Sequence record: NC_101837.1
DNA: 64,000 nucleotides
Direction: 5' to 3' (one strand)
DNA from: a phage
The notes below the pieces were generated by a model. The model was not told the DNA's origin, ran no database searches, and saw only the letters and a list, made by a program, of their open reading frames with translations. Each line of letters begins with the position of its first letter. Position 1 is the first letter of the stretch. Positions 1 to 64,000 of this stretch are shown here, one piece after another. The position numbers and the translations under genes were made by a program.

Positions 1-9626: not shown

Positions 9627-10630
9627 TATACCTCCTCAGTTTTGTCAACAACTCCACCCACTGTTTCCCCAAGGCCAAGCTCTGTAGTGTAATCACCACC
9701 TTCTATGGTGCCCTTATGATGCACCGTGATCACCTTATAGAAGCCTGTATATTGCTTGCTTTTAAGATAAATAGTGGACTCTGGGAGGATAGCTCCGTTA
9801 AGGCATGTGGTTACAGTAAGGCCAACATCCTCTCTCGGGTTTTTCTTTTTCTTTTTAGATGTCGAACCACCTTTGGCAGCAGCTTTAGCTTTTCGTTTTT
9901 TAGCAGGTTCTGGGTTTTTAGGGGTAGGAGATCCGTGCATCCCAGACTCTGCACTTATTTCAAACACAGAGTCTTTGAACCTTTTTCCAACCTTGGTCCA
10001 ATACAAAGCCCCATCCTGAACGCTAAATGTTGAGTTGGTCAGCCTTGCAAACCTGCGGAGGTTCTCTGCAGTGTTTCCAGAGAAAGCCATAGAGTATTGC
10101 AAAGTCTGGTTTCCAAAACCAACAACCCTACCTTTTGGCAAGTTCATATCCTTCAGTAGGTCATTAAGCACAGAGTTCAGAGGTGTACCTTTCTGATAAG
10201 ATCTTGTGCTTTGGCACTTAATGATGTTCTCAGTGCCATCCCCAAAGATGAACTTAGTTTTTCTGGTCGGACCTTCCCACCTGTCTTCAACAAACTCCAC
10301 AGTTCCGGAGAATATCAACTGGTTCTCATTATCATAGCCAGCTTCAAACATAACTGCAAGGGCATCAGCCTGATGCATATCCAGATAGTTAACTGTATCG
10401 TCAGACAGGTTGTAAACTGTCACATAACCTTTGTTTGGCTCTTTGGTATTGTCCTTTTGTATGTCAAACTCTATATTGGCAGCACCAGTGTCTGAGCTAA
10501 CTTCATAAACTCCGGAATCACTCTCCCCTTTCTTTTCAACAGATTTTGGGATATTGGTTTTTGATTTACCGCCATGTTCTACAGGACGACCAAACAATAA
10601 TCGCCATGTTCTACGTCTGTACTCTGCCAT
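9626..10630 (-). CDS. hypothetical baseplate/tail protein with poly-Lys/Ala low-complexity segment
   Basis: 334 aa; contains KKRKAKAAAKGGSTSKKKKK encoded by a (TTTTTC)n-like tract near 9840-9900. Confidence 0.45.
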   Translation of the reverse strand: MAEYRRRTWRLLFGRPVEHGGKSKTNIPKSVEKKGESDSGVYEVSSDTGAANIEFDIQKDNTKEPNKGYVTVYNLSDDTVNYLDMHQADALAVMFEAGYDNENQLIFSGTVEFVEDRWEGPTRKTKFIFGDGTENIIKCQSTRSYQKGTPLNSVLNDLLKDMNLPKGRVVGFGNQTLQYSMAFSGNTAENLRRFARLTNSTFSVQDGALYWTKVGKRFKDSVFEISAESGMHGSPTPKNPEPAKKRKAKAAAKGGSTSKKKKKNPREDVGLTVTTCLNGAILPESTIYLKSKQYTGFYKVITVHHKGTIEGGDYTTELGLGETVGGVVDKTEEV

Positions 10631-11010
10631 TATTCTAACCCTTGCTGTTCCTTGTAAAGATCAACCGGGGTGCCGTATACAAGTTGTAGCTCAGATCTCG
10701 CCCCAAGGTTATATCTTCCAACCCTGCCCCAATATTGATCGTCTTTAAACGACAGCGCCATCAATCTACCTTTCGGTAAATCGTCTCTGTAATGCAATCC
10801 GTCTAAAATATCTTGACAAGCTGTTACTTTTCTGGTTACTAAAGGGCTGTCACCTACCGGACCAAGAGATAACCACCAGGACTCATCCCTCTCATTCCAT
10901 TGCATACGCATTTCATACGTCTCATTGTCTAAAACAACACGCATGGTTTGATCAGGAAAGCCGTCAATGTCCCACACAAAGGTGATTATGCACCAATCTT
11001 TAAGTTCCAT
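10630..11010 (-). CDS. hypothetical tail protein
   Basis: 126-aa ORF translationally coupled in tail module. Confidence 0.4.
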   Translation of the reverse strand: MELKDWCIITFVWDIDGFPDQTMRVVLDNETYEMRMQWNERDESWWLSLGPVGDSPLVTRKVTACQDILDGLHYRDDLPKGRLMALSFKDDQYWGRVGRYNLGARSELQLVYGTPVDLYKEQQGLE

Positions 11011-11022
11011 TACACGCTCCCC

Positions 11023-11934
11023 TTATTTTCCGTTAACTTTGTTGTAGTTTCCCTGCTCAGATGGGACTATGGTAGAAGGTCTTCCATATTCCTGATAATA
11101 CCAATCCGCAGCAGATTGAGTAACACCGTTTTCATCCGTCCACATCATAGATTTGTAGGGCTGCCACTCTTCTGCGGCATTTGTGGATGCAGTGTCTGCA
11201 AATGCCCCTGTGTCCCTCTTGTTACCTACGTTACTGCCATTCTTACAGTCGTTGACAGCACCTTTTTGCTGGGTCTTGCCTACTTTCTTAGGGTTGCTGT
11301 ATACAGTTGCATTAACAACCTTGTTCAAGTAGAATGTGCGGAACTCTGTAAGTTCTACATCAAACACCATCGCAGCACCTTCACCAACAGACTTGTTGGC
11401 AGAAAGGCTGGTTATGATGTAGTTCTCAAGGAGTCTCTCCTCGGTAACCAAAGAAACCAACTGGCGCTTATTAATGATCTCAGTCAAAGCCTCCAGTGCA
11501 GCGCCTGGTCGCATAGACGCTGCAGGGTTTTTAGAGTCAGTATTCCTGTCAATGTAGTTTTGCTCATAGATTATATGTGGTGATGTATTTACCCTACCAG
11601 TAAAAGAAAATACACCATCTTTAATTACAGCGTGGTCTGACAGGGTAGATTTATCTTCCACCGCAAACCCAGTCTTATCAACAGAATGTTTGAAAGAGTA
11701 ATTCTCAACCTGATCGAAGATGATGGCAAGATCGTTAGTAAAGTTTTTACCCTTCATCTCCGTATTGCGACCACCATAGTTAAGACCGCTGACAAACATA
11801 GTGTACTTTACATCGCTTTCAGTTTGCTGTTCTGCCTTTTCAGCCTTTGGAGATTTAACCTCTTGAGGCTTGTACAGGTCTTTTTCATCAACTATATTGC
11901 TTGGCATAACCTCTCCAGGACACTCCGATACCAT
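11023..11934 (-). CDS. hypothetical tail protein
   Basis: 303-aa ORF immediately downstream of tape measure gene and its terminator. Confidence 0.45.
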   Translation of the reverse strand: MVSECPGEVMPSNIVDEKDLYKPQEVKSPKAEKAEQQTESDVKYTMFVSGLNYGGRNTEMKGKNFTNDLAIIFDQVENYSFKHSVDKTGFAVEDKSTLSDHAVIKDGVFSFTGRVNTSPHIIYEQNYIDRNTDSKNPAASMRPGAALEALTEIINKRQLVSLVTEERLLENYIITSLSANKSVGEGAAMVFDVELTEFRTFYLNKVVNATVYSNPKKVGKTQQKGAVNDCKNGSNVGNKRDTGAFADTASTNAAEEWQPYKSMMWTDENGVTQSAADWYYQEYGRPSTIVPSEQGNYNKVNGK

Positions 11935-11974
11935 CTAGATATTGTATCATAAAATAGCCGTTTTTACAACACCG

Positions 11975-12001
11975 ATAAAATAAAGGGGGCCGGAGCCCCC
12001 T
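11975..12001 (-). terminator. rho-independent terminator after tape measure gene
   Basis: Perfect GGGGGC-CGGA-GCCCCC hairpin followed on reverse strand by UUUUAUUUUAU. Confidence 0.6.
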
Positions 12002-12011
12002 GCACAGTTTA

Positions 12012-14348
12012 TTACCAAAGGTCGGTAGACATGAAGTTGATATCTTTATTGTTCTCCCACTCAAGTTTTGCATCAAATATTTTGTTAAACTCACCCTCAT
12101 CTATTGAAATCGTGATTTTCCCATCACTGATCTCTAAAGGTAGCATTTCCATAGTTCTTAATTGAGAGGCAAAACCAGGGCCACCTGGCAACGGAAGAGT
12201 CCCGCCCGGTAAGGTGTCCAAAGGATTAACAAATCCGTTACCTCCCGATATGATATCTTTGCGAATCATATCGCTGATAGTATCCAGCTGCTGATTTCTT
12301 TCACTTAGTGGGTTGTAACGGTCATTAAATAATTCCCCGGCGCTTAGTATTGTACCGATAATGCCCAGCTTACCGAGCAGACCAACTTTGCCACCAGGTG
12401 TCTTGAGGCCACCCCCACCTTTTCCTGCCGGAGCTCCACCACCAGATCCTTCTGTAGTAGCGGCACCTGCTACTCCAGCTGCACCCCTTAGAGAGCTAAG
12501 GAATTTAAAGGTTTTTACAAGCATAGATGCCATGACAAAACCTTTTGTTAGGGCGTTGACGACCAGCATGATGGCAGCAGCAAACCCTGCCCATTTAGCA
12601 TAGCTAAAGGTGTCATGAAGCTCTTCAGAATATTCCTTCGTCTTAGCTGTTATGAACCCCCATTTAATCCCCCATTCAAGGAAAAACATGCGGATCTTGA
12701 CTATAGTGTTGTTCAGTTCACCAACTACCCAGTTAAGGCCTCTCACAAACCCGCTAACAAAATCACCAGAGGCATCCCACACAAATTGCAGAGTCTCACC
12801 AGTGCGGATTAGTGTATAATAGAACTCTGTTAGTTCGTCAGACCAACGGGTGAACAGTTTCTGACGAGTCAGTTCGATAAAGGTTTTCAGTCTGTTTTCT
12901 GCCAGCACGTTAGACTTCTGCATTCTTTCATAACCAGCTGCAGATGCCTCGTTCATGTACTTAGCCACATACTTCATGATCTTGGCTGTTTTAACCTCAC
13001 CTTTCTTCATCATGTCCATGAACTGATCCATGGAGAGTTCAGAAAGACCAAAAGCCTCTTTGGTGGCCTTAATAAAAGGTTCGTATGCACCAGGCAATGC
13101 TTCAGCAAGTTGTTGCTTCAGTTCTTCGGACATTACCTGTCCTTTCCCGAGCATCTGTTGGATTGCCATAATACCGCGCTGGTATTTTACCTCATCGGCA
13201 CCATAAGCAGCAGCATACTGGGAGTATGCAGAAAACAGCTCATGCACTTCCTGATTTGTCATCTGGTTTTTGGCGTTTACCGACATCTGGGCGTAACCTT
13301 GAAGACCAGATTTGAGATCAAAACCAAGACGCATAGCCTCTTGCTGGACAAACGCAACCTCACTGTTGGCTTTGTTTGGATCTCCAGTGACAGCAGTAAG
13401 AGCAGCACTTGCCCCCTCCATCATGTGACCGGATCTGTTAACCGCAGCAAATCCAGAAAAAGCTGTATACGCAGCTGTTGCATTAATAACAGATCTACGT
13501 AAGTCTCTCATGGCATCGCCTAGTGTAAGCGTTTGGCTGGTGGCGCTTTTAAACCCAGACTGCAGCGCTGACAGGTGGGCGTTAAAGGTTGACTTCTTCA
13601 TCTCCCCGCGAGCAAACCTGGACTCTAACTCTGAGTATCCTGGCAAGCTTCCACGGAATCCGGCCCCATACTTGGCAGAAAGTCTTATCGCGGAGTTGTA
13701 GAGGTGGGTTCTCCTTGCCTCACGATCCGACATAAGCCTATTATCCATACCAGCTTTACTGTCTCTTCTTAGCTGTCTATGATAACGATTCATAGCGGCT
13801 GTCTGAGCTTTCACAAGGTTAGGGTCGGAAGCCACACCACCCATATTAGGGTTACCTGGGATATATTTGAAAGATTTGGCATTAGCCAAAACTCTTGCCT
13901 TAGGTGCCTTATAACCGCCGTAAGACACTGGTGCAGATTTGGCAGCCTTTTTGGCCTCTTTAGCTTGCTGCTGGTAGAACTTACGCATCCTAGCCATTTC
14001 TGGATTTTTAGCGGTAAGATTACCTACAGCTTGTTTACGTCTCGCATTCTCCCTACGTTCTATTGCAGCCCTTACTGCAGCCTCTTTCTTGGCCTGTGCT
14101 ACGCTCTCTCTGTGCAGTTTAGCATTTGCCTGAGATTGCTGTCTGGCAACCCGCTGCATTGTCTGCTGGGTTTTAACAGCTACCGCCTGCCATCTACTCA
14201 TGGGGTTGGCTGAGTTAAAATCCTCGCCCAGTTTCCTGAACTCCCTCCCAATACTGCGAATTTTCTCTACAGCTTTTTTGTAGGAGGAGTTCTCTATCTC
14301 AAAGCCAATCTTGTTGACTGTTGTGGCAACTATTTTGTTTGTAGCCAT
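12012..14348 (-). CDS. tail tape measure protein
   Basis: 778 aa, long predicted coiled-coil N-terminal half, Gly-rich segment (GAAGVAGAATTEGSGGGAPAGKGGGG), positioned after chaperone pair. Confidence 0.7.
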   Translation of the reverse strand: MATNKIVATTVNKIGFEIENSSYKKAVEKIRSIGREFRKLGEDFNSANPMSRWQAVAVKTQQTMQRVARQQSQANAKLHRESVAQAKKEAAVRAAIERRENARRKQAVGNLTAKNPEMARMRKFYQQQAKEAKKAAKSAPVSYGGYKAPKARVLANAKSFKYIPGNPNMGGVASDPNLVKAQTAAMNRYHRQLRRDSKAGMDNRLMSDREARRTHLYNSAIRLSAKYGAGFRGSLPGYSELESRFARGEMKKSTFNAHLSALQSGFKSATSQTLTLGDAMRDLRRSVINATAAYTAFSGFAAVNRSGHMMEGASAALTAVTGDPNKANSEVAFVQQEAMRLGFDLKSGLQGYAQMSVNAKNQMTNQEVHELFSAYSQYAAAYGADEVKYQRGIMAIQQMLGKGQVMSEELKQQLAEALPGAYEPFIKATKEAFGLSELSMDQFMDMMKKGEVKTAKIMKYVAKYMNEASAAGYERMQKSNVLAENRLKTFIELTRQKLFTRWSDELTEFYYTLIRTGETLQFVWDASGDFVSGFVRGLNWVVGELNNTIVKIRMFFLEWGIKWGFITAKTKEYSEELHDTFSYAKWAGFAAAIMLVVNALTKGFVMASMLVKTFKFLSSLRGAAGVAGAATTEGSGGGAPAGKGGGGLKTPGGKVGLLGKLGIIGTILSAGELFNDRYNPLSERNQQLDTISDMIRKDIISGGNGFVNPLDTLPGGTLPLPGGPGFASQLRTMEMLPLEISDGKITISIDEGEFNKIFDAKLEWENNKDINFMSTDLW

Positions 14349-14402
14349 GGTTTCCTCATAATAAAAAGGGCCAGATCCCAGAAAAGGAATCCGGCCCTTA
14401 GA

Positions 14403-14651
14403 TTATCCTCTCCTGCGCTTAGCTTTCGCAGCAGCTGCGGCAGCCTTCTGCTCCCGCTCCATTTCCCTGTTTTGGACGGTATCTAGGAATTCTTCGATAT
14501 CAAGATACTCACAGAGCTTCAGGAAATACGCCATATCTGCAAGATTTAGCGATTCAAAATTTTCCCCTTTGAAATTCTTGAGCACCCTACACCAAAGAAA
14601 GTCGAACCAGTTGAGTGAACTGTTCTTGGCTGCCCACTCACTGGCCCTCAC
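14403..14651 (-). CDS. tail assembly chaperone, downstream (-1 frame) segment
   Basis: Lies in -1 frame relative to 14663..15136 and that frame is open across the junction; position between tube gene and tape measure gene matches G/GT paradigm. Confidence 0.45.
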   Translation of the reverse strand: MRASEWAAKNSSLNWFDFLWCRVLKNFKGENFESLNLADMAYFLKLCEYLDIEEFLDTVQNREMEREQKAAAAAAKAKRRRG

Positions 14652-14662
14652 AACAACCTTGC

Positions 14663-15136
14663 TTATTCCTGCTCTTCCGGAGTCTGATCCAGGTTGTTCA
14701 CCTGCTGAATCATACCCATCTGCTGTAACATCTCCAGAAGGCTTCCTAAACCGTCTTGTGTGAAAAAACAGCCGTAGTTAACCTCCAGAACCTTACCTGC
14801 CAGCTTAATCATCTCCAGCAGATGCCCTGCAAACACAACATCTGGGTTAAGCTTATCCACACCATCTACGGTAATATCTTCGAACAAGATTTTAAATAAC
14901 TCTTCAATAGAGCTATCATCAAGTTCTTGGAACAGGTAAGCCAGAGCAGTAGGAAGGACCTCTGCCATATTCTGACCACCAGAGATAATAGATCCACCGA
15001 TAGCACCTAGCGGGACAGCCACAATCTTACCGATTTTAGGCATGTTTTTCATTGCTTTCATCGGTCCCCAGTGGGTGATCACAAAGTTGTGCCCTGCTAA
15101 ATCAATCTCTGTTGTAGGTCTAAAGTTTATAGCCAT
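14663..15136 (-). CDS. tail assembly chaperone (G-like)
   Basis: 157 aa, acidic C-terminus, immediately upstream of tape measure gene. Confidence 0.5.
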   Translation of the reverse strand: MAINFRPTTEIDLAGHNFVITHWGPMKAMKNMPKIGKIVAVPLGAIGGSIISGGQNMAEVLPTALAYLFQELDDSSIEELFKILFEDITVDGVDKLNPDVVFAGHLLEMIKLAGKVLEVNYGCFFTQDGLGSLLEMLQQMGMIQQVNNLDQTPEEQE

Positions 15137-15249
15137 TTTATAGCATCCTTATTAGTCATGTTGTGCACCATATTTGTGTATTTTACCATGATTATGGTGC
15201 ATTGTCAATTTAACCTTTCAAGCAATTCAAGAACGTGTGTCAAAACCAT

Positions 15250-15281
15250 AAAAGCAAAAAGCCTCACCCGAAGGTGAGGCT
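15250..15281 (-). terminator. rho-independent terminator after tail tube gene
   Basis: AGCCUCACC-CGAA-GGUGAGGCU hairpin followed on reverse strand by UUUUUGCUUUUAU. Confidence 0.6.
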
Positions 15282-15298
15282 TATGCTAAAGTGTGCCC

Positions 15299-15772
15299 TT
15301 AGATAATACCTGCAAGACCTGCGAGGCCAGTAAGAGCACCAGTGATGTTATCACGGTTGAGCCATGCATCCAGAATACCGATATCCCAGTCCAGCTGACC
15401 TACTTCGGTTCCGTAAGTCAGGTCAGGCTGTTTCTGGATCCAACCAATTGTGGAAATACCAGGACCCTGGCTACCTTCCAGCAGAACTGGGAAGAATACC
15501 AGACCAGTAATCGATGCCTGTTTCTGCCAGTCAGAAAGGTAAGCGTTCCATACAGAAGTGTTCTGCAAAGATACAGTCATAACACCAGATTGGTTACGAG
15601 ACAGGGCCGCAGACATTTCGCCATCCACACCAACGTGAGGGTAGATGTTGTCTTCGTTTCTTGAAACAACGATCTTGGTGTCAGCAGCGAAGCCAGTGAC
15701 ACGCTGCTGCATCAGGTACAGTTTGACCTTTTTAGGGTCATACGCATAAGGAGTTAAAATTTGAGTTTCCAT
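15299..15772 (-). CDS. tail tube protein
   Basis: 157 aa directly downstream of sheath-sized gene; order sheath-tube-chaperone-tape measure. Confidence 0.5.
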   Translation of the reverse strand: METQILTPYAYDPKKVKLYLMQQRVTGFAADTKIVVSRNEDNIYPHVGVDGEMSAALSRNQSGVMTVSLQNTSVWNAYLSDWQKQASITGLVFFPVLLEGSQGPGISTIGWIQKQPDLTYGTEVGQLDWDIGILDAWLNRDNITGALTGLAGLAGII

Positions 15773-15782
15773 CTAGTCTTCC

Positions 15783-17159
15783 TTATTCAGTCATTGCAAC
15801 AGCATTGGTGGATTTAGAACCAACTTTGTCCAGAAGGACGTTGATCCGGATACGAACGAAGTGCAGGGCGTTGTTATACACCAGTTCTACTTTCACACCT
15901 TCCAGAACACGAGCAGCCAACTGATTGGTTGGGATTTCTGCACGTTTAGGAACTGTGATGATCGGGTCGTAGAATACATTATTGTCTTCGTCAAAACCTG
16001 TCAGGATCGCACCATTCTTAATGCCAGTATTGATCGGGTTGTTCATCAGAACAGACTTGATAACCGGAAGATCATCATCAGACATCTTCATGCTTAAACC
16101 CATGTTGGAGCGACGATGCATGTACCCAAACATAGATTCTTCAGATCTGAACTTGATCCAGTGTGCAAAACGAATAGCGTCTGCATACTGACCTGAAGCA
16201 CACTTACCTTCCCAGAAAGCGCCAACACCGTTAATCATTCTGTAGAAGTTAACGTGGTTTTCCCAAATAGCCATACGCTGAGTTAAAGTCAGAGACGGTG
16301 CAATCACACCTGGCATCTGTTTTAAGTGCAAGCTGTCGCCGTAAGACGGATCGTTGGATGCCATAGCACCTATGATACCACCCTCCGGGAAGTCCTTATC
16401 TGCACGAGGATCGTACATGCCGACACTGTCATATTGTGCAGCTTTCAGTTTGGTGGCGATGTTATTATCTTTACCAGTCACATCTTCTGCAGTAGAGTAG
16501 ACATGCAGCTTGTAGTTAGCCTGAGCCCACTTAGCACATGCTTCAATGTCGGTGTGGTCTTCATGGCACAGGAAGTACCAATTGTCACGCTCAGCATTGA
16601 TCTTATCAACTACTGTAGAAGGTTTTTCAGCATTGGCGATATTTTTGATTGTATAGTTACCAGTATGGTAACCAACAGTACAGTCACCAGTGATGGTGAT
16701 AACACCATCAGCAGCCTCTACAGTGATATCGTCCAAGTTATCATCTGCTTCGATTTTAGTCTTCATTGACTCTGCAATCTGAGTTGCAGCTGTTCCACCA
16801 GAGATAGGGACTATCAAAGAGGTATTGTAGCTACCTTTTGCAATAGTCATTACGACATCGGTATCAGCTGCGGCAGCAATACCTTTAAAATCTACAGTGG
16901 TCTTTTCTTTGGCCTGTCTGCCGATCATAACGTATTGTGGAGGGAATACACCACCAAAAGCTTTTGCTGCAAACTCATACGCTGCAGAGCCTTGTGCGAA
17001 ACCATCTTCCACCATCTGATCCAGCTCTGCATATACGCGAGCTCGCTCAGTAAAGTTGTTGTGGATAGCGATGAACAGGGGAGTTTCGAAACCTACAGTG
17101 TCAATAGGCTGGGTTCCGAGGTTAACTGTAACATCTACCACTTTATCTAAATATGGCAT
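15783..17159 (-). CDS. tail sheath protein
   Basis: 458 aa, size and position typical of contractile-tail sheath; no motif confirmation. Confidence 0.5.
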   Translation of the reverse strand: MPYLDKVVDVTVNLGTQPIDTVGFETPLFIAIHNNFTERARVYAELDQMVEDGFAQGSAAYEFAAKAFGGVFPPQYVMIGRQAKEKTTVDFKGIAAAADTDVVMTIAKGSYNTSLIVPISGGTAATQIAESMKTKIEADDNLDDITVEAADGVITITGDCTVGYHTGNYTIKNIANAEKPSTVVDKINAERDNWYFLCHEDHTDIEACAKWAQANYKLHVYSTAEDVTGKDNNIATKLKAAQYDSVGMYDPRADKDFPEGGIIGAMASNDPSYGDSLHLKQMPGVIAPSLTLTQRMAIWENHVNFYRMINGVGAFWEGKCASGQYADAIRFAHWIKFRSEESMFGYMHRRSNMGLSMKMSDDDLPVIKSVLMNNPINTGIKNGAILTGFDEDNNVFYDPIITVPKRAEIPTNQLAARVLEGVKVELVYNNALHFVRIRINVLLDKVGSKSTNAVAMTE

Positions 17160-17231
17160 TTGTTTCCTCTTAATATCTGTGCACGGATATCAAACACGCA
17201 GTGTAATCATTACACTACACAATTATAACGA

Positions 17232-17783
17232 TTACTGACCACTGTCTGTAACCGCTTTACCAGAATTGGGTGAAGGGAAGTGTGTGGTTATTTCAGCCTT
17301 AATTCCCTGAAGATCCTCAAAAGCCCCAATGTCTGTTTCAACAAACCTTACGTTAAATGTCAGCATCACAGTGGCTCTATTTTCATACGTCTGCTTATTC
17401 AACGGCACTCTTTGAGGTGAGATTGTTGAATTGTTAGAGTAGGCAAAGCACGATCCCAGAGGGAAATACTTGTCATAAAACATTGGAAGGTTTATTGCTT
17501 GCAATACTCTGCTAAGTGCAGCATATGCCCTGCCACGATAAGCTGTTAACAGATAAGTAACAGTGTAGCTGTGGGTGACGTAAGCATTACCCTCCGCATC
17601 TTGAAACTCATTATCTTCCCAAGTGGTGGGATTGATCGCCAAGGTTTGTAAAAGCACAAACTCACCTTCCGGCTTCGGTATGGTAGAGCTTTCTGCCAGA
17701 ACTACAGTTCTTCCTGTGGCAACCTTGACAAGCTTAGCAATGGTTGTTTCAAGATCAGAAAAAACTTTTTCGAAAGCTTCCAT
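17232..17783 (-). CDS. hypothetical tail completion/terminator-region protein
   Basis: 183-aa ORF between head and sheath genes. Confidence 0.4.
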   Translation of the reverse strand: MEAFEKVFSDLETTIAKLVKVATGRTVVLAESSTIPKPEGEFVLLQTLAINPTTWEDNEFQDAEGNAYVTHSYTVTYLLTAYRGRAYAALSRVLQAINLPMFYDKYFPLGSCFAYSNNSTISPQRVPLNKQTYENRATVMLTFNVRFVETDIGAFEDLQGIKAEITTHFPSPNSGKAVTDSGQ

Positions 17784-18208
17784 CAGTCTTCTCCTTCAGG
17801 CTCTTCTACCACAAAAAATCTATATCTCCCACCACCAGAGGTAACATATGCATCGCATTTTAAAACGGTAAACCATTTCAAGTCACCACGGATGTCAGGC
17901 AGCTGAATTTGATCAGCCATTGCATATGTTCCTTCATCTGGACTATACAACTTGGTTGAGGAGTAGACTGTAAAAGCCTCGTACTGTCTGTCACCTTCTG
18001 GATTTATTTGAGAGGAGTAATCTTTAGCTGCCCTTCCTGTCAACGGCTGCACAACACACTCTAAGACATCAAACTCTTCATACTCAAGTTCTAACCCCTC
18101 GTTAGCAAAAGGACCACCAACTGTTTTGTTATACACTCTGTGGCGACCTTTGAATGTTTTACGGGGTATTAGCCTGTTCTTTCCTATCAGCTTATAACCT
18201 GCTGCCAC
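17783..18208 (-). CDS. hypothetical head-tail joining region protein
   Basis: 141-aa ORF, start/stop overlap with neighbour. Confidence 0.4.
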   Translation of the reverse strand: MAAGYKLIGKNRLIPRKTFKGRHRVYNKTVGGPFANEGLELEYEEFDVLECVVQPLTGRAAKDYSSQINPEGDRQYEAFTVYSSTKLYSPDEGTYAMADQIQLPDIRGDLKWFTVLKCDAYVTSGGGRYRFFVVEEPEGED

Positions 18209-18217
18209 TCAACCCCC

Positions 18218-18694
18218 TTATTTTTGCTGTCCAATTTTAAAGGTTGCAGATTCCAGCAGCACATCGTAATGCCGCATAGCCTCGTTGAAGCCCTTCTCTT
18301 GTGCCCACTGCTCACTAACAGTAGGGTTACTAAACTGACCAGCCTCAATAACAAACTGGATAGCTTTGGCCCCTGTGTCCCCCATCTGCTTAAGAATAGC
18401 CTCTGCACTTGATCCTCTAGCCATAGCTCTCAACAATTTTTCTGTCAAGGTCTGTAGTTGAGTGCTGTGAAATGCAAAAGCTGTCTCCATGAAATTGCGA
18501 ACAGGCAGCCCGTTCCAACCGAAGTTGTGAATGGCTGCCAATGTTGCCATATTTAAGCCTGACGGGTGAGGTTCGTCATAAAAGCCGTAGGTTATTGTTT
18601 TACTTTCAAGTCTCACAAGTTCTTTGTAGAAGCGATCTAAACGCTTTAGGTTGAACCTTGTTTGACATTTAACCTTTAGCATTATATCCCTCAC
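18218..18694 (-). CDS. hypothetical head-tail joining region protein
   Basis: 158-aa ORF in structural block. Confidence 0.4.
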   Translation of the reverse strand: MRDIMLKVKCQTRFNLKRLDRFYKELVRLESKTITYGFYDEPHPSGLNMATLAAIHNFGWNGLPVRNFMETAFAFHSTQLQTLTEKLLRAMARGSSAEAILKQMGDTGAKAIQFVIEAGQFSNPTVSEQWAQEKGFNEAMRHYDVLLESATFKIGQQK

Positions 18695-18735
18695 TAATGT
18701 ATTTTACCACAAAGATACATCAAAAGCAACAATTT

Positions 18736-19413
18736 TTAAAAACTGCGTTTGCGTCTTGGGTGGCGAGGAGGTTGGTTATTTAGACCGCTGATAGGTGTAA
18801 TCCCCTGGACATCGAACGGTCCGTTGCTGTTTTCATTAAATTTAACCCGAATTCCTTCGTCTACACGAACACCACCAATGATAATCATTCTGCTGTAAGC
18901 ATCTAGCTCAGAATCTACATAGTCTGGGTGTGCCAGCAGCCAATCAAGGAAATCCTTCCATTGGGCGTAGGAAGATCCACCACGAATCTCTATGGTCTCA
19001 TCACCTATTTTTTCCAGACGGGAAGTTATACTTGCATTACCGCTGGACACTTCCTGCATCATCAGCCACCGCACAAGCTGCACAAGCACATTGTACTTAA
19101 GTAGAGGTAGCTTATCAGGATCTGCCGGATAATTTAGTTTCAACTTCTCCATGTCAAGGAATGTTTTAATTACCTCATCAGGGAGGGTTTCCTCATCAAC
19201 ATTGCCAAGCAACAACCTCATAATATTAATAAGAGGTTGGTCTGGATCAGGTTCCGGAGGTACAGGATCTTCTTTTGGTGGTTCTTCTGGGGTATCGACT
19301 ACACCATCATGGTTAGGCGGTGACGGGATAATCTCTTCATCTTCATACCATGCCATTTGAAAATACCTCGTAAAAATAAAGCCCCATTCCTGATTTGGAA
19401 GGGGCCTTAACAA
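18736..19413 (-). CDS. hypothetical structural protein with Pro/Glu-rich segment
   Basis: 225 aa; PEEPPKEDPVPPEPDPDQP low-complexity tract. Confidence 0.4.
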   Translation of the reverse strand: MLRPLPNQEWGFIFTRYFQMAWYEDEEIIPSPPNHDGVVDTPEEPPKEDPVPPEPDPDQPLINIMRLLLGNVDEETLPDEVIKTFLDMEKLKLNYPADPDKLPLLKYNVLVQLVRWLMMQEVSSGNASITSRLEKIGDETIEIRGGSSYAQWKDFLDWLLAHPDYVDSELDAYSRMIIIGGVRVDEGIRVKFNENSNGPFDVQGITPISGLNNQPPRHPRRKRSF

Positions 19414-19415
19414 AA

Positions 19416-28828: not shown

Positions 28829-29174
28829 GTTTCCTCCATTATCACGTGATAGGTGGATTTTATCATAGCAAATACTGATTGTCAAGTTCGCCGCAGGGTG
28901 GTATTCCCTGCGACTTGTCCAGCGTCCTGGACCAGCAAGACCCAACAAGTGGGTTACCAGAGGCCTATTACCCGCGCTTCGGCTCGACCTTGTTACAGGT
29001 TGGCTGGGGTCACATCGTCATGTGCTGGCTGCCCCTACCATTTTAAGTGTGGTGCACTATCAAGCCCTCTAAGGGGAACTCAGCCTTCTCCGAACCCTGT
29101 TTCAAAGCATCCAGAGATAAAGCCATCAAATTCATCTTTAAATTGGATATTCATCATGATACACGAAAACAACC

Positions 29175-29417
29175 TCATTGTAAAGCACAAATAAATAAAA
29201 CATACTTAATTTGTTTGTTATCAGGCTCAGGGTAGAAGTAGAAGATCTTGCTATCACCGATCTGAACACCACCATCCCAACAACATAGCCCATAACCTGT
29301 ATTCATACAAGCTAAGTCGTTGGCAAAATCTATTGCATCATCCAGTGCACGAAATTCACCTTCATCTTCTAAATAATCCTCATTCATGGAACGAAAAACG
29401 AGCTTAACCTTAAACAT
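29175..29417 (-). CDS. hypothetical protein
   Basis: 80-aa ORF, minus-strand small-gene array. Confidence 0.35.
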   Translation of the reverse strand: MFKVKLVFRSMNEDYLEDEGEFRALDDAIDFANDLACMNTGYGLCCWDGGVQIGDSKIFYFYPEPDNKQIKYVLFICALQ

Positions 29418-29493
29418 AGCATTACCTGTAGACCTCGTAAGTTAAAATTGCATCACATCATATTGCAGATCTTATCAGGTAACACTATTTTTG

Positions 29494-29703
29494 TCAACAG
29501 ATTCCGGCCTTATCCTTCCTGTCTGCGTATTCTTTAATCGCAACCTCATCTGCATTAGTGACCAGGTCTTCAAAGTAACTCTCAAGCTCCTCGTCAATGT
29601 CAGGAGACCAGCCCTTTTTCCTGTCAGTGTGAATCGCAGACTTGTTAAACTTAGTACAGTTCTTTGCTACCGGATTGTTCATTAAGCACCCCTCAGCGTT
29701 CAT
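29494..29703 (-). CDS. hypothetical protein
   Basis: 69-aa ORF overlapping stop of upstream gene. Confidence 0.35.
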   Translation of the reverse strand: MNAEGCLMNNPVAKNCTKFNKSAIHTDRKKGWSPDIDEELESYFEDLVTNADEVAIKEYADRKDKAGIC

Positions 29704-30271
29704 AGTAAATCTTATTTAACATTACCTCATCCTTTGCAGAAAGGATATCTAGATATGCATCACCGAATCTACCTGCAACAACCTCTGCATGATACATCAC
29801 TTCGTTAATATCGTCAAGAGTGATAACTGGATGACCGTATCTCTCTGAGTATTGTCTCAGAGTGCGATGTAGGGAGTCATCATCATAGGCAGACTTTTTA
29901 ATATCGCAAACACGACGAATAGCCTTGATGTCGAAAAACCCTGTACGATACCAACCAAGAAAAAGGTTTCGTGCAGTGTCAACATCTACATCAATACCAT
30001 TAAGAACCTTATCTACAAGATAGCTGTCATCCTTTGGACCAGCTTCCTTAGTGCGAATGTAGTTGCCATCTTTTCCAGGTGACATCTCCTTCTCATCACC
30101 AACCTGCATGCCATCATTTGGCGGTGTTAGCCACTTATCCGGATGCTTACGATCACGAGCGTTAGAATGATTACGCTGGAAACCGGGCTTCCACTTGAAA
30201 GTTTTCTCCATCTGTTCTTCATTCTGATAACGTTTTGCAATCTTTTCACGGTCATCTTTGCGTGAACCCAT
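29693..30271 (-). CDS. hypothetical protein
   Basis: 192-aa ORF; first gene downstream of the long noncoding region 30272-30931. Confidence 0.45.
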   Translation of the reverse strand: MGSRKDDREKIAKRYQNEEQMEKTFKWKPGFQRNHSNARDRKHPDKWLTPPNDGMQVGDEKEMSPGKDGNYIRTKEAGPKDDSYLVDKVLNGIDVDVDTARNLFLGWYRTGFFDIKAIRRVCDIKKSAYDDDSLHRTLRQYSERYGHPVITLDDINEVMYHAEVVAGRFGDAYLDILSAKDEVMLNKIYYER

Positions 30272-30774
30272 AGCTGCCTCCTCTTCAAGTTATAGAAAAA
30301 CTCACTGTATCGCTTTGTAACGAGCTTTTCTATCAAACTGGTGCGATTGCATTACCTGGTATAGTTTATATAGCTGTGGAGCGATTTAGGGGCCTTCTTG
30401 TCAGTTTCCACACATAAACTTCATCCAAGCTCGCGCGGGAGACTCTCAACCGACTCCTTACGGCGCTGGCAAGCTTTCGTCGGTGGTCCACATCAGTGCT
30501 CGGCCTTTGGCCTGCGCTATCGCTTCGCTCCCACACATGTTAACAGACCTGCATGTATGAACTTCTGTTATTGTGTGCACCAAGGAGGCCCGGCATCTCG
30601 CCCCTCGTAGGCGAGTGCCAATGAAGGGCCGACACTGCCCATAGTAAGTAATAAATTTAAAACATGGTACTTAGGATCTAGTATATTCTACATAAGTTAA
30701 GTATATGTACTTAGTACCATAAGTACTAGATCTTTTATTTTTTATTATTTAGTTATTTTAGTTATATTCTTTAT

Positions 30775-30857
30775 GTGTCCGTATCACGGACAGTTAGTGT
30801 CCGTATTACGGGCAGATGTGTCCGCGTGACGGACAGTAGTGTCCGTATCACGGACAG
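30775..30857. repeat. array of four tandem 19-bp palindromic iterons (GTGTCCGTATCACGGACAG consensus), 21-22 bp period
   Basis: Copies at 30775, 30797, 30818, 30839; each an inverted repeat TGTCCGT-N3-ACGGACA; flanked upstream by AT-rich palindrome-containing tract 30651-30774. Confidence 0.85.
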
Positions 30858-30931
30858 TTAATAGTATCCGTTCCATGACGAACATAAAACATACGAATCC
30901 TTATAGTACAGATATTTAAGTTTTTACTGGT

Positions 30932-31282
30932 CTAACCAGTTGTTGACATCCGAATAACTTCTTCTGGTGGCAAAACTTTGGAAAATGTGCATCTTTTACC
31001 TCTCCCTTGTGTGGATGTTTCAACCACTCCTGCACATTCTAAAGTTTTAACGCACGCTGCTGCTTTTGTTTTCTTTATCCCAACATCTGCTGCAATTTTC
31101 CTTGTGCTTGGTGTGAAGCGTGAATTTCCTCCAAGCTTATACCAGTTGTGCAGGTAGCAGTATACGATCTTGTCATACAAGTCAAGAACAACAACCTCTC
31201 CAGTTGTGTCATTCAAAACTTTTGACATAGATAGTATTTCAAGGGGGACTTTAAGATATAGCAGCTTATCCCCATCTTTCAT
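30932..31282 (-). CDS. putative helix-turn-helix DNA-binding protein
   Basis: 116 aa; HTH-like segment TRKIAADVGIKKTKAAACVKTLECAGVV; stop lies ~75 bp from iteron array. Confidence 0.45.
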   Translation of the reverse strand: MKDGDKLLYLKVPLEILSMSKVLNDTTGEVVVLDLYDKIVYCYLHNWYKLGGNSRFTPSTRKIAADVGIKKTKAAACVKTLECAGVVETSTQGRGKRCTFSKVLPPEEVIRMSTTG

Positions 31283-31329
31283 ATCTCCTGATTCTCCTTG
31301 TGTGGCAATTTTCTTTAAAATAGCAGGGA

Positions 31330-31884
31330 TTACTCCCTGCTGTCAATATCAAAACTCATTGCAATACGGTATGCCTCTTCTAATGGTAAGAGTCTTCCCC
31401 ACACATCCCAACCGACATCAAGCTGCCTGCCAAACAACTGTTGTGTGGTTCCGTGAGCATGACCGAACAGTTGGACTGATCCGTGAGGCTTTCTGTTCCA
31501 CTTTGCAAACTGGTAATGGCTCATACAGATCAAATTCTTGTTGTGGCGAAGCTCGTAATAATCTACAACCTCATGACCGAACTCTTTCACAATTCTGACA
31601 GTCGTCCTTGTGTCATGGTTGCCACGAACAAGAATAATATGTCCGTTCAACATATTTAGAATATCTGGAAGTAAGTTGTTGATATTCTTATCATTAGTGC
31701 ACGCAATATCTCCCAAGTGGAACACAGTGTCTGCAGGTGACACAACAGAGTTCCACTCGGCGATGATTCCCGCATTCATACTGTCAAGATTGTGATCATA
31801 CTGAGATCTGTGTTTTTGACATGAATCAAACTCCATGACCCGCTGGTGGAGAAAGTGTGTGTCGCTTGTTACAAAGTATTTCAT
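31330..31884 (-). CDS. calcineurin-like metallophosphoesterase (candidate RNA 3'-phosphatase/cyclic phosphodiesterase)
   Basis: Motifs SDTHF (DxH), GDIA (GDxx), GNHD (GNH[DE]); start at internal ATG 31884 with GAGGA RBS just after stop of upstream gene. Confidence 0.6.
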   Translation of the reverse strand: MKYFVTSDTHFLHQRVMEFDSCQKHRSQYDHNLDSMNAGIIAEWNSVVSPADTVFHLGDIACTNDKNINNLLPDILNMLNGHIILVRGNHDTRTTVRIVKEFGHEVVDYYELRHNKNLICMSHYQFAKWNRKPHGSVQLFGHAHGTTQQLFGRQLDVGWDVWGRLLPLEEAYRIAMSFDIDSRE

Positions 31885-31891
31885 ACATTCC

Positions 31892-32302
31892 TCATTTAAG
31901 TTTAATGCAGTTTTTAAGCTGGCGTTCCATACGATCCACAACCTTGTCTGGAACATCATGAATGCTTTTATTACCGTGGCGGTTTTCAACCACGATCACG
32001 GTATAACTATACCCATGACTGATTGCCATGTCAACATATTCCTGCACATGTTTTTCTTTTGTAAACGTATTACTTACCACGATACGGTCGTATCCCATAC
32101 GCATCATATCTTCTACGTTATCTTTGCACCATTTTGCTGCGAGTGTTACTTTACTTGCATCCCAGTTGTAATTGCCGTCATCGTCATACCAGAACATGTC
32201 GTTCTCAAAATGTGGATACAGACCCTCTAAAGATAGCGCATTTGCCAGTGTTGATTTGCCAGACCCTGGTAGACCACGCACGATATATAGCATTTTAGAC
32301 AT
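31892..32302 (-). CDS. P-loop polynucleotide kinase-like protein
   Basis: Walker A GLPGSGKST; start at ATG 32302 preceded by GGAGGG; kinase-domain-sized; adjacent to phosphoesterase and divergent from RNA ligase. Confidence 0.55.
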   Translation of the reverse strand: MSKMLYIVRGLPGSGKSTLANALSLEGLYPHFENDMFWYDDDGNYNWDASKVTLAAKWCKDNVEDMMRMGYDRIVVSNTFTKEKHVQEYVDMAISHGYSYTVIVVENRHGNKSIHDVPDKVVDRMERQLKNCIKLK

Positions 32303-32402
32303 AGTGACCCTCCGTTTTAATTTCAACGGTAGTATACCTAACTGTTTTGTTAATTTCAAGTGTTGACACTAGGTTATTTGTGTGGCAGGATAGACTGACA
32401 AA

Positions 32403-33338
32403 ATGACAAATGAGGAACATATAATGAAGTATTTTAATGCAGACGACCTAGTTGACAAAGGTCTTGTAACCAGTAGGTATTACCCAGATCTCGGGTTAAA
32501 GATCTATAAATATGCTAGAAAAGTATTTTACAACAATTTATGGCATTTGTCCCCTCGTTTACTGGAGTGCCGAGGCATTGTTGTAGGTAATGAAGGAAAT
32601 GTTGTGGCATGGCCCTTCACAAAAGTGTTTAACTTGGGAGAAAACTCCACCAACCTGCCTGACAATAAGCTTGTGACTGCGGTAGAGAAAAAGAACGGAT
32701 TCCTTGGTGTGGTATCATCTCATAAAGGTGACCTATTGTTCTCAACAACCGGGTCTCTTGATTCTCCATATTGTAACCTTGCAAAGGAAACCATCCAAGA
32801 GCAATGTGGTAATTTAGATCTTATCAAGAAGGTTATGGGCAATGAAAACATGACATTCATGTTTGAAATTTGTCACCCTTCAGATCCGCATATTGTTCAA
32901 GAAGACCATGGCGCATATTTGATAGGTTGCAGATATAATGATTCTGGAATAATGCTACCAGAAGCAGCTTTAGATGGGATTGCCAAATACCTTGGTGCAA
33001 AACGTCCTCACACTGTGCGTGAAATCCCGTTCAGCTATGCAAAAGAATTAGCCGCAGAAACAAGGGGCGAAGGGTATATGATCCGTAAGCCTTACTACCC
33101 TTATGACCTGCAGCTGAAGATCAAGTCTCCATACTACCTGGCACGGAAGGCCGTAATGAGGGGTAAAGCTTGGAAGATTTGGGATGATGATATCTTTAAA
33201 CGTGTTGACGAAGAGTTTTACGGCATGGTAAACTTCATTCGTAACAATTACACAGAAGATGTGTGGAACTGCCTCCTGGAGCAGGAACGCCGTGAGATAC
33301 TTGACTGCTATTTCCACAACGAGGACTATATGCAATGA
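32403..33338 (+). CDS. RNA ligase, T4 Rnl1-like
   Basis: Segments LLECRGIVV, KVFNLGEN and VEKKNGFLG (Kx[DN]G nucleotidyl-transferase motif I) match my recollection of T4 RnlA; 311 aa. Confidence 0.65.
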   Translation: MTNEEHIMKYFNADDLVDKGLVTSRYYPDLGLKIYKYARKVFYNNLWHLSPRLLECRGIVVGNEGNVVAWPFTKVFNLGENSTNLPDNKLVTAVEKKNGFLGVVSSHKGDLLFSTTGSLDSPYCNLAKETIQEQCGNLDLIKKVMGNENMTFMFEICHPSDPHIVQEDHGAYLIGCRYNDSGIMLPEAALDGIAKYLGAKRPHTVREIPFSYAKELAAETRGEGYMIRKPYYPYDLQLKIKSPYYLARKAVMRGKAWKIWDDDIFKRVDEEFYGMVNFIRNNYTEDVWNCLLEQERREILDCYFHNEDYMQ

Positions 33339-33685
33339 AGAAGTTGATTGTGTGGCTGGATGACTTGAGAGATCCGTCAAATTACGGGCTCCAAGACGCT
33401 GTTTGGCTAAAGAATTCCTCCGAGTTTATAGATTTTATTAACGATAATAGAAAGCTCTACAGACGCGTTTCTGAGTGGCATATGGACAACGACCTTGGAG
33501 AGGTATTCGAAGGGTACGATTGCCTATCTATGTTGGAGGAAAAGTTTGTATTTGGTAAGCCTCCTGTAGTTGACAACGTGAAGATTTTCGTGCATACTTC
33601 TAACCCATCAGCGGCTCGTAAATTCATGCTTGCGGCTGACTCGTTTAAAAAGTTTGGAATAGAGATTAAACAAAACATCTACTGA
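33335..33685 (+). CDS. hypothetical protein, possibly flavodoxin/receiver-like fold
   Basis: 116 aa; start overlaps Rnl1 stop (ATGA); weak pattern similarity to CheY-like receiver (KKLIVWLDD...VHTSN...K) - speculative. Confidence 0.35.
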   Translation: MKKLIVWLDDLRDPSNYGLQDAVWLKNSSEFIDFINDNRKLYRRVSEWHMDNDLGEVFEGYDCLSMLEEKFVFGKPPVVDNVKIFVHTSNPSAARKFMLAADSFKKFGIEIKQNIY

Positions 33686-33693
33686 GGACACTT

Positions 33694-34455
33694 ATGCGAC
33701 GACTGATTGTTATCTCCGGTGCTGGTTTGAGTGCTGAATCTGGTATTCCCACTTTCCGATCTGGTAGCACTGCAATGTGGGAGAATTTCAGCATCGATGA
33801 GGTGTGCAACATCCACACCTTTGCCAAGAACTACTATAAGGTGCATGACTTTTACAATGCACGTCGTGTAGCTTTAGGCAGTGTTGAGCCTAACCTTGCA
33901 CATCTTCGGATCGCTGAGTGGTATTCCCGCTGGTCTGGTCGTGTGATCAACCTTACCACCAATGTAGATGATTTGCTGGAGCGTGCTGGTGTAAAACATG
34001 AAGATATTTTACATGTCCACGGGTATTTGCCAGAAATAGTCTATGAGGACGATGAAGGAAGTGACGTCATTAAGGACATTGGATACTCTGAGGTAGACGC
34101 AGGAAAGTATACCTGGGTTAAGCCTAATGTGGTGTTCTTCGGAGAAGTAGCTCCGAAGTATACAGACATGTATGACCTGTTGACTTCTCTTACGAGCAAT
34201 GATATGGTTATCCTTGTAGGGTGCTCCAACACAGTTATCAATTTTAACTGGGAGCTATTCCCTGCCTGCAATAAGGGAACAAAACTGCTGATCGTTAACA
34301 AATACGACTCACAGCAGCTAGGGGAGAATGGCATTTCACGTAGTGATATTTACCAATATGAGGATCGCGGCATCCCAGTTTGGTTTAACGGGGCGGTTGA
34401 TGCTTTCTCTGATAAAACATTCATTGAGACCGTAGAAAACTTTATGGAATTTTAA
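33694..34455 (+). CDS. Sir2-family (sirtuin-like) NAD-dependent enzyme
   Basis: Signature GAGLSAESGIPTFRSG, TTNVDDLLERAG, HVHG (catalytic His), KPNVVFFGE; no zinc-ribbon CxxC pairs. Confidence 0.8.
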   Translation: MRRLIVISGAGLSAESGIPTFRSGSTAMWENFSIDEVCNIHTFAKNYYKVHDFYNARRVALGSVEPNLAHLRIAEWYSRWSGRVINLTTNVDDLLERAGVKHEDILHVHGYLPEIVYEDDEGSDVIKDIGYSEVDAGKYTWVKPNVVFFGEVAPKYTDMYDLLTSLTSNDMVILVGCSNTVINFNWELFPACNKGTKLLIVNKYDSQQLGENGISRSDIYQYEDRGIPVWFNGAVDAFSDKTFIETVENFMEF

Positions 34456-34468
34456 AAGGAGACCTTTA

Positions 34469-35182
34469 ATGCTGAATACCAAATTAATTGACAACCTGGA
34501 AAAACTGTCCCAACCTGAAAACTACCTTTGGTCTGCCAACTGGGTGGAGAACTGGAACCGTGTGGCAGCTAAAGTGAAAAAATCATACACACCGTTCGAA
34601 TTACAGCTTAGCTTCATTGAGGAAGAGTTCAATGAAGTTTTGGAAGAGCTGGAGAAAGGTGATGGTGGAGATCACCTGCTAAAAGAGGCCTGCGATCTTC
34701 ACGTTGTCACAAGTTATGCCACTTATCTTGTTAATGACAATCACGAAAAGTGGTCAAGCCTGTTTGATAATCCACAGGGTCTTAAGTTCAAGATCGGTGA
34801 GTTCTATGATACCCTGATCGCTGCGAAAAACACACCTAAGCAAAGAGCGTCAGCTTACCGCTTAGCGGAGTTGTCAACAGCTTTGCTGTTCCAGCTTCGC
34901 GGCGATGTGTGCGGGATGATGCGTAAGGTTCTCAAATCGAATGACAGTAAGTTTGCACGGGTCAACCATCTACGGTATTCACACGGTGCCGGTGCAGATA
35001 TGCCTGCTGAACAACTCATCGAGTTGGAGATTAAAGATCTTGAGCGACGCTTTGATGGTAGATATGAAGGTTTTGTTGCTAAGGAAGAGTTCTACAACGG
35101 TAATAAAGTTATCATATTCCTTGACAGTAAAGGTAAGATCATGAAGCCTTCGAGCTTCAAGGATGTAACAGAGTATATTTAA
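34469..35182 (+). CDS. putative MazG-like all-alpha NTP pyrophosphohydrolase
   Basis: EEEFNEVLEELEKGDGGDHLLKEACDL resembles MazG E-x-x-E/D metal-binding helix pattern; 237 aa. Confidence 0.4.
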   Translation: MLNTKLIDNLEKLSQPENYLWSANWVENWNRVAAKVKKSYTPFELQLSFIEEEFNEVLEELEKGDGGDHLLKEACDLHVVTSYATYLVNDNHEKWSSLFDNPQGLKFKIGEFYDTLIAAKNTPKQRASAYRLAELSTALLFQLRGDVCGMMRKVLKSNDSKFARVNHLRYSHGAGADMPAEQLIELEIKDLERRFDGRYEGFVAKEEFYNGNKVIIFLDSKGKIMKPSSFKDVTEYI

Positions 35183-35215
35183 CAACATAGCCGGGATTAC
35201 CCGGCTTTACTTGTT

Positions 35216-35554
35216 GTGGAAAGTATGCAAGTGAGGCAGATAGTTATGTACAAGCACTCTAGAGATCTTGAAAACGATGCTGTGTTTGGGGATCAGATGA
35301 AAGAGTTGGTTAAACTCATAGGCAGGATAGAGGATAAGTTTGACACTAAGATCTACATCGACAGCAAAGTCTTCAACCACAAAATATGGACAAATCTGTG
35401 TGTTGGACTACATGGAGATAAAGATGTGGTAAATTTAGTTGTAATTAAGTTCATAGTGTGGCAGAATAAAACTATAAATTATTACGATCCACACCTGCTT
35501 GTTTACCCGATAAAAGACCTATTAGATAAGGAGGACTGCAATGCCGTTATTTAA
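35216..35554 (+). CDS. hypothetical protein
   Basis: 112-aa ORF in co-directional array. Confidence 0.4.
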   Translation: MESMQVRQIVMYKHSRDLENDAVFGDQMKELVKLIGRIEDKFDTKIYIDSKVFNHKIWTNLCVGLHGDKDVVNLVVIKFIVWQNKTINYYDPHLLVYPIKDLLDKEDCNAVI

Positions 35555-35810
35555 TCTTGCTAAACCTGTAGAAGCACACCAGTTTGACGGAAGCTCTTCA
35601 TCAGTATCTGATCTGCAACGGTGGATTGATACAGGTGTGTTTACATCGTCACCTGTTCGGACCAGAGATCTTCGTCGCATGTGTGAGCTTGTAGAGCCGT
35701 TTGGTAACCTAGTCTTGTACCAGGGAGATTGGTTAGTTGACTTTATGGGAGACTGGTTGGTAATGAGTAAAGAAGAGATGTTTAAAATTTTTAAGGAAGA
35801 GGCCGAGTAA
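35541..35810 (+). CDS. hypothetical protein
   Basis: 89-aa ORF; stop overlaps ligase start. Confidence 0.4.
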   Translation: MPLFNLAKPVEAHQFDGSSSSVSDLQRWIDTGVFTSSPVRTRDLRRMCELVEPFGNLVLYQGDWLVDFMGDWLVMSKEEMFKIFKEEAE

Positions 35811-37093
35811 TGCATCAAATCAAAACAACACTGTACGCACTGAATAAAGATGGCAGCTACCAACAGTGGAAAGTATTCACGGATGGTGATAAGGTTATCG
35901 TAGAGTTTGGCAAGCTTGATGGTAAACTGCAATACAAAGAGACGATCTGCACACCTAAGAACGTTGGTCGCGCCAATGAAACTACAGCTGAGCAACAGGC
36001 CGAGCTGGAAGCGATCAGTAAGTGGGAAAAACAGGTCCGACTTGGGTACGTGGAGAGTATGGAAGATTGTGAGCAAGGTGTTGATCTTCTACCCATGTTG
36101 GTGCATGACTACCTGAAGCGTGGCAAGGCACTTAAATTACCTTGCTGGATCTTGCGTAAGTTAGATGGCCTTCGTCTACTTGTTGTTTTCCAGAATGGTG
36201 AGCCTAAATTTATTTCCCGTGGTAATAAGTCCTACCCTATTCAAGGAAAGCTTCTGGAGCAACTTCGCTCTTTCCACCTAACCACCGGGATTAAACAGCT
36301 CGACGGAGAGCTCTATATTCATGGTCTTCCTCTGCAGAAAATAGTGTCTCTTGCTAAACGGTGGCGCACACAGGAAGAAATTCAGGCCGAGATCGATAAA
36401 GACTACAAGGCAGATAAAAAACGCCGTCAGGCTGCGATTAAGGCAGGTTTAGCAACATACAAAAACTTCAACAAGATGGACATTCCTGTTGATGTTGAGC
36501 CTGTTCGTGATGATTTGCGTTACGGAGGGTACTGCAGCTACGACTTGGAGTATCATATTTTCGATATTCCTAGCGATAAGGTGTGGTGGGATCCTGAAAC
36601 AGAGTCTGGACGCTGTAAGGATCTTATGGAGGCAAATGGTGCTATTGCTTCTTTGATGCTTGATCATATTAAGGTTGTTGATGCAGAGCTTGCATACACA
36701 GTTGATCGGTGCGAAGAGTCTGTTGGTATATTTATGTCTGAGGGATATGAAGGTACCATTATGCGTAACTTCTGTGGTAAATATGAGTATGGTCAGCGAA
36801 CATCTGAAGCATTGAAATGGAAAAAGTTCAACGACGCAGAGGTGAAAGTTATTGACGTTGAGAAAGATAAGAATGATGAAGGTGTTCTTATCTGTGTTGA
36901 CAAGGAAGGTGTTGTTGTTAAAATGAAGATGAAAGGCACGCACGAGGAGCGTAGCTATGACAGGATGCAGGAAATGATCGGCAAGTTTGTCACCTTCAAA
37001 TATCAAGCAAGGACAGAAGACAACAACTACCAATTCCCTGTCGGTATCTGCGTCCGAAATGTTAACCCAGACACTTGGGAGGTGCTGGAATGA
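35810..37093 (+). CDS. ATP-dependent DNA ligase
   Basis: 427 aa; motif I KLDGLR (KxDGxR) and OB-fold-sized C-terminal region. Confidence 0.8.
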   Translation: MHQIKTTLYALNKDGSYQQWKVFTDGDKVIVEFGKLDGKLQYKETICTPKNVGRANETTAEQQAELEAISKWEKQVRLGYVESMEDCEQGVDLLPMLVHDYLKRGKALKLPCWILRKLDGLRLLVVFQNGEPKFISRGNKSYPIQGKLLEQLRSFHLTTGIKQLDGELYIHGLPLQKIVSLAKRWRTQEEIQAEIDKDYKADKKRRQAAIKAGLATYKNFNKMDIPVDVEPVRDDLRYGGYCSYDLEYHIFDIPSDKVWWDPETESGRCKDLMEANGAIASLMLDHIKVVDAELAYTVDRCEESVGIFMSEGYEGTIMRNFCGKYEYGQRTSEALKWKKFNDAEVKVIDVEKDKNDEGVLICVDKEGVVVKMKMKGTHEERSYDRMQEMIGKFVTFKYQARTEDNNYQFPVGICVRNVNPDTWEVLE

Positions 37094-37217
37094 TGTAGGG
37101 AGGTTCAGTAGGTAACGGTAGCCAATTGAATGATGGTTTTTCAATTGGCACCTACATAACCACACTATGCAGTGTTGTTGATCGGGTTAGTTATGAGTAA
37201 ACTGGAGAGTATGAAAA

Positions 37218-37706
37218 ATGAAACTTGATAAAAATGTTCAACGAAAAGCTTTCTTGGATATGATCGCATATTCGGAAGGCACAGATAATGGTAGACAACC
37301 TACCAAGGATCGGGGGTACGATGTCATAGTCGGAGGCAAGCTGTTCAGCGATTACAGCAAGCATCCCGGTGTTTACGTTAAGCTAAATGCTAAGCTTACC
37401 TCCTCCGCTGCTGGGCGTTACCAGGTTTTGGAGAAGTTTGCTAAACACTACATGAAACAGTTAGGATTACCAGATTTTGGCCCTGACAGTCAGGACAAGA
37501 TTGCGTTGCAACTGATCCGTGAGTGCAAGGCTCTCGCCGACATTGATGAAGGGCGTATTCATCAGGCCATTTATAAATGCCGCAGCCGCTGGGCAAGCTT
37601 CCCACCACCGCCAGGGGCTGGAAAGCTGTACAATCAGCGAGCAGAAAGTATAGACAAGATGCTGGAGATCTTTAAGAAGGCAGGTGGAGTTGTTACAGAT
37701 GAGTAA
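37218..37706 (+). CDS. endolysin, lambda R-type lytic transglycosylase
   Basis: Near-colinear similarity to lambda R as recalled (QRKAFLDMIAYSEGTDNGRQ...GYDVIVGG...AGRYQ...); GGAGAG RBS. Confidence 0.85.
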   Translation: MKLDKNVQRKAFLDMIAYSEGTDNGRQPTKDRGYDVIVGGKLFSDYSKHPGVYVKLNAKLTSSAAGRYQVLEKFAKHYMKQLGLPDFGPDSQDKIALQLIRECKALADIDEGRIHQAIYKCRSRWASFPPPPGAGKLYNQRAESIDKMLEIFKKAGGVVTDE

Positions 37707-38382
37707 CGGGATTGACTGGTGGAGTGTCTTTAGATACGATACAGGCACTGGAAGGTTGTTTTGGAAGTCCCCACCAAAAAACAAACCTCAACTGATGGGA
37801 AAGGAGGCTGGATGTACTAACATGGACGGGTACAGGGATATAATCTATCGCGGCGTGCATTACTACAGGCATAGATTGGTGTGGGAGATGCATTATGGAC
37901 CAATTCCAGAAGGGTACGAAGTTGATCACATAAAGCCACTTTTCTATTCCGATGGTGTTGCTGATGACAGGATAGAAAACCTACAACTGTTAACACCAGA
38001 AGAAAACGCAAAAAAGGCGGCAGATGACGGATGCCTGGCACGCAAGATACCTAAATCTAACACTGGACACTTGGGTGTATATTTTCATGCTAGAACTGGA
38101 AGGTATGCTGCTTTTGGTAAGGTAGGTCATTACTATAAGAAAGACCTAGGAGAATACGATACCTTAGAAGAGGCCCTTGCTGCTCAAAAGTCTTTTGAAA
38201 GTGGCACGTTTGTCAGGGAATATCGTGGACAGCCTTTAGGGAGGGATAAATCTAGAGGTGTCAGATTTGAAGCAGATAGGGGCAAATGGAAAGTAACTTT
38301 CAGAGGAAAAACGCTAGGCAGGTTTGACACCAAAGAGTCTGCTGAAGCGTGTTACGCAAAGGCTCTTGCTGAAAGATTGTAA
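37699..38382 (+). CDS. HNH homing-endonuclease-like protein with AP2-type DNA-binding repeats
   Basis: HNH core YRHRLVWEMHYGPIPEGYEVDHIKP...NLQLLTPEEN; two AP2-like segments (GVYFHARTGRYAAFG; GVRFEADRGKWKVTFRGK); alternative GTG start 37684. Confidence 0.75.
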   Translation: MSNGIDWWSVFRYDTGTGRLFWKSPPKNKPQLMGKEAGCTNMDGYRDIIYRGVHYYRHRLVWEMHYGPIPEGYEVDHIKPLFYSDGVADDRIENLQLLTPEENAKKAADDGCLARKIPKSNTGHLGVYFHARTGRYAAFGKVGHYYKKDLGEYDTLEEALAAQKSFESGTFVREYRGQPLGRDKSRGVRFEADRGKWKVTFRGKTLGRFDTKESAEACYAKALAERL

Positions 38383-38450
38383 CAGTATCATTGACATGAC
38401 CACACGGACGTGGTATTGTTACCTCATACAATGTTAGGGAGGGTTTAACC

Positions 38451-38657
38451 ATGAAAGATTTTCTGTTGGCAATTTTGTTCATGGCAGCATGTCTGGCCTG
38501 TGGTGTCGTGTTTGCAGGTGAAACAGCGTATCTTGTCGATGTATATCGGGACAATGGTAAACGTATTTGCCTTTATGAGACAAGCCAAGGTGAGCTCTAC
38601 GAGCTTGTGAAACAAGGCGAGGCAGGTTCCTGCCCTCGCACCCATTTCTTTGAATAA
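38451..38657 (+). CDS. small secreted/lipoprotein-like protein
   Basis: 68 aa; N-terminal hydrophobic signal with Cys (LFMAACLACGVVFA). Confidence 0.35.
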   Translation: MKDFLLAILFMAACLACGVVFAGETAYLVDVYRDNGKRICLYETSQGELYELVKQGEAGSCPRTHFFE

Positions 38658-38666
38658 GGGGGATAC

Positions 38667-39131
38667 GTGGAAGACGGACGTTTAATGAAGTCTGAACGCA
38701 GGCTTATTGTGCAACTGATCCCAGAAACAGCTTGGTATAATAACCTCCGAAACGCTGTAAAGAAGAGTGAGTGGGATAAGATCCGCAAGAAGTGCTATAG
38801 AGAAGCCAACTACACCTGTGAGGTGTGCGGCGGTAAAGGCAGCAAACACCCAGTGGAGTGTCATGAACTTTACACTTTCGAAGAGGGAGTGATCCGGCTT
38901 GTCGGACTGATAGCGTTGTGCCCAGATTGTCACACATCTGTGCATCCTGGGTTAGCAAATATCCGTGGAAAGTATGCTCAGGCAGTTAGTCAGTTGGCTA
39001 AGGTGAATAAGATCACCAAGGGTATGGCAGAGGCGTATTACCGAGACTGCTTTGCAGAGTGGCGTGAGCTTAGTAAAGTTCCAGAATGGAAGACTGACTT
39101 TTCGTGGATAGAGGGTTACCTTGATGGCTAA
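38667..39131 (+). CDS. putative zinc-finger His-Me (HNH-like) nuclease
   Basis: CEVCG...HPVECHELY...CPDCH arrangement typical of HNH/zinc-ribbon nucleases. Confidence 0.4.
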   Translation: MEDGRLMKSERRLIVQLIPETAWYNNLRNAVKKSEWDKIRKKCYREANYTCEVCGGKGSKHPVECHELYTFEEGVIRLVGLIALCPDCHTSVHPGLANIRGKYAQAVSQLAKVNKITKGMAEAYYRDCFAEWRELSKVPEWKTDFSWIEGYLDG

Positions 39132-39414
39132 GAAACCTTTAAAAGAGAAATTTGATAAGACAGCTTTTGTATTCGATACACCTCTGGACGACATCATCAG
39201 AGGTATGCAATCCTTGTATCGGAAGGCTGAATCTGAGCAGTTGTCTGAATCAGAACTTTACTGGCTTGGTTGGTGGGAGTTAAACCTGCCTAAAGCTGAA
39301 AGTTCTTGTCTGAGAACTGTTAAAACGTGCGCCCAAGAAAACGCTGCACTTGGAATCTACCACAAAAGGAAAAGATCAACAAAAAGCTCTCCAAGAAAGA
39401 CCAAAAAGTCTTGA
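39121..39414 (+). CDS. hypothetical protein
   Basis: 97-aa ORF overlapping upstream stop. Confidence 0.35.
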   Translation: MMAKKPLKEKFDKTAFVFDTPLDDIIRGMQSLYRKAESEQLSESELYWLGWWELNLPKAESSCLRTVKTCAQENAALGIYHKRKRSTKSSPRKTKKS

Positions 39415-39440
39415 CAAAAGTGTTATTAATCTGATATTAT
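39411..39440 (+). promoter_or_regulatory. sigma70-type promoter candidate
   Basis: TTGACA (39411-39416), 18-bp spacer, TATTAT (39435-39440), then ATCGG; upstream of 39474 gene with AGGAGA RBS. Confidence 0.45.
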
Positions 39441-39473
39441 CGGTCAGATATCTATAAACTAGGAGAACTAGAT

Positions 39474-39782
39474 ATGCTTAAAATTTTTATTGTTGAAGAT
39501 AAAGATATTGTCCAGTTGTATGCAAACGAGAATCATAAAGGTATGATTCTGAAGAAGGCAAGCAACCTTCATGAAAACACAATTCAACCTGGCGATGTAA
39601 TTAAGATCTGTGGTTATATGATATCAGACTCCTTGATGAAAATAACCCACCACTGGGGGTCTAATCCGTTCCTTTTTGAAAAGTATTGGGATGTTGAGTC
39701 ACTTATTGCAGAGAGTGATGATGCATTCCATTACAGCATCCAACCATCTTGCAGAATAACTAACAGGAGGGTCTTTGAGTAG
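39474..39782 (+). CDS. hypothetical protein
   Basis: 102-aa ORF with promoter and RBS. Confidence 0.4.
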   Translation: MLKIFIVEDKDIVQLYANENHKGMILKKASNLHENTIQPGDVIKICGYMISDSLMKITHHWGSNPFLFEKYWDVESLIAESDDAFHYSIQPSCRITNRRVFE

Positions 39783-40914
39783 AGAATATCCACTTATTGA
39801 GTCCATAGATTGTCTGGCTGATCTTCTTGAACCTGACGCTATAGTTTATTATGACTTCGATCAGGTTGCATATCAAGCTGCAGCAAGTTGTGAAAAAAGG
39901 ACAATTGAGGTAACACACAAAGCCTCCGGACGTAAGAAGATGTTTAAAACACGAACAGAGTTCTGGGGGCGGCAGAAGAACACCGTTGGTGGTTGGTTAA
40001 AAGCTGAGAATACCAACCGTGAAGCTGCATGTAAAAAGGCTGGCAAGGAGTTTATTCCGTGGACACGAGAAGATTTCGATGTCTTGGATATCCAAACCCC
40101 TGATCCTGTAGAGAACTGCTTGCACACAATTAAGTGTAAAGCTAATGCAGTCCTTAATTATCTCGGTATTCCGGAAGATCGGTGCGTGGGGGTACTTGGA
40201 GGCACAGGTAATTTCAGACTAGATCTTCCCATGCCGGAAAGATATAAAGCCAACCGTAACAATACTCTTCGACCACTGCTGCTTGGAGATGCAAGACAGT
40301 ATCTCCAAAAGCAGTATAATGCTCAAGTGATCAACGGTATCGAGGCTGACGACTGGTTAGCTATCCAGCAATTTGAAGGTTGGAACCACTACCAAAAAAC
40401 AGGTAAGTTCAACAAGTTTATTATCTCTATTGATAAGGACCAAAGAACACTACCGGGGCTTGTGTTCGATCCCATGCGAAACGATAAGGGAGATTTTGTA
40501 AGAGAAACCCCTATGCTGATCGATAACGGTATGGGGAACATCTTCATGAAGCCTAATGGAGAGGTTGGTGGTTACGGAATGCTGTTCTTCGGATACCAAA
40601 TGCTGTGTGGTGACTCTGCTGACAACATTAAGCCGTATCAAGGACTTATCGGTAAGGGTAAGTTCGGAGATGCCTCAGCATTCTACCTACTGTCTCAGTG
40701 CAGCACTCCAAAGGAGATGTGGGTGGCTATTATTGATCAGTACAAGAAGTGGTTCCCAAAAGGTGTTGTTAAGTATACTGACTTCAATGGTATTGATCGT
40801 AGAATTTCCGTAGGTCAGTGGATGAGTATAATTTTTGACTGTTTGTATATGAAGCGAACATTCAATGATCAAACAAAACTTGTTAACGTTCTTAGAAATG
40901 TTGGAGCAATTTGA
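39775..40914 (+). CDS. 5'-3' exonuclease / flap endonuclease (T5 D15 / RNase H-like)
   Basis: Colinear motifs RYKANRNN, GIEADDWLAI, SIDKDQRTL, MLCGDSADNIKPYQGLIGKGKFG matching FEN family signature order. Confidence 0.7.
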   Translation: MSREYPLIESIDCLADLLEPDAIVYYDFDQVAYQAAASCEKRTIEVTHKASGRKKMFKTRTEFWGRQKNTVGGWLKAENTNREAACKKAGKEFIPWTREDFDVLDIQTPDPVENCLHTIKCKANAVLNYLGIPEDRCVGVLGGTGNFRLDLPMPERYKANRNNTLRPLLLGDARQYLQKQYNAQVINGIEADDWLAIQQFEGWNHYQKTGKFNKFIISIDKDQRTLPGLVFDPMRNDKGDFVRETPMLIDNGMGNIFMKPNGEVGGYGMLFFGYQMLCGDSADNIKPYQGLIGKGKFGDASAFYLLSQCSTPKEMWVAIIDQYKKWFPKGVVKYTDFNGIDRRISVGQWMSIIFDCLYMKRTFNDQTKLVNVLRNVGAI

Positions 40915-41246
40915 TGACTAAAAATTCTGTAGATAACGCAATTATGGAAGCTGTTTTTGAGGATGATCACACAACAGGGGCACTTAAAACAAAAAATACA
41001 TTCGTTGTTGCCACAGGTATGTGGCGGTTGTATGAAGATGACACCATTTCATACATCCTGTACACGGATGATTACGCAGATGACCGTGTATGGTCTGCTG
41101 TTTTAAAAGAGGATTGTGAGCTGATTGAGGGCGAGCGGTTATGCATGTTCACCAGTGTGGAAACAGATGTTAAGCTTTGCTCTCTCGTCTTGTTCAAAGA
41201 TAAGGCTTATGCTCCTGATGAAGGAGAGGAGGACGAGGAAGCATGA
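40911..41246 (+). CDS. hypothetical protein
   Basis: 111-aa acidic ORF. Confidence 0.4.
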   Translation: MMTKNSVDNAIMEAVFEDDHTTGALKTKNTFVVATGMWRLYEDDTISYILYTDDYADDRVWSAVLKEDCELIEGERLCMFTSVETDVKLCSLVLFKDKAYAPDEGEEDEEA

Positions 41247-41872
41247 GAGAGCGTCTATTATCCATAGACCAGTCGTTGACACACACAGCTTGCGTTGTAT
41301 GGGACGATGGAAAGCCTGTTCATAAGGTTGTGTTACGAACTCAAAGCTCATCTGCAAAAGAGAAGAAACCAGGGACGGTTTCTTTTGCAACAGCTGCTGA
41401 GCGTATTGACTGGATCTGCAAACAGGTCAGGTATTATATCCACACGTACGGCGTTGACACCGTAGTTATGGAAGGGCTTTCCTTTGGATCACGCGGAGAT
41501 GCCACACGTGAACTGGCTGGGTTGTTTTACGGTCTTGAAGTTATGCTTTGGGATGCTTTAGCTGATTGTGAAAATGACGGCCTGTTTAAGGTCCACACAG
41601 TGACACCAACAACTGCCAAAAAGTTTGCTCGTAGTCATCTTCCTGAGGAACTTGCTTTCGAGGAGAAGAAAAAGCTTGACAAAAAGACAGGTAAAGAGCA
41701 TACTGTGAAGAAACCTGTTACGATGGATAAAAAGTTGATGGTTAAGGCCTGCGAAGTATCTGAACCTGGGTTCCTAGATGGGATCAATTTGGTACAAGGT
41801 AAGGCCGATCTCGCAGATGCTTATTGGATAGGCAGGGCGCATCTGGAGGGATTATCGCAAAGCGTAAAATAA
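41243..41872 (+). CDS. putative RuvC-fold Holliday junction resolvase
   Basis: N-terminal LSIDQSLTHTACVVWD, mid VVMEGLSFGSRG, C-terminal ADLADAYWIG resemble RuvC-like resolvase pattern. Confidence 0.4.
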   Translation: MRERLLSIDQSLTHTACVVWDDGKPVHKVVLRTQSSSAKEKKPGTVSFATAAERIDWICKQVRYYIHTYGVDTVVMEGLSFGSRGDATRELAGLFYGLEVMLWDALADCENDGLFKVHTVTPTTAKKFARSHLPEELAFEEKKKLDKKTGKEHTVKKPVTMDKKLMVKACEVSEPGFLDGINLVQGKADLADAYWIGRAHLEGLSQSVK

Positions 41873-42429
41873 GAAAGAGAGCTGTCAAAGCCCCCGTTCA
41901 TAACGGGTGGTTAAAAGATTCTAAGGACATAGCCAACTTTCGAAAAGAATTGTCAGAGGAGCAGGATGGTCTTGATCCGATCTTGTGCGAGCCACTTCGT
42001 AAGCCTTGTTTGGATCATGACCATCTGACTGGTCGTTGCAGGGGTGTTTTGTCACAATGCACTAATACCTTTGAGGGGTATGTGCTTAAATACTGGATGA
42101 AATACTGTAACGAGTATACAGATTGCAGTTTATCAGAGGCGTTGCGCCGGATGGCTGACTATTTGGAGAAAGACTACAGCGACTTCCCGCTCCACAAAAA
42201 CTACAGAGATGATATGACAAAGTTCTTGAGGAGATGCTCTAAAGCTACGATCATTGCACGAGCAGAATCAGATCTCAATCTTGTCATTAATCCAGAGTGC
42301 ACCAAGCATGAGGCTATTGAGTTCTACATGCAAGAGTTTATAAAGAAAACTGAGGAGAGAGATTTCTATGGGGATGAAAAAGGTATTCAATCCTTGCGAC
42401 TCAGTCCTGATCAGGATGAAATACCGTAA
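41824..42429 (+). CDS. endonuclease VII-family (His-Me finger) nuclease
   Basis: CLDHDHLTGRCRGVLSQCTNTFEG matches T4 endo VII core (CLDHDH...RGxLCxxCNxxEG); ORF-track start is TTG overlapping upstream gene by 49 nt, true start uncertain. Confidence 0.65.
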   Translation: MDRQGASGGIIAKRKIRKRAVKAPVHNGWLKDSKDIANFRKELSEEQDGLDPILCEPLRKPCLDHDHLTGRCRGVLSQCTNTFEGYVLKYWMKYCNEYTDCSLSEALRRMADYLEKDYSDFPLHKNYRDDMTKFLRRCSKATIIARAESDLNLVINPECTKHEAIEFYMQEFIKKTEERDFYGDEKGIQSLRLSPDQDEIP

Positions 42430-42589
42430 CTGGAAAGGTGTTGTTGCAGATCGCTGCGTTACTGAGCCTAATTTATGGTTTGGCTCTACAGAGTATCATA
42501 AAGAAGAGCAGTGGTTGATGCGTGCCTTCGATGTAGACAAGGGCGAATATCGTGACTTCGCTTTAAAAGACATTCTTCAGTTTTACTAA
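42368..42589 (+). CDS. hypothetical protein
   Basis: 73-aa ORF overlapping 3' end of previous gene. Confidence 0.3.
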   Translation: MGMKKVFNPCDSVLIRMKYRNWKGVVADRCVTEPNLWFGSTEYHKEEQWLMRAFDVDKGEYRDFALKDILQFY

Positions 42590-42601
42590 GGAATCTTAAC
42601 G

Positions 42602-43585
42602 ATGATGACAAAGTTAACTCTTGAGCAAATTTTAACACTAAAGCAACAGGGATACACTAATAGACAAATTGCTCGTGAATTTTTAGGCCGTGAGTCACGT
42701 GAGAGCTGGATCCGACTACAGCTTAAACGTGCACAGGAGAATATGTCAGAGATTGTAGGAGAAGCAACGGAGCGCTTCCTTGAAGAGCACAAAGGTGCTA
42801 AAGTTTGGGTGTATGATACAGAGACATCTCCAACAAACGGCTGGTTCTTTGGGCACTATAAGACCAACATTCAAACCTGCGGTATTGAAATTATGCCCTA
42901 CATGCTAACTTTCGCAGGTAAGTGGTTAGACAGTCCTAGTGTGGTTGACTGCGCTCTTCCCGATTACAAAATGTGGGATGAGGATATTCACAATGATCTC
43001 GAATTGATTCAGGATTTGTGGTATTATCTAGATAAATGTGATGTCGCAGTAGCCCACAATTCAGGTTTTGACTGTGGGTGGGCCAACCAACGATTTGCAT
43101 TTCACGGGTTGCCTCCAACAAGCCCCTACAAAGAGGTTGACACCCTTAAAATGATCAAGAAGGCATTCCGTTTGAATGCAAACACTTTGGAGTATGCATG
43201 CAAATACTTCCAACTGGCCCGACAGAAACTGATTGATCACACATTTGAAATGTGGATCAAGTGTGTCCATGGTGATCTTGAGGCATTTAAACAGATGCGG
43301 GAGTATAATGTTGGTGATATCCTGTCTCTGGAAGGACTGTATTTGCTGGCTCGCCCGTTTGCTAAGCAGCACCCAAACATGTCATTGTACTATCAAGACG
43401 AGGAGCCAAAAGTTCGTTGTCCACGCTGTGGTGGAGAACACCTTCACGAGGAAGAAGCTTTGGCGTATACTCAACTGAGTGCATTTAAAACATACCGCTG
43501 CGAAGGTTGTGGATCTGTTGTTCGTGACCGTAACAACATCCGCACCAGAGAAGAAATGAAAAACACCCTGATTCAGATAATCTAA
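42602..43585 (+). CDS. DnaQ-like (DEDD) 3'-5' exonuclease with N-terminal HTH and C-terminal zinc ribbon
   Basis: Exo I VYDTETS, Exo II VAHNSGFDCGW, Exo III YNVGD; N-terminal LKQQGYTNRQIAREF HTH-like; C-terminal CPRCG...CEGCG. Confidence 0.55.
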   Translation: MMTKLTLEQILTLKQQGYTNRQIAREFLGRESRESWIRLQLKRAQENMSEIVGEATERFLEEHKGAKVWVYDTETSPTNGWFFGHYKTNIQTCGIEIMPYMLTFAGKWLDSPSVVDCALPDYKMWDEDIHNDLELIQDLWYYLDKCDVAVAHNSGFDCGWANQRFAFHGLPPTSPYKEVDTLKMIKKAFRLNANTLEYACKYFQLARQKLIDHTFEMWIKCVHGDLEAFKQMREYNVGDILSLEGLYLLARPFAKQHPNMSLYYQDEEPKVRCPRCGGEHLHEEEALAYTQLSAFKTYRCEGCGSVVRDRNNIRTREEMKNTLIQII

Positions 43586-43600
43586 CAATTATAGGGAGGC

Positions 43601-44449
43601 TTGCGCCTCCCTTTTCCTCTTGGAGGCACTTTGAGCAAGAAAGAGTCCAACGACAAATACTACACAAACCCTGAGTATGCAGAATATCTTGTTGGTAAAG
43701 TAAAAGATAAGTATGGGAATTGTGCATACGTTGAGCCTTCTGCTGGAAGGGGTTCTTTTTCAAAACTATTTTCAGAGATACTGTCGTACGATTTAGTACC
43801 AGATCCTGAATTTGAAGGACCAACACCGTGCATTCAGGCAAACTTCTTGGAGGTGCATCCCAAGGCAGATGTCTTCATAGGTAACCCACCATTTGGCAAG
43901 AATTCATCCTTAGCTTGCAAATTCTTTAACCATTGTGCATCATTGCTAGAGCTTGGAGGGGCTATAGCCTTCATCTTGCCACGGACATTTGAAAAAATAT
44001 TTTTTGCAAACAAACTGGACATGTCGATGCACCTTGTCTACAGCGAAAGGTGCCCTAAGAATTCGTTTTTACTTAATGGCAAACCTTATGACGTGCCATG
44101 TGTTTTCCAAATTTGGGAGAAAAAGGCGTGCAATAGGGATCCTGTAGAGATTGGAGAGAATAAGTTATTTTCTTTTAGCACACCAGATGACTACGACTTC
44201 TGTGTAAGACGTGTTGGGTATAATGCTGGAAAAGTATTGGGGGATGATGACCCAAAATCTGAAGAATCAACATATTTCATAAAATCTTTAGTTGACGGTG
44301 TTGACAGAGTGTTTGCTGAATGCTATTCTTCTTTTCAAGAAGAAGCAGGTAAGACTGCTGGAATGAAGAGTATAGGTAAGAAAGAACTACAATACATTTT
44401 GGAGACCAGGTATGATCAAAAGCATAGACTTGACCAAAGAACTTACTGA
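43601..44449 (+). CDS. DNA N6-adenine methyltransferase
   Basis: Motif I YVEPSAGRGSF and motif IV GNPPFG. Confidence 0.65.
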   Translation: MRLPFPLGGTLSKKESNDKYYTNPEYAEYLVGKVKDKYGNCAYVEPSAGRGSFSKLFSEILSYDLVPDPEFEGPTPCIQANFLEVHPKADVFIGNPPFGKNSSLACKFFNHCASLLELGGAIAFILPRTFEKIFFANKLDMSMHLVYSERCPKNSFLLNGKPYDVPCVFQIWEKKACNRDPVEIGENKLFSFSTPDDYDFCVRRVGYNAGKVLGDDDPKSEESTYFIKSLVDGVDRVFAECYSSFQEEAGKTAGMKSIGKKELQYILETRYDQKHRLDQRTY

Positions 44450-44870
44450 TGCAAAAGCTTTTGGTGAGACAGCGGTACAAAGAGGACAGGCGATGGGACT
44501 GGCACTACCTTTCGTCTTAAAAGAGCACTTTACAGATTTTCAACTTATCAAAGGTGATAAGGGAATGCTTATCCTGGAGCATAAGTTGAGTAAGAAACGC
44601 TATAAAGTCGTTTTTAATTCTAAAGCTCCAACAAAACTGGGATTCAGAACTTACAATCTTAACCCATCCTACACTAAGGGTGTTGGAAGGGTAGAACAAC
44701 AGCATTTCAGTGCCAGAGCTTCTTTAGCCCCTTTGATGCTAAATTTCTCAGGGGTGGCTTTAGGATACCTTGATAAGAAAAGGGTTCTTCATGTTCGTTT
44801 CACAGACTTTGTAACGCTTTTAGCTAACAACGAGGTTGATGAGAAGGGACGTGTAAAAACAAACTTCTAA
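44412..44870 (+). CDS. hypothetical protein
   Basis: 152-aa ORF. Confidence 0.4.
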   Translation: MIKSIDLTKELTDAKAFGETAVQRGQAMGLALPFVLKEHFTDFQLIKGDKGMLILEHKLSKKRYKVVFNSKAPTKLGFRTYNLNPSYTKGVGRVEQQHFSARASLAPLMLNFSGVALGYLDKKRVLHVRFTDFVTLLANNEVDEKGRVKTNF

Positions 44871-44885
44871 TAACGCATAGTATGA

Positions 44886-45089
44886 TTGGAGACCGAAATG
44901 ACACTAGAGTTAACAATTCCAGACAGCTTTTCAGAAAACTTTATCCCAGAAATGATGAGTAAGATGCGATCATTGCTTGATCAGATTGAGGAGGCTGTTT
45001 GGGAAGACGATGCTGTAGTGGCTAACGAGCTGGTAGATAAGTGTAAAAGTATTATTGATGCAGTTGAAGAATACCACGGAGGTTTTTAA
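44886..45089 (+). CDS. hypothetical protein
   Basis: 67-aa acidic ORF, coupled to downstream gene. Confidence 0.35.
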   Translation: METEMTLELTIPDSFSENFIPEMMSKMRSLLDQIEEAVWEDDAVVANELVDKCKSIIDAVEEYHGGF

Positions 45090-45703
45090 TGGATATTATT
45101 GTTCTTAACGCCCCACCCAGCAGTGGTAAGGATCACATTGCAGATCTCTTGTTGGAAGCTATTCCTAACTCACACCACCGTGAGGTTAAGGAAATGCTCT
45201 TCAGTGTGGCAATTAAGGCAGCTGGTGTAACTCCTCAACTCTGGAATGCACTTTATGACCGCCACTACAAAGAAGAGCCTTGCCCTTTCTTAATGATAGA
45301 CGGCAAGCATGTTTCTCCGCGAGAATGGATGATCCATTGTAGTGAAGATCTGATTAAACCTATCTTTGGTGAAGATGCTTTCGGTAAAGCCGCAGTCGCA
45401 TCTTTGAAGAAAGATTTTCCTGAAAGTAAAGGGGTTATTGTTTACTCCGATGGTGGATTTAAAGAGGAGCTGGCATGCCTTAGCGAGTACGCATACAGCA
45501 CAGGTGGAGATCTGTTGTTGTTCCGTATTCACCGTGTAGGATATGACTGGGGAAATGATTCCAGAACCTATCTAAGTCTGGAAAAGAACGGAATAAAAGG
45601 GGTTGAGTTTGATGTTGTAAACCCTGAAGGTGCACCTTGGGAGTGTGCATCGGAGATTGTGTGCAAGTATATTGATGCTAAAGAGGCCCAAGAAGAATGT
45701 TAA
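45089..45703 (+). CDS. putative deoxynucleoside monophosphate kinase
   Basis: P-loop-like LNAPPSSGKD near N-terminus; sits in nucleotide-metabolism block. Confidence 0.45.
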   Translation: MDIIVLNAPPSSGKDHIADLLLEAIPNSHHREVKEMLFSVAIKAAGVTPQLWNALYDRHYKEEPCPFLMIDGKHVSPREWMIHCSEDLIKPIFGEDAFGKAAVASLKKDFPESKGVIVYSDGGFKEELACLSEYAYSTGGDLLLFRIHRVGYDWGNDSRTYLSLEKNGIKGVEFDVVNPEGAPWECASEIVCKYIDAKEAQEEC

Positions 45704-46290
45704 TCGGAATTGATGTAGATTTGACACTGGTAGATTCAGGAACAGCATGGTGGGAGTGGTTGGAGCGTTTGTATGGTCCAGCCAGTAAGACAGTCGCTAA
45801 ACCTTCTAACGGACTGATGTATTACGATCTGTCAAAGTATTGGCCTGATCGCCCCAAAGAAAACATCATAGGGCCTTTTGATTTCTGGAGTGACCCGTTC
45901 CTTTACGACTTTCTTAAGCCTGAAGAGGGGGCTATTGAGGTTATGAAAGATTTGGTGGCTCGTGGTCACAAGCTTGCGTTTATCTCGGTATGCAAGAAAG
46001 GTCACCTTGCATCTAAATCAAGGTTCTTAAAGCGTTGGACCAGTGATTTTATGGATCTGGACGATCACACCCAGGGCCACGGATTCTACGCCACACATTT
46101 CAAAGGGAATGTGGCTGTAGATGTTATAATTGACGACAGGCATGAATACCTGAACCAATTCGCTTCACGACCTGAAGTTATTAAAATCCTAAAAGATACG
46201 CCTTATGAGCAATTCGAGGAGTTAAAGGTCAGTATTGACTATGCCGCTAATAGCTGGTATAAAATAGGAAAGTTTTTAGAAGGTATTTGA
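45697..46290 (+). CDS. HAD-family 5'(3')-deoxyribonucleotidase-like hydrolase
   Basis: N-terminal IGIDVDLTLVDS (DxDxT motif), later VIIDDR. Confidence 0.55.
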   Translation: MLIGIDVDLTLVDSGTAWWEWLERLYGPASKTVAKPSNGLMYYDLSKYWPDRPKENIIGPFDFWSDPFLYDFLKPEEGAIEVMKDLVARGHKLAFISVCKKGHLASKSRFLKRWTSDFMDLDDHTQGHGFYATHFKGNVAVDVIIDDRHEYLNQFASRPEVIKILKDTPYEQFEELKVSIDYAANSWYKIGKFLEGI

Positions 46291-46291
46291 A

Positions 46292-46492
46292 ATGGGCAGA
46301 TGTTCTAAAGGTGGCGATCCTGTAGTCAGATACGGAGACTGGCTAGAGGTATATAATCTGGAGGGAAAGCTAGTGTATGCTTCCAGGATCACCCAGGATA
46401 TGTGCTCTGATATGTTTAACAGGTACCTTGCATTTAAGGCCAACATAAACCCAGACGAAATTTCCAAAATTAAAACAAGGAGAGCTAAATAA
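46292..46492 (+). CDS. hypothetical protein
   Basis: 66-aa ORF. Confidence 0.35.
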   Translation: MGRCSKGGDPVVRYGDWLEVYNLEGKLVYASRITQDMCSDMFNRYLAFKANINPDEISKIKTRRAK

Positions 46493-47475
46493 TGCTAAAA
46501 CTGTGCACTGCAAAGATTATTGCTGACAGCATTTCCGAGAAAGGTAAGCGTATAACCACTTTTGAGCTAGAGTATCCTAGAATCATTCACTCTGAACTCA
46601 TGACACACCGAGTTTTCAGCAGAAACGCCATGTCCTCTCGTGCAGTACCTGTTAACAAAATGCTGCAGCAGGTTGTGGAAAATCCTGCAATGCCAGTTCG
46701 TTTTGGTGTAAACCAGCGAGGTATGGAGGATGGTGGCGATCACGATCAGAAGATCCGTGTAGAGTATACTGATCTTGAGTTCTCTCCTGAAGAGTTCTGG
46801 AAAGAAGCTGCCAAAAATGCAGCCTGGCATGCAGAGAAGTTCGCACTTGCTGGTTACCATAAGCAAGTATGTAACCGCTTAGTGGAGCCTTTTCAGCGCA
46901 TGAAAACAGTTGTAACAAGCACCGAGTGGAATAATTTTTTCCACCTCCGTTGCTGGCACGATGCGGATCCTACGATTCAGATGTTGGCTAATTGTATGTG
47001 GGAGGCTCTTGGGAATAGCACTCCTGAAATCCTTAAACCGGGTCAATGGCACACCCCATATGTAGAGCACGTTTATTTGGACGGAGAGTTTAACTACGCT
47101 GTGCGTGACACAGAAGGAAAGCTCTGCATTCTCGATACTAAAGAAGCTCTGTCTATCAGTGCTAGTTGCTGTGCACAAGTATCTTATCGAAATATTGACA
47201 GCACGTTTGAAAAGGCAGACAGCGTGGCTAAAAAATTGATTGGTGGGGATCGTATTCATGCAAGCCCTTACGAGCACCAGGCAACACCCATGGATCACGA
47301 TAACGCAATGGAACGTTTAAACTACTACCTGTCTTCATGTGAAATCACACAAGACATCAGTACTTGGCAGGAAGGTGTAACCCATCAAGACCGTGATGGT
47401 AAATTCTGGTCTGCCAACTTTTGTGGGTGGGTTCAGCACAGACAACTGCTTAATAACCACTTCGTGAAAGGTTAA
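46492..47475 (+). CDS. thyX: putative flavin-dependent thymidylate synthase (ThyX-like)
   Basis: ThyX-like motif THRVFSRNAMSSRA (RHR-x7-S pattern with T for first R); 327 aa is longer than typical ThyX. Confidence 0.5.
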   Translation: MLKLCTAKIIADSISEKGKRITTFELEYPRIIHSELMTHRVFSRNAMSSRAVPVNKMLQQVVENPAMPVRFGVNQRGMEDGGDHDQKIRVEYTDLEFSPEEFWKEAAKNAAWHAEKFALAGYHKQVCNRLVEPFQRMKTVVTSTEWNNFFHLRCWHDADPTIQMLANCMWEALGNSTPEILKPGQWHTPYVEHVYLDGEFNYAVRDTEGKLCILDTKEALSISASCCAQVSYRNIDSTFEKADSVAKKLIGGDRIHASPYEHQATPMDHDNAMERLNYYLSSCEITQDISTWQEGVTHQDRDGKFWSANFCGWVQHRQLLNNHFVKG

Positions 47476-47504
47476 TCCTATCACAGCGATAGGTAACTTT
47501 TGTG

Positions 47505-47533
47505 TTGACTAATAGTATTAGATAATCTATAAT
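47505..47533 (+). promoter_or_regulatory. sigma70-type promoter
   Basis: TTGACT (47505-47510), 17-bp spacer, TATAAT (47528-47533); followed by 7-bp stem-loop GGCUCAC/GUGAGCC at transcript 5' end. Confidence 0.55.
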
Positions 47534-47573
47534 AATGGCTCACTTTGTTAGTGAGCCAGAAATGGAGACAGAT

Positions 47574-48035
47574 ATGAGTAATGTTATGATTCCTAAAAAG
47601 ACATTTATTTCAGTTACTTTGGATTTCCTATCTACCGTTCCCGGGTTTAACGTTCGCACACGAAACGGTCTCCGAGCTGCACTCTTTGCCGTAGGGTTTG
47701 ATTTAAAAAGTATTGATGTTCTTCGTGGAAAAAACGTTCGATGCAAAAATAAGCCAACACATTATCGAAAGGCAGATGTATTTGCTGGTGTCATGCGTGC
47801 AGACTTTAGATACCCGCAAATGTATAACGGTGTAGATATTTTAGACGTAGATAAAGCACCCGGTGAGGCAATGCTTGTGCAAGATCTTCCGTATGATATC
47901 CCTGTAGAGGATCGTGTTAATGTAAGAAAGTATACAAAACAATCTGAAAAGGCTGAAGATATTCATATTGTTGATGAACCTTTCAATTTTGAAGATCTGC
48001 ATCGCCTGGAAAAATTATTCGGTATTGAAAGCTAA
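47574..48035 (+). CDS. hypothetical protein
   Basis: Start moved to ATG 47574 (GGAG RBS) because track start 47535 sits immediately after the -10 box. Confidence 0.4.
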   Translation: MSNVMIPKKTFISVTLDFLSTVPGFNVRTRNGLRAALFAVGFDLKSIDVLRGKNVRCKNKPTHYRKADVFAGVMRADFRYPQMYNGVDILDVDKAPGEAMLVQDLPYDIPVEDRVNVRKYTKQSEKAEDIHIVDEPFNFEDLHRLEKLFGIES

Positions 48036-48045
48036 GGTGGTGAAG

Positions 48046-48276
48046 ATGAGTCATAACTCCAAGTGGAAGGATCTTGGTTTTGCAAGTCGGGCAGAGTATG
48101 TTGGTTGGCTTTGGTTCAATGGCCTGACAAACGATATTAAAATGTATGATGATGTCTATTATGACGAGTATACAGGTAAAATTATAAATATCTCTGTAGA
48201 AGAGGATACTTTTATCCAGCAAGATACTGATACCTGCCTTGATAAATACGTTAGTGAAGTGGAGGAAGCAAATTGA
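48046..48276 (+). CDS. hypothetical protein
   Basis: ATG 48046 preceded by AAGGTGG; stop overlaps nrdA start. Confidence 0.4.
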   Translation: MSHNSKWKDLGFASRAEYVGWLWFNGLTNDIKMYDDVYYDEYTGKIINISVEEDTFIQQDTDTCLDKYVSEVEEAN

Positions 48277-50588
48277 TCACCAAGGTAATTAAAAGCAACG
48301 GATGTGAAGTGGCATTCGATCCAGAACGTTTAAATAAGGCAGCTATTTTCGGTGACGACGGTAACGGCAATTGGTCACATATTGCACTGGATGCCTACAA
48401 GCGGTTGTATGATGGATGTACAACCAAAGAAGTTAACCAAGCTATTATAGACTCTTGTGTTAGCCGTAAAGACGAAGCACATTCCCGTATGGCTGGTCGT
48501 GTTCTTATTGGTCAGATTTATAAAGAGGCTTTTGGAGGGTTTACAAAGATCCCTTCCTTACCATCATTTTACAATACCATGGTTGAGAAAGGGTATTGGG
48601 AGGATATGGGCTATAGCTTTACCGAGCTAAACACTTTAGACGCTGTTATTGACCACAGTAAAGATCTCGGTTATGGCTATGCAGTCCTTAAACAGTTTCG
48701 CGACAAATACGGGATCAAGGATACTCTTAAAGACACCCTGTTTGAATCTCCCCAGATGATGTTTATGGGGATAGCAATGGCTGTCATGAAGAATATGCCG
48801 AAAGAACGTCGTATCAACGATGTTGTAAAATTATACACTTATCTGTCCGACTTAAAGATCAATGCCCCGACACCGTACTTAAACGGGCTGCGCACAGGTA
48901 AGACAGGGTATGCATCTTGTTGTGTAATAAAAGCTGACGATACAGCAAAATCTATTGGTGTGGCACGTGAAGTTGCGTACACAATGACGGTTAACCAAGC
49001 AGGTATCGGCTACTACTTATCCTCAAGATCTGCAGGCGATGGTGTTCGTGGTAACACTATTAAACATATGGGTAAGATTCCATATTATCGAGGTATTGAT
49101 GCTGGTGTTAAGGAGAACAGACAACAATCACGTGGCGGTTCTGCAACAGTATCATTCCTTGCACTGGACCCGCAGATTGATGAGCTAATCCGTTTGAGAA
49201 ACCCTATGACTGTTGCTTCAAAAAGAATCAACACCATGGACTACTCCATCGGTATTAATAGGTCGTTTATCAACCGTGTGGCTAAGAATTTAGATTGGAT
49301 GCTTGTTTCTTATAAGCACGCTCCTCAACTGCATGAGGGTATCTTCACCATGTCTATGGAGGAGTTCGATGCAGAGGTTGAGCGTATTGCTAAAGATGAC
49401 AGTATTCCTAAAACATGGATCCGAGCCAGAGATCTTGCTGTTGAACTGATCACGCAGCGTACTGAGGTGGGAAGGCTGTATGTATACTGGACAGATGAGA
49501 TGAATAGACATACACCTTTTAAAGATGTGATCTATTCAAGTAACCTGTGTGCAGAAATAGCCCTCCCGACAAAAGGCTATTCAGATATGCGTAATATCTT
49601 CAAGTACGATGCTGATGATGGAGAGGTTGCATTGTGCTTCCTGTCATCTCTTGTAGCTGGAAGGGTTACTCCAGAGGAGTATGAGGATGTTGCATACTAC
49701 ACGGTGCTTATGATTGACAATGTTATGGAAATCATGACATATCCGTATGAAAATATGGAAAGCACAGTTAAAAAACGCAGATCCATCGGGGTTGGCCTTA
49801 CCAATGTTGCACATTTTATTGCCAGCCACAAGGTTACTTACGGGTCTCCTGAAAGTAAACAGCTCGTTCACGATCTTGCAGAACTTCACAGCTACAGCTT
49901 GCATAAGGCAAGTTTACGGTTGGCAAAAGAGCGTGGTGTCTGCGAGTGGATGCATAAAACAAAATATCCAGAAGGTTGGTTACCAATCGACACCTATAAC
50001 AAAGAGGTCGATAGCGTGGTGAAAGATCCTTCTCTTAAACAGGATTGGGAAGGGTTACGTAAAGAAATCATTGAGAATGGTGGGCTACGTAATAGCGTTC
50101 TTGAAGCATATATGCCTAATGAAAGCTCTTCGCTGGCAACAAACACCACTAACGGGGTTTATCCTGTCCGTGAGCACATTATCTTTAAAAAGTCGCCACA
50201 AGGGCAGGTGCTGTTTATCGTTCCTGACTATGATGAGTTGAAAGAGTATTACACCTCGGCTTGGGACGTTGATACTAACGACATGATCGATATGTATGCC
50301 GTGATTCAAAAATTCACAGGTCAGGCAATCAGCGCGGATTTATACATAGACTACACCAAGTTGAAAGATGGTAAAATTTCAATGAAGGAGCAGTTAGGGT
50401 ACCTTATCCGTGCCACTAAATTCGGGATGAAGACATGGTATTATTTAAACTCTAGGGTTGGTGCTGGTGACTCCTTGGCAGAGGAACTTCATGCCAAGAA
50501 ACAGGCTGAAGATGAAACCAGAAAGAACTATCCTTTGATTGCAGATAGTTCAGTTGAAGATCCGTATTGCGAAAGCTGTGCACTATAA
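48273..50588 (+). CDS. nrdA: ribonucleoside-diphosphate reductase large subunit (class Ia)
   Basis: N-terminal ATP-cone (VIKSNGCEVAFDPERL), active-site NLCAEIALPT, C-terminal redox Cys pair (YCESCAL); TTG start with GGAGGAAG RBS. Confidence 0.9.
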   Translation: MITKVIKSNGCEVAFDPERLNKAAIFGDDGNGNWSHIALDAYKRLYDGCTTKEVNQAIIDSCVSRKDEAHSRMAGRVLIGQIYKEAFGGFTKIPSLPSFYNTMVEKGYWEDMGYSFTELNTLDAVIDHSKDLGYGYAVLKQFRDKYGIKDTLKDTLFESPQMMFMGIAMAVMKNMPKERRINDVVKLYTYLSDLKINAPTPYLNGLRTGKTGYASCCVIKADDTAKSIGVAREVAYTMTVNQAGIGYYLSSRSAGDGVRGNTIKHMGKIPYYRGIDAGVKENRQQSRGGSATVSFLALDPQIDELIRLRNPMTVASKRINTMDYSIGINRSFINRVAKNLDWMLVSYKHAPQLHEGIFTMSMEEFDAEVERIAKDDSIPKTWIRARDLAVELITQRTEVGRLYVYWTDEMNRHTPFKDVIYSSNLCAEIALPTKGYSDMRNIFKYDADDGEVALCFLSSLVAGRVTPEEYEDVAYYTVLMIDNVMEIMTYPYENMESTVKKRRSIGVGLTNVAHFIASHKVTYGSPESKQLVHDLAELHSYSLHKASLRLAKERGVCEWMHKTKYPEGWLPIDTYNKEVDSVVKDPSLKQDWEGLRKEIIENGGLRNSVLEAYMPNESSSLATNTTNGVYPVREHIIFKKSPQGQVLFIVPDYDELKEYYTSAWDVDTNDMIDMYAVIQKFTGQAISADLYIDYTKLKDGKISMKEQLGYLIRATKFGMKTWYYLNSRVGAGDSLAEELHAKKQAEDETRKNYPLIADSSVEDPYCESCAL

Positions 50589-50595
50589 TTTTAAA

Positions 50596-50614
50596 GGGGC
50601 TTCGGCCCCATTTT
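50596..50614 (+). terminator. hairpin/attenuator-like terminator between nrdA and nrdB
   Basis: GGGGC-UUCG-GCCCC hairpin followed by AUUUU. Confidence 0.45.
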
Positions 50615-50626
50615 AGAGGTAGAATA

Positions 50627-51715
50627 ATGGCTGTATTTAATGCTGAGAACACCGCTCATAAAACTGGTGACTATCCGCTGTTTCTGGGACAGCAAATGGG
50701 TATGTACGACTCTATCAACAAAAAATATCCACAACTGTTTGAACTATACAAAAAACAAAAAGAGCAAGATTGGGCAGAGGATGAAGTGGATTTGTCGCAA
50801 TCTATTTCAGATTTTGTAACATGCTCAAAGTCAACTTATGACGTGATGGTGCAGACCTTGATGTGGCAATGGGAGGCTGATAGCGTTGCGGCAAGATCGA
50901 TCATCTGCCTCTTTTCACCATTCATCACTAATAGTGAGCTTTTCACTCTATTGATGAAACAGTCAGAGATTGAAGTTCTTCACGCACTAACTTACTCAGA
51001 GATTGTTAGACAATGCCTCCCTAATGCCCGTGAGATTATAGAAGAGATTCAGGAAAACCAAAACGTTCTGAGCAGATCCGGAGTTATTGTCAAATACATG
51101 CAAGAGCTTGAGGTTATTGGTGCAAAATACCGACTGGATCCTTCTAGTGTTGAAGAAGATGTTGTGCGGAAATGCATTCTTAGAGCGCTTTTTGCACTTT
51201 TAGCTCTGGAAAGTATTGAGTTTATTGCAAGTTTTGCATGCACTTTCGCAGTAGCTGAACAGGGTATCTTTGTTCAGGTGGCGCAGCTTGTTCAAAAAAT
51301 CATGCTTGACGAAATGCTACATTCGAAAGGTGATTTTGCCATCATTGATATCTTGCTTAATGATCCCGCATGGGAGAAAAGCTTCCTTGAGATAAAGGGG
51401 GAGTTAAAAGAGATTCTTGATGAAGTACGAACCAAAGAGTACGGTTGGAGTGACTATATTTTCAGCGAAGGAAGAGCGATTATAGGTCTTAACTCACCGT
51501 TGCTTAAAGAGTGGGTTGACTATAACTGCTCACCGATTTATGATTACTACGACATCGACAAAGACTTTGTGCCGCCAACAAAGGACCCGCTACCGTTTAT
51601 GCAGGTGTGGATGAAACCTTCATTGCAACAGACGGCGAACCAAGAAATGTCGAACACTGACTACCGCGTCAACACAACTGTTAACGACGCTGAAGAAGAA
51701 ATTTGGGAGTTTTAA
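50627..51715 (+). CDS. nrdB: ribonucleoside-diphosphate reductase small subunit
   Basis: Start at ATG 50627 (MAVFNAEN...) with GAGG RBS; ferritin-like diiron protein size; adjacent to nrdA. Confidence 0.8.
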   Translation: MAVFNAENTAHKTGDYPLFLGQQMGMYDSINKKYPQLFELYKKQKEQDWAEDEVDLSQSISDFVTCSKSTYDVMVQTLMWQWEADSVAARSIICLFSPFITNSELFTLLMKQSEIEVLHALTYSEIVRQCLPNAREIIEEIQENQNVLSRSGVIVKYMQELEVIGAKYRLDPSSVEEDVVRKCILRALFALLALESIEFIASFACTFAVAEQGIFVQVAQLVQKIMLDEMLHSKGDFAIIDILLNDPAWEKSFLEIKGELKEILDEVRTKEYGWSDYIFSEGRAIIGLNSPLLKEWVDYNCSPIYDYYDIDKDFVPPTKDPLPFMQVWMKPSLQQTANQEMSNTDYRVNTTVNDAEEEIWEF

Positions 51716-51718
51716 TAT

Positions 51719-51997
51719 ATGAGCTGCGAAAAATCTTTTTTCATCATCATTTACGGTAAGGATAACTGCCCACATTGTGTCAGAGCAAAAGAATTTGCAA
51801 TCAGCAAAGGTCTGCCTTTTGTATATAAGACACTTGGCGAGGGCTACACAAAAGAAGAGCTTATTGAGAAGTGTAGTCCAATCGTCCCCAGAACGTTGCC
51901 GCAGATCTTCTTAGAAAGCGATCTTGACAGTGTCCATATAGGCGGTGCAGACGATTTCATCTCTTTTGTTAAGAATGGTTTTGGAGAGAAAAAGTGA
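51719..51997 (+). CDS. glutaredoxin/NrdH-like redoxin
   Basis: 92 aa; CPHC active-site motif (YGKDNCPHCVRAKEF). Confidence 0.7.
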   Translation: MSCEKSFFIIIYGKDNCPHCVRAKEFAISKGLPFVYKTLGEGYTKEELIEKCSPIVPRTLPQIFLESDLDSVHIGGADDFISFVKNGFGEKK

Positions 51998-52854
51998 AAG
52001 TTGTAAAACGGGACGGTAGAGAAGAGTTTTATAACGGAATTAAGGTGATCAAGGCGGCAGAGTCCGCCTTACTTGAGTCTGGACATACTGAAGAAGAAGC
52101 TTACCGGATAGCTTGTGCAGTTAATGAAGTTGTTGCTAACAATCTACCAACCGACCAGTGCACGATCTCTGTAAAAAATATCCATATCCTTGTTGAAGAT
52201 GCTCTTATGGATATGGGTTTAAAATGTGCAGCCAGAGAATACATCCAGTATAGACAGACAAGAGATAATAACAGAGAGGCAGGTGGAAAACTGCTTGCAG
52301 ATATTAGTGGCTTCTTGGATCGAACTTGTGATGAATTTACAAAAGAAAACGCAAATAAGCCTACTAATCATGTACACACTCATCGCGACCTGCTTGCAGG
52401 CATCCTTAGCAAACACCTTGCATCAACACAGATCCTGCCAGACCGTGTTTCAGAAGAGCACAATAAAGGCTTCATCCATGTGCATGATCTTGACTACTTG
52501 ATCAGTCCGTTAACAAACTGTTGTTTGGTAAATTATCCAGATATGTTGGAAAACGGATTCAACATTGGCAACGCCCATGTCAGTAAGCCGAAGTCAATAG
52601 GGGTTGCAACAACAATCCTTAGTCAAATCTCTAGCGCGGTAGCTAGTGCTCAATATGGTGGTCAGACTATGAGCCATATTGATCATTATCTGGCACAGTA
52701 TGCTGAAGCAACCTATGAGAAGAACCTTAAATTTTGCCAGGAACATTGGTTGCCGGATGCTGAAACTGTTGCAATGCAAATGACAGATAAAGACGTGTTT
52801 GACAGCATGCAGACGTTGCTTTATCAGATCAACACACTAACCTCGGTAAACGGT
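51994..52854 (+). CDS. nrdD: anaerobic ribonucleoside-triphosphate reductase NrdD, exon 1
   Basis: GTG start; ATP-cone (VVKRDGREEF), conserved class III RNR segments; frame hits stop only because intron begins at 52855. Confidence 0.8.
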
Positions 52855-53111
52855 TAACAAACTGGCCGTTTTAAAACTCTGCTAACCTCAGTATGAGGGG
52901 TCAGCTGATCGCTGGCTAACGGGGAACGCTAAGGCGAAAGCTATGCCAATCCCGTGACTAGCTTCACAAGGAGTGAGGCGGTTGTAACGACTAACCTTTT
53001 GGTGTAGGGATTATGGAAGATTCCGAAACGCAGGGGTCTGATTAAGAATCACACGGTGTGATTTCAGGCAAGAGATAGTCTGGCCTTGTGGAAACATAAG
53101 GGTGGGGACCG
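52855..53111 (+). other. group I self-splicing intron (ORF-less) interrupting nrdD
   Basis: 5' exon ends in U (52854); intron ends in G (53111); internal guide GCCGUU (52865-52870) pairs with exon AACGGU including U.G; P7-like GACUAG/CUAGUC-type elements; NrdD sequence ...NTLTSVNG|QTPFITLS... continuous after removal. Confidence 0.75.
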
Positions 53112-54374
53112 CAAACCCCTTTTATCACATTAAGTTTAGGTTTGGACACTTCGGTCTTTGGTAGAATGATTACCAAAAATTACTTGAAAGTCCACAAAAT
53201 GGGTCTTGGTGAAGAACGTATCACACCTGTGTTCCCTAAAGTGCTGTTCTTCCTGGAAGAGGGTGTCAACATGAACCCTGGGGATCCTAACTATGATTTG
53301 AAACGATTAGCTCTGGAATGCTGTGCAGAACGTATCTATCCTGACTTCGTATCTGTACCACTAAATAGAAAAGTGACAGGCTCGACAGATGGCAAAGTAA
53401 CTAGCATGGGTTGCAGGAGTTTTCTTAGCAAATACAATGACTTGGAAACAGGCGAGGAGAAATACCTTGGCAGATTTAACTTAGGCGTTGTTAGCCTTAA
53501 CCTGCCAATGATTGCGGCAAAAGCTAAGACGGAAGGTGTTGATTTCTTTGCAGTTCTTGACGAATACTTGGATCTTGCATATGAGGCTCACCTTGTAAGG
53601 GTTAACCGTCTAAAAGGAACAAAGGCAGGGCAGAACCCCATCATGTGGTGTGAAGGCGCTCTTGCTCGCCTGGATCCTGAAGAGAGTATTGATAAACTCT
53701 TCTATGACGGGTACGCTTCCATCAGTATTGGGTATATTGGTGTGTATGAAACCTGTCAGATTTTGGGCAGAGAGGGTGACAAGGCTTTAGCTCTTGGAAT
53801 CCTTCAGCACATGAGAGATGCTTGTGAGCGATACAAGAAGGAAAGTAGACTAGCATTTAGCTTGTACGGCACTCCTTCTGAGAGTCTATGCTATAAAGCT
53901 GCAACCTGTCTGGATCGTGAATATCCGGAAGTGTTGAAGCACGAGCATGAATATCTCACCAACAGTTTCCATCAGCCAGTGTGGATAAATAGCTCTCCTT
54001 TTGATAAGTGGGAGTATGAGGAAGGTTTTGCTATGATCTCCTCTGGTGGCAACATTGGATACGTAGAGACACCTAACCTGAAAAACAACCTGGATGCTTT
54101 AGAGGCTCTTGTTGACTTCGGGTATAAACATATTATGTATTTTGGTATTAACCAACCTGTGGATAAATGTCTCAAGTGTGGTTTCTCTGGTGAGTTCAGT
54201 GCAACAGCTAAAGGGTTCTGCTGCCCTGCGTGCGGATGCCACGATGAACAATATATCTCAGTGATCCGAAGAGTGTCTGGATATCTTTCCAGTCCTAACT
54301 CCCGTCCTTACAATAAAGGTAAGCAAGCGGAAGTTATCGAGCGAGTTAAGCACTACGGAAGTTGTGGTTGCTGA
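53112..54374 (+). CDS. nrdD: anaerobic ribonucleoside-triphosphate reductase NrdD, exon 2
   Basis: Frame open from 53100; ITPVFPK...EEGVN..., C-terminal zinc-ribbon CLKCG...CPACG and glycyl-radical region. Confidence 0.8.
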   Translation, partial: QTPFITLSLGLDTSVFGRMITKNYLKVHKMGLGEERITPVFPKVLFFLEEGVNMNPGDPNYDLKRLALECCAERIYPDFVSVPLNRKVTGSTDGKVTSMGCRSFLSKYNDLETGEEKYLGRFNLGVVSLNLPMIAAKAKTEGVDFFAVLDEYLDLAYEAHLVRVNRLKGTKAGQNPIMWCEGALARLDPEESIDKLFYDGYASISIGYIGVYETCQILGREGDKALALGILQHMRDACERYKKESRLAFSLYGTPSESLCYKAATCLDREYPEVLKHEHEYLTNSFHQPVWINSSPFDKWEYEEGFAMISSGGNIGYVETPNLKNNLDALEALVDFGYKHIMYFGINQPVDKCLKCGFSGEFSATAKGFCCPACGCHDEQYISVIRRVSGYLSSPNSRPYNKGKQAEVIERVKHYGSCGC

Positions 54375-54438
54375 TACTTGACAAAAGCCACAAGGATGTG
54401 GCACTATACAGATGTTTAGGGAAGTTAGGAAACAAGAA

Positions 54439-55404
54439 ATGGCTAAATTATCAACAGAAGAGTTTATAGAGAAGGCGAAAATCATTCACGGTTATAAATA
54501 CGATTACACGAAAACAGTGTACGTGGATTGCTATGCGAAGGTTTGCATTACCTGCCAAATCCATGGGGATTTTATGCAAGCACCTTGTAAACACTTGCAA
54601 GGTCGTGGTTGTCCTTTTTGTGCAAAACTTTCTCGTGCTGCAAAGTGTAATAAAGGTCTTAAATTTGTAGAAAGGGCCAAAGAAATCCATGGAGATAAAT
54701 ATGACTACTCTCTCGTATACTACAAGACTTGCAAAGACAGGGTAGAAATAATCTGCAACACTTGTGGAAATCACTTTACACAGACACCTGATAACCATAT
54801 AAATTTGAAAAGAGGTTGTCCAGTTTGCAAGGGGTCAAGAATCTCACAAAGTAAAACATCACCACACGAAAAGTGGGTTGAGTCCATAAGAAGTAGAAAT
54901 CCTTATGTTGAGATATTGGAAGAAATTATTGGGTGGGATAAGAAAGTCCTGTGCTGCTGTAAAGGTTGTAGCCACACATGGTTAACCGTACCAAGCAGTC
55001 TTAAGCAGGGACATGCTTGCCCTAGATGCGCTAAAACAGGATTTTTATCACACGATAACGGAAAACTCTACATTATGGTTGATGATCCAGAAGTACCTAC
55101 ATTTATGAAAATAGGGGTCAGTCATAATGAAAGTAAGCGAAGAGACCAGATACTTAAAAGTGCACAAAGATCTAGAGCTGGTATCCGCGATCTTCACATA
55201 GTGAAAACGTTGGAAGGATCAACTGAAAACATGCTGGCTGTAGAAAAATCTATGCACAAAGCCTTCAGTAAATATAAAATAAACTTCCCTGTAAAATTTG
55301 ATGGTAGTACCGAATTCTTTAACTACAGACCTGAAGTGTTCAGTATGGTAGAATCAGCGCACAGAGAGATTTGTTGTAAACATAGGACAGGTAATAACCT
55401 GTAG
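54439..55404 (+). CDS. GIY-YIG-superfamily (T5orf172-like) nuclease with N-terminal zinc-finger repeats; putative free-standing homing endonuclease
   Basis: C-terminal GKLYIMVDDPEVPTFMKIGVSHNESKRRDQIL resembles T5orf172/MUG113 motif; N-terminal repeated IHGxKYDY...CxxC...GCPxC units; start at ATG 54439 (AGGA RBS). Confidence 0.55.
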   Translation: MAKLSTEEFIEKAKIIHGYKYDYTKTVYVDCYAKVCITCQIHGDFMQAPCKHLQGRGCPFCAKLSRAAKCNKGLKFVERAKEIHGDKYDYSLVYYKTCKDRVEIICNTCGNHFTQTPDNHINLKRGCPVCKGSRISQSKTSPHEKWVESIRSRNPYVEILEEIIGWDKKVLCCCKGCSHTWLTVPSSLKQGHACPRCAKTGFLSHDNGKLYIMVDDPEVPTFMKIGVSHNESKRRDQILKSAQRSRAGIRDLHIVKTLEGSTENMLAVEKSMHKAFSKYKINFPVKFDGSTEFFNYRPEVFSMVESAHREICCKHRTGNNL

Positions 55405-55452
55405 AGCCATATATCAACCTTTAAACATGTTATAAACTAAAGGAGGTGCAGC

Positions 55453-55569
55453 ATGTCATCAGGCATTTATAAAATTTGCAAGTGTGGTTGTCGTTGCAAT
55501 CTTCGTTGGTGCAAGGCACTGGACGATTTTATTTGGCATTGCCCTGAATGTGATACGGAGTATCTATGA
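55453..55569 (+). CDS. small cysteine-rich (zinc-ribbon-like) peptide
   Basis: 38 codons, strong AAAGGAGGTG RBS, 8 Cys (CKCGCRC...WHCPEC), stop overlaps nrdG start (ATGA); below ORF-track size cutoff. Confidence 0.4.
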   Translation: MSSGIYKICKCGCRCNLRWCKALDDFIWHCPECDTEYL

Positions 55570-56039
55570 ACATTGTCGGATACACAGAAGTATCTTACAC
55601 AGAAGGGCCAGGTATTAGAACTGCCTTGTGGGTATCTGGGTGCCCACACGCTTGCCCTGGTTGCTTTAATCAGGCATTTTGGTCAAAAGATAAGGGGAGG
55701 GAGTTCACTGAAGAAGATTTGCAAAAAATCTTGTCAGATCTGGATAACCCGTCTGTGTGCGGTATCTCTCTGCTGGGTGGAGAACCCTTAGCATACTATA
55801 ATGAGCCAGGTATTATTAGCCTGATGGAGAAAATTAAGGAAAAATTTGGTGACAAGAAAACTATTCTTGTATATACTGGGTTCACATTTGACCATATCTC
55901 TAGTGATGTTCTTAAACTGGCTGATATCATCATTGACGGTAAGTATGTAAAAGATTTACCAACCAAGAAACCGTTCCGAGGCAGTGATAACCAAAGAATG
56001 TTTAAAAAAGTATCAGGCGGTTGGGTTCAGGTAGACTAG
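55566..56039 (+). CDS. nrdG: anaerobic ribonucleotide reductase activating protein
   Basis: Radical-SAM cluster motif CPHACPGC (CxxxCxxC) near N-terminus; 157 aa; adjacent to nrdD. Confidence 0.85.
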   Translation: MNIVGYTEVSYTEGPGIRTALWVSGCPHACPGCFNQAFWSKDKGREFTEEDLQKILSDLDNPSVCGISLLGGEPLAYYNEPGIISLMEKIKEKFGDKKTILVYTGFTFDHISSDVLKLADIIIDGKYVKDLPTKKPFRGSDNQRMFKKVSGGWVQVD

Positions 56040-56042
56040 TTG

Positions 56043-56072
56043 TTGACAAAGCTTTGTTTAGATAGGTATAAT
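56043..56072 (+). promoter_or_regulatory. sigma70-type promoter (AGTTGTTGACA family)
   Basis: TTGACA (56043-56048), 18-bp spacer, TATAAT (56067-56072), then TATCG; drives small basic ORF and downstream genes. Confidence 0.5.
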
Positions 56073-56103
56073 TATCGTAAAATGAAAGCAGAGGAGGTGC
56101 CAA

Positions 56104-56217
56104 ATGGCTAAAAAAGCCTTGAAGAAGGCGTACAAGAAAGAGATTGCGCTTGAGCTTAAGAAAAAACACAAGCGTGAAAAGAAACATCATGAAGATGAAG
56201 AGGGGGTGCAACAGTGA
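56104..56217 (+). CDS. small highly basic peptide
   Basis: 37 codons (MAKKALKKAYKKEIALELKKKHKREKKHHEDEEGVQQ), GAGGAGGTG RBS, stop overlaps GTG start of next ORF. Confidence 0.35.
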   Translation: MAKKALKKAYKKEIALELKKKHKREKKHHEDEEGVQQ

Positions 56218-56564
56218 CACAAGAACGTATCGATTTGGCTAATAAGTTTGTAGACCTCATTTTGCCACGGTTAGTTACTCAACATGCAGATGCTATTTCT
56301 ACTAATCTTGATGGCTTACGCCTAATGCTGAATCGCACAGATGACCCTCGTATTCGGGCTGATTTAGAAGCCTCTGCCAACAAACTGGAAAAGTTCTTGC
56401 AAGTAGACACGCAAGAAGCCTTGCACAAGATTATGGTGGAAGGTTTCTCTAAAGAATTTACCATTAAAGAGCTTAAGGAGCTGATCCACCAAGAAGAGAT
56501 GAATATCCGAGTTCAGGCTGTTGCAAGCAGCATGGAAGCGGCTATTGAAAAACTGTTGCAGTAA
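56214..56564 (+). CDS. hypothetical protein
   Basis: 116-aa ORF (GTG start), predicted helical. Confidence 0.4.
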   Translation: MTQERIDLANKFVDLILPRLVTQHADAISTNLDGLRLMLNRTDDPRIRADLEASANKLEKFLQVDTQEALHKIMVEGFSKEFTIKELKELIHQEEMNIRVQAVASSMEAAIEKLLQ

Positions 56565-56602
56565 AAGTACTTGGCACATCTCAATCTGAAAGGAGTCCCA
56601 AC

Positions 56603-57391
56603 ATGGGTCGAGCTAAAGAAACAAAACGCATGCGTGATGAAGCTAGAGAGGCTCGCAAATCTGATCGCCTGCGTAAGGCTGCTGAGAAATTTGCTGACGA
56701 AAGAGAGCACACCGCTCCAGCTCTCCGACCAATGAATAAGAAGCAGCAAAAGTATCTTGATTATCTAGGGTCACGTAAGATTATTATTGTAAACGGCGTG
56801 TTTGGATCCGGTAAGACATTTATGGCATCTGCATATGCAGGTGATCTTCTGCGTAAGAACGAGATTGATAAGATCATTGTTGCACGTCCTTACGTCCAGA
56901 CAGGAAAGACTTCAGGATTTAAACCCGGAAATGCAATGCAGAAACTGTGGCCCTATCTTCGAAGCATGATGGACACGATTTGTCGTCGTGTTGGCAAAGG
57001 TGCTTTTGCCGCAATGCTGGGAGACGGTCAGAACAGTCGTATCGAGATTTGTGAAGTTGAAAGCATTCGTGGTCGTAGTTTCGATGAGCGATGCTTTGTC
57101 CTGATTGACGAGGCACAGCAAACTAACCCTGAAGAAATGTTGTCAATTATCACAAGGATCTCTGATCAAGCCACCCTTGTAATTATGGGTGATAATAGCC
57201 AACGTGACATCCCTGGTAAATCTGGCCTTGCATGGGTGACGGATTTCTTTACTCGTCATCCAGATCCTGAGGTTGGAATGATCAGCTTTGATAGTCCAGA
57301 CGATGTCGTTCGTTCCGGGTTGGGTCGTCAAATCGCACTCAATCTTATTGAGGATCGTGCAAATCATATTTGGACCCCTGTTTCCGAGTAA
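56603..57391 (+). CDS. phoH: PhoH-like ATPase
   Basis: Walker A GVFGSGKTF, Walker B-like VLIDEAQ, PhoH-family length (262 aa). Confidence 0.75.
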   Translation: MGRAKETKRMRDEAREARKSDRLRKAAEKFADEREHTAPALRPMNKKQQKYLDYLGSRKIIIVNGVFGSGKTFMASAYAGDLLRKNEIDKIIVARPYVQTGKTSGFKPGNAMQKLWPYLRSMMDTICRRVGKGAFAAMLGDGQNSRIEICEVESIRGRSFDERCFVLIDEAQQTNPEEMLSIITRISDQATLVIMGDNSQRDIPGKSGLAWVTDFFTRHPDPEVGMISFDSPDDVVRSGLGRQIALNLIEDRANHIWTPVSE

Positions 57392-57435
57392 TACAGAAGG
57401 GTGGTTATTCCACCCTTAAATATCTAAAACAGTTG

Positions 57436-57464
57436 TTGACAAACAGGTAAGCTTTAGATATTAT
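57436..57464 (+). promoter_or_regulatory. sigma70-type promoter (AGTTGTTGACA family)
   Basis: TTGACA (57436-57441), 17-bp spacer, TATTAT (57459-57464), then TATCGG; preceded by hairpin AAGGGUGG/CCACCCUU after phoH. Confidence 0.5.
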
Positions 57465-57494
57465 TATCGGACAAGACAAGGAGAAGGAGATAGT

Positions 57495-57806
57495 ATGGCT
57501 ACAATACAAGAGAGACTGAATAAAATATACTGCCTGTTTGTCTATAACGGCGAGACAATTTTGGCAAATAAAGGATCCAAGAATGTGTGGATCAAGGACA
57601 GCGGTGGTAATATAATCAACTTAGCGTTGCTACGTGAGCGCCGACACAGATTCTTTATCGAGTCTCGAATTATTGAAAGCAGCACTTGCTACAGAACAGG
57701 CGATAAAGTAATTGTTGACAATGATACGTGGTATGTGGTAGATTGGCAATCATTGAGTTGTGATGCTTCTGACAATCGTAAGTACTCCATAGTGATTGCT
57801 AAATAA
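57495..57806 (+). CDS. hypothetical protein
   Basis: 103-aa ORF with GGAGAAGGAG RBS. Confidence 0.4.
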   Translation: MATIQERLNKIYCLFVYNGETILANKGSKNVWIKDSGGNIINLALLRERRHRFFIESRIIESSTCYRTGDKVIVDNDTWYVVDWQSLSCDASDNRKYSIVIAK

Positions 57807-57866
57807 AGGTAAATGTGAATCAGGTTTAAATAAATAGCTTTCAACTTCCAATATTAAGGATTTCTC

Positions 57867-58916
57867 ATGAATTTAACACCTCGCAGCACCATGGTACACG
57901 GCATGAAAGAAAAACAGAACGGTTTCGAACCTATGAGTAATAAAATGTTTGGTATGCCGGGCGGTATCATGGAAACATACAGCTACCCAACACCTGTTGT
58001 TGACCACGTTCTTTATATCGACGATTTGGAGGACCTGCAGGATCATATGTCTCGTCTGCAGACGATCCGTATGGCTCAGCCGGAAGAAAGCATTCGTGTG
58101 ATCATCAATAGCCCTGGTGGTTGCGTGCACATTGCAATGGCCTATCTGCAGGCATTCCGCGAGTCTCAGGCAAGCGTTGTTGCACATGCTGAAGGGATGT
58201 GCTGCTCTGCTGGAACAATCTTATGGCTTGGTTGCAAAGAACGTACTGTGGCTCCGGACACAGAATTTATGTTCCACTACTATCAAGGTGGCACTTATGG
58301 TAACGGTGTTAACATGAATACTCAGGTCAGCTACTGGAAAAAACGTTTTGAACACCTGATCGAAAAATACTACGGTGGGGTGCTGACAGAAGATGAGATC
58401 GCATCCATCACAGCTGGTGGCGAAGTGTGGTTGGACGGAGAAGAGTTGGCAGCACGCACTGGAGCTATTATTCTGGATGAAGGCAACATACAACGCATCC
58501 AGAACGGACAAAAACCGAAAAAGCTTCTGGCAAAAGGTGATGAAGAAGGCGTGTTAGGTGAAGCAGGTCTTCCGGAGATTCATCAGTGCACATCTTTAGA
58601 TGAGTTAGTTCATGCTGTTGAATCTGCAAAAGCGGGTGGTTCGAAAGGTGATGTTCACACTGTGTTCCTGAATCTGCAGATGGAAAGTGGCGAGACCGTC
58701 CGAATTGCCCTGGGTGAGATTACTTCAGAAGATCTGCAGAGATTCTCTGTCGTTGAACTTCAGGATATTCTGTCTCAATTGAAGACTACTCTGAACGGCG
58801 GTGAAGAGGTTAAGGTGAAAGATAAGACTCGCAAGCGTCTTGTGGACAATATTATTAAAACAGCAAAAGAGCTCAATGAAAAAATCCTTGGTGCAGGAAT
58901 TGTCGAAGAAGCTTAA
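57867..58916 (+). CDS. ClpP/S14-family serine peptidase (possible prohead protease) with C-terminal extension
   Basis: ClpP-like motifs INSPGG, GMCCSAG (Ser), MFHYYQGG (His); AAGGA RBS; followed by strong terminator. Confidence 0.6.
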   Translation: MNLTPRSTMVHGMKEKQNGFEPMSNKMFGMPGGIMETYSYPTPVVDHVLYIDDLEDLQDHMSRLQTIRMAQPEESIRVIINSPGGCVHIAMAYLQAFRESQASVVAHAEGMCCSAGTILWLGCKERTVAPDTEFMFHYYQGGTYGNGVNMNTQVSYWKKRFEHLIEKYYGGVLTEDEIASITAGGEVWLDGEELAARTGAIILDEGNIQRIQNGQKPKKLLAKGDEEGVLGEAGLPEIHQCTSLDELVHAVESAKAGGSKGDVHTVFLNLQMESGETVRIALGEITSEDLQRFSVVELQDILSQLKTTLNGGEEVKVKDKTRKRLVDNIIKTAKELNEKILGAGIVEEA

Positions 58917-58929
58917 ACATTAATTCTAA

Positions 58930-58950
58930 AGCCCTCTTCGGAGGGCTTTT
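58930..58950 (+). terminator. rho-independent terminator
   Basis: AGCCCUC-UUCG-GAGGGCU hairpin followed by UUUUAU. Confidence 0.6.
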
Positions 58951-58967
58951 ATGATCTGGAGATTTGC

Positions 58968-59501
58968 ATGACTTGTGCTAGAAAACCTGATGAACAACGT
59001 AACGCCTACGATGAGTATGTGACACCGGAATGGTGTGCAGAAGGGCTGTATGACCTTATTCCGTTCCCAGAAGACTGGACCTACTTAGAGCCTTGCAGGA
59101 ATAGTGCCTCAGGTGTGTTCTACTCCCGTATGCCGTTAGGATCTGCATGGGGAGAAATCCAAGAAGGTGTTGACTATCTGAATACAGAATACAACCATGT
59201 TGACTGTATTATCACCAACCCGCCGTACAGCCTGGCTCGTGAGTTTGTGAACAAGGCGTTGAAAGATGCCGACGTAGTTATTATGCTTTTGCGTCTTAAT
59301 TTTCTGGAAAGCAAAGCCAGATTTGAATGGTGGCTTGATAATGCACCTACTACTGTGATCACAATATCTAAGCGTCCATCATTTCAATCAAACGGCAGAA
59401 CTGACGGGCAAGCATATGCATATTTTGTGTGGGATAAGAAAAACCGTTTAGACTTGCCGCCGTTTATGTGGTTGGCACCCCCAGAGGTAGACCTGAAATG
59501 A
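58968..59501 (+). CDS. DNA N6-adenine methyltransferase (small)
   Basis: Motif IV ITNPPYS; N-terminal YVTPEW; 177 aa. Confidence 0.6.
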   Translation: MTCARKPDEQRNAYDEYVTPEWCAEGLYDLIPFPEDWTYLEPCRNSASGVFYSRMPLGSAWGEIQEGVDYLNTEYNHVDCIITNPPYSLAREFVNKALKDADVVIMLLRLNFLESKARFEWWLDNAPTTVITISKRPSFQSNGRTDGQAYAYFVWDKKNRLDLPPFMWLAPPEVDLK

Positions 59502-59782
59502 AAATGAGTGCTAAGGACAAATTACACCAGCTAGCGCTAAAACGCCCTGTAACGCTCCCTGACGAGCTTAACTCCATTTATGATGCGATTGTAGGGGAGA
59601 TACAAAATAAAGCGTTAGCAGGCTTTCTGGGGTGCGGATTTTCGATAAATCTACCCTCGCATCTCTCAGATTACTTCCCGCACATTGTTGGAGATTTAAG
59701 GGCAGGAGGTCTGCAGGTAGATGTTGTTGGCATCTCCCCAGAGAAAAATAATACGGTTGCCTACTTGACAGTAACCTGGTAG
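59498..59782 (+). CDS. hypothetical protein
   Basis: ATG 59498 overlaps MTase stop (ATGA); track frame 59468..59782. Confidence 0.35.
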   Translation: MKMSAKDKLHQLALKRPVTLPDELNSIYDAIVGEIQNKALAGFLGCGFSINLPSHLSDYFPHIVGDLRAGGLQVDVVGISPEKNNTVAYLTVTW

Positions 59783-59818
59783 TTGTGTATTGTTGTTTTC
59801 AACAAGAGGGGGTCATTT

Positions 59819-60058
59819 ATGTACAAGTCATTTTCAATCTACTCAAGACAGGCGAAACACTACACAGAGATCCTGATCACTCAGAAAAAATCTGTGGAAG
59901 GTGAGTGGGAATATCACCATAAAATGTTGCGTCCAGACTGGGTTTTTGATAGACTTATTGCTATGATCCCTCTCGGAGAAGTATACCCTCTGACAGCCCA
60001 TCGCGATGCTTGGGATTTAATTGATTACATAGATTCATTTAAGGAGCCTAGATTATGA
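59819..60058 (+). CDS. hypothetical protein
   Basis: ATG 59819 with AGAGGGGG RBS; track frame 59783..60058. Confidence 0.35.
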   Translation: MYKSFSIYSRQAKHYTEILITQKKSVEGEWEYHHKMLRPDWVFDRLIAMIPLGEVYPLTAHRDAWDLIDYIDSFKEPRL

Positions 60059-60453
60059 AGATTGAGATTACTAAAGAAGGTAAGAAAGTGTCCGGCAACT
60101 ATGCAACAGTAATTCGGGATTTAATGTTTGAAGCCACCAAGATCGGTACATCTAAAGTTGGTCAAACTGTTAGTGTGAAAAGTAATATCTCCACAGGAGA
60201 GAAGGTATTCATTGTGGTCAAAGGGCAGGATCCCGTGGAAGGAACAGTGGGCCGAGGTGGCTACCTGTGCATTTCTGAAGAGCCGCGTATGTTAGTGGCT
60301 GACGCTACTATGGGTGGGAAACGTGTGTGCGAGGCGGATGAGGTAATGATTATCCAACCTGTTGATCCAGATGACCCAGCAACTTGGGTGGTAGGAAATG
60401 AAATCTTCTCTTTAGAAGAGTTATCCTTCCCAGCACCGCGCTCTGTTCAGTAA
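60055..60453 (+). CDS. hypothetical protein
   Basis: 132-aa ORF, start overlaps upstream stop. Confidence 0.4.
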   Translation: MKIEITKEGKKVSGNYATVIRDLMFEATKIGTSKVGQTVSVKSNISTGEKVFIVVKGQDPVEGTVGRGGYLCISEEPRMLVADATMGGKRVCEADEVMIIQPVDPDDPATWVVGNEIFSLEELSFPAPRSVQ

Positions 60454-60490
60454 TAATTTATCTTACCAGGGACGGTAGGTAGGAGGTAGC

Positions 60491-60724
60491 ATGAAAGTTA
60501 AATTTCTTACAGATTTAGGGTACCCTTCCTTGGTTGACTGTGTTGGTAAAATTGTGGAAGCAAAACGGCTATCTGCAAACGAGAATGTTGTCCTGGTTAA
60601 AGGGAAGGATTTACTAGCTGCAGGTGCAGAGTCTGGCAGGATCTCTCCTGATTATATGTATTACCTATCTTTAAGTAATCTGCCAGAGCGAGGCGGTAAA
60701 GGCCTTGAAGTTGTGGAGGAGTGA
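60491..60724 (+). CDS. hypothetical protein
   Basis: 77-aa ORF with GGAGG RBS. Confidence 0.4.
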   Translation: MKVKFLTDLGYPSLVDCVGKIVEAKRLSANENVVLVKGKDLLAAGAESGRISPDYMYYLSLSNLPERGGKGLEVVEE

Positions 60725-61254
60725 CAGGTATGCTTCTGATTAACTGGGAAGACCTCTATGGGGACAAAGACCCTGTTGCGTTTGTTGATCGTAGGTGGAG
60801 ATACACTGAAGAACAACTGGCGGCAAAAAATCTAACTGCAAAACGCAGAAAGATCATCCAGTGCAAGTACAAATACGCACAGTTTGCTGCAAAAGTGTCT
60901 CCACAAATCGAGAGCTTTGTGCTTAAATTGTATGACGAGTACCTCAAATCCAAATTGGATTTTGTGCAGGTGTACCGTGCACAGGTACGACCAGATACCA
61001 ACATGTGTAGATGGAAGGTTGTTTGTGAAGGTAAAGATTTGCCGCTCAGCTTGACAATTGAGTGGCGTTATGGGTATCATGAGTGTGGTCTGTATGATAT
61101 TTGGGATGTCATTGTAGATCCTGCTAAGCATCTGAACACAGAGGAGCTGGAATATATCAATAAGGTTATTCTCGATATGTTTTTCAGCTACACACATGAA
61201 AACTCTGAGAAAGAACGGGATAATTTTCTTGACACCCTCAGCGACCATTTGTAG
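60721..61254 (+). CDS. hypothetical protein
   Basis: 177-aa ORF, start overlaps upstream stop. Confidence 0.4.
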   Translation: MTGMLLINWEDLYGDKDPVAFVDRRWRYTEEQLAAKNLTAKRRKIIQCKYKYAQFAAKVSPQIESFVLKLYDEYLKSKLDFVQVYRAQVRPDTNMCRWKVVCEGKDLPLSLTIEWRYGYHECGLYDIWDVIVDPAKHLNTEELEYINKVILDMFFSYTHENSEKERDNFLDTLSDHL

Positions 61255-61257
61255 TAT
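61229..61257 (+). promoter_or_regulatory. sigma70-type promoter candidate
   Basis: TTGACA (61229-61234), 17-bp spacer, TAGTAT (61252-61257), upstream of 61285 gene with GGGAGG RBS. Confidence 0.4.
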
Positions 61258-61284
61258 ACAATTTAACCTACAAAGGGAGGACCA

Positions 61285-61512
61285 ATGAGTATAAATGTTG
61301 TGCTAATAGGTTACCTGGTAATGTCCGTTATAACAGCGGTATTCTTGACAGGTGTATGCATCGTGTCCAGACGAAGGGTGAAGTTTGATGATTTTATCAC
61401 CATCATCACTGCTGCACCTTTTTGGCCTGTTGTTATCTTCATCGTAATAATGTGCCTAGTTGATTACTACAAGAATATCAGGAAGGAGAGTAGGGATGGA
61501 GACCGCACCTAA
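61285..61512 (+). CDS. small membrane protein (two predicted TM helices)
   Basis: 75 aa; hydrophobic segments VVLIGYLVMSVITAVFLTGVCIV and IITAAPFWPVVIFIVIMCLV. Confidence 0.45.
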   Translation: MSINVVLIGYLVMSVITAVFLTGVCIVSRRRVKFDDFITIITAAPFWPVVIFIVIMCLVDYYKNIRKESRDGDRT

Positions 61513-61648
61513 AACTATCTATACTGTTCTTAAAGAGATTGCGTTCTACGCAGATCTTAGCCAGGCACCTTTATGGGAAAAGAGCATGTATTTAAAATGG
61601 TGCGTTAATTTAGGGAGACCTTCCAGTGTTTCAAGCCATGTTTATTGA
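61496..61648 (+). CDS. hypothetical protein
   Basis: ATG 61496 with AGGAG RBS, overlaps end of membrane-protein gene; track frame 61460..61648. Confidence 0.3.
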   Translation: METAPKTIYTVLKEIAFYADLSQAPLWEKSMYLKWCVNLGRPSSVSSHVY

Positions 61649-61713
61649 GATGCTATCTGGGATATTGTTACTGGTAGCCATCTTAGGTGGTGCAGTTCTG
61701 ATGTATAACTATC

Positions 61714-61917
61714 TTGAAAAAGGAGACAGCAATGGTAAAAAATAAATCTTTAGAGCAGGCTGAAAACCTTCTCCACGAGCTGGTAAAGGAGTGGAAAGTT
61801 GAATACTCAGATTTTAATGCACGAGAGGGTGAAGATTATTGGCCTACGGAGCGCTCAGAGGGCGAATGGTATCAAGATTTTATAGAGTGGTTATATCAGA
61901 CGTGCGATGAGGGGTGA
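61714..61917 (+). CDS. hypothetical protein
   Basis: 67-aa ORF. Confidence 0.35.
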   Translation: MKKETAMVKNKSLEQAENLLHELVKEWKVEYSDFNAREGEDYWPTERSEGEWYQDFIEWLYQTCDEG

Positions 61918-62384
61918 CGATGTTTGTTAAATATGTAAAAACGTGCCTCAACAGTCTTGGCAGAGAGCATTGGTACACCTTGCTTGAAAAAGGGGAAATT
62001 TTAACAAAATCTGGAAAGATAACTTTGATACCTCTTGATAGTAAAGGTAAAGACCCGTCACGACTTGTTATAGATGATTACGTTACAGGTGTGACGTTCG
62101 AGGTCTCTGTGGAGAGGTTAATACGCAGAGCTGGCGGCCCTTATGACCGAAGAGAGTATGTTTTCGATTCCGTTACAGAGATGGGGGAGCATCCGTCTTT
62201 AATGTTCAGGATGGTAATCAGAGATATGAGGTCATCTATAGATAGGATCGTAAAGGACATTAAGGAACCTTTTAGAGTAAAAGTTAAGAAGTTTTTCGAT
62301 TCTAAGATTAACATACTCGCCGTTGCACTAGGTGTAGTTCAACTTCTGTTAATTTTGCACTATTTTGAACTACTATTTAAGTAG
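61914..62384 (+). CDS. hypothetical protein with C-terminal hydrophobic segment
   Basis: 156 aa; C-terminal ILAVALGVVQLLLILHYF. Confidence 0.4.
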   Translation: MTMFVKYVKTCLNSLGREHWYTLLEKGEILTKSGKITLIPLDSKGKDPSRLVIDDYVTGVTFEVSVERLIRRAGGPYDRREYVFDSVTEMGEHPSLMFRMVIRDMRSSIDRIVKDIKEPFRVKVKKFFDSKINILAVALGVVQLLLILHYFELLFK

Positions 62385-62446
62385 TAGTTGAGATATGGCA
62401 CAAAGGATGTGCCATAGTGAAATAAACTAAGAAAGAGGTAGAGAGA

Positions 62447-62794
62447 ATGCCAAAGATTAAAACGTTATTACTGTGGGTAGCTGTTTTAGCTTTTATAGGG
62501 TACTGGACTTGGGAAACTGAATTAAAAGATATCGGATATACCAGTCTTGAGAGCAAGGCGTGCATTGGCATAACCGATGCGTTCAGGCAAAATGCTATGG
62601 ATCATGAATGTGTTGATGCAGATATAGATGAGAAACTGTCTAAGGACAAAGATTTTTACCATGGGCATGCTTTACTTGATAGTGGTGACACTGTAGAGTT
62701 CTGGTCGTGGTTTCGTGAAGATGGAACAATAAAAACAGCAGTAAAGATCTCTAACAAAGAGTTAATGCTGTTGCAGCAAAAGGAGGCTCAATGA
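62447..62794 (+). CDS. hypothetical protein with N-terminal signal/TM segment
   Basis: 115 aa; N-terminal LLLWVAVLAFIGYWTW. Confidence 0.4.
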   Translation: MPKIKTLLLWVAVLAFIGYWTWETELKDIGYTSLESKACIGITDAFRQNAMDHECVDADIDEKLSKDKDFYHGHALLDSGDTVEFWSWFREDGTIKTAVKISNKELMLLQQKEAQ

Positions 62795-63078
62795 TCTGGA
62801 TATCCTATGCTGATGGTACCATGCTGTATACTGCAGGTACCAGATATGAAGTTCAGGAGAACGATAAAAAATTTATCGTAAAAACATTTGACAAGGACGA
62901 CAACCTTTTGCTAGAATTGACTTACAAAGTTGGAGAGGTATCCAATATCCAGTTGGATTGTGGTCATAAAGATAATCCACTCAAAAAACCTGGAGTAGGT
63001 AAGGCTTCAGAAGAACGTCTGTCTCGTATTGCAGAAAGCGTTTCTCCCCAAAAATCTAAGAAGAGGACTAGAAAATGA
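62791..63078 (+). CDS. hypothetical protein
   Basis: 95-aa ORF, overlapping start/stop. Confidence 0.35.
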   Translation: MIWISYADGTMLYTAGTRYEVQENDKKFIVKTFDKDDNLLLELTYKVGEVSNIQLDCGHKDNPLKKPGVGKASEERLSRIAESVSPQKSKKRTRK

Positions 63079-63269
63079 AAAACTTACGTTTTAACACTTA
63101 TTACTACAACACATTGAATGATTTGTATTATATTGTTCGAAGTAAAAGTCCTGAAACAGTCCTATTCTGCCGCGAACCTTTCAAAGGGGAGGAAGTAGAG
63201 TCTGAGATGAATGTTAGCCAGATCACCTCTTTGTTGCTCTCAGGCGCAATGGAAGAAGCAATATTCTAA
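63075..63269 (+). CDS. hypothetical protein
   Basis: 64-aa ORF, overlapping start/stop. Confidence 0.35.
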   Translation: MKNLRFNTYYYNTLNDLYYIVRSKSPETVLFCREPFKGEEVESEMNVSQITSLLLSGAMEEAIF

Positions 63270-63287
63270 ACCAGGCAGGAGGGTTTT

Positions 63288-63476
63288 ATGAAGCACTATT
63301 GCCTGTCTGGTAGAATGGGTGCAGATTGTGATTGGGTTTTCTTAAAACTTGTCAGCATTCGAGAGTTCATCCCAGAGGAAGAGCAAGAAAGCGAGCTGAT
63401 GTCATGGATCAACCATTACGGTAACACTTTTCGGCATGTTAAGGTAGAAGAGTTGCCAAGCGAGGCTGAATTATGA
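63288..63476 (+). CDS. hypothetical protein
   Basis: 62-aa ORF. Confidence 0.35.
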   Translation: MKHYCLSGRMGADCDWVFLKLVSIREFIPEEEQESELMSWINHYGNTFRHVKVEELPSEAEL

Positions 63477-63769
63477 AACTTTTTGAGTGGTTTAAAAAGT
63501 TTAAATATAAAGCTGTAGCCATCGTGCCGTGGTCCATTCAGTGGGTTGATGAAGGTGGTCTACCGATACCTGGTGACAAAGATACTGGGTACTGGATTAT
63601 GATGGAGAACGGGTTTGGAAAGCGAAAGTATACGTGCACAAACTCTACTCGATCTGCACTTAATAGAGTGCCTGGTTACAAACTTATGGTTGTGTGGAAA
63701 ATGTCAGGCGTGCCTCCAGCCAATGCTCAATTTCTTACTGACAATCCGACCACGGTAGAGGGAGATTGA
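63473..63769 (+). CDS. hypothetical protein
   Basis: 98-aa ORF, overlapping start/stop. Confidence 0.35.
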   Translation: MKLFEWFKKFKYKAVAIVPWSIQWVDEGGLPIPGDKDTGYWIMMENGFGKRKYTCTNSTRSALNRVPGYKLMVVWKMSGVPPANAQFLTDNPTTVEGD

Positions 63770-63771
63770 TA

Positions 63772-64000
63772 ATGAAAAAGATTAACAGTAGTGAAGTAGA
63801 GTTTAAACTTGTCGGAAAAGGCACTTACTGGGAAGTTCGTCAAAAGGTATATTTGTTCGGTCTTATTCCCTACTGGTCTAAATTCTACTGGGGAGCTAAC
63901 GAGTTGGGAAGATACGCCACCAAATCAATGGCACTTATTGGTATAGCAGAGTACATTGCAGCCCGAGACAGGGTTGGAACCACTTATTACTACACTGCTG
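63772..64000 (+). CDS. hypothetical protein, 5' part only (runs off right edge)
   Basis: ATG 63772 with GAGGGAG RBS; frame open to end of window. Confidence 0.35.
   Translation, partial: MKKINSSEVEFKLVGKGTYWEVRQKVYLFGLIPYWSKFYWGANELGRYATKSMALIGIAEYIAARDRVGTTYYYTA

Follow-up and report, generated by a model that had tools for sequence, protein, structure and literature searches.

The gene examined here is the counterpart of gp122 of the Escherichia coli phage rV5. Its annotation as a "ClpP protease subunit" dates from 2013 and is also carried in more than 100 genomes related to rV5. With ClpP annotation in rV5-like phages known for that long, the finding as it was first stated is ordinary. 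Independently of this analysis, Iyer et al. (2021) suggested that phages use their ClpP genes against the host.

We analyzed a stretch of phage DNA of 64,000 nucleotides (sequence record NC_101837.1; called the window below). The source phage is a Vequintavirus, an rV5-like phage of E. coli. A first-pass annotation, made from the letters of the window, had marked a ClpP-like serine peptidase far from the head genes. It offered two readings: a prohead protease that is encoded remotely, or a ClpP-like protein with a non-structural role such as the control of host proteolysis.

Fold, active site and docking surface

The gene starts with an ATG and ends with a stop codon at 58914-58916. The gene and the parts of its product are as follows.

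57867..58916, plus strand: ORF of 349 aa for the ClpP-like serine peptidase; homolog of rV5 gp122, belongs to PHROG 5410 over its full length
57867..57998, plus strand: N-terminal extension, residues 1-44, predicted to be disordered; G29, Y40, P41 and D46 are conserved
57999..58526, plus strand: catalytic core with the ClpP fold, residues 45-220
58206-58208, plus strand: codon of Ser114
58275-58277, plus strand: codon of His137
58584..58895, plus strand: C-terminal domain, residues 240-343, modeled as a helix, a beta-hairpin and three more helices

The protein matches the PHROG 5410 profile almost from end to end (E 2.2e-154; residues 24-345 on profile positions 4-322 of 323), and PHROG 1827 is a clear relative (E 3e-40). 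The Pfam family CLP_protease was matched at E 3.5e-12, with 47 bits against a cutoff of 20.2. Solved ClpP chains were matched by sequence comparison at E values of about 1e-7, and hhalign gave a probability of 99.3% for the alignment with E. coli ClpP. In the AlphaFold2 model, pLDDT is above 90 across residues 45-220. The top 50 Foldseek matches of the model in the PDB are all ClpP (E down to 5e-11, TM approximately 0.7 on the target). The model gives the product of 57867..58916 the ClpP alpha/beta fold with confidence, and the ClpP-like peptidase claimed at first pass is borne out by every one of these comparisons. No match to Peptidase_S49 was observed in the Pfam search at E ≤1. Membership in the S49/SppA/lambda gpC type, which has a Ser-Lys dyad, was rejected because of this; His137 is, in addition, kept at the position of the ClpP general base.

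The three motifs on which the first reading was built are all present: INSPGG (residues 80-85), which is the oxyanion-hole motif, GMCCSAG (residues 110-116) and MFHYYQGG (residues 135-142). Ser114 and His137 align with Ser97 and His122 of ClpP. Both are invariant in the 16 aligned sequences, as is Gly85, the glycine of the oxyanion hole. The set of Ser114, His137, G84 and G85 is unchanged between rV5, ICP1, PaP1 and E. coli ClpP, at an overall identity of 25-26%. The third residue of the triad, Asp171 in ClpP, may correspond to Gly185 or Glu186 by secondary-structure register, an approximate assignment in a poorly aligned region where MAFFT gives unreliable columns for residues 170, 171 and 189 and the hhalign alignment ends at residue 164. 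Position 186 is occupied by E, Q or D across the family, with Gln in most Seunavirus-type homologs.

Both ends of the protein are particular to its family. The N-terminal 44 residues appear to stand where ClpP has its axial loops and its helix A. Residues 33-44 are set opposite helix A by hhalign; this segment is proline-rich, is disordered in the monomer model and could fold solely within an oligomer. The C-terminal extension, estimated earlier at roughly 130 aa, was confirmed and consists of a linker (residues 221-239) and the folded domain (residues 240-343). The domain taken alone matches PHROG 5410 at E 1.3e-35. No fold or sequence relatives of the domain were found outside its own family. 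A sequence search of 1.84 billion representative proteins gave six matches: three full-length family members, one truncated member, one fragment of 53 aa and one spurious leucine-rich-repeat protein. The C-terminal extensions of ICP1 ClpP and of HslV-like phage proteins are not the same domain (hmmsearch, at most 3.5 bits), and phi92 gp057 has no similarity to it.

The database name "ATP-dependent Clp protease proteolytic subunit" implies a conventional ClpP subunit, one that docks host ClpX or ClpA, or joins host ClpP rings, and so boosts or redirects ClpXP and ClpAP. Such a subunit would agree with the ClpP fold and with the Ser and His of the active site. The AAA+ partner would then need to be that of the host, because the annotation of AlexBoehm, a phage 98% identical to this one, lists no gene for ClpX or ClpA. 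The sole AAA+ gene in that annotation codes for a MoxR-type ATPase and lies approximately 50 kb away. Bacterial HslV depends on a separate AAA+ partner, HslU, and the HslV-like protein that occupies the same locus in related phages (described below) thus fits a peptidase supplied by the phage and an unfoldase supplied by the host.

The docking surface argues against this explanation. The pocket of E. coli ClpP that receives the IGF/LGF loops of ClpX and ClpA is, we assume, lined by Y60, Y62, F82, I90, M92, F112 and L114. The equivalents in the phage protein, by alignment, are R77, I79, E99, H107, E109, T127 and A129. Five of these seven hydrophobic positions are now polar or charged (Y60 to R77, F82 to E99, I90 to H107, M92 to E109 and F112 to T127). 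The polar replacements are kept in 13 Vequintavirinae-type sequences, and E109 is found in all 15 sequences. No counterpart of the axial loops of ClpP could be detected at the N-terminus. Because the pocket hydrophobics are replaced and the N-terminal gate region differs, canonical docking onto host ClpX or ClpA is improbable. The curated models point the same way. The ClpP equivalog TIGR00493 gave 33.2 bits against a cutoff of 308.6, and all PRK models of ClpP failed too, the best cellular ClpP model being PRK12553 with 38.8 bits. At only 25% identity to E. coli ClpP, mixed rings with the host protein are unlikely. A paper on a host-gene screen of the Keio collection with the rV5-like phage LL12 has no words that start with "clp", "protease" or "lon", which is weak evidence in the same direction. 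We regard a conventional ClpP subunit as an unlikely description of this protein.

Head module and transcription unit

The distance from the head genes that was noted at first pass is real. The head block occupies 20342..26476 on the minus strand; the ClpP-like gene is on the plus strand, approximately 31 kb away. The ORF in the slot between portal and scaffold, which had been described as small and unknown, codes for a protease.

22785..23216, minus strand: XkdF-type (Peptidase_S78_2) protease, the probable prohead protease, in the portal-to-scaffold slot
21808..22785, minus strand: head scaffold protein, 325 aa, 28% identical to the ICP1 scaffold gp124

The match of this ORF to Pfam Peptidase_S78_2 scores 64.6 bits against a cutoff of 24 (E 1e-17). 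Three start codons are candidates: ATG at 23216, ATG at 23204 (used in the AlexBoehm annotation) and GTG at 23360. His25, His56 and Ser114 of the XkdF-type protein are invariant in four phages whose sequences are 26-40% identical. The gene is called a "prohead protease" in AlexBoehm and a "capsid protease" (gp125) in ICP1, and a homolog was detected in virions of the Pectobacterium phage CB7. A sequence search of the PDB with this ORF gave no match. The order of the head genes is TerL, portal, protease, scaffold, decoration protein and MCP, and it is the same in ICP1 and PaP1. The ICP1 scaffold is experimentally supported.

The ClpP-like gene, for its part, sits in a predicted unit of two genes.

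57436..57464, plus strand: sigma-70-type promoter-like site, TTGACA, a spacer of 17 nt and TATTAT, 11 of 12 matches; corresponds to the predicted rV5 promoter P121
57495..57806, plus strand: small upstream ORF, 103 aa, homolog of rV5 gp121, PHROG 5456; in the same predicted transcription unit as the ClpP-like gene
58931..58952, plus strand: intrinsic terminator, hairpin GCCCTCTTCGGAGGGC followed by TTTTAT; corresponds to rV5 t122 and ends the two-gene unit

P121 and t122 are predictions from the rV5 paper, and both were found in the window. By prediction from these sequence signals, the ClpP-like gene and the small ORF are co-transcribed from a host-type promoter. Exact matches to the core of the rV5 late promoter were observed on the minus strand only, in the structural block. 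A core with one mismatch is present at 57605-57614, inside the upstream ORF, so some late transcription of the ClpP-like gene is possible. The homolog in ICP1, gp211, is classed as "Middle-late", as is the ICP1 PhoH protein gp208, and the ICP1 capsid genes gp122-126 are late. The small ORF also precedes the ClpP-like gene in PVP-SE1 (31% identity). We considered the ORFs upstream of the peptidase (rV5 gp121-type, PVP-SE1 gp150 and phi92 gp059) as a conserved partner. They share a 15-residue motif, approximately (D/N)(K/Q)(I/V)(I/L)VDx(E/D)Txxx(I/V)D(W/Y), with pairwise BLAST E values of 4e-5 to 0.03 that apply to single comparisons. The profile-profile probability is 0.65%, and homology is unsupported.

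These observations bear on the proposal that the ClpP-like protein serves as the prohead-maturation protease, or as an additional one, from a gene outside the head module, and is led to the procapsid by its C-terminal domain. Known prohead proteases are directed there by C-terminal tails, and the ClpP-like protein also has a C-terminal extension. The profile scores also lend this proposal something, since the best named families apart from its own are those of ClpP-related head-maturation proteases (PHROGs 1684, 94, 2976 and 133, with E 8e-22 for PHROG 1684). The NCBIfam model Clp_rel_HeadMat (NF045542) gave 60.6 bits, nearer than cellular ClpP with 38.8 and 33.2 bits, but this is half of its curated cutoff of 120. 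The XkdF-type family is, moreover, labeled "putative" in Pfam, and we found no direct biochemistry of an XkdF-type protease in this phage group.

The remaining evidence speaks against capsid maturation. The canonical slot is filled by the XkdF-type protease with its conserved His and Ser and its homolog in CB7 virions. The ClpP-like gene has a sigma-70-type unit within a replication block, and its ICP1 homolog falls outside the late class. The rV5 data on virion proteins agree: mass spectrometry of rV5 virions identified 19 proteins, and gp122 is not one of them. The absence of gp122 from mature virions is weak evidence, since it is common for prohead proteases to exit the capsid. A comparison with phi92-like phages is indirect evidence of the same kind. 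The complete genome of one of them, muut, has a homologous head module, with a head protease of 41.5% identity. Five queries found no ClpP-like sequence in it (best E 0.2), and an HslV-like gene is present in its place. We know of no HslV-type prohead protease. With a protease of its own in the head block, the phage probably does not use the ClpP-like protein as its capsid-maturation enzyme, and we consider such a role very improbable.

Thus, of the two readings offered at first pass, the remotely encoded prohead protease is not supported, and the head module was found, at the level of sequence, to hold another candidate for that task. The non-structural reading is supported by the gene's surroundings, the type of promoter predicted for it, the mass spectrometry of virions and the comparison of genomes.

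The peptidase slot beside PhoH

PhoH is a widely used marker gene in virome studies, and the peptidase slot is repeatedly tied to it. The ClpP-like gene of the window is flanked by a PhoH-like gene and by a gene that serves as an anchor of synteny.

56603..57391, plus strand: PhoH-like ATPase, 476 bp upstream of the ClpP-like gene
58968..59501, plus strand: small DNA methyltransferase-like gene, the downstream synteny anchor; 60% identical to PVP-SE1 gp152 and 47% to phi92 gp056

A PhoH-like ATPase is a conserved neighbor of the peptidase slot in 7 of the 11 phage lineages examined. Among the sampled lineages with a ClpP-like gene the linkage is seen in four of eight, a small sample whose members are phylogenetically non-independent. 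The ClpP-like gene itself is found amid genes of replication or nucleotide metabolism in all eight lineages (the window, PVP-SE1, ICP1, PaP1, Otagovirus REC, Alteromonas AD45-P2, XacN1 and Spivey).

The syntenic slot of muut reads PhoH, ORF, peptidase, ORF, methyltransferase, with the HslV-like protein as the peptidase. Conversely, no HslV-like sequence was found in a complete rV5-like genome. There are two subtypes of PhoH and two types of peptidase, and all four combinations were observed, in a pattern that is based on seven lineages. The pairing is conserved: in large lytic phages, the gene of a PhoH-like ATPase is closely followed by that of a peptidase, either ClpP-like or HslV-like. The literature searched did not describe this pairing, and we found nothing relevant there on experimental work with phage ClpP or HslV or on a link of these proteins to PhoH.

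Interpretation and comparison with known systems

We propose, with a probability of roughly 0.7, that the gp122-type protein is a non-structural, cytoplasmic, chambered peptidase with the ClpP fold and a Ser-His active site, expressed from the replication and nucleotide-metabolism block. It would assemble into a ring or barrel similar to that of ClpP and would degrade proteins in the cytoplasm of the infected cell in the early-to-middle phase, with host proteins or spent phage proteins as possible targets. The N-terminal segment and the C-terminal domain, both specific to the family, are the likeliest elements for gating, choice of substrate or binding of a partner. The protein appears to fill a slot for a chambered peptidase downstream of the PhoH-like ATPase, a slot that an HslV-like protein fills in related phages.

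More tentatively, the PhoH-like ATPase may form one functional module with the chambered peptidase encoded downstream, whether this is ClpP-like as in the window or HslV-like as in phi92-type phages; we hold this to be possible though not likely. PhoH, alone or with the product of the small ORF in between, could replace ClpX or HslU in a physically coupled, phage-encoded ATP-dependent protease. PhoH and the peptidase could also act in one pathway of host takeover. Such a module would explain the loss of the pocket for ClpX and ClpA, the fact that either peptidase fits the slot, and the survival of the linkage when both partners have been replaced. If true, it would give phage PhoH a testable biochemical role.

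It is scarcely credible that the protein is a catalytically dead scaffold, decoy or inhibitor of host Clp proteases: although its third triad residue appears not to be conserved and its docking surface is altered, invariant active-site residues at 25-26% identity are not what is expected of a pseudo-enzyme.

The observations matter beyond this phage. Hundreds of phage genomes probably carry a misleading label in "ATP-dependent Clp protease subunit", because the family fails the curated tests for ClpP and for ClpP-type head proteases, is without the canonical docking pocket and has an orphan C-terminal domain. The interchange of ClpP-like and HslV-like proteins at one locus is a non-orthologous replacement between unrelated self-compartmentalizing proteases, which suggests that lytic phages of this kind require their own degradation chamber in the cytoplasm. 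There is also a bearing on immunity, where the EcCdnG CBASS system restricts the phages Bas48-59. CBASS responds to the activity of phage proteases, and its restriction of Vequintavirinae differs in specificity from that for T4 gp21 (PMC12991175). The Vequintavirinae carry two candidate proteases.

The nearest known systems are the "ATP-dependent protease" families PHROG 5410 and PHROG 1827 (rV5 gp122, PVP-SE1 gp151, ICP1 gp211 and PaP1 gp041). This is the protein's own family, and nothing of substance differs: the location in a replication module is common to its members, and PhoH is a neighbor in several lineages. The "ATP-dependent" part of the label is inherited from cellular ClpP.

The ClpP-related head-maturation proteases (NF045542, PHROGs 1684, 94 and 133, and ClpP-MCP fusions) are likewise phage Ser-His peptidases with the ClpP fold, often have C-terminal extensions and give the best scores of any named family outside its own. 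Unlike them, the gene of the window scores below the cutoff and lies outside the head module, in a transcription unit that is not of the late type. Its head module already has a protease of a different fold, and a sister lineage with the same head module is without the ClpP-like gene.

Bacterial ClpP (MEROPS S14, PF00574, PDB ID: 1TYF) shares with the phage protein the fold, the catalytic Ser and His, an identical INSPGG and the long "handle" helix, here residues 147-169. In contrast to ClpP, the phage protein (approximately 25% identical) has a polar pocket, an N-terminus of 44 residues that is predicted to be disordered and an extra C-terminal domain of approximately 110 aa, and it is encoded by a lytic phage without a cognate AAA+ gene.

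The HslV-like phage peptidases (phi92 gp058 and the "peptidase HslV family" of Stephanstirmvirinae and of some Aeromonas and Vibrio phages) are Ntn hydrolases with an N-terminal Thr nucleophile (MTTI...), whereas the rV5-type peptidase has the Ser-His ClpP fold. No sequence similarity was detected between the two types of protein, C-terminal extensions included. They are alike in being subunits of self-compartmentalizing proteases with C-terminal extensions relative to their cellular counterparts. They are also alike in their place in the genome, as the HslV-like gene lies downstream of PhoH with one small ORF between them and, in phi92, upstream of the same methyltransferase gene as the ClpP-like gene of the window.

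The head module and its protease

The head genes run along the minus strand in the following order.

Head genes of the window
24929-26476, minus, terminase large subunit
23272-24828, minus, portal
22785-23216, minus, XkdF-type protease (Pfam Peptidase_S78_2)
21808-22785, minus, 325-aa protein, named head scaffold protein in phage AlexBoehm
21398-21787, minus, head decoration protein
20342-21349, minus, major capsid protein, Phage_cap_E type

The first-pass annotation placed only a small unknown ORF in the slot after the portal gene. This was wrong. The ORF passes Pfam Peptidase_S78_2 at 64.6 bits (cutoff 24), a family described as "putative phage serine protease XkdF". A probable prohead protease other than the ClpP-like protein is present in the head module. 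BASEL phage AlexBoehm shares 98% identity and has been carefully annotated; there the equivalent genes are named prohead protease, head scaffold, head decoration and major capsid protein. Vibrio phage ICP1 has the same head-gene arrangement. The XkdF-type protease shares 40% identity with the ICP1 "capsid protease" gp125, the 325-aa protein 28% with the ICP1 scaffold gp124 (E 1e-11), and the major capsid protein 34% with the ICP1 coat protein (E 3e-62). ICP1 gp125 is regarded as the predicted maturation protease, and the scaffolding activity of the ICP1 scaffold has been shown (PMC7567579, PMC10002752). Residues His25, His56 and Ser114 of the protease are invariant in an alignment of the window, ICP1, PaP1 and a Lactococcus phage. 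A homolog was detected by mass spectrometry in virions of CB7, a related Certrevirus, and listed as "prohead core protein protease" (PMC7344957).

Public records widely mislabel homologs of this protease as 'DNA methyltransferase', examples being those of phages HMD-6, V18, muut and alia, phi92 gene 121 and PaP1 gp048; the description of PHROG 1530 makes the same error.

In rV5 virion mass spectrometry, the peptide KDEFGIVDLGATLDLVPR has its first residue at position 5 in the major capsid protein (20342..21349, minus). The N-terminus of the capsid protein is therefore kept, as it is in lambda gpE, and the head protease would act on other proteins; its targets are likely the scaffold or other internal proteins.

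The ClpP-like protein

Over 57000-60000 the window matches, at 98-99% identity, more than 100 genomes of Vequintavirus (rV5-like E. coli myoviruses), among them isim, slur16, AlexBoehm and rV5 variants. The ORF 57867..58916 (plus) is real, and its 349-aa product is the homolog of gp122 of phage rV5. In Table S3 of the genome description of rV5 from 2013 (PMC3606486), gp122 is entered as "ClpP (ATP-dependent) protease subunit", 349 aa long, and its best match outside comes from Vibrio phage ICP1. That a gene lies here and resembles ClpP was therefore published beforehand; the observation of a ClpP-like ORF is correct, yet the ORF had been annotated before.

Some database records touch on this region. 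Nineteen records of the MG0656xx series are named 'Campylobacter phage', with C. jejuni given as host; over 57000..60000 they share ~98.7% identity with this E. coli Vequintavirus, and further records of the series match phi92-type phages; they look like mislabelled or contaminant assemblies. In PQ510733.1 (Escherichia phage A6-1), the ClpP-like gene is split into two annotated CDSs, either by a sequencing error or by a frameshift; the latter would make it a natural pseudogene and have a bearing on whether the gene is dispensable.

Several independent approaches bear out the similarity to ClpP. The protein passes Pfam CLP_protease (47 bits, cutoff 20.2) and matches solved ClpP chains at E ~1e-7. 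A family profile of 24 sequences aligns with E. coli ClpP at 99.3% probability. An AlphaFold2 model from the same alignment is confident over residues 45-220 (pLDDT >90), and Foldseek of this model against the PDB returned ClpP structures only. The motifs INSPGG, GMCCSAG and MFHYYQGG lie at residues 80-85, 110-116 and 135-142. In alignments, Ser97, His122 and the oxyanion-hole region of ClpP are matched by Ser114, His137 and Gly84-Gly85, all of them invariant in E. coli ClpP, ICP1, PaP1 and the Vequintavirinae-type homologs. Alignment and model together show that the Ser, His and oxyanion-hole Gly set of a ClpP-type active site is intact within the predicted fold.

The C-terminal extension noted at first pass is also present, and the model divides it into a linker and a domain.

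Predicted segments outside the ClpP fold
Residues 1-44, N-terminal segment, disordered
Residues 221-239, linker of the C-terminal extension, disordered
Residues 240-343, C-terminal domain, folded (helix, beta-hairpin, three further helices)

No fold match was found for the C-terminal domain, which is confined to the ClpP-like phage family among 1.84 billion representative proteins searched. The ORF is a full-length member of PHROG 5410.

Transcription, gene neighbours and role

For rV5, the genome paper predicts that gp121 is preceded by a sigma-70 promoter (P121) and gp122 followed by a terminator (t122). Equivalents of both are found here.

Elements flanking the gp121-gp122 unit
57436-57464, plus, predicted sigma-70 promoter (P121 equivalent), TTGACA-17-TATTAT
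58931-58952, plus, terminator (t122 equivalent), GCCCTCTTCGGAGGGC then TTTTAT

The rV5 late-promoter core TGGTAAAATA has exact copies in the structural block alone, all on the minus strand. A single-mismatch copy inside the upstream ORF (57605-57614) is at a chance-level count and is still a caveat. A GC-rich hairpin (GGGTGG, TTATT, CCACCC; 57397..57417, plus) lies just past the PhoH stop, ahead of the promoter; it has no entry in the rV5 paper (PMC3606486) and may be a weak terminator dividing PhoH from the gp121-gp122 unit.

Mass spectrometry of rV5 virions detected 19 proteins, and gp122 is not one of them. In ICP1, the ClpP-like gp211 and PhoH (gp208) are classed "Middle-late", and the capsid cluster gp122-126 late. 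The ClpP-like gene sits among replication or nucleotide-metabolism genes in every lineage examined.

Neighbours of the ClpP-like gene
rV5: NrdAB, NrdDG, PhoH
PVP-SE1: NrdG, endolysin, PhoH, DprA
ICP1: RNR-beta, PhoH, DNA ligase
PaP1: dCMP deaminase, ligase
Otagovirus REC: PhoH, overlapping the start of the ClpP-like gene
Alteromonas AD45-P2: DNA polymerase, RNR
XacN1: ligase, primase
Spivey: 'putative deoxynucleotide monophosphate' (annotation), read here as dNMP kinase

A non-structural ClpP-like peptidase is the best-supported reading, backed by the predicted sigma-70 unit, the non-detection in virions, the ICP1 class and the gene neighbours. The other proposal, a remotely encoded prohead protease, is unsupported: the head slot holds the XkdF-type protease, and phi92-type phages (Stephanstirmvirinae) carry a homolog of that head protease (41.5% identity) and no ClpP-like gene (five diverse ClpP queries against the complete genome of muut, best E 0.2).

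No experimental study of any member of the gp122 family was found in the literature searched. Iyer et al. (2021) suggested that ClpP genes of jumbo phages are deployed against the host, and in another paper XkdF, ClpP and PhoH are all listed for a single freshwater phage. According to a 2026 preprint, cleavage by a phage protease activates a CBASS CD-NTase. Vequintavirinae Bas48-59 are restricted by this system, and the loop requirements for them differ from those for T4 gp21 (PMC12991175). Both the XkdF-type and the ClpP-like enzyme are candidates for the triggering protease in Vequintavirinae.

Two further features of these genomes were observed. The anaerobic ribonucleotide reductase gene (51994..54374, plus) consists of two ORFs (51994-52857 and 53142-54374) with a gap of ~285 bp, likely an intron or other intervening element; in AlexBoehm this CDS is joined from two pieces, and so is the DNA polymerase CDS, with a homing endonuclease inside it. 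Outside the window (MZ501048 51016-53488 and 56124-57308), AlexBoehm also encodes a 486-aa 'putative metallopeptidase', with an 'anti-sigma factor' as its neighbour, as well as a MoxR-type AAA+ ATPase, which brings the peptidase-type genes in one lytic phage to three.

Exchange with HslV and relation to cellular ClpP

Phi92-type phages are a natural knock-out of the ClpP-like gene, with a replacement. In phi92 the syntenic order is PhoH (gp060), gp059, gp058, gp057 and then gp056, a methyltransferase with 47% identity to window 58968-59501. Here gp058 is an HslV homolog: it matches PDB HslV chains (E down to 2e-7), passes Pfam Proteasome at sequence level and retains the Thr nucleophile (N-terminus MTTIIATR). 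No HslV-like sequence was found in the window or the complete AlexBoehm genome. An HslV-like gene also follows PhoH in Vibrio phage 1.187.O (one ORF between) and Aeromonas phage 4L372XY (five ORFs between); the latter has two adjacent HslV-family genes. PhoH itself occurs as two subtypes, ~27% identical to each other.

Pairings of PhoH subtype and peptidase
rV5-type PhoH, ClpP-like: window, PVP-SE1, REC
rV5-type PhoH, HslV-like: Aeromonas 4L372XY
phi92-type PhoH, HslV-like: phi92, Vibrio 1.187.O
phi92-type PhoH, ClpP-like: ICP1

All four pairings are found, and the linkage has therefore outlasted replacement of either partner. In this small comparative sample, the PhoH-linked slot appears, unexpectedly, to hold either a ClpP-like or an HslV-like peptidase. 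Among the ClpP-like lineages, PaP1, Spivey, AD45-P2 and XacN1 showed no PhoH within the flanking sequence analysed. No description of the interchange or the PhoH linkage was found in the literature searched.

Small ORFs directly upstream of the peptidase in rV5-type phages (57495..57806, plus, in the window), PVP-SE1 (L004:3499-3987) and phi92 (L016:22281-22772) share a 15-residue motif, roughly (D/N)(K/Q)(I/V)(I/L)VD, any residue, (E/D)T, three residues, (I/V)D(W/Y). Their homology is unsupported by profile comparison.

The phage HslV-like peptidases have 217-275 aa (L016:21631-22281, L021:3501-4304, L020:3498-4325), against ~175 aa in bacterial HslV. C-terminal extensions are present in these peptidases as in the ClpP-like protein, but the two kinds show no sequence relationship.

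Against the equivalog model of cellular ClpP, the ClpP-like protein scores 33 bits, far under the curated cutoff of 308.6, and it is also below the curated threshold for ClpP-related head-maturation proteases. It scores somewhat nearer the latter (60.6 bits) than the best cellular ClpP model (38.8 bits). One might speculate that its ancestor was a ClpP-type head protease whose capsid role was later lost. The protein would assemble as a ring or barrel that would break down cytoplasmic proteins. The only AAA+ gene among the annotations of the AlexBoehm genome encodes a distant MoxR-type ATPase; there is no ClpX or ClpA gene among them. The N-terminal gate region of ClpP has no recognisable counterpart. 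In E. coli ClpP, residues Y60, F82, I90, M92 and F112 form the pocket for the IGF/LGF loops of the unfoldase and for ADEP. The aligned residues here are R77, E99, H107, E109 and T127, which are conserved across the ClpP-like phage family. Because of the replaced pocket residues, the missing gate counterpart, the low equivalog score and the lack of an annotated ClpX or ClpA, the predicted enzyme is unlikely to act as a standard core of the ClpXP or ClpAP kind.
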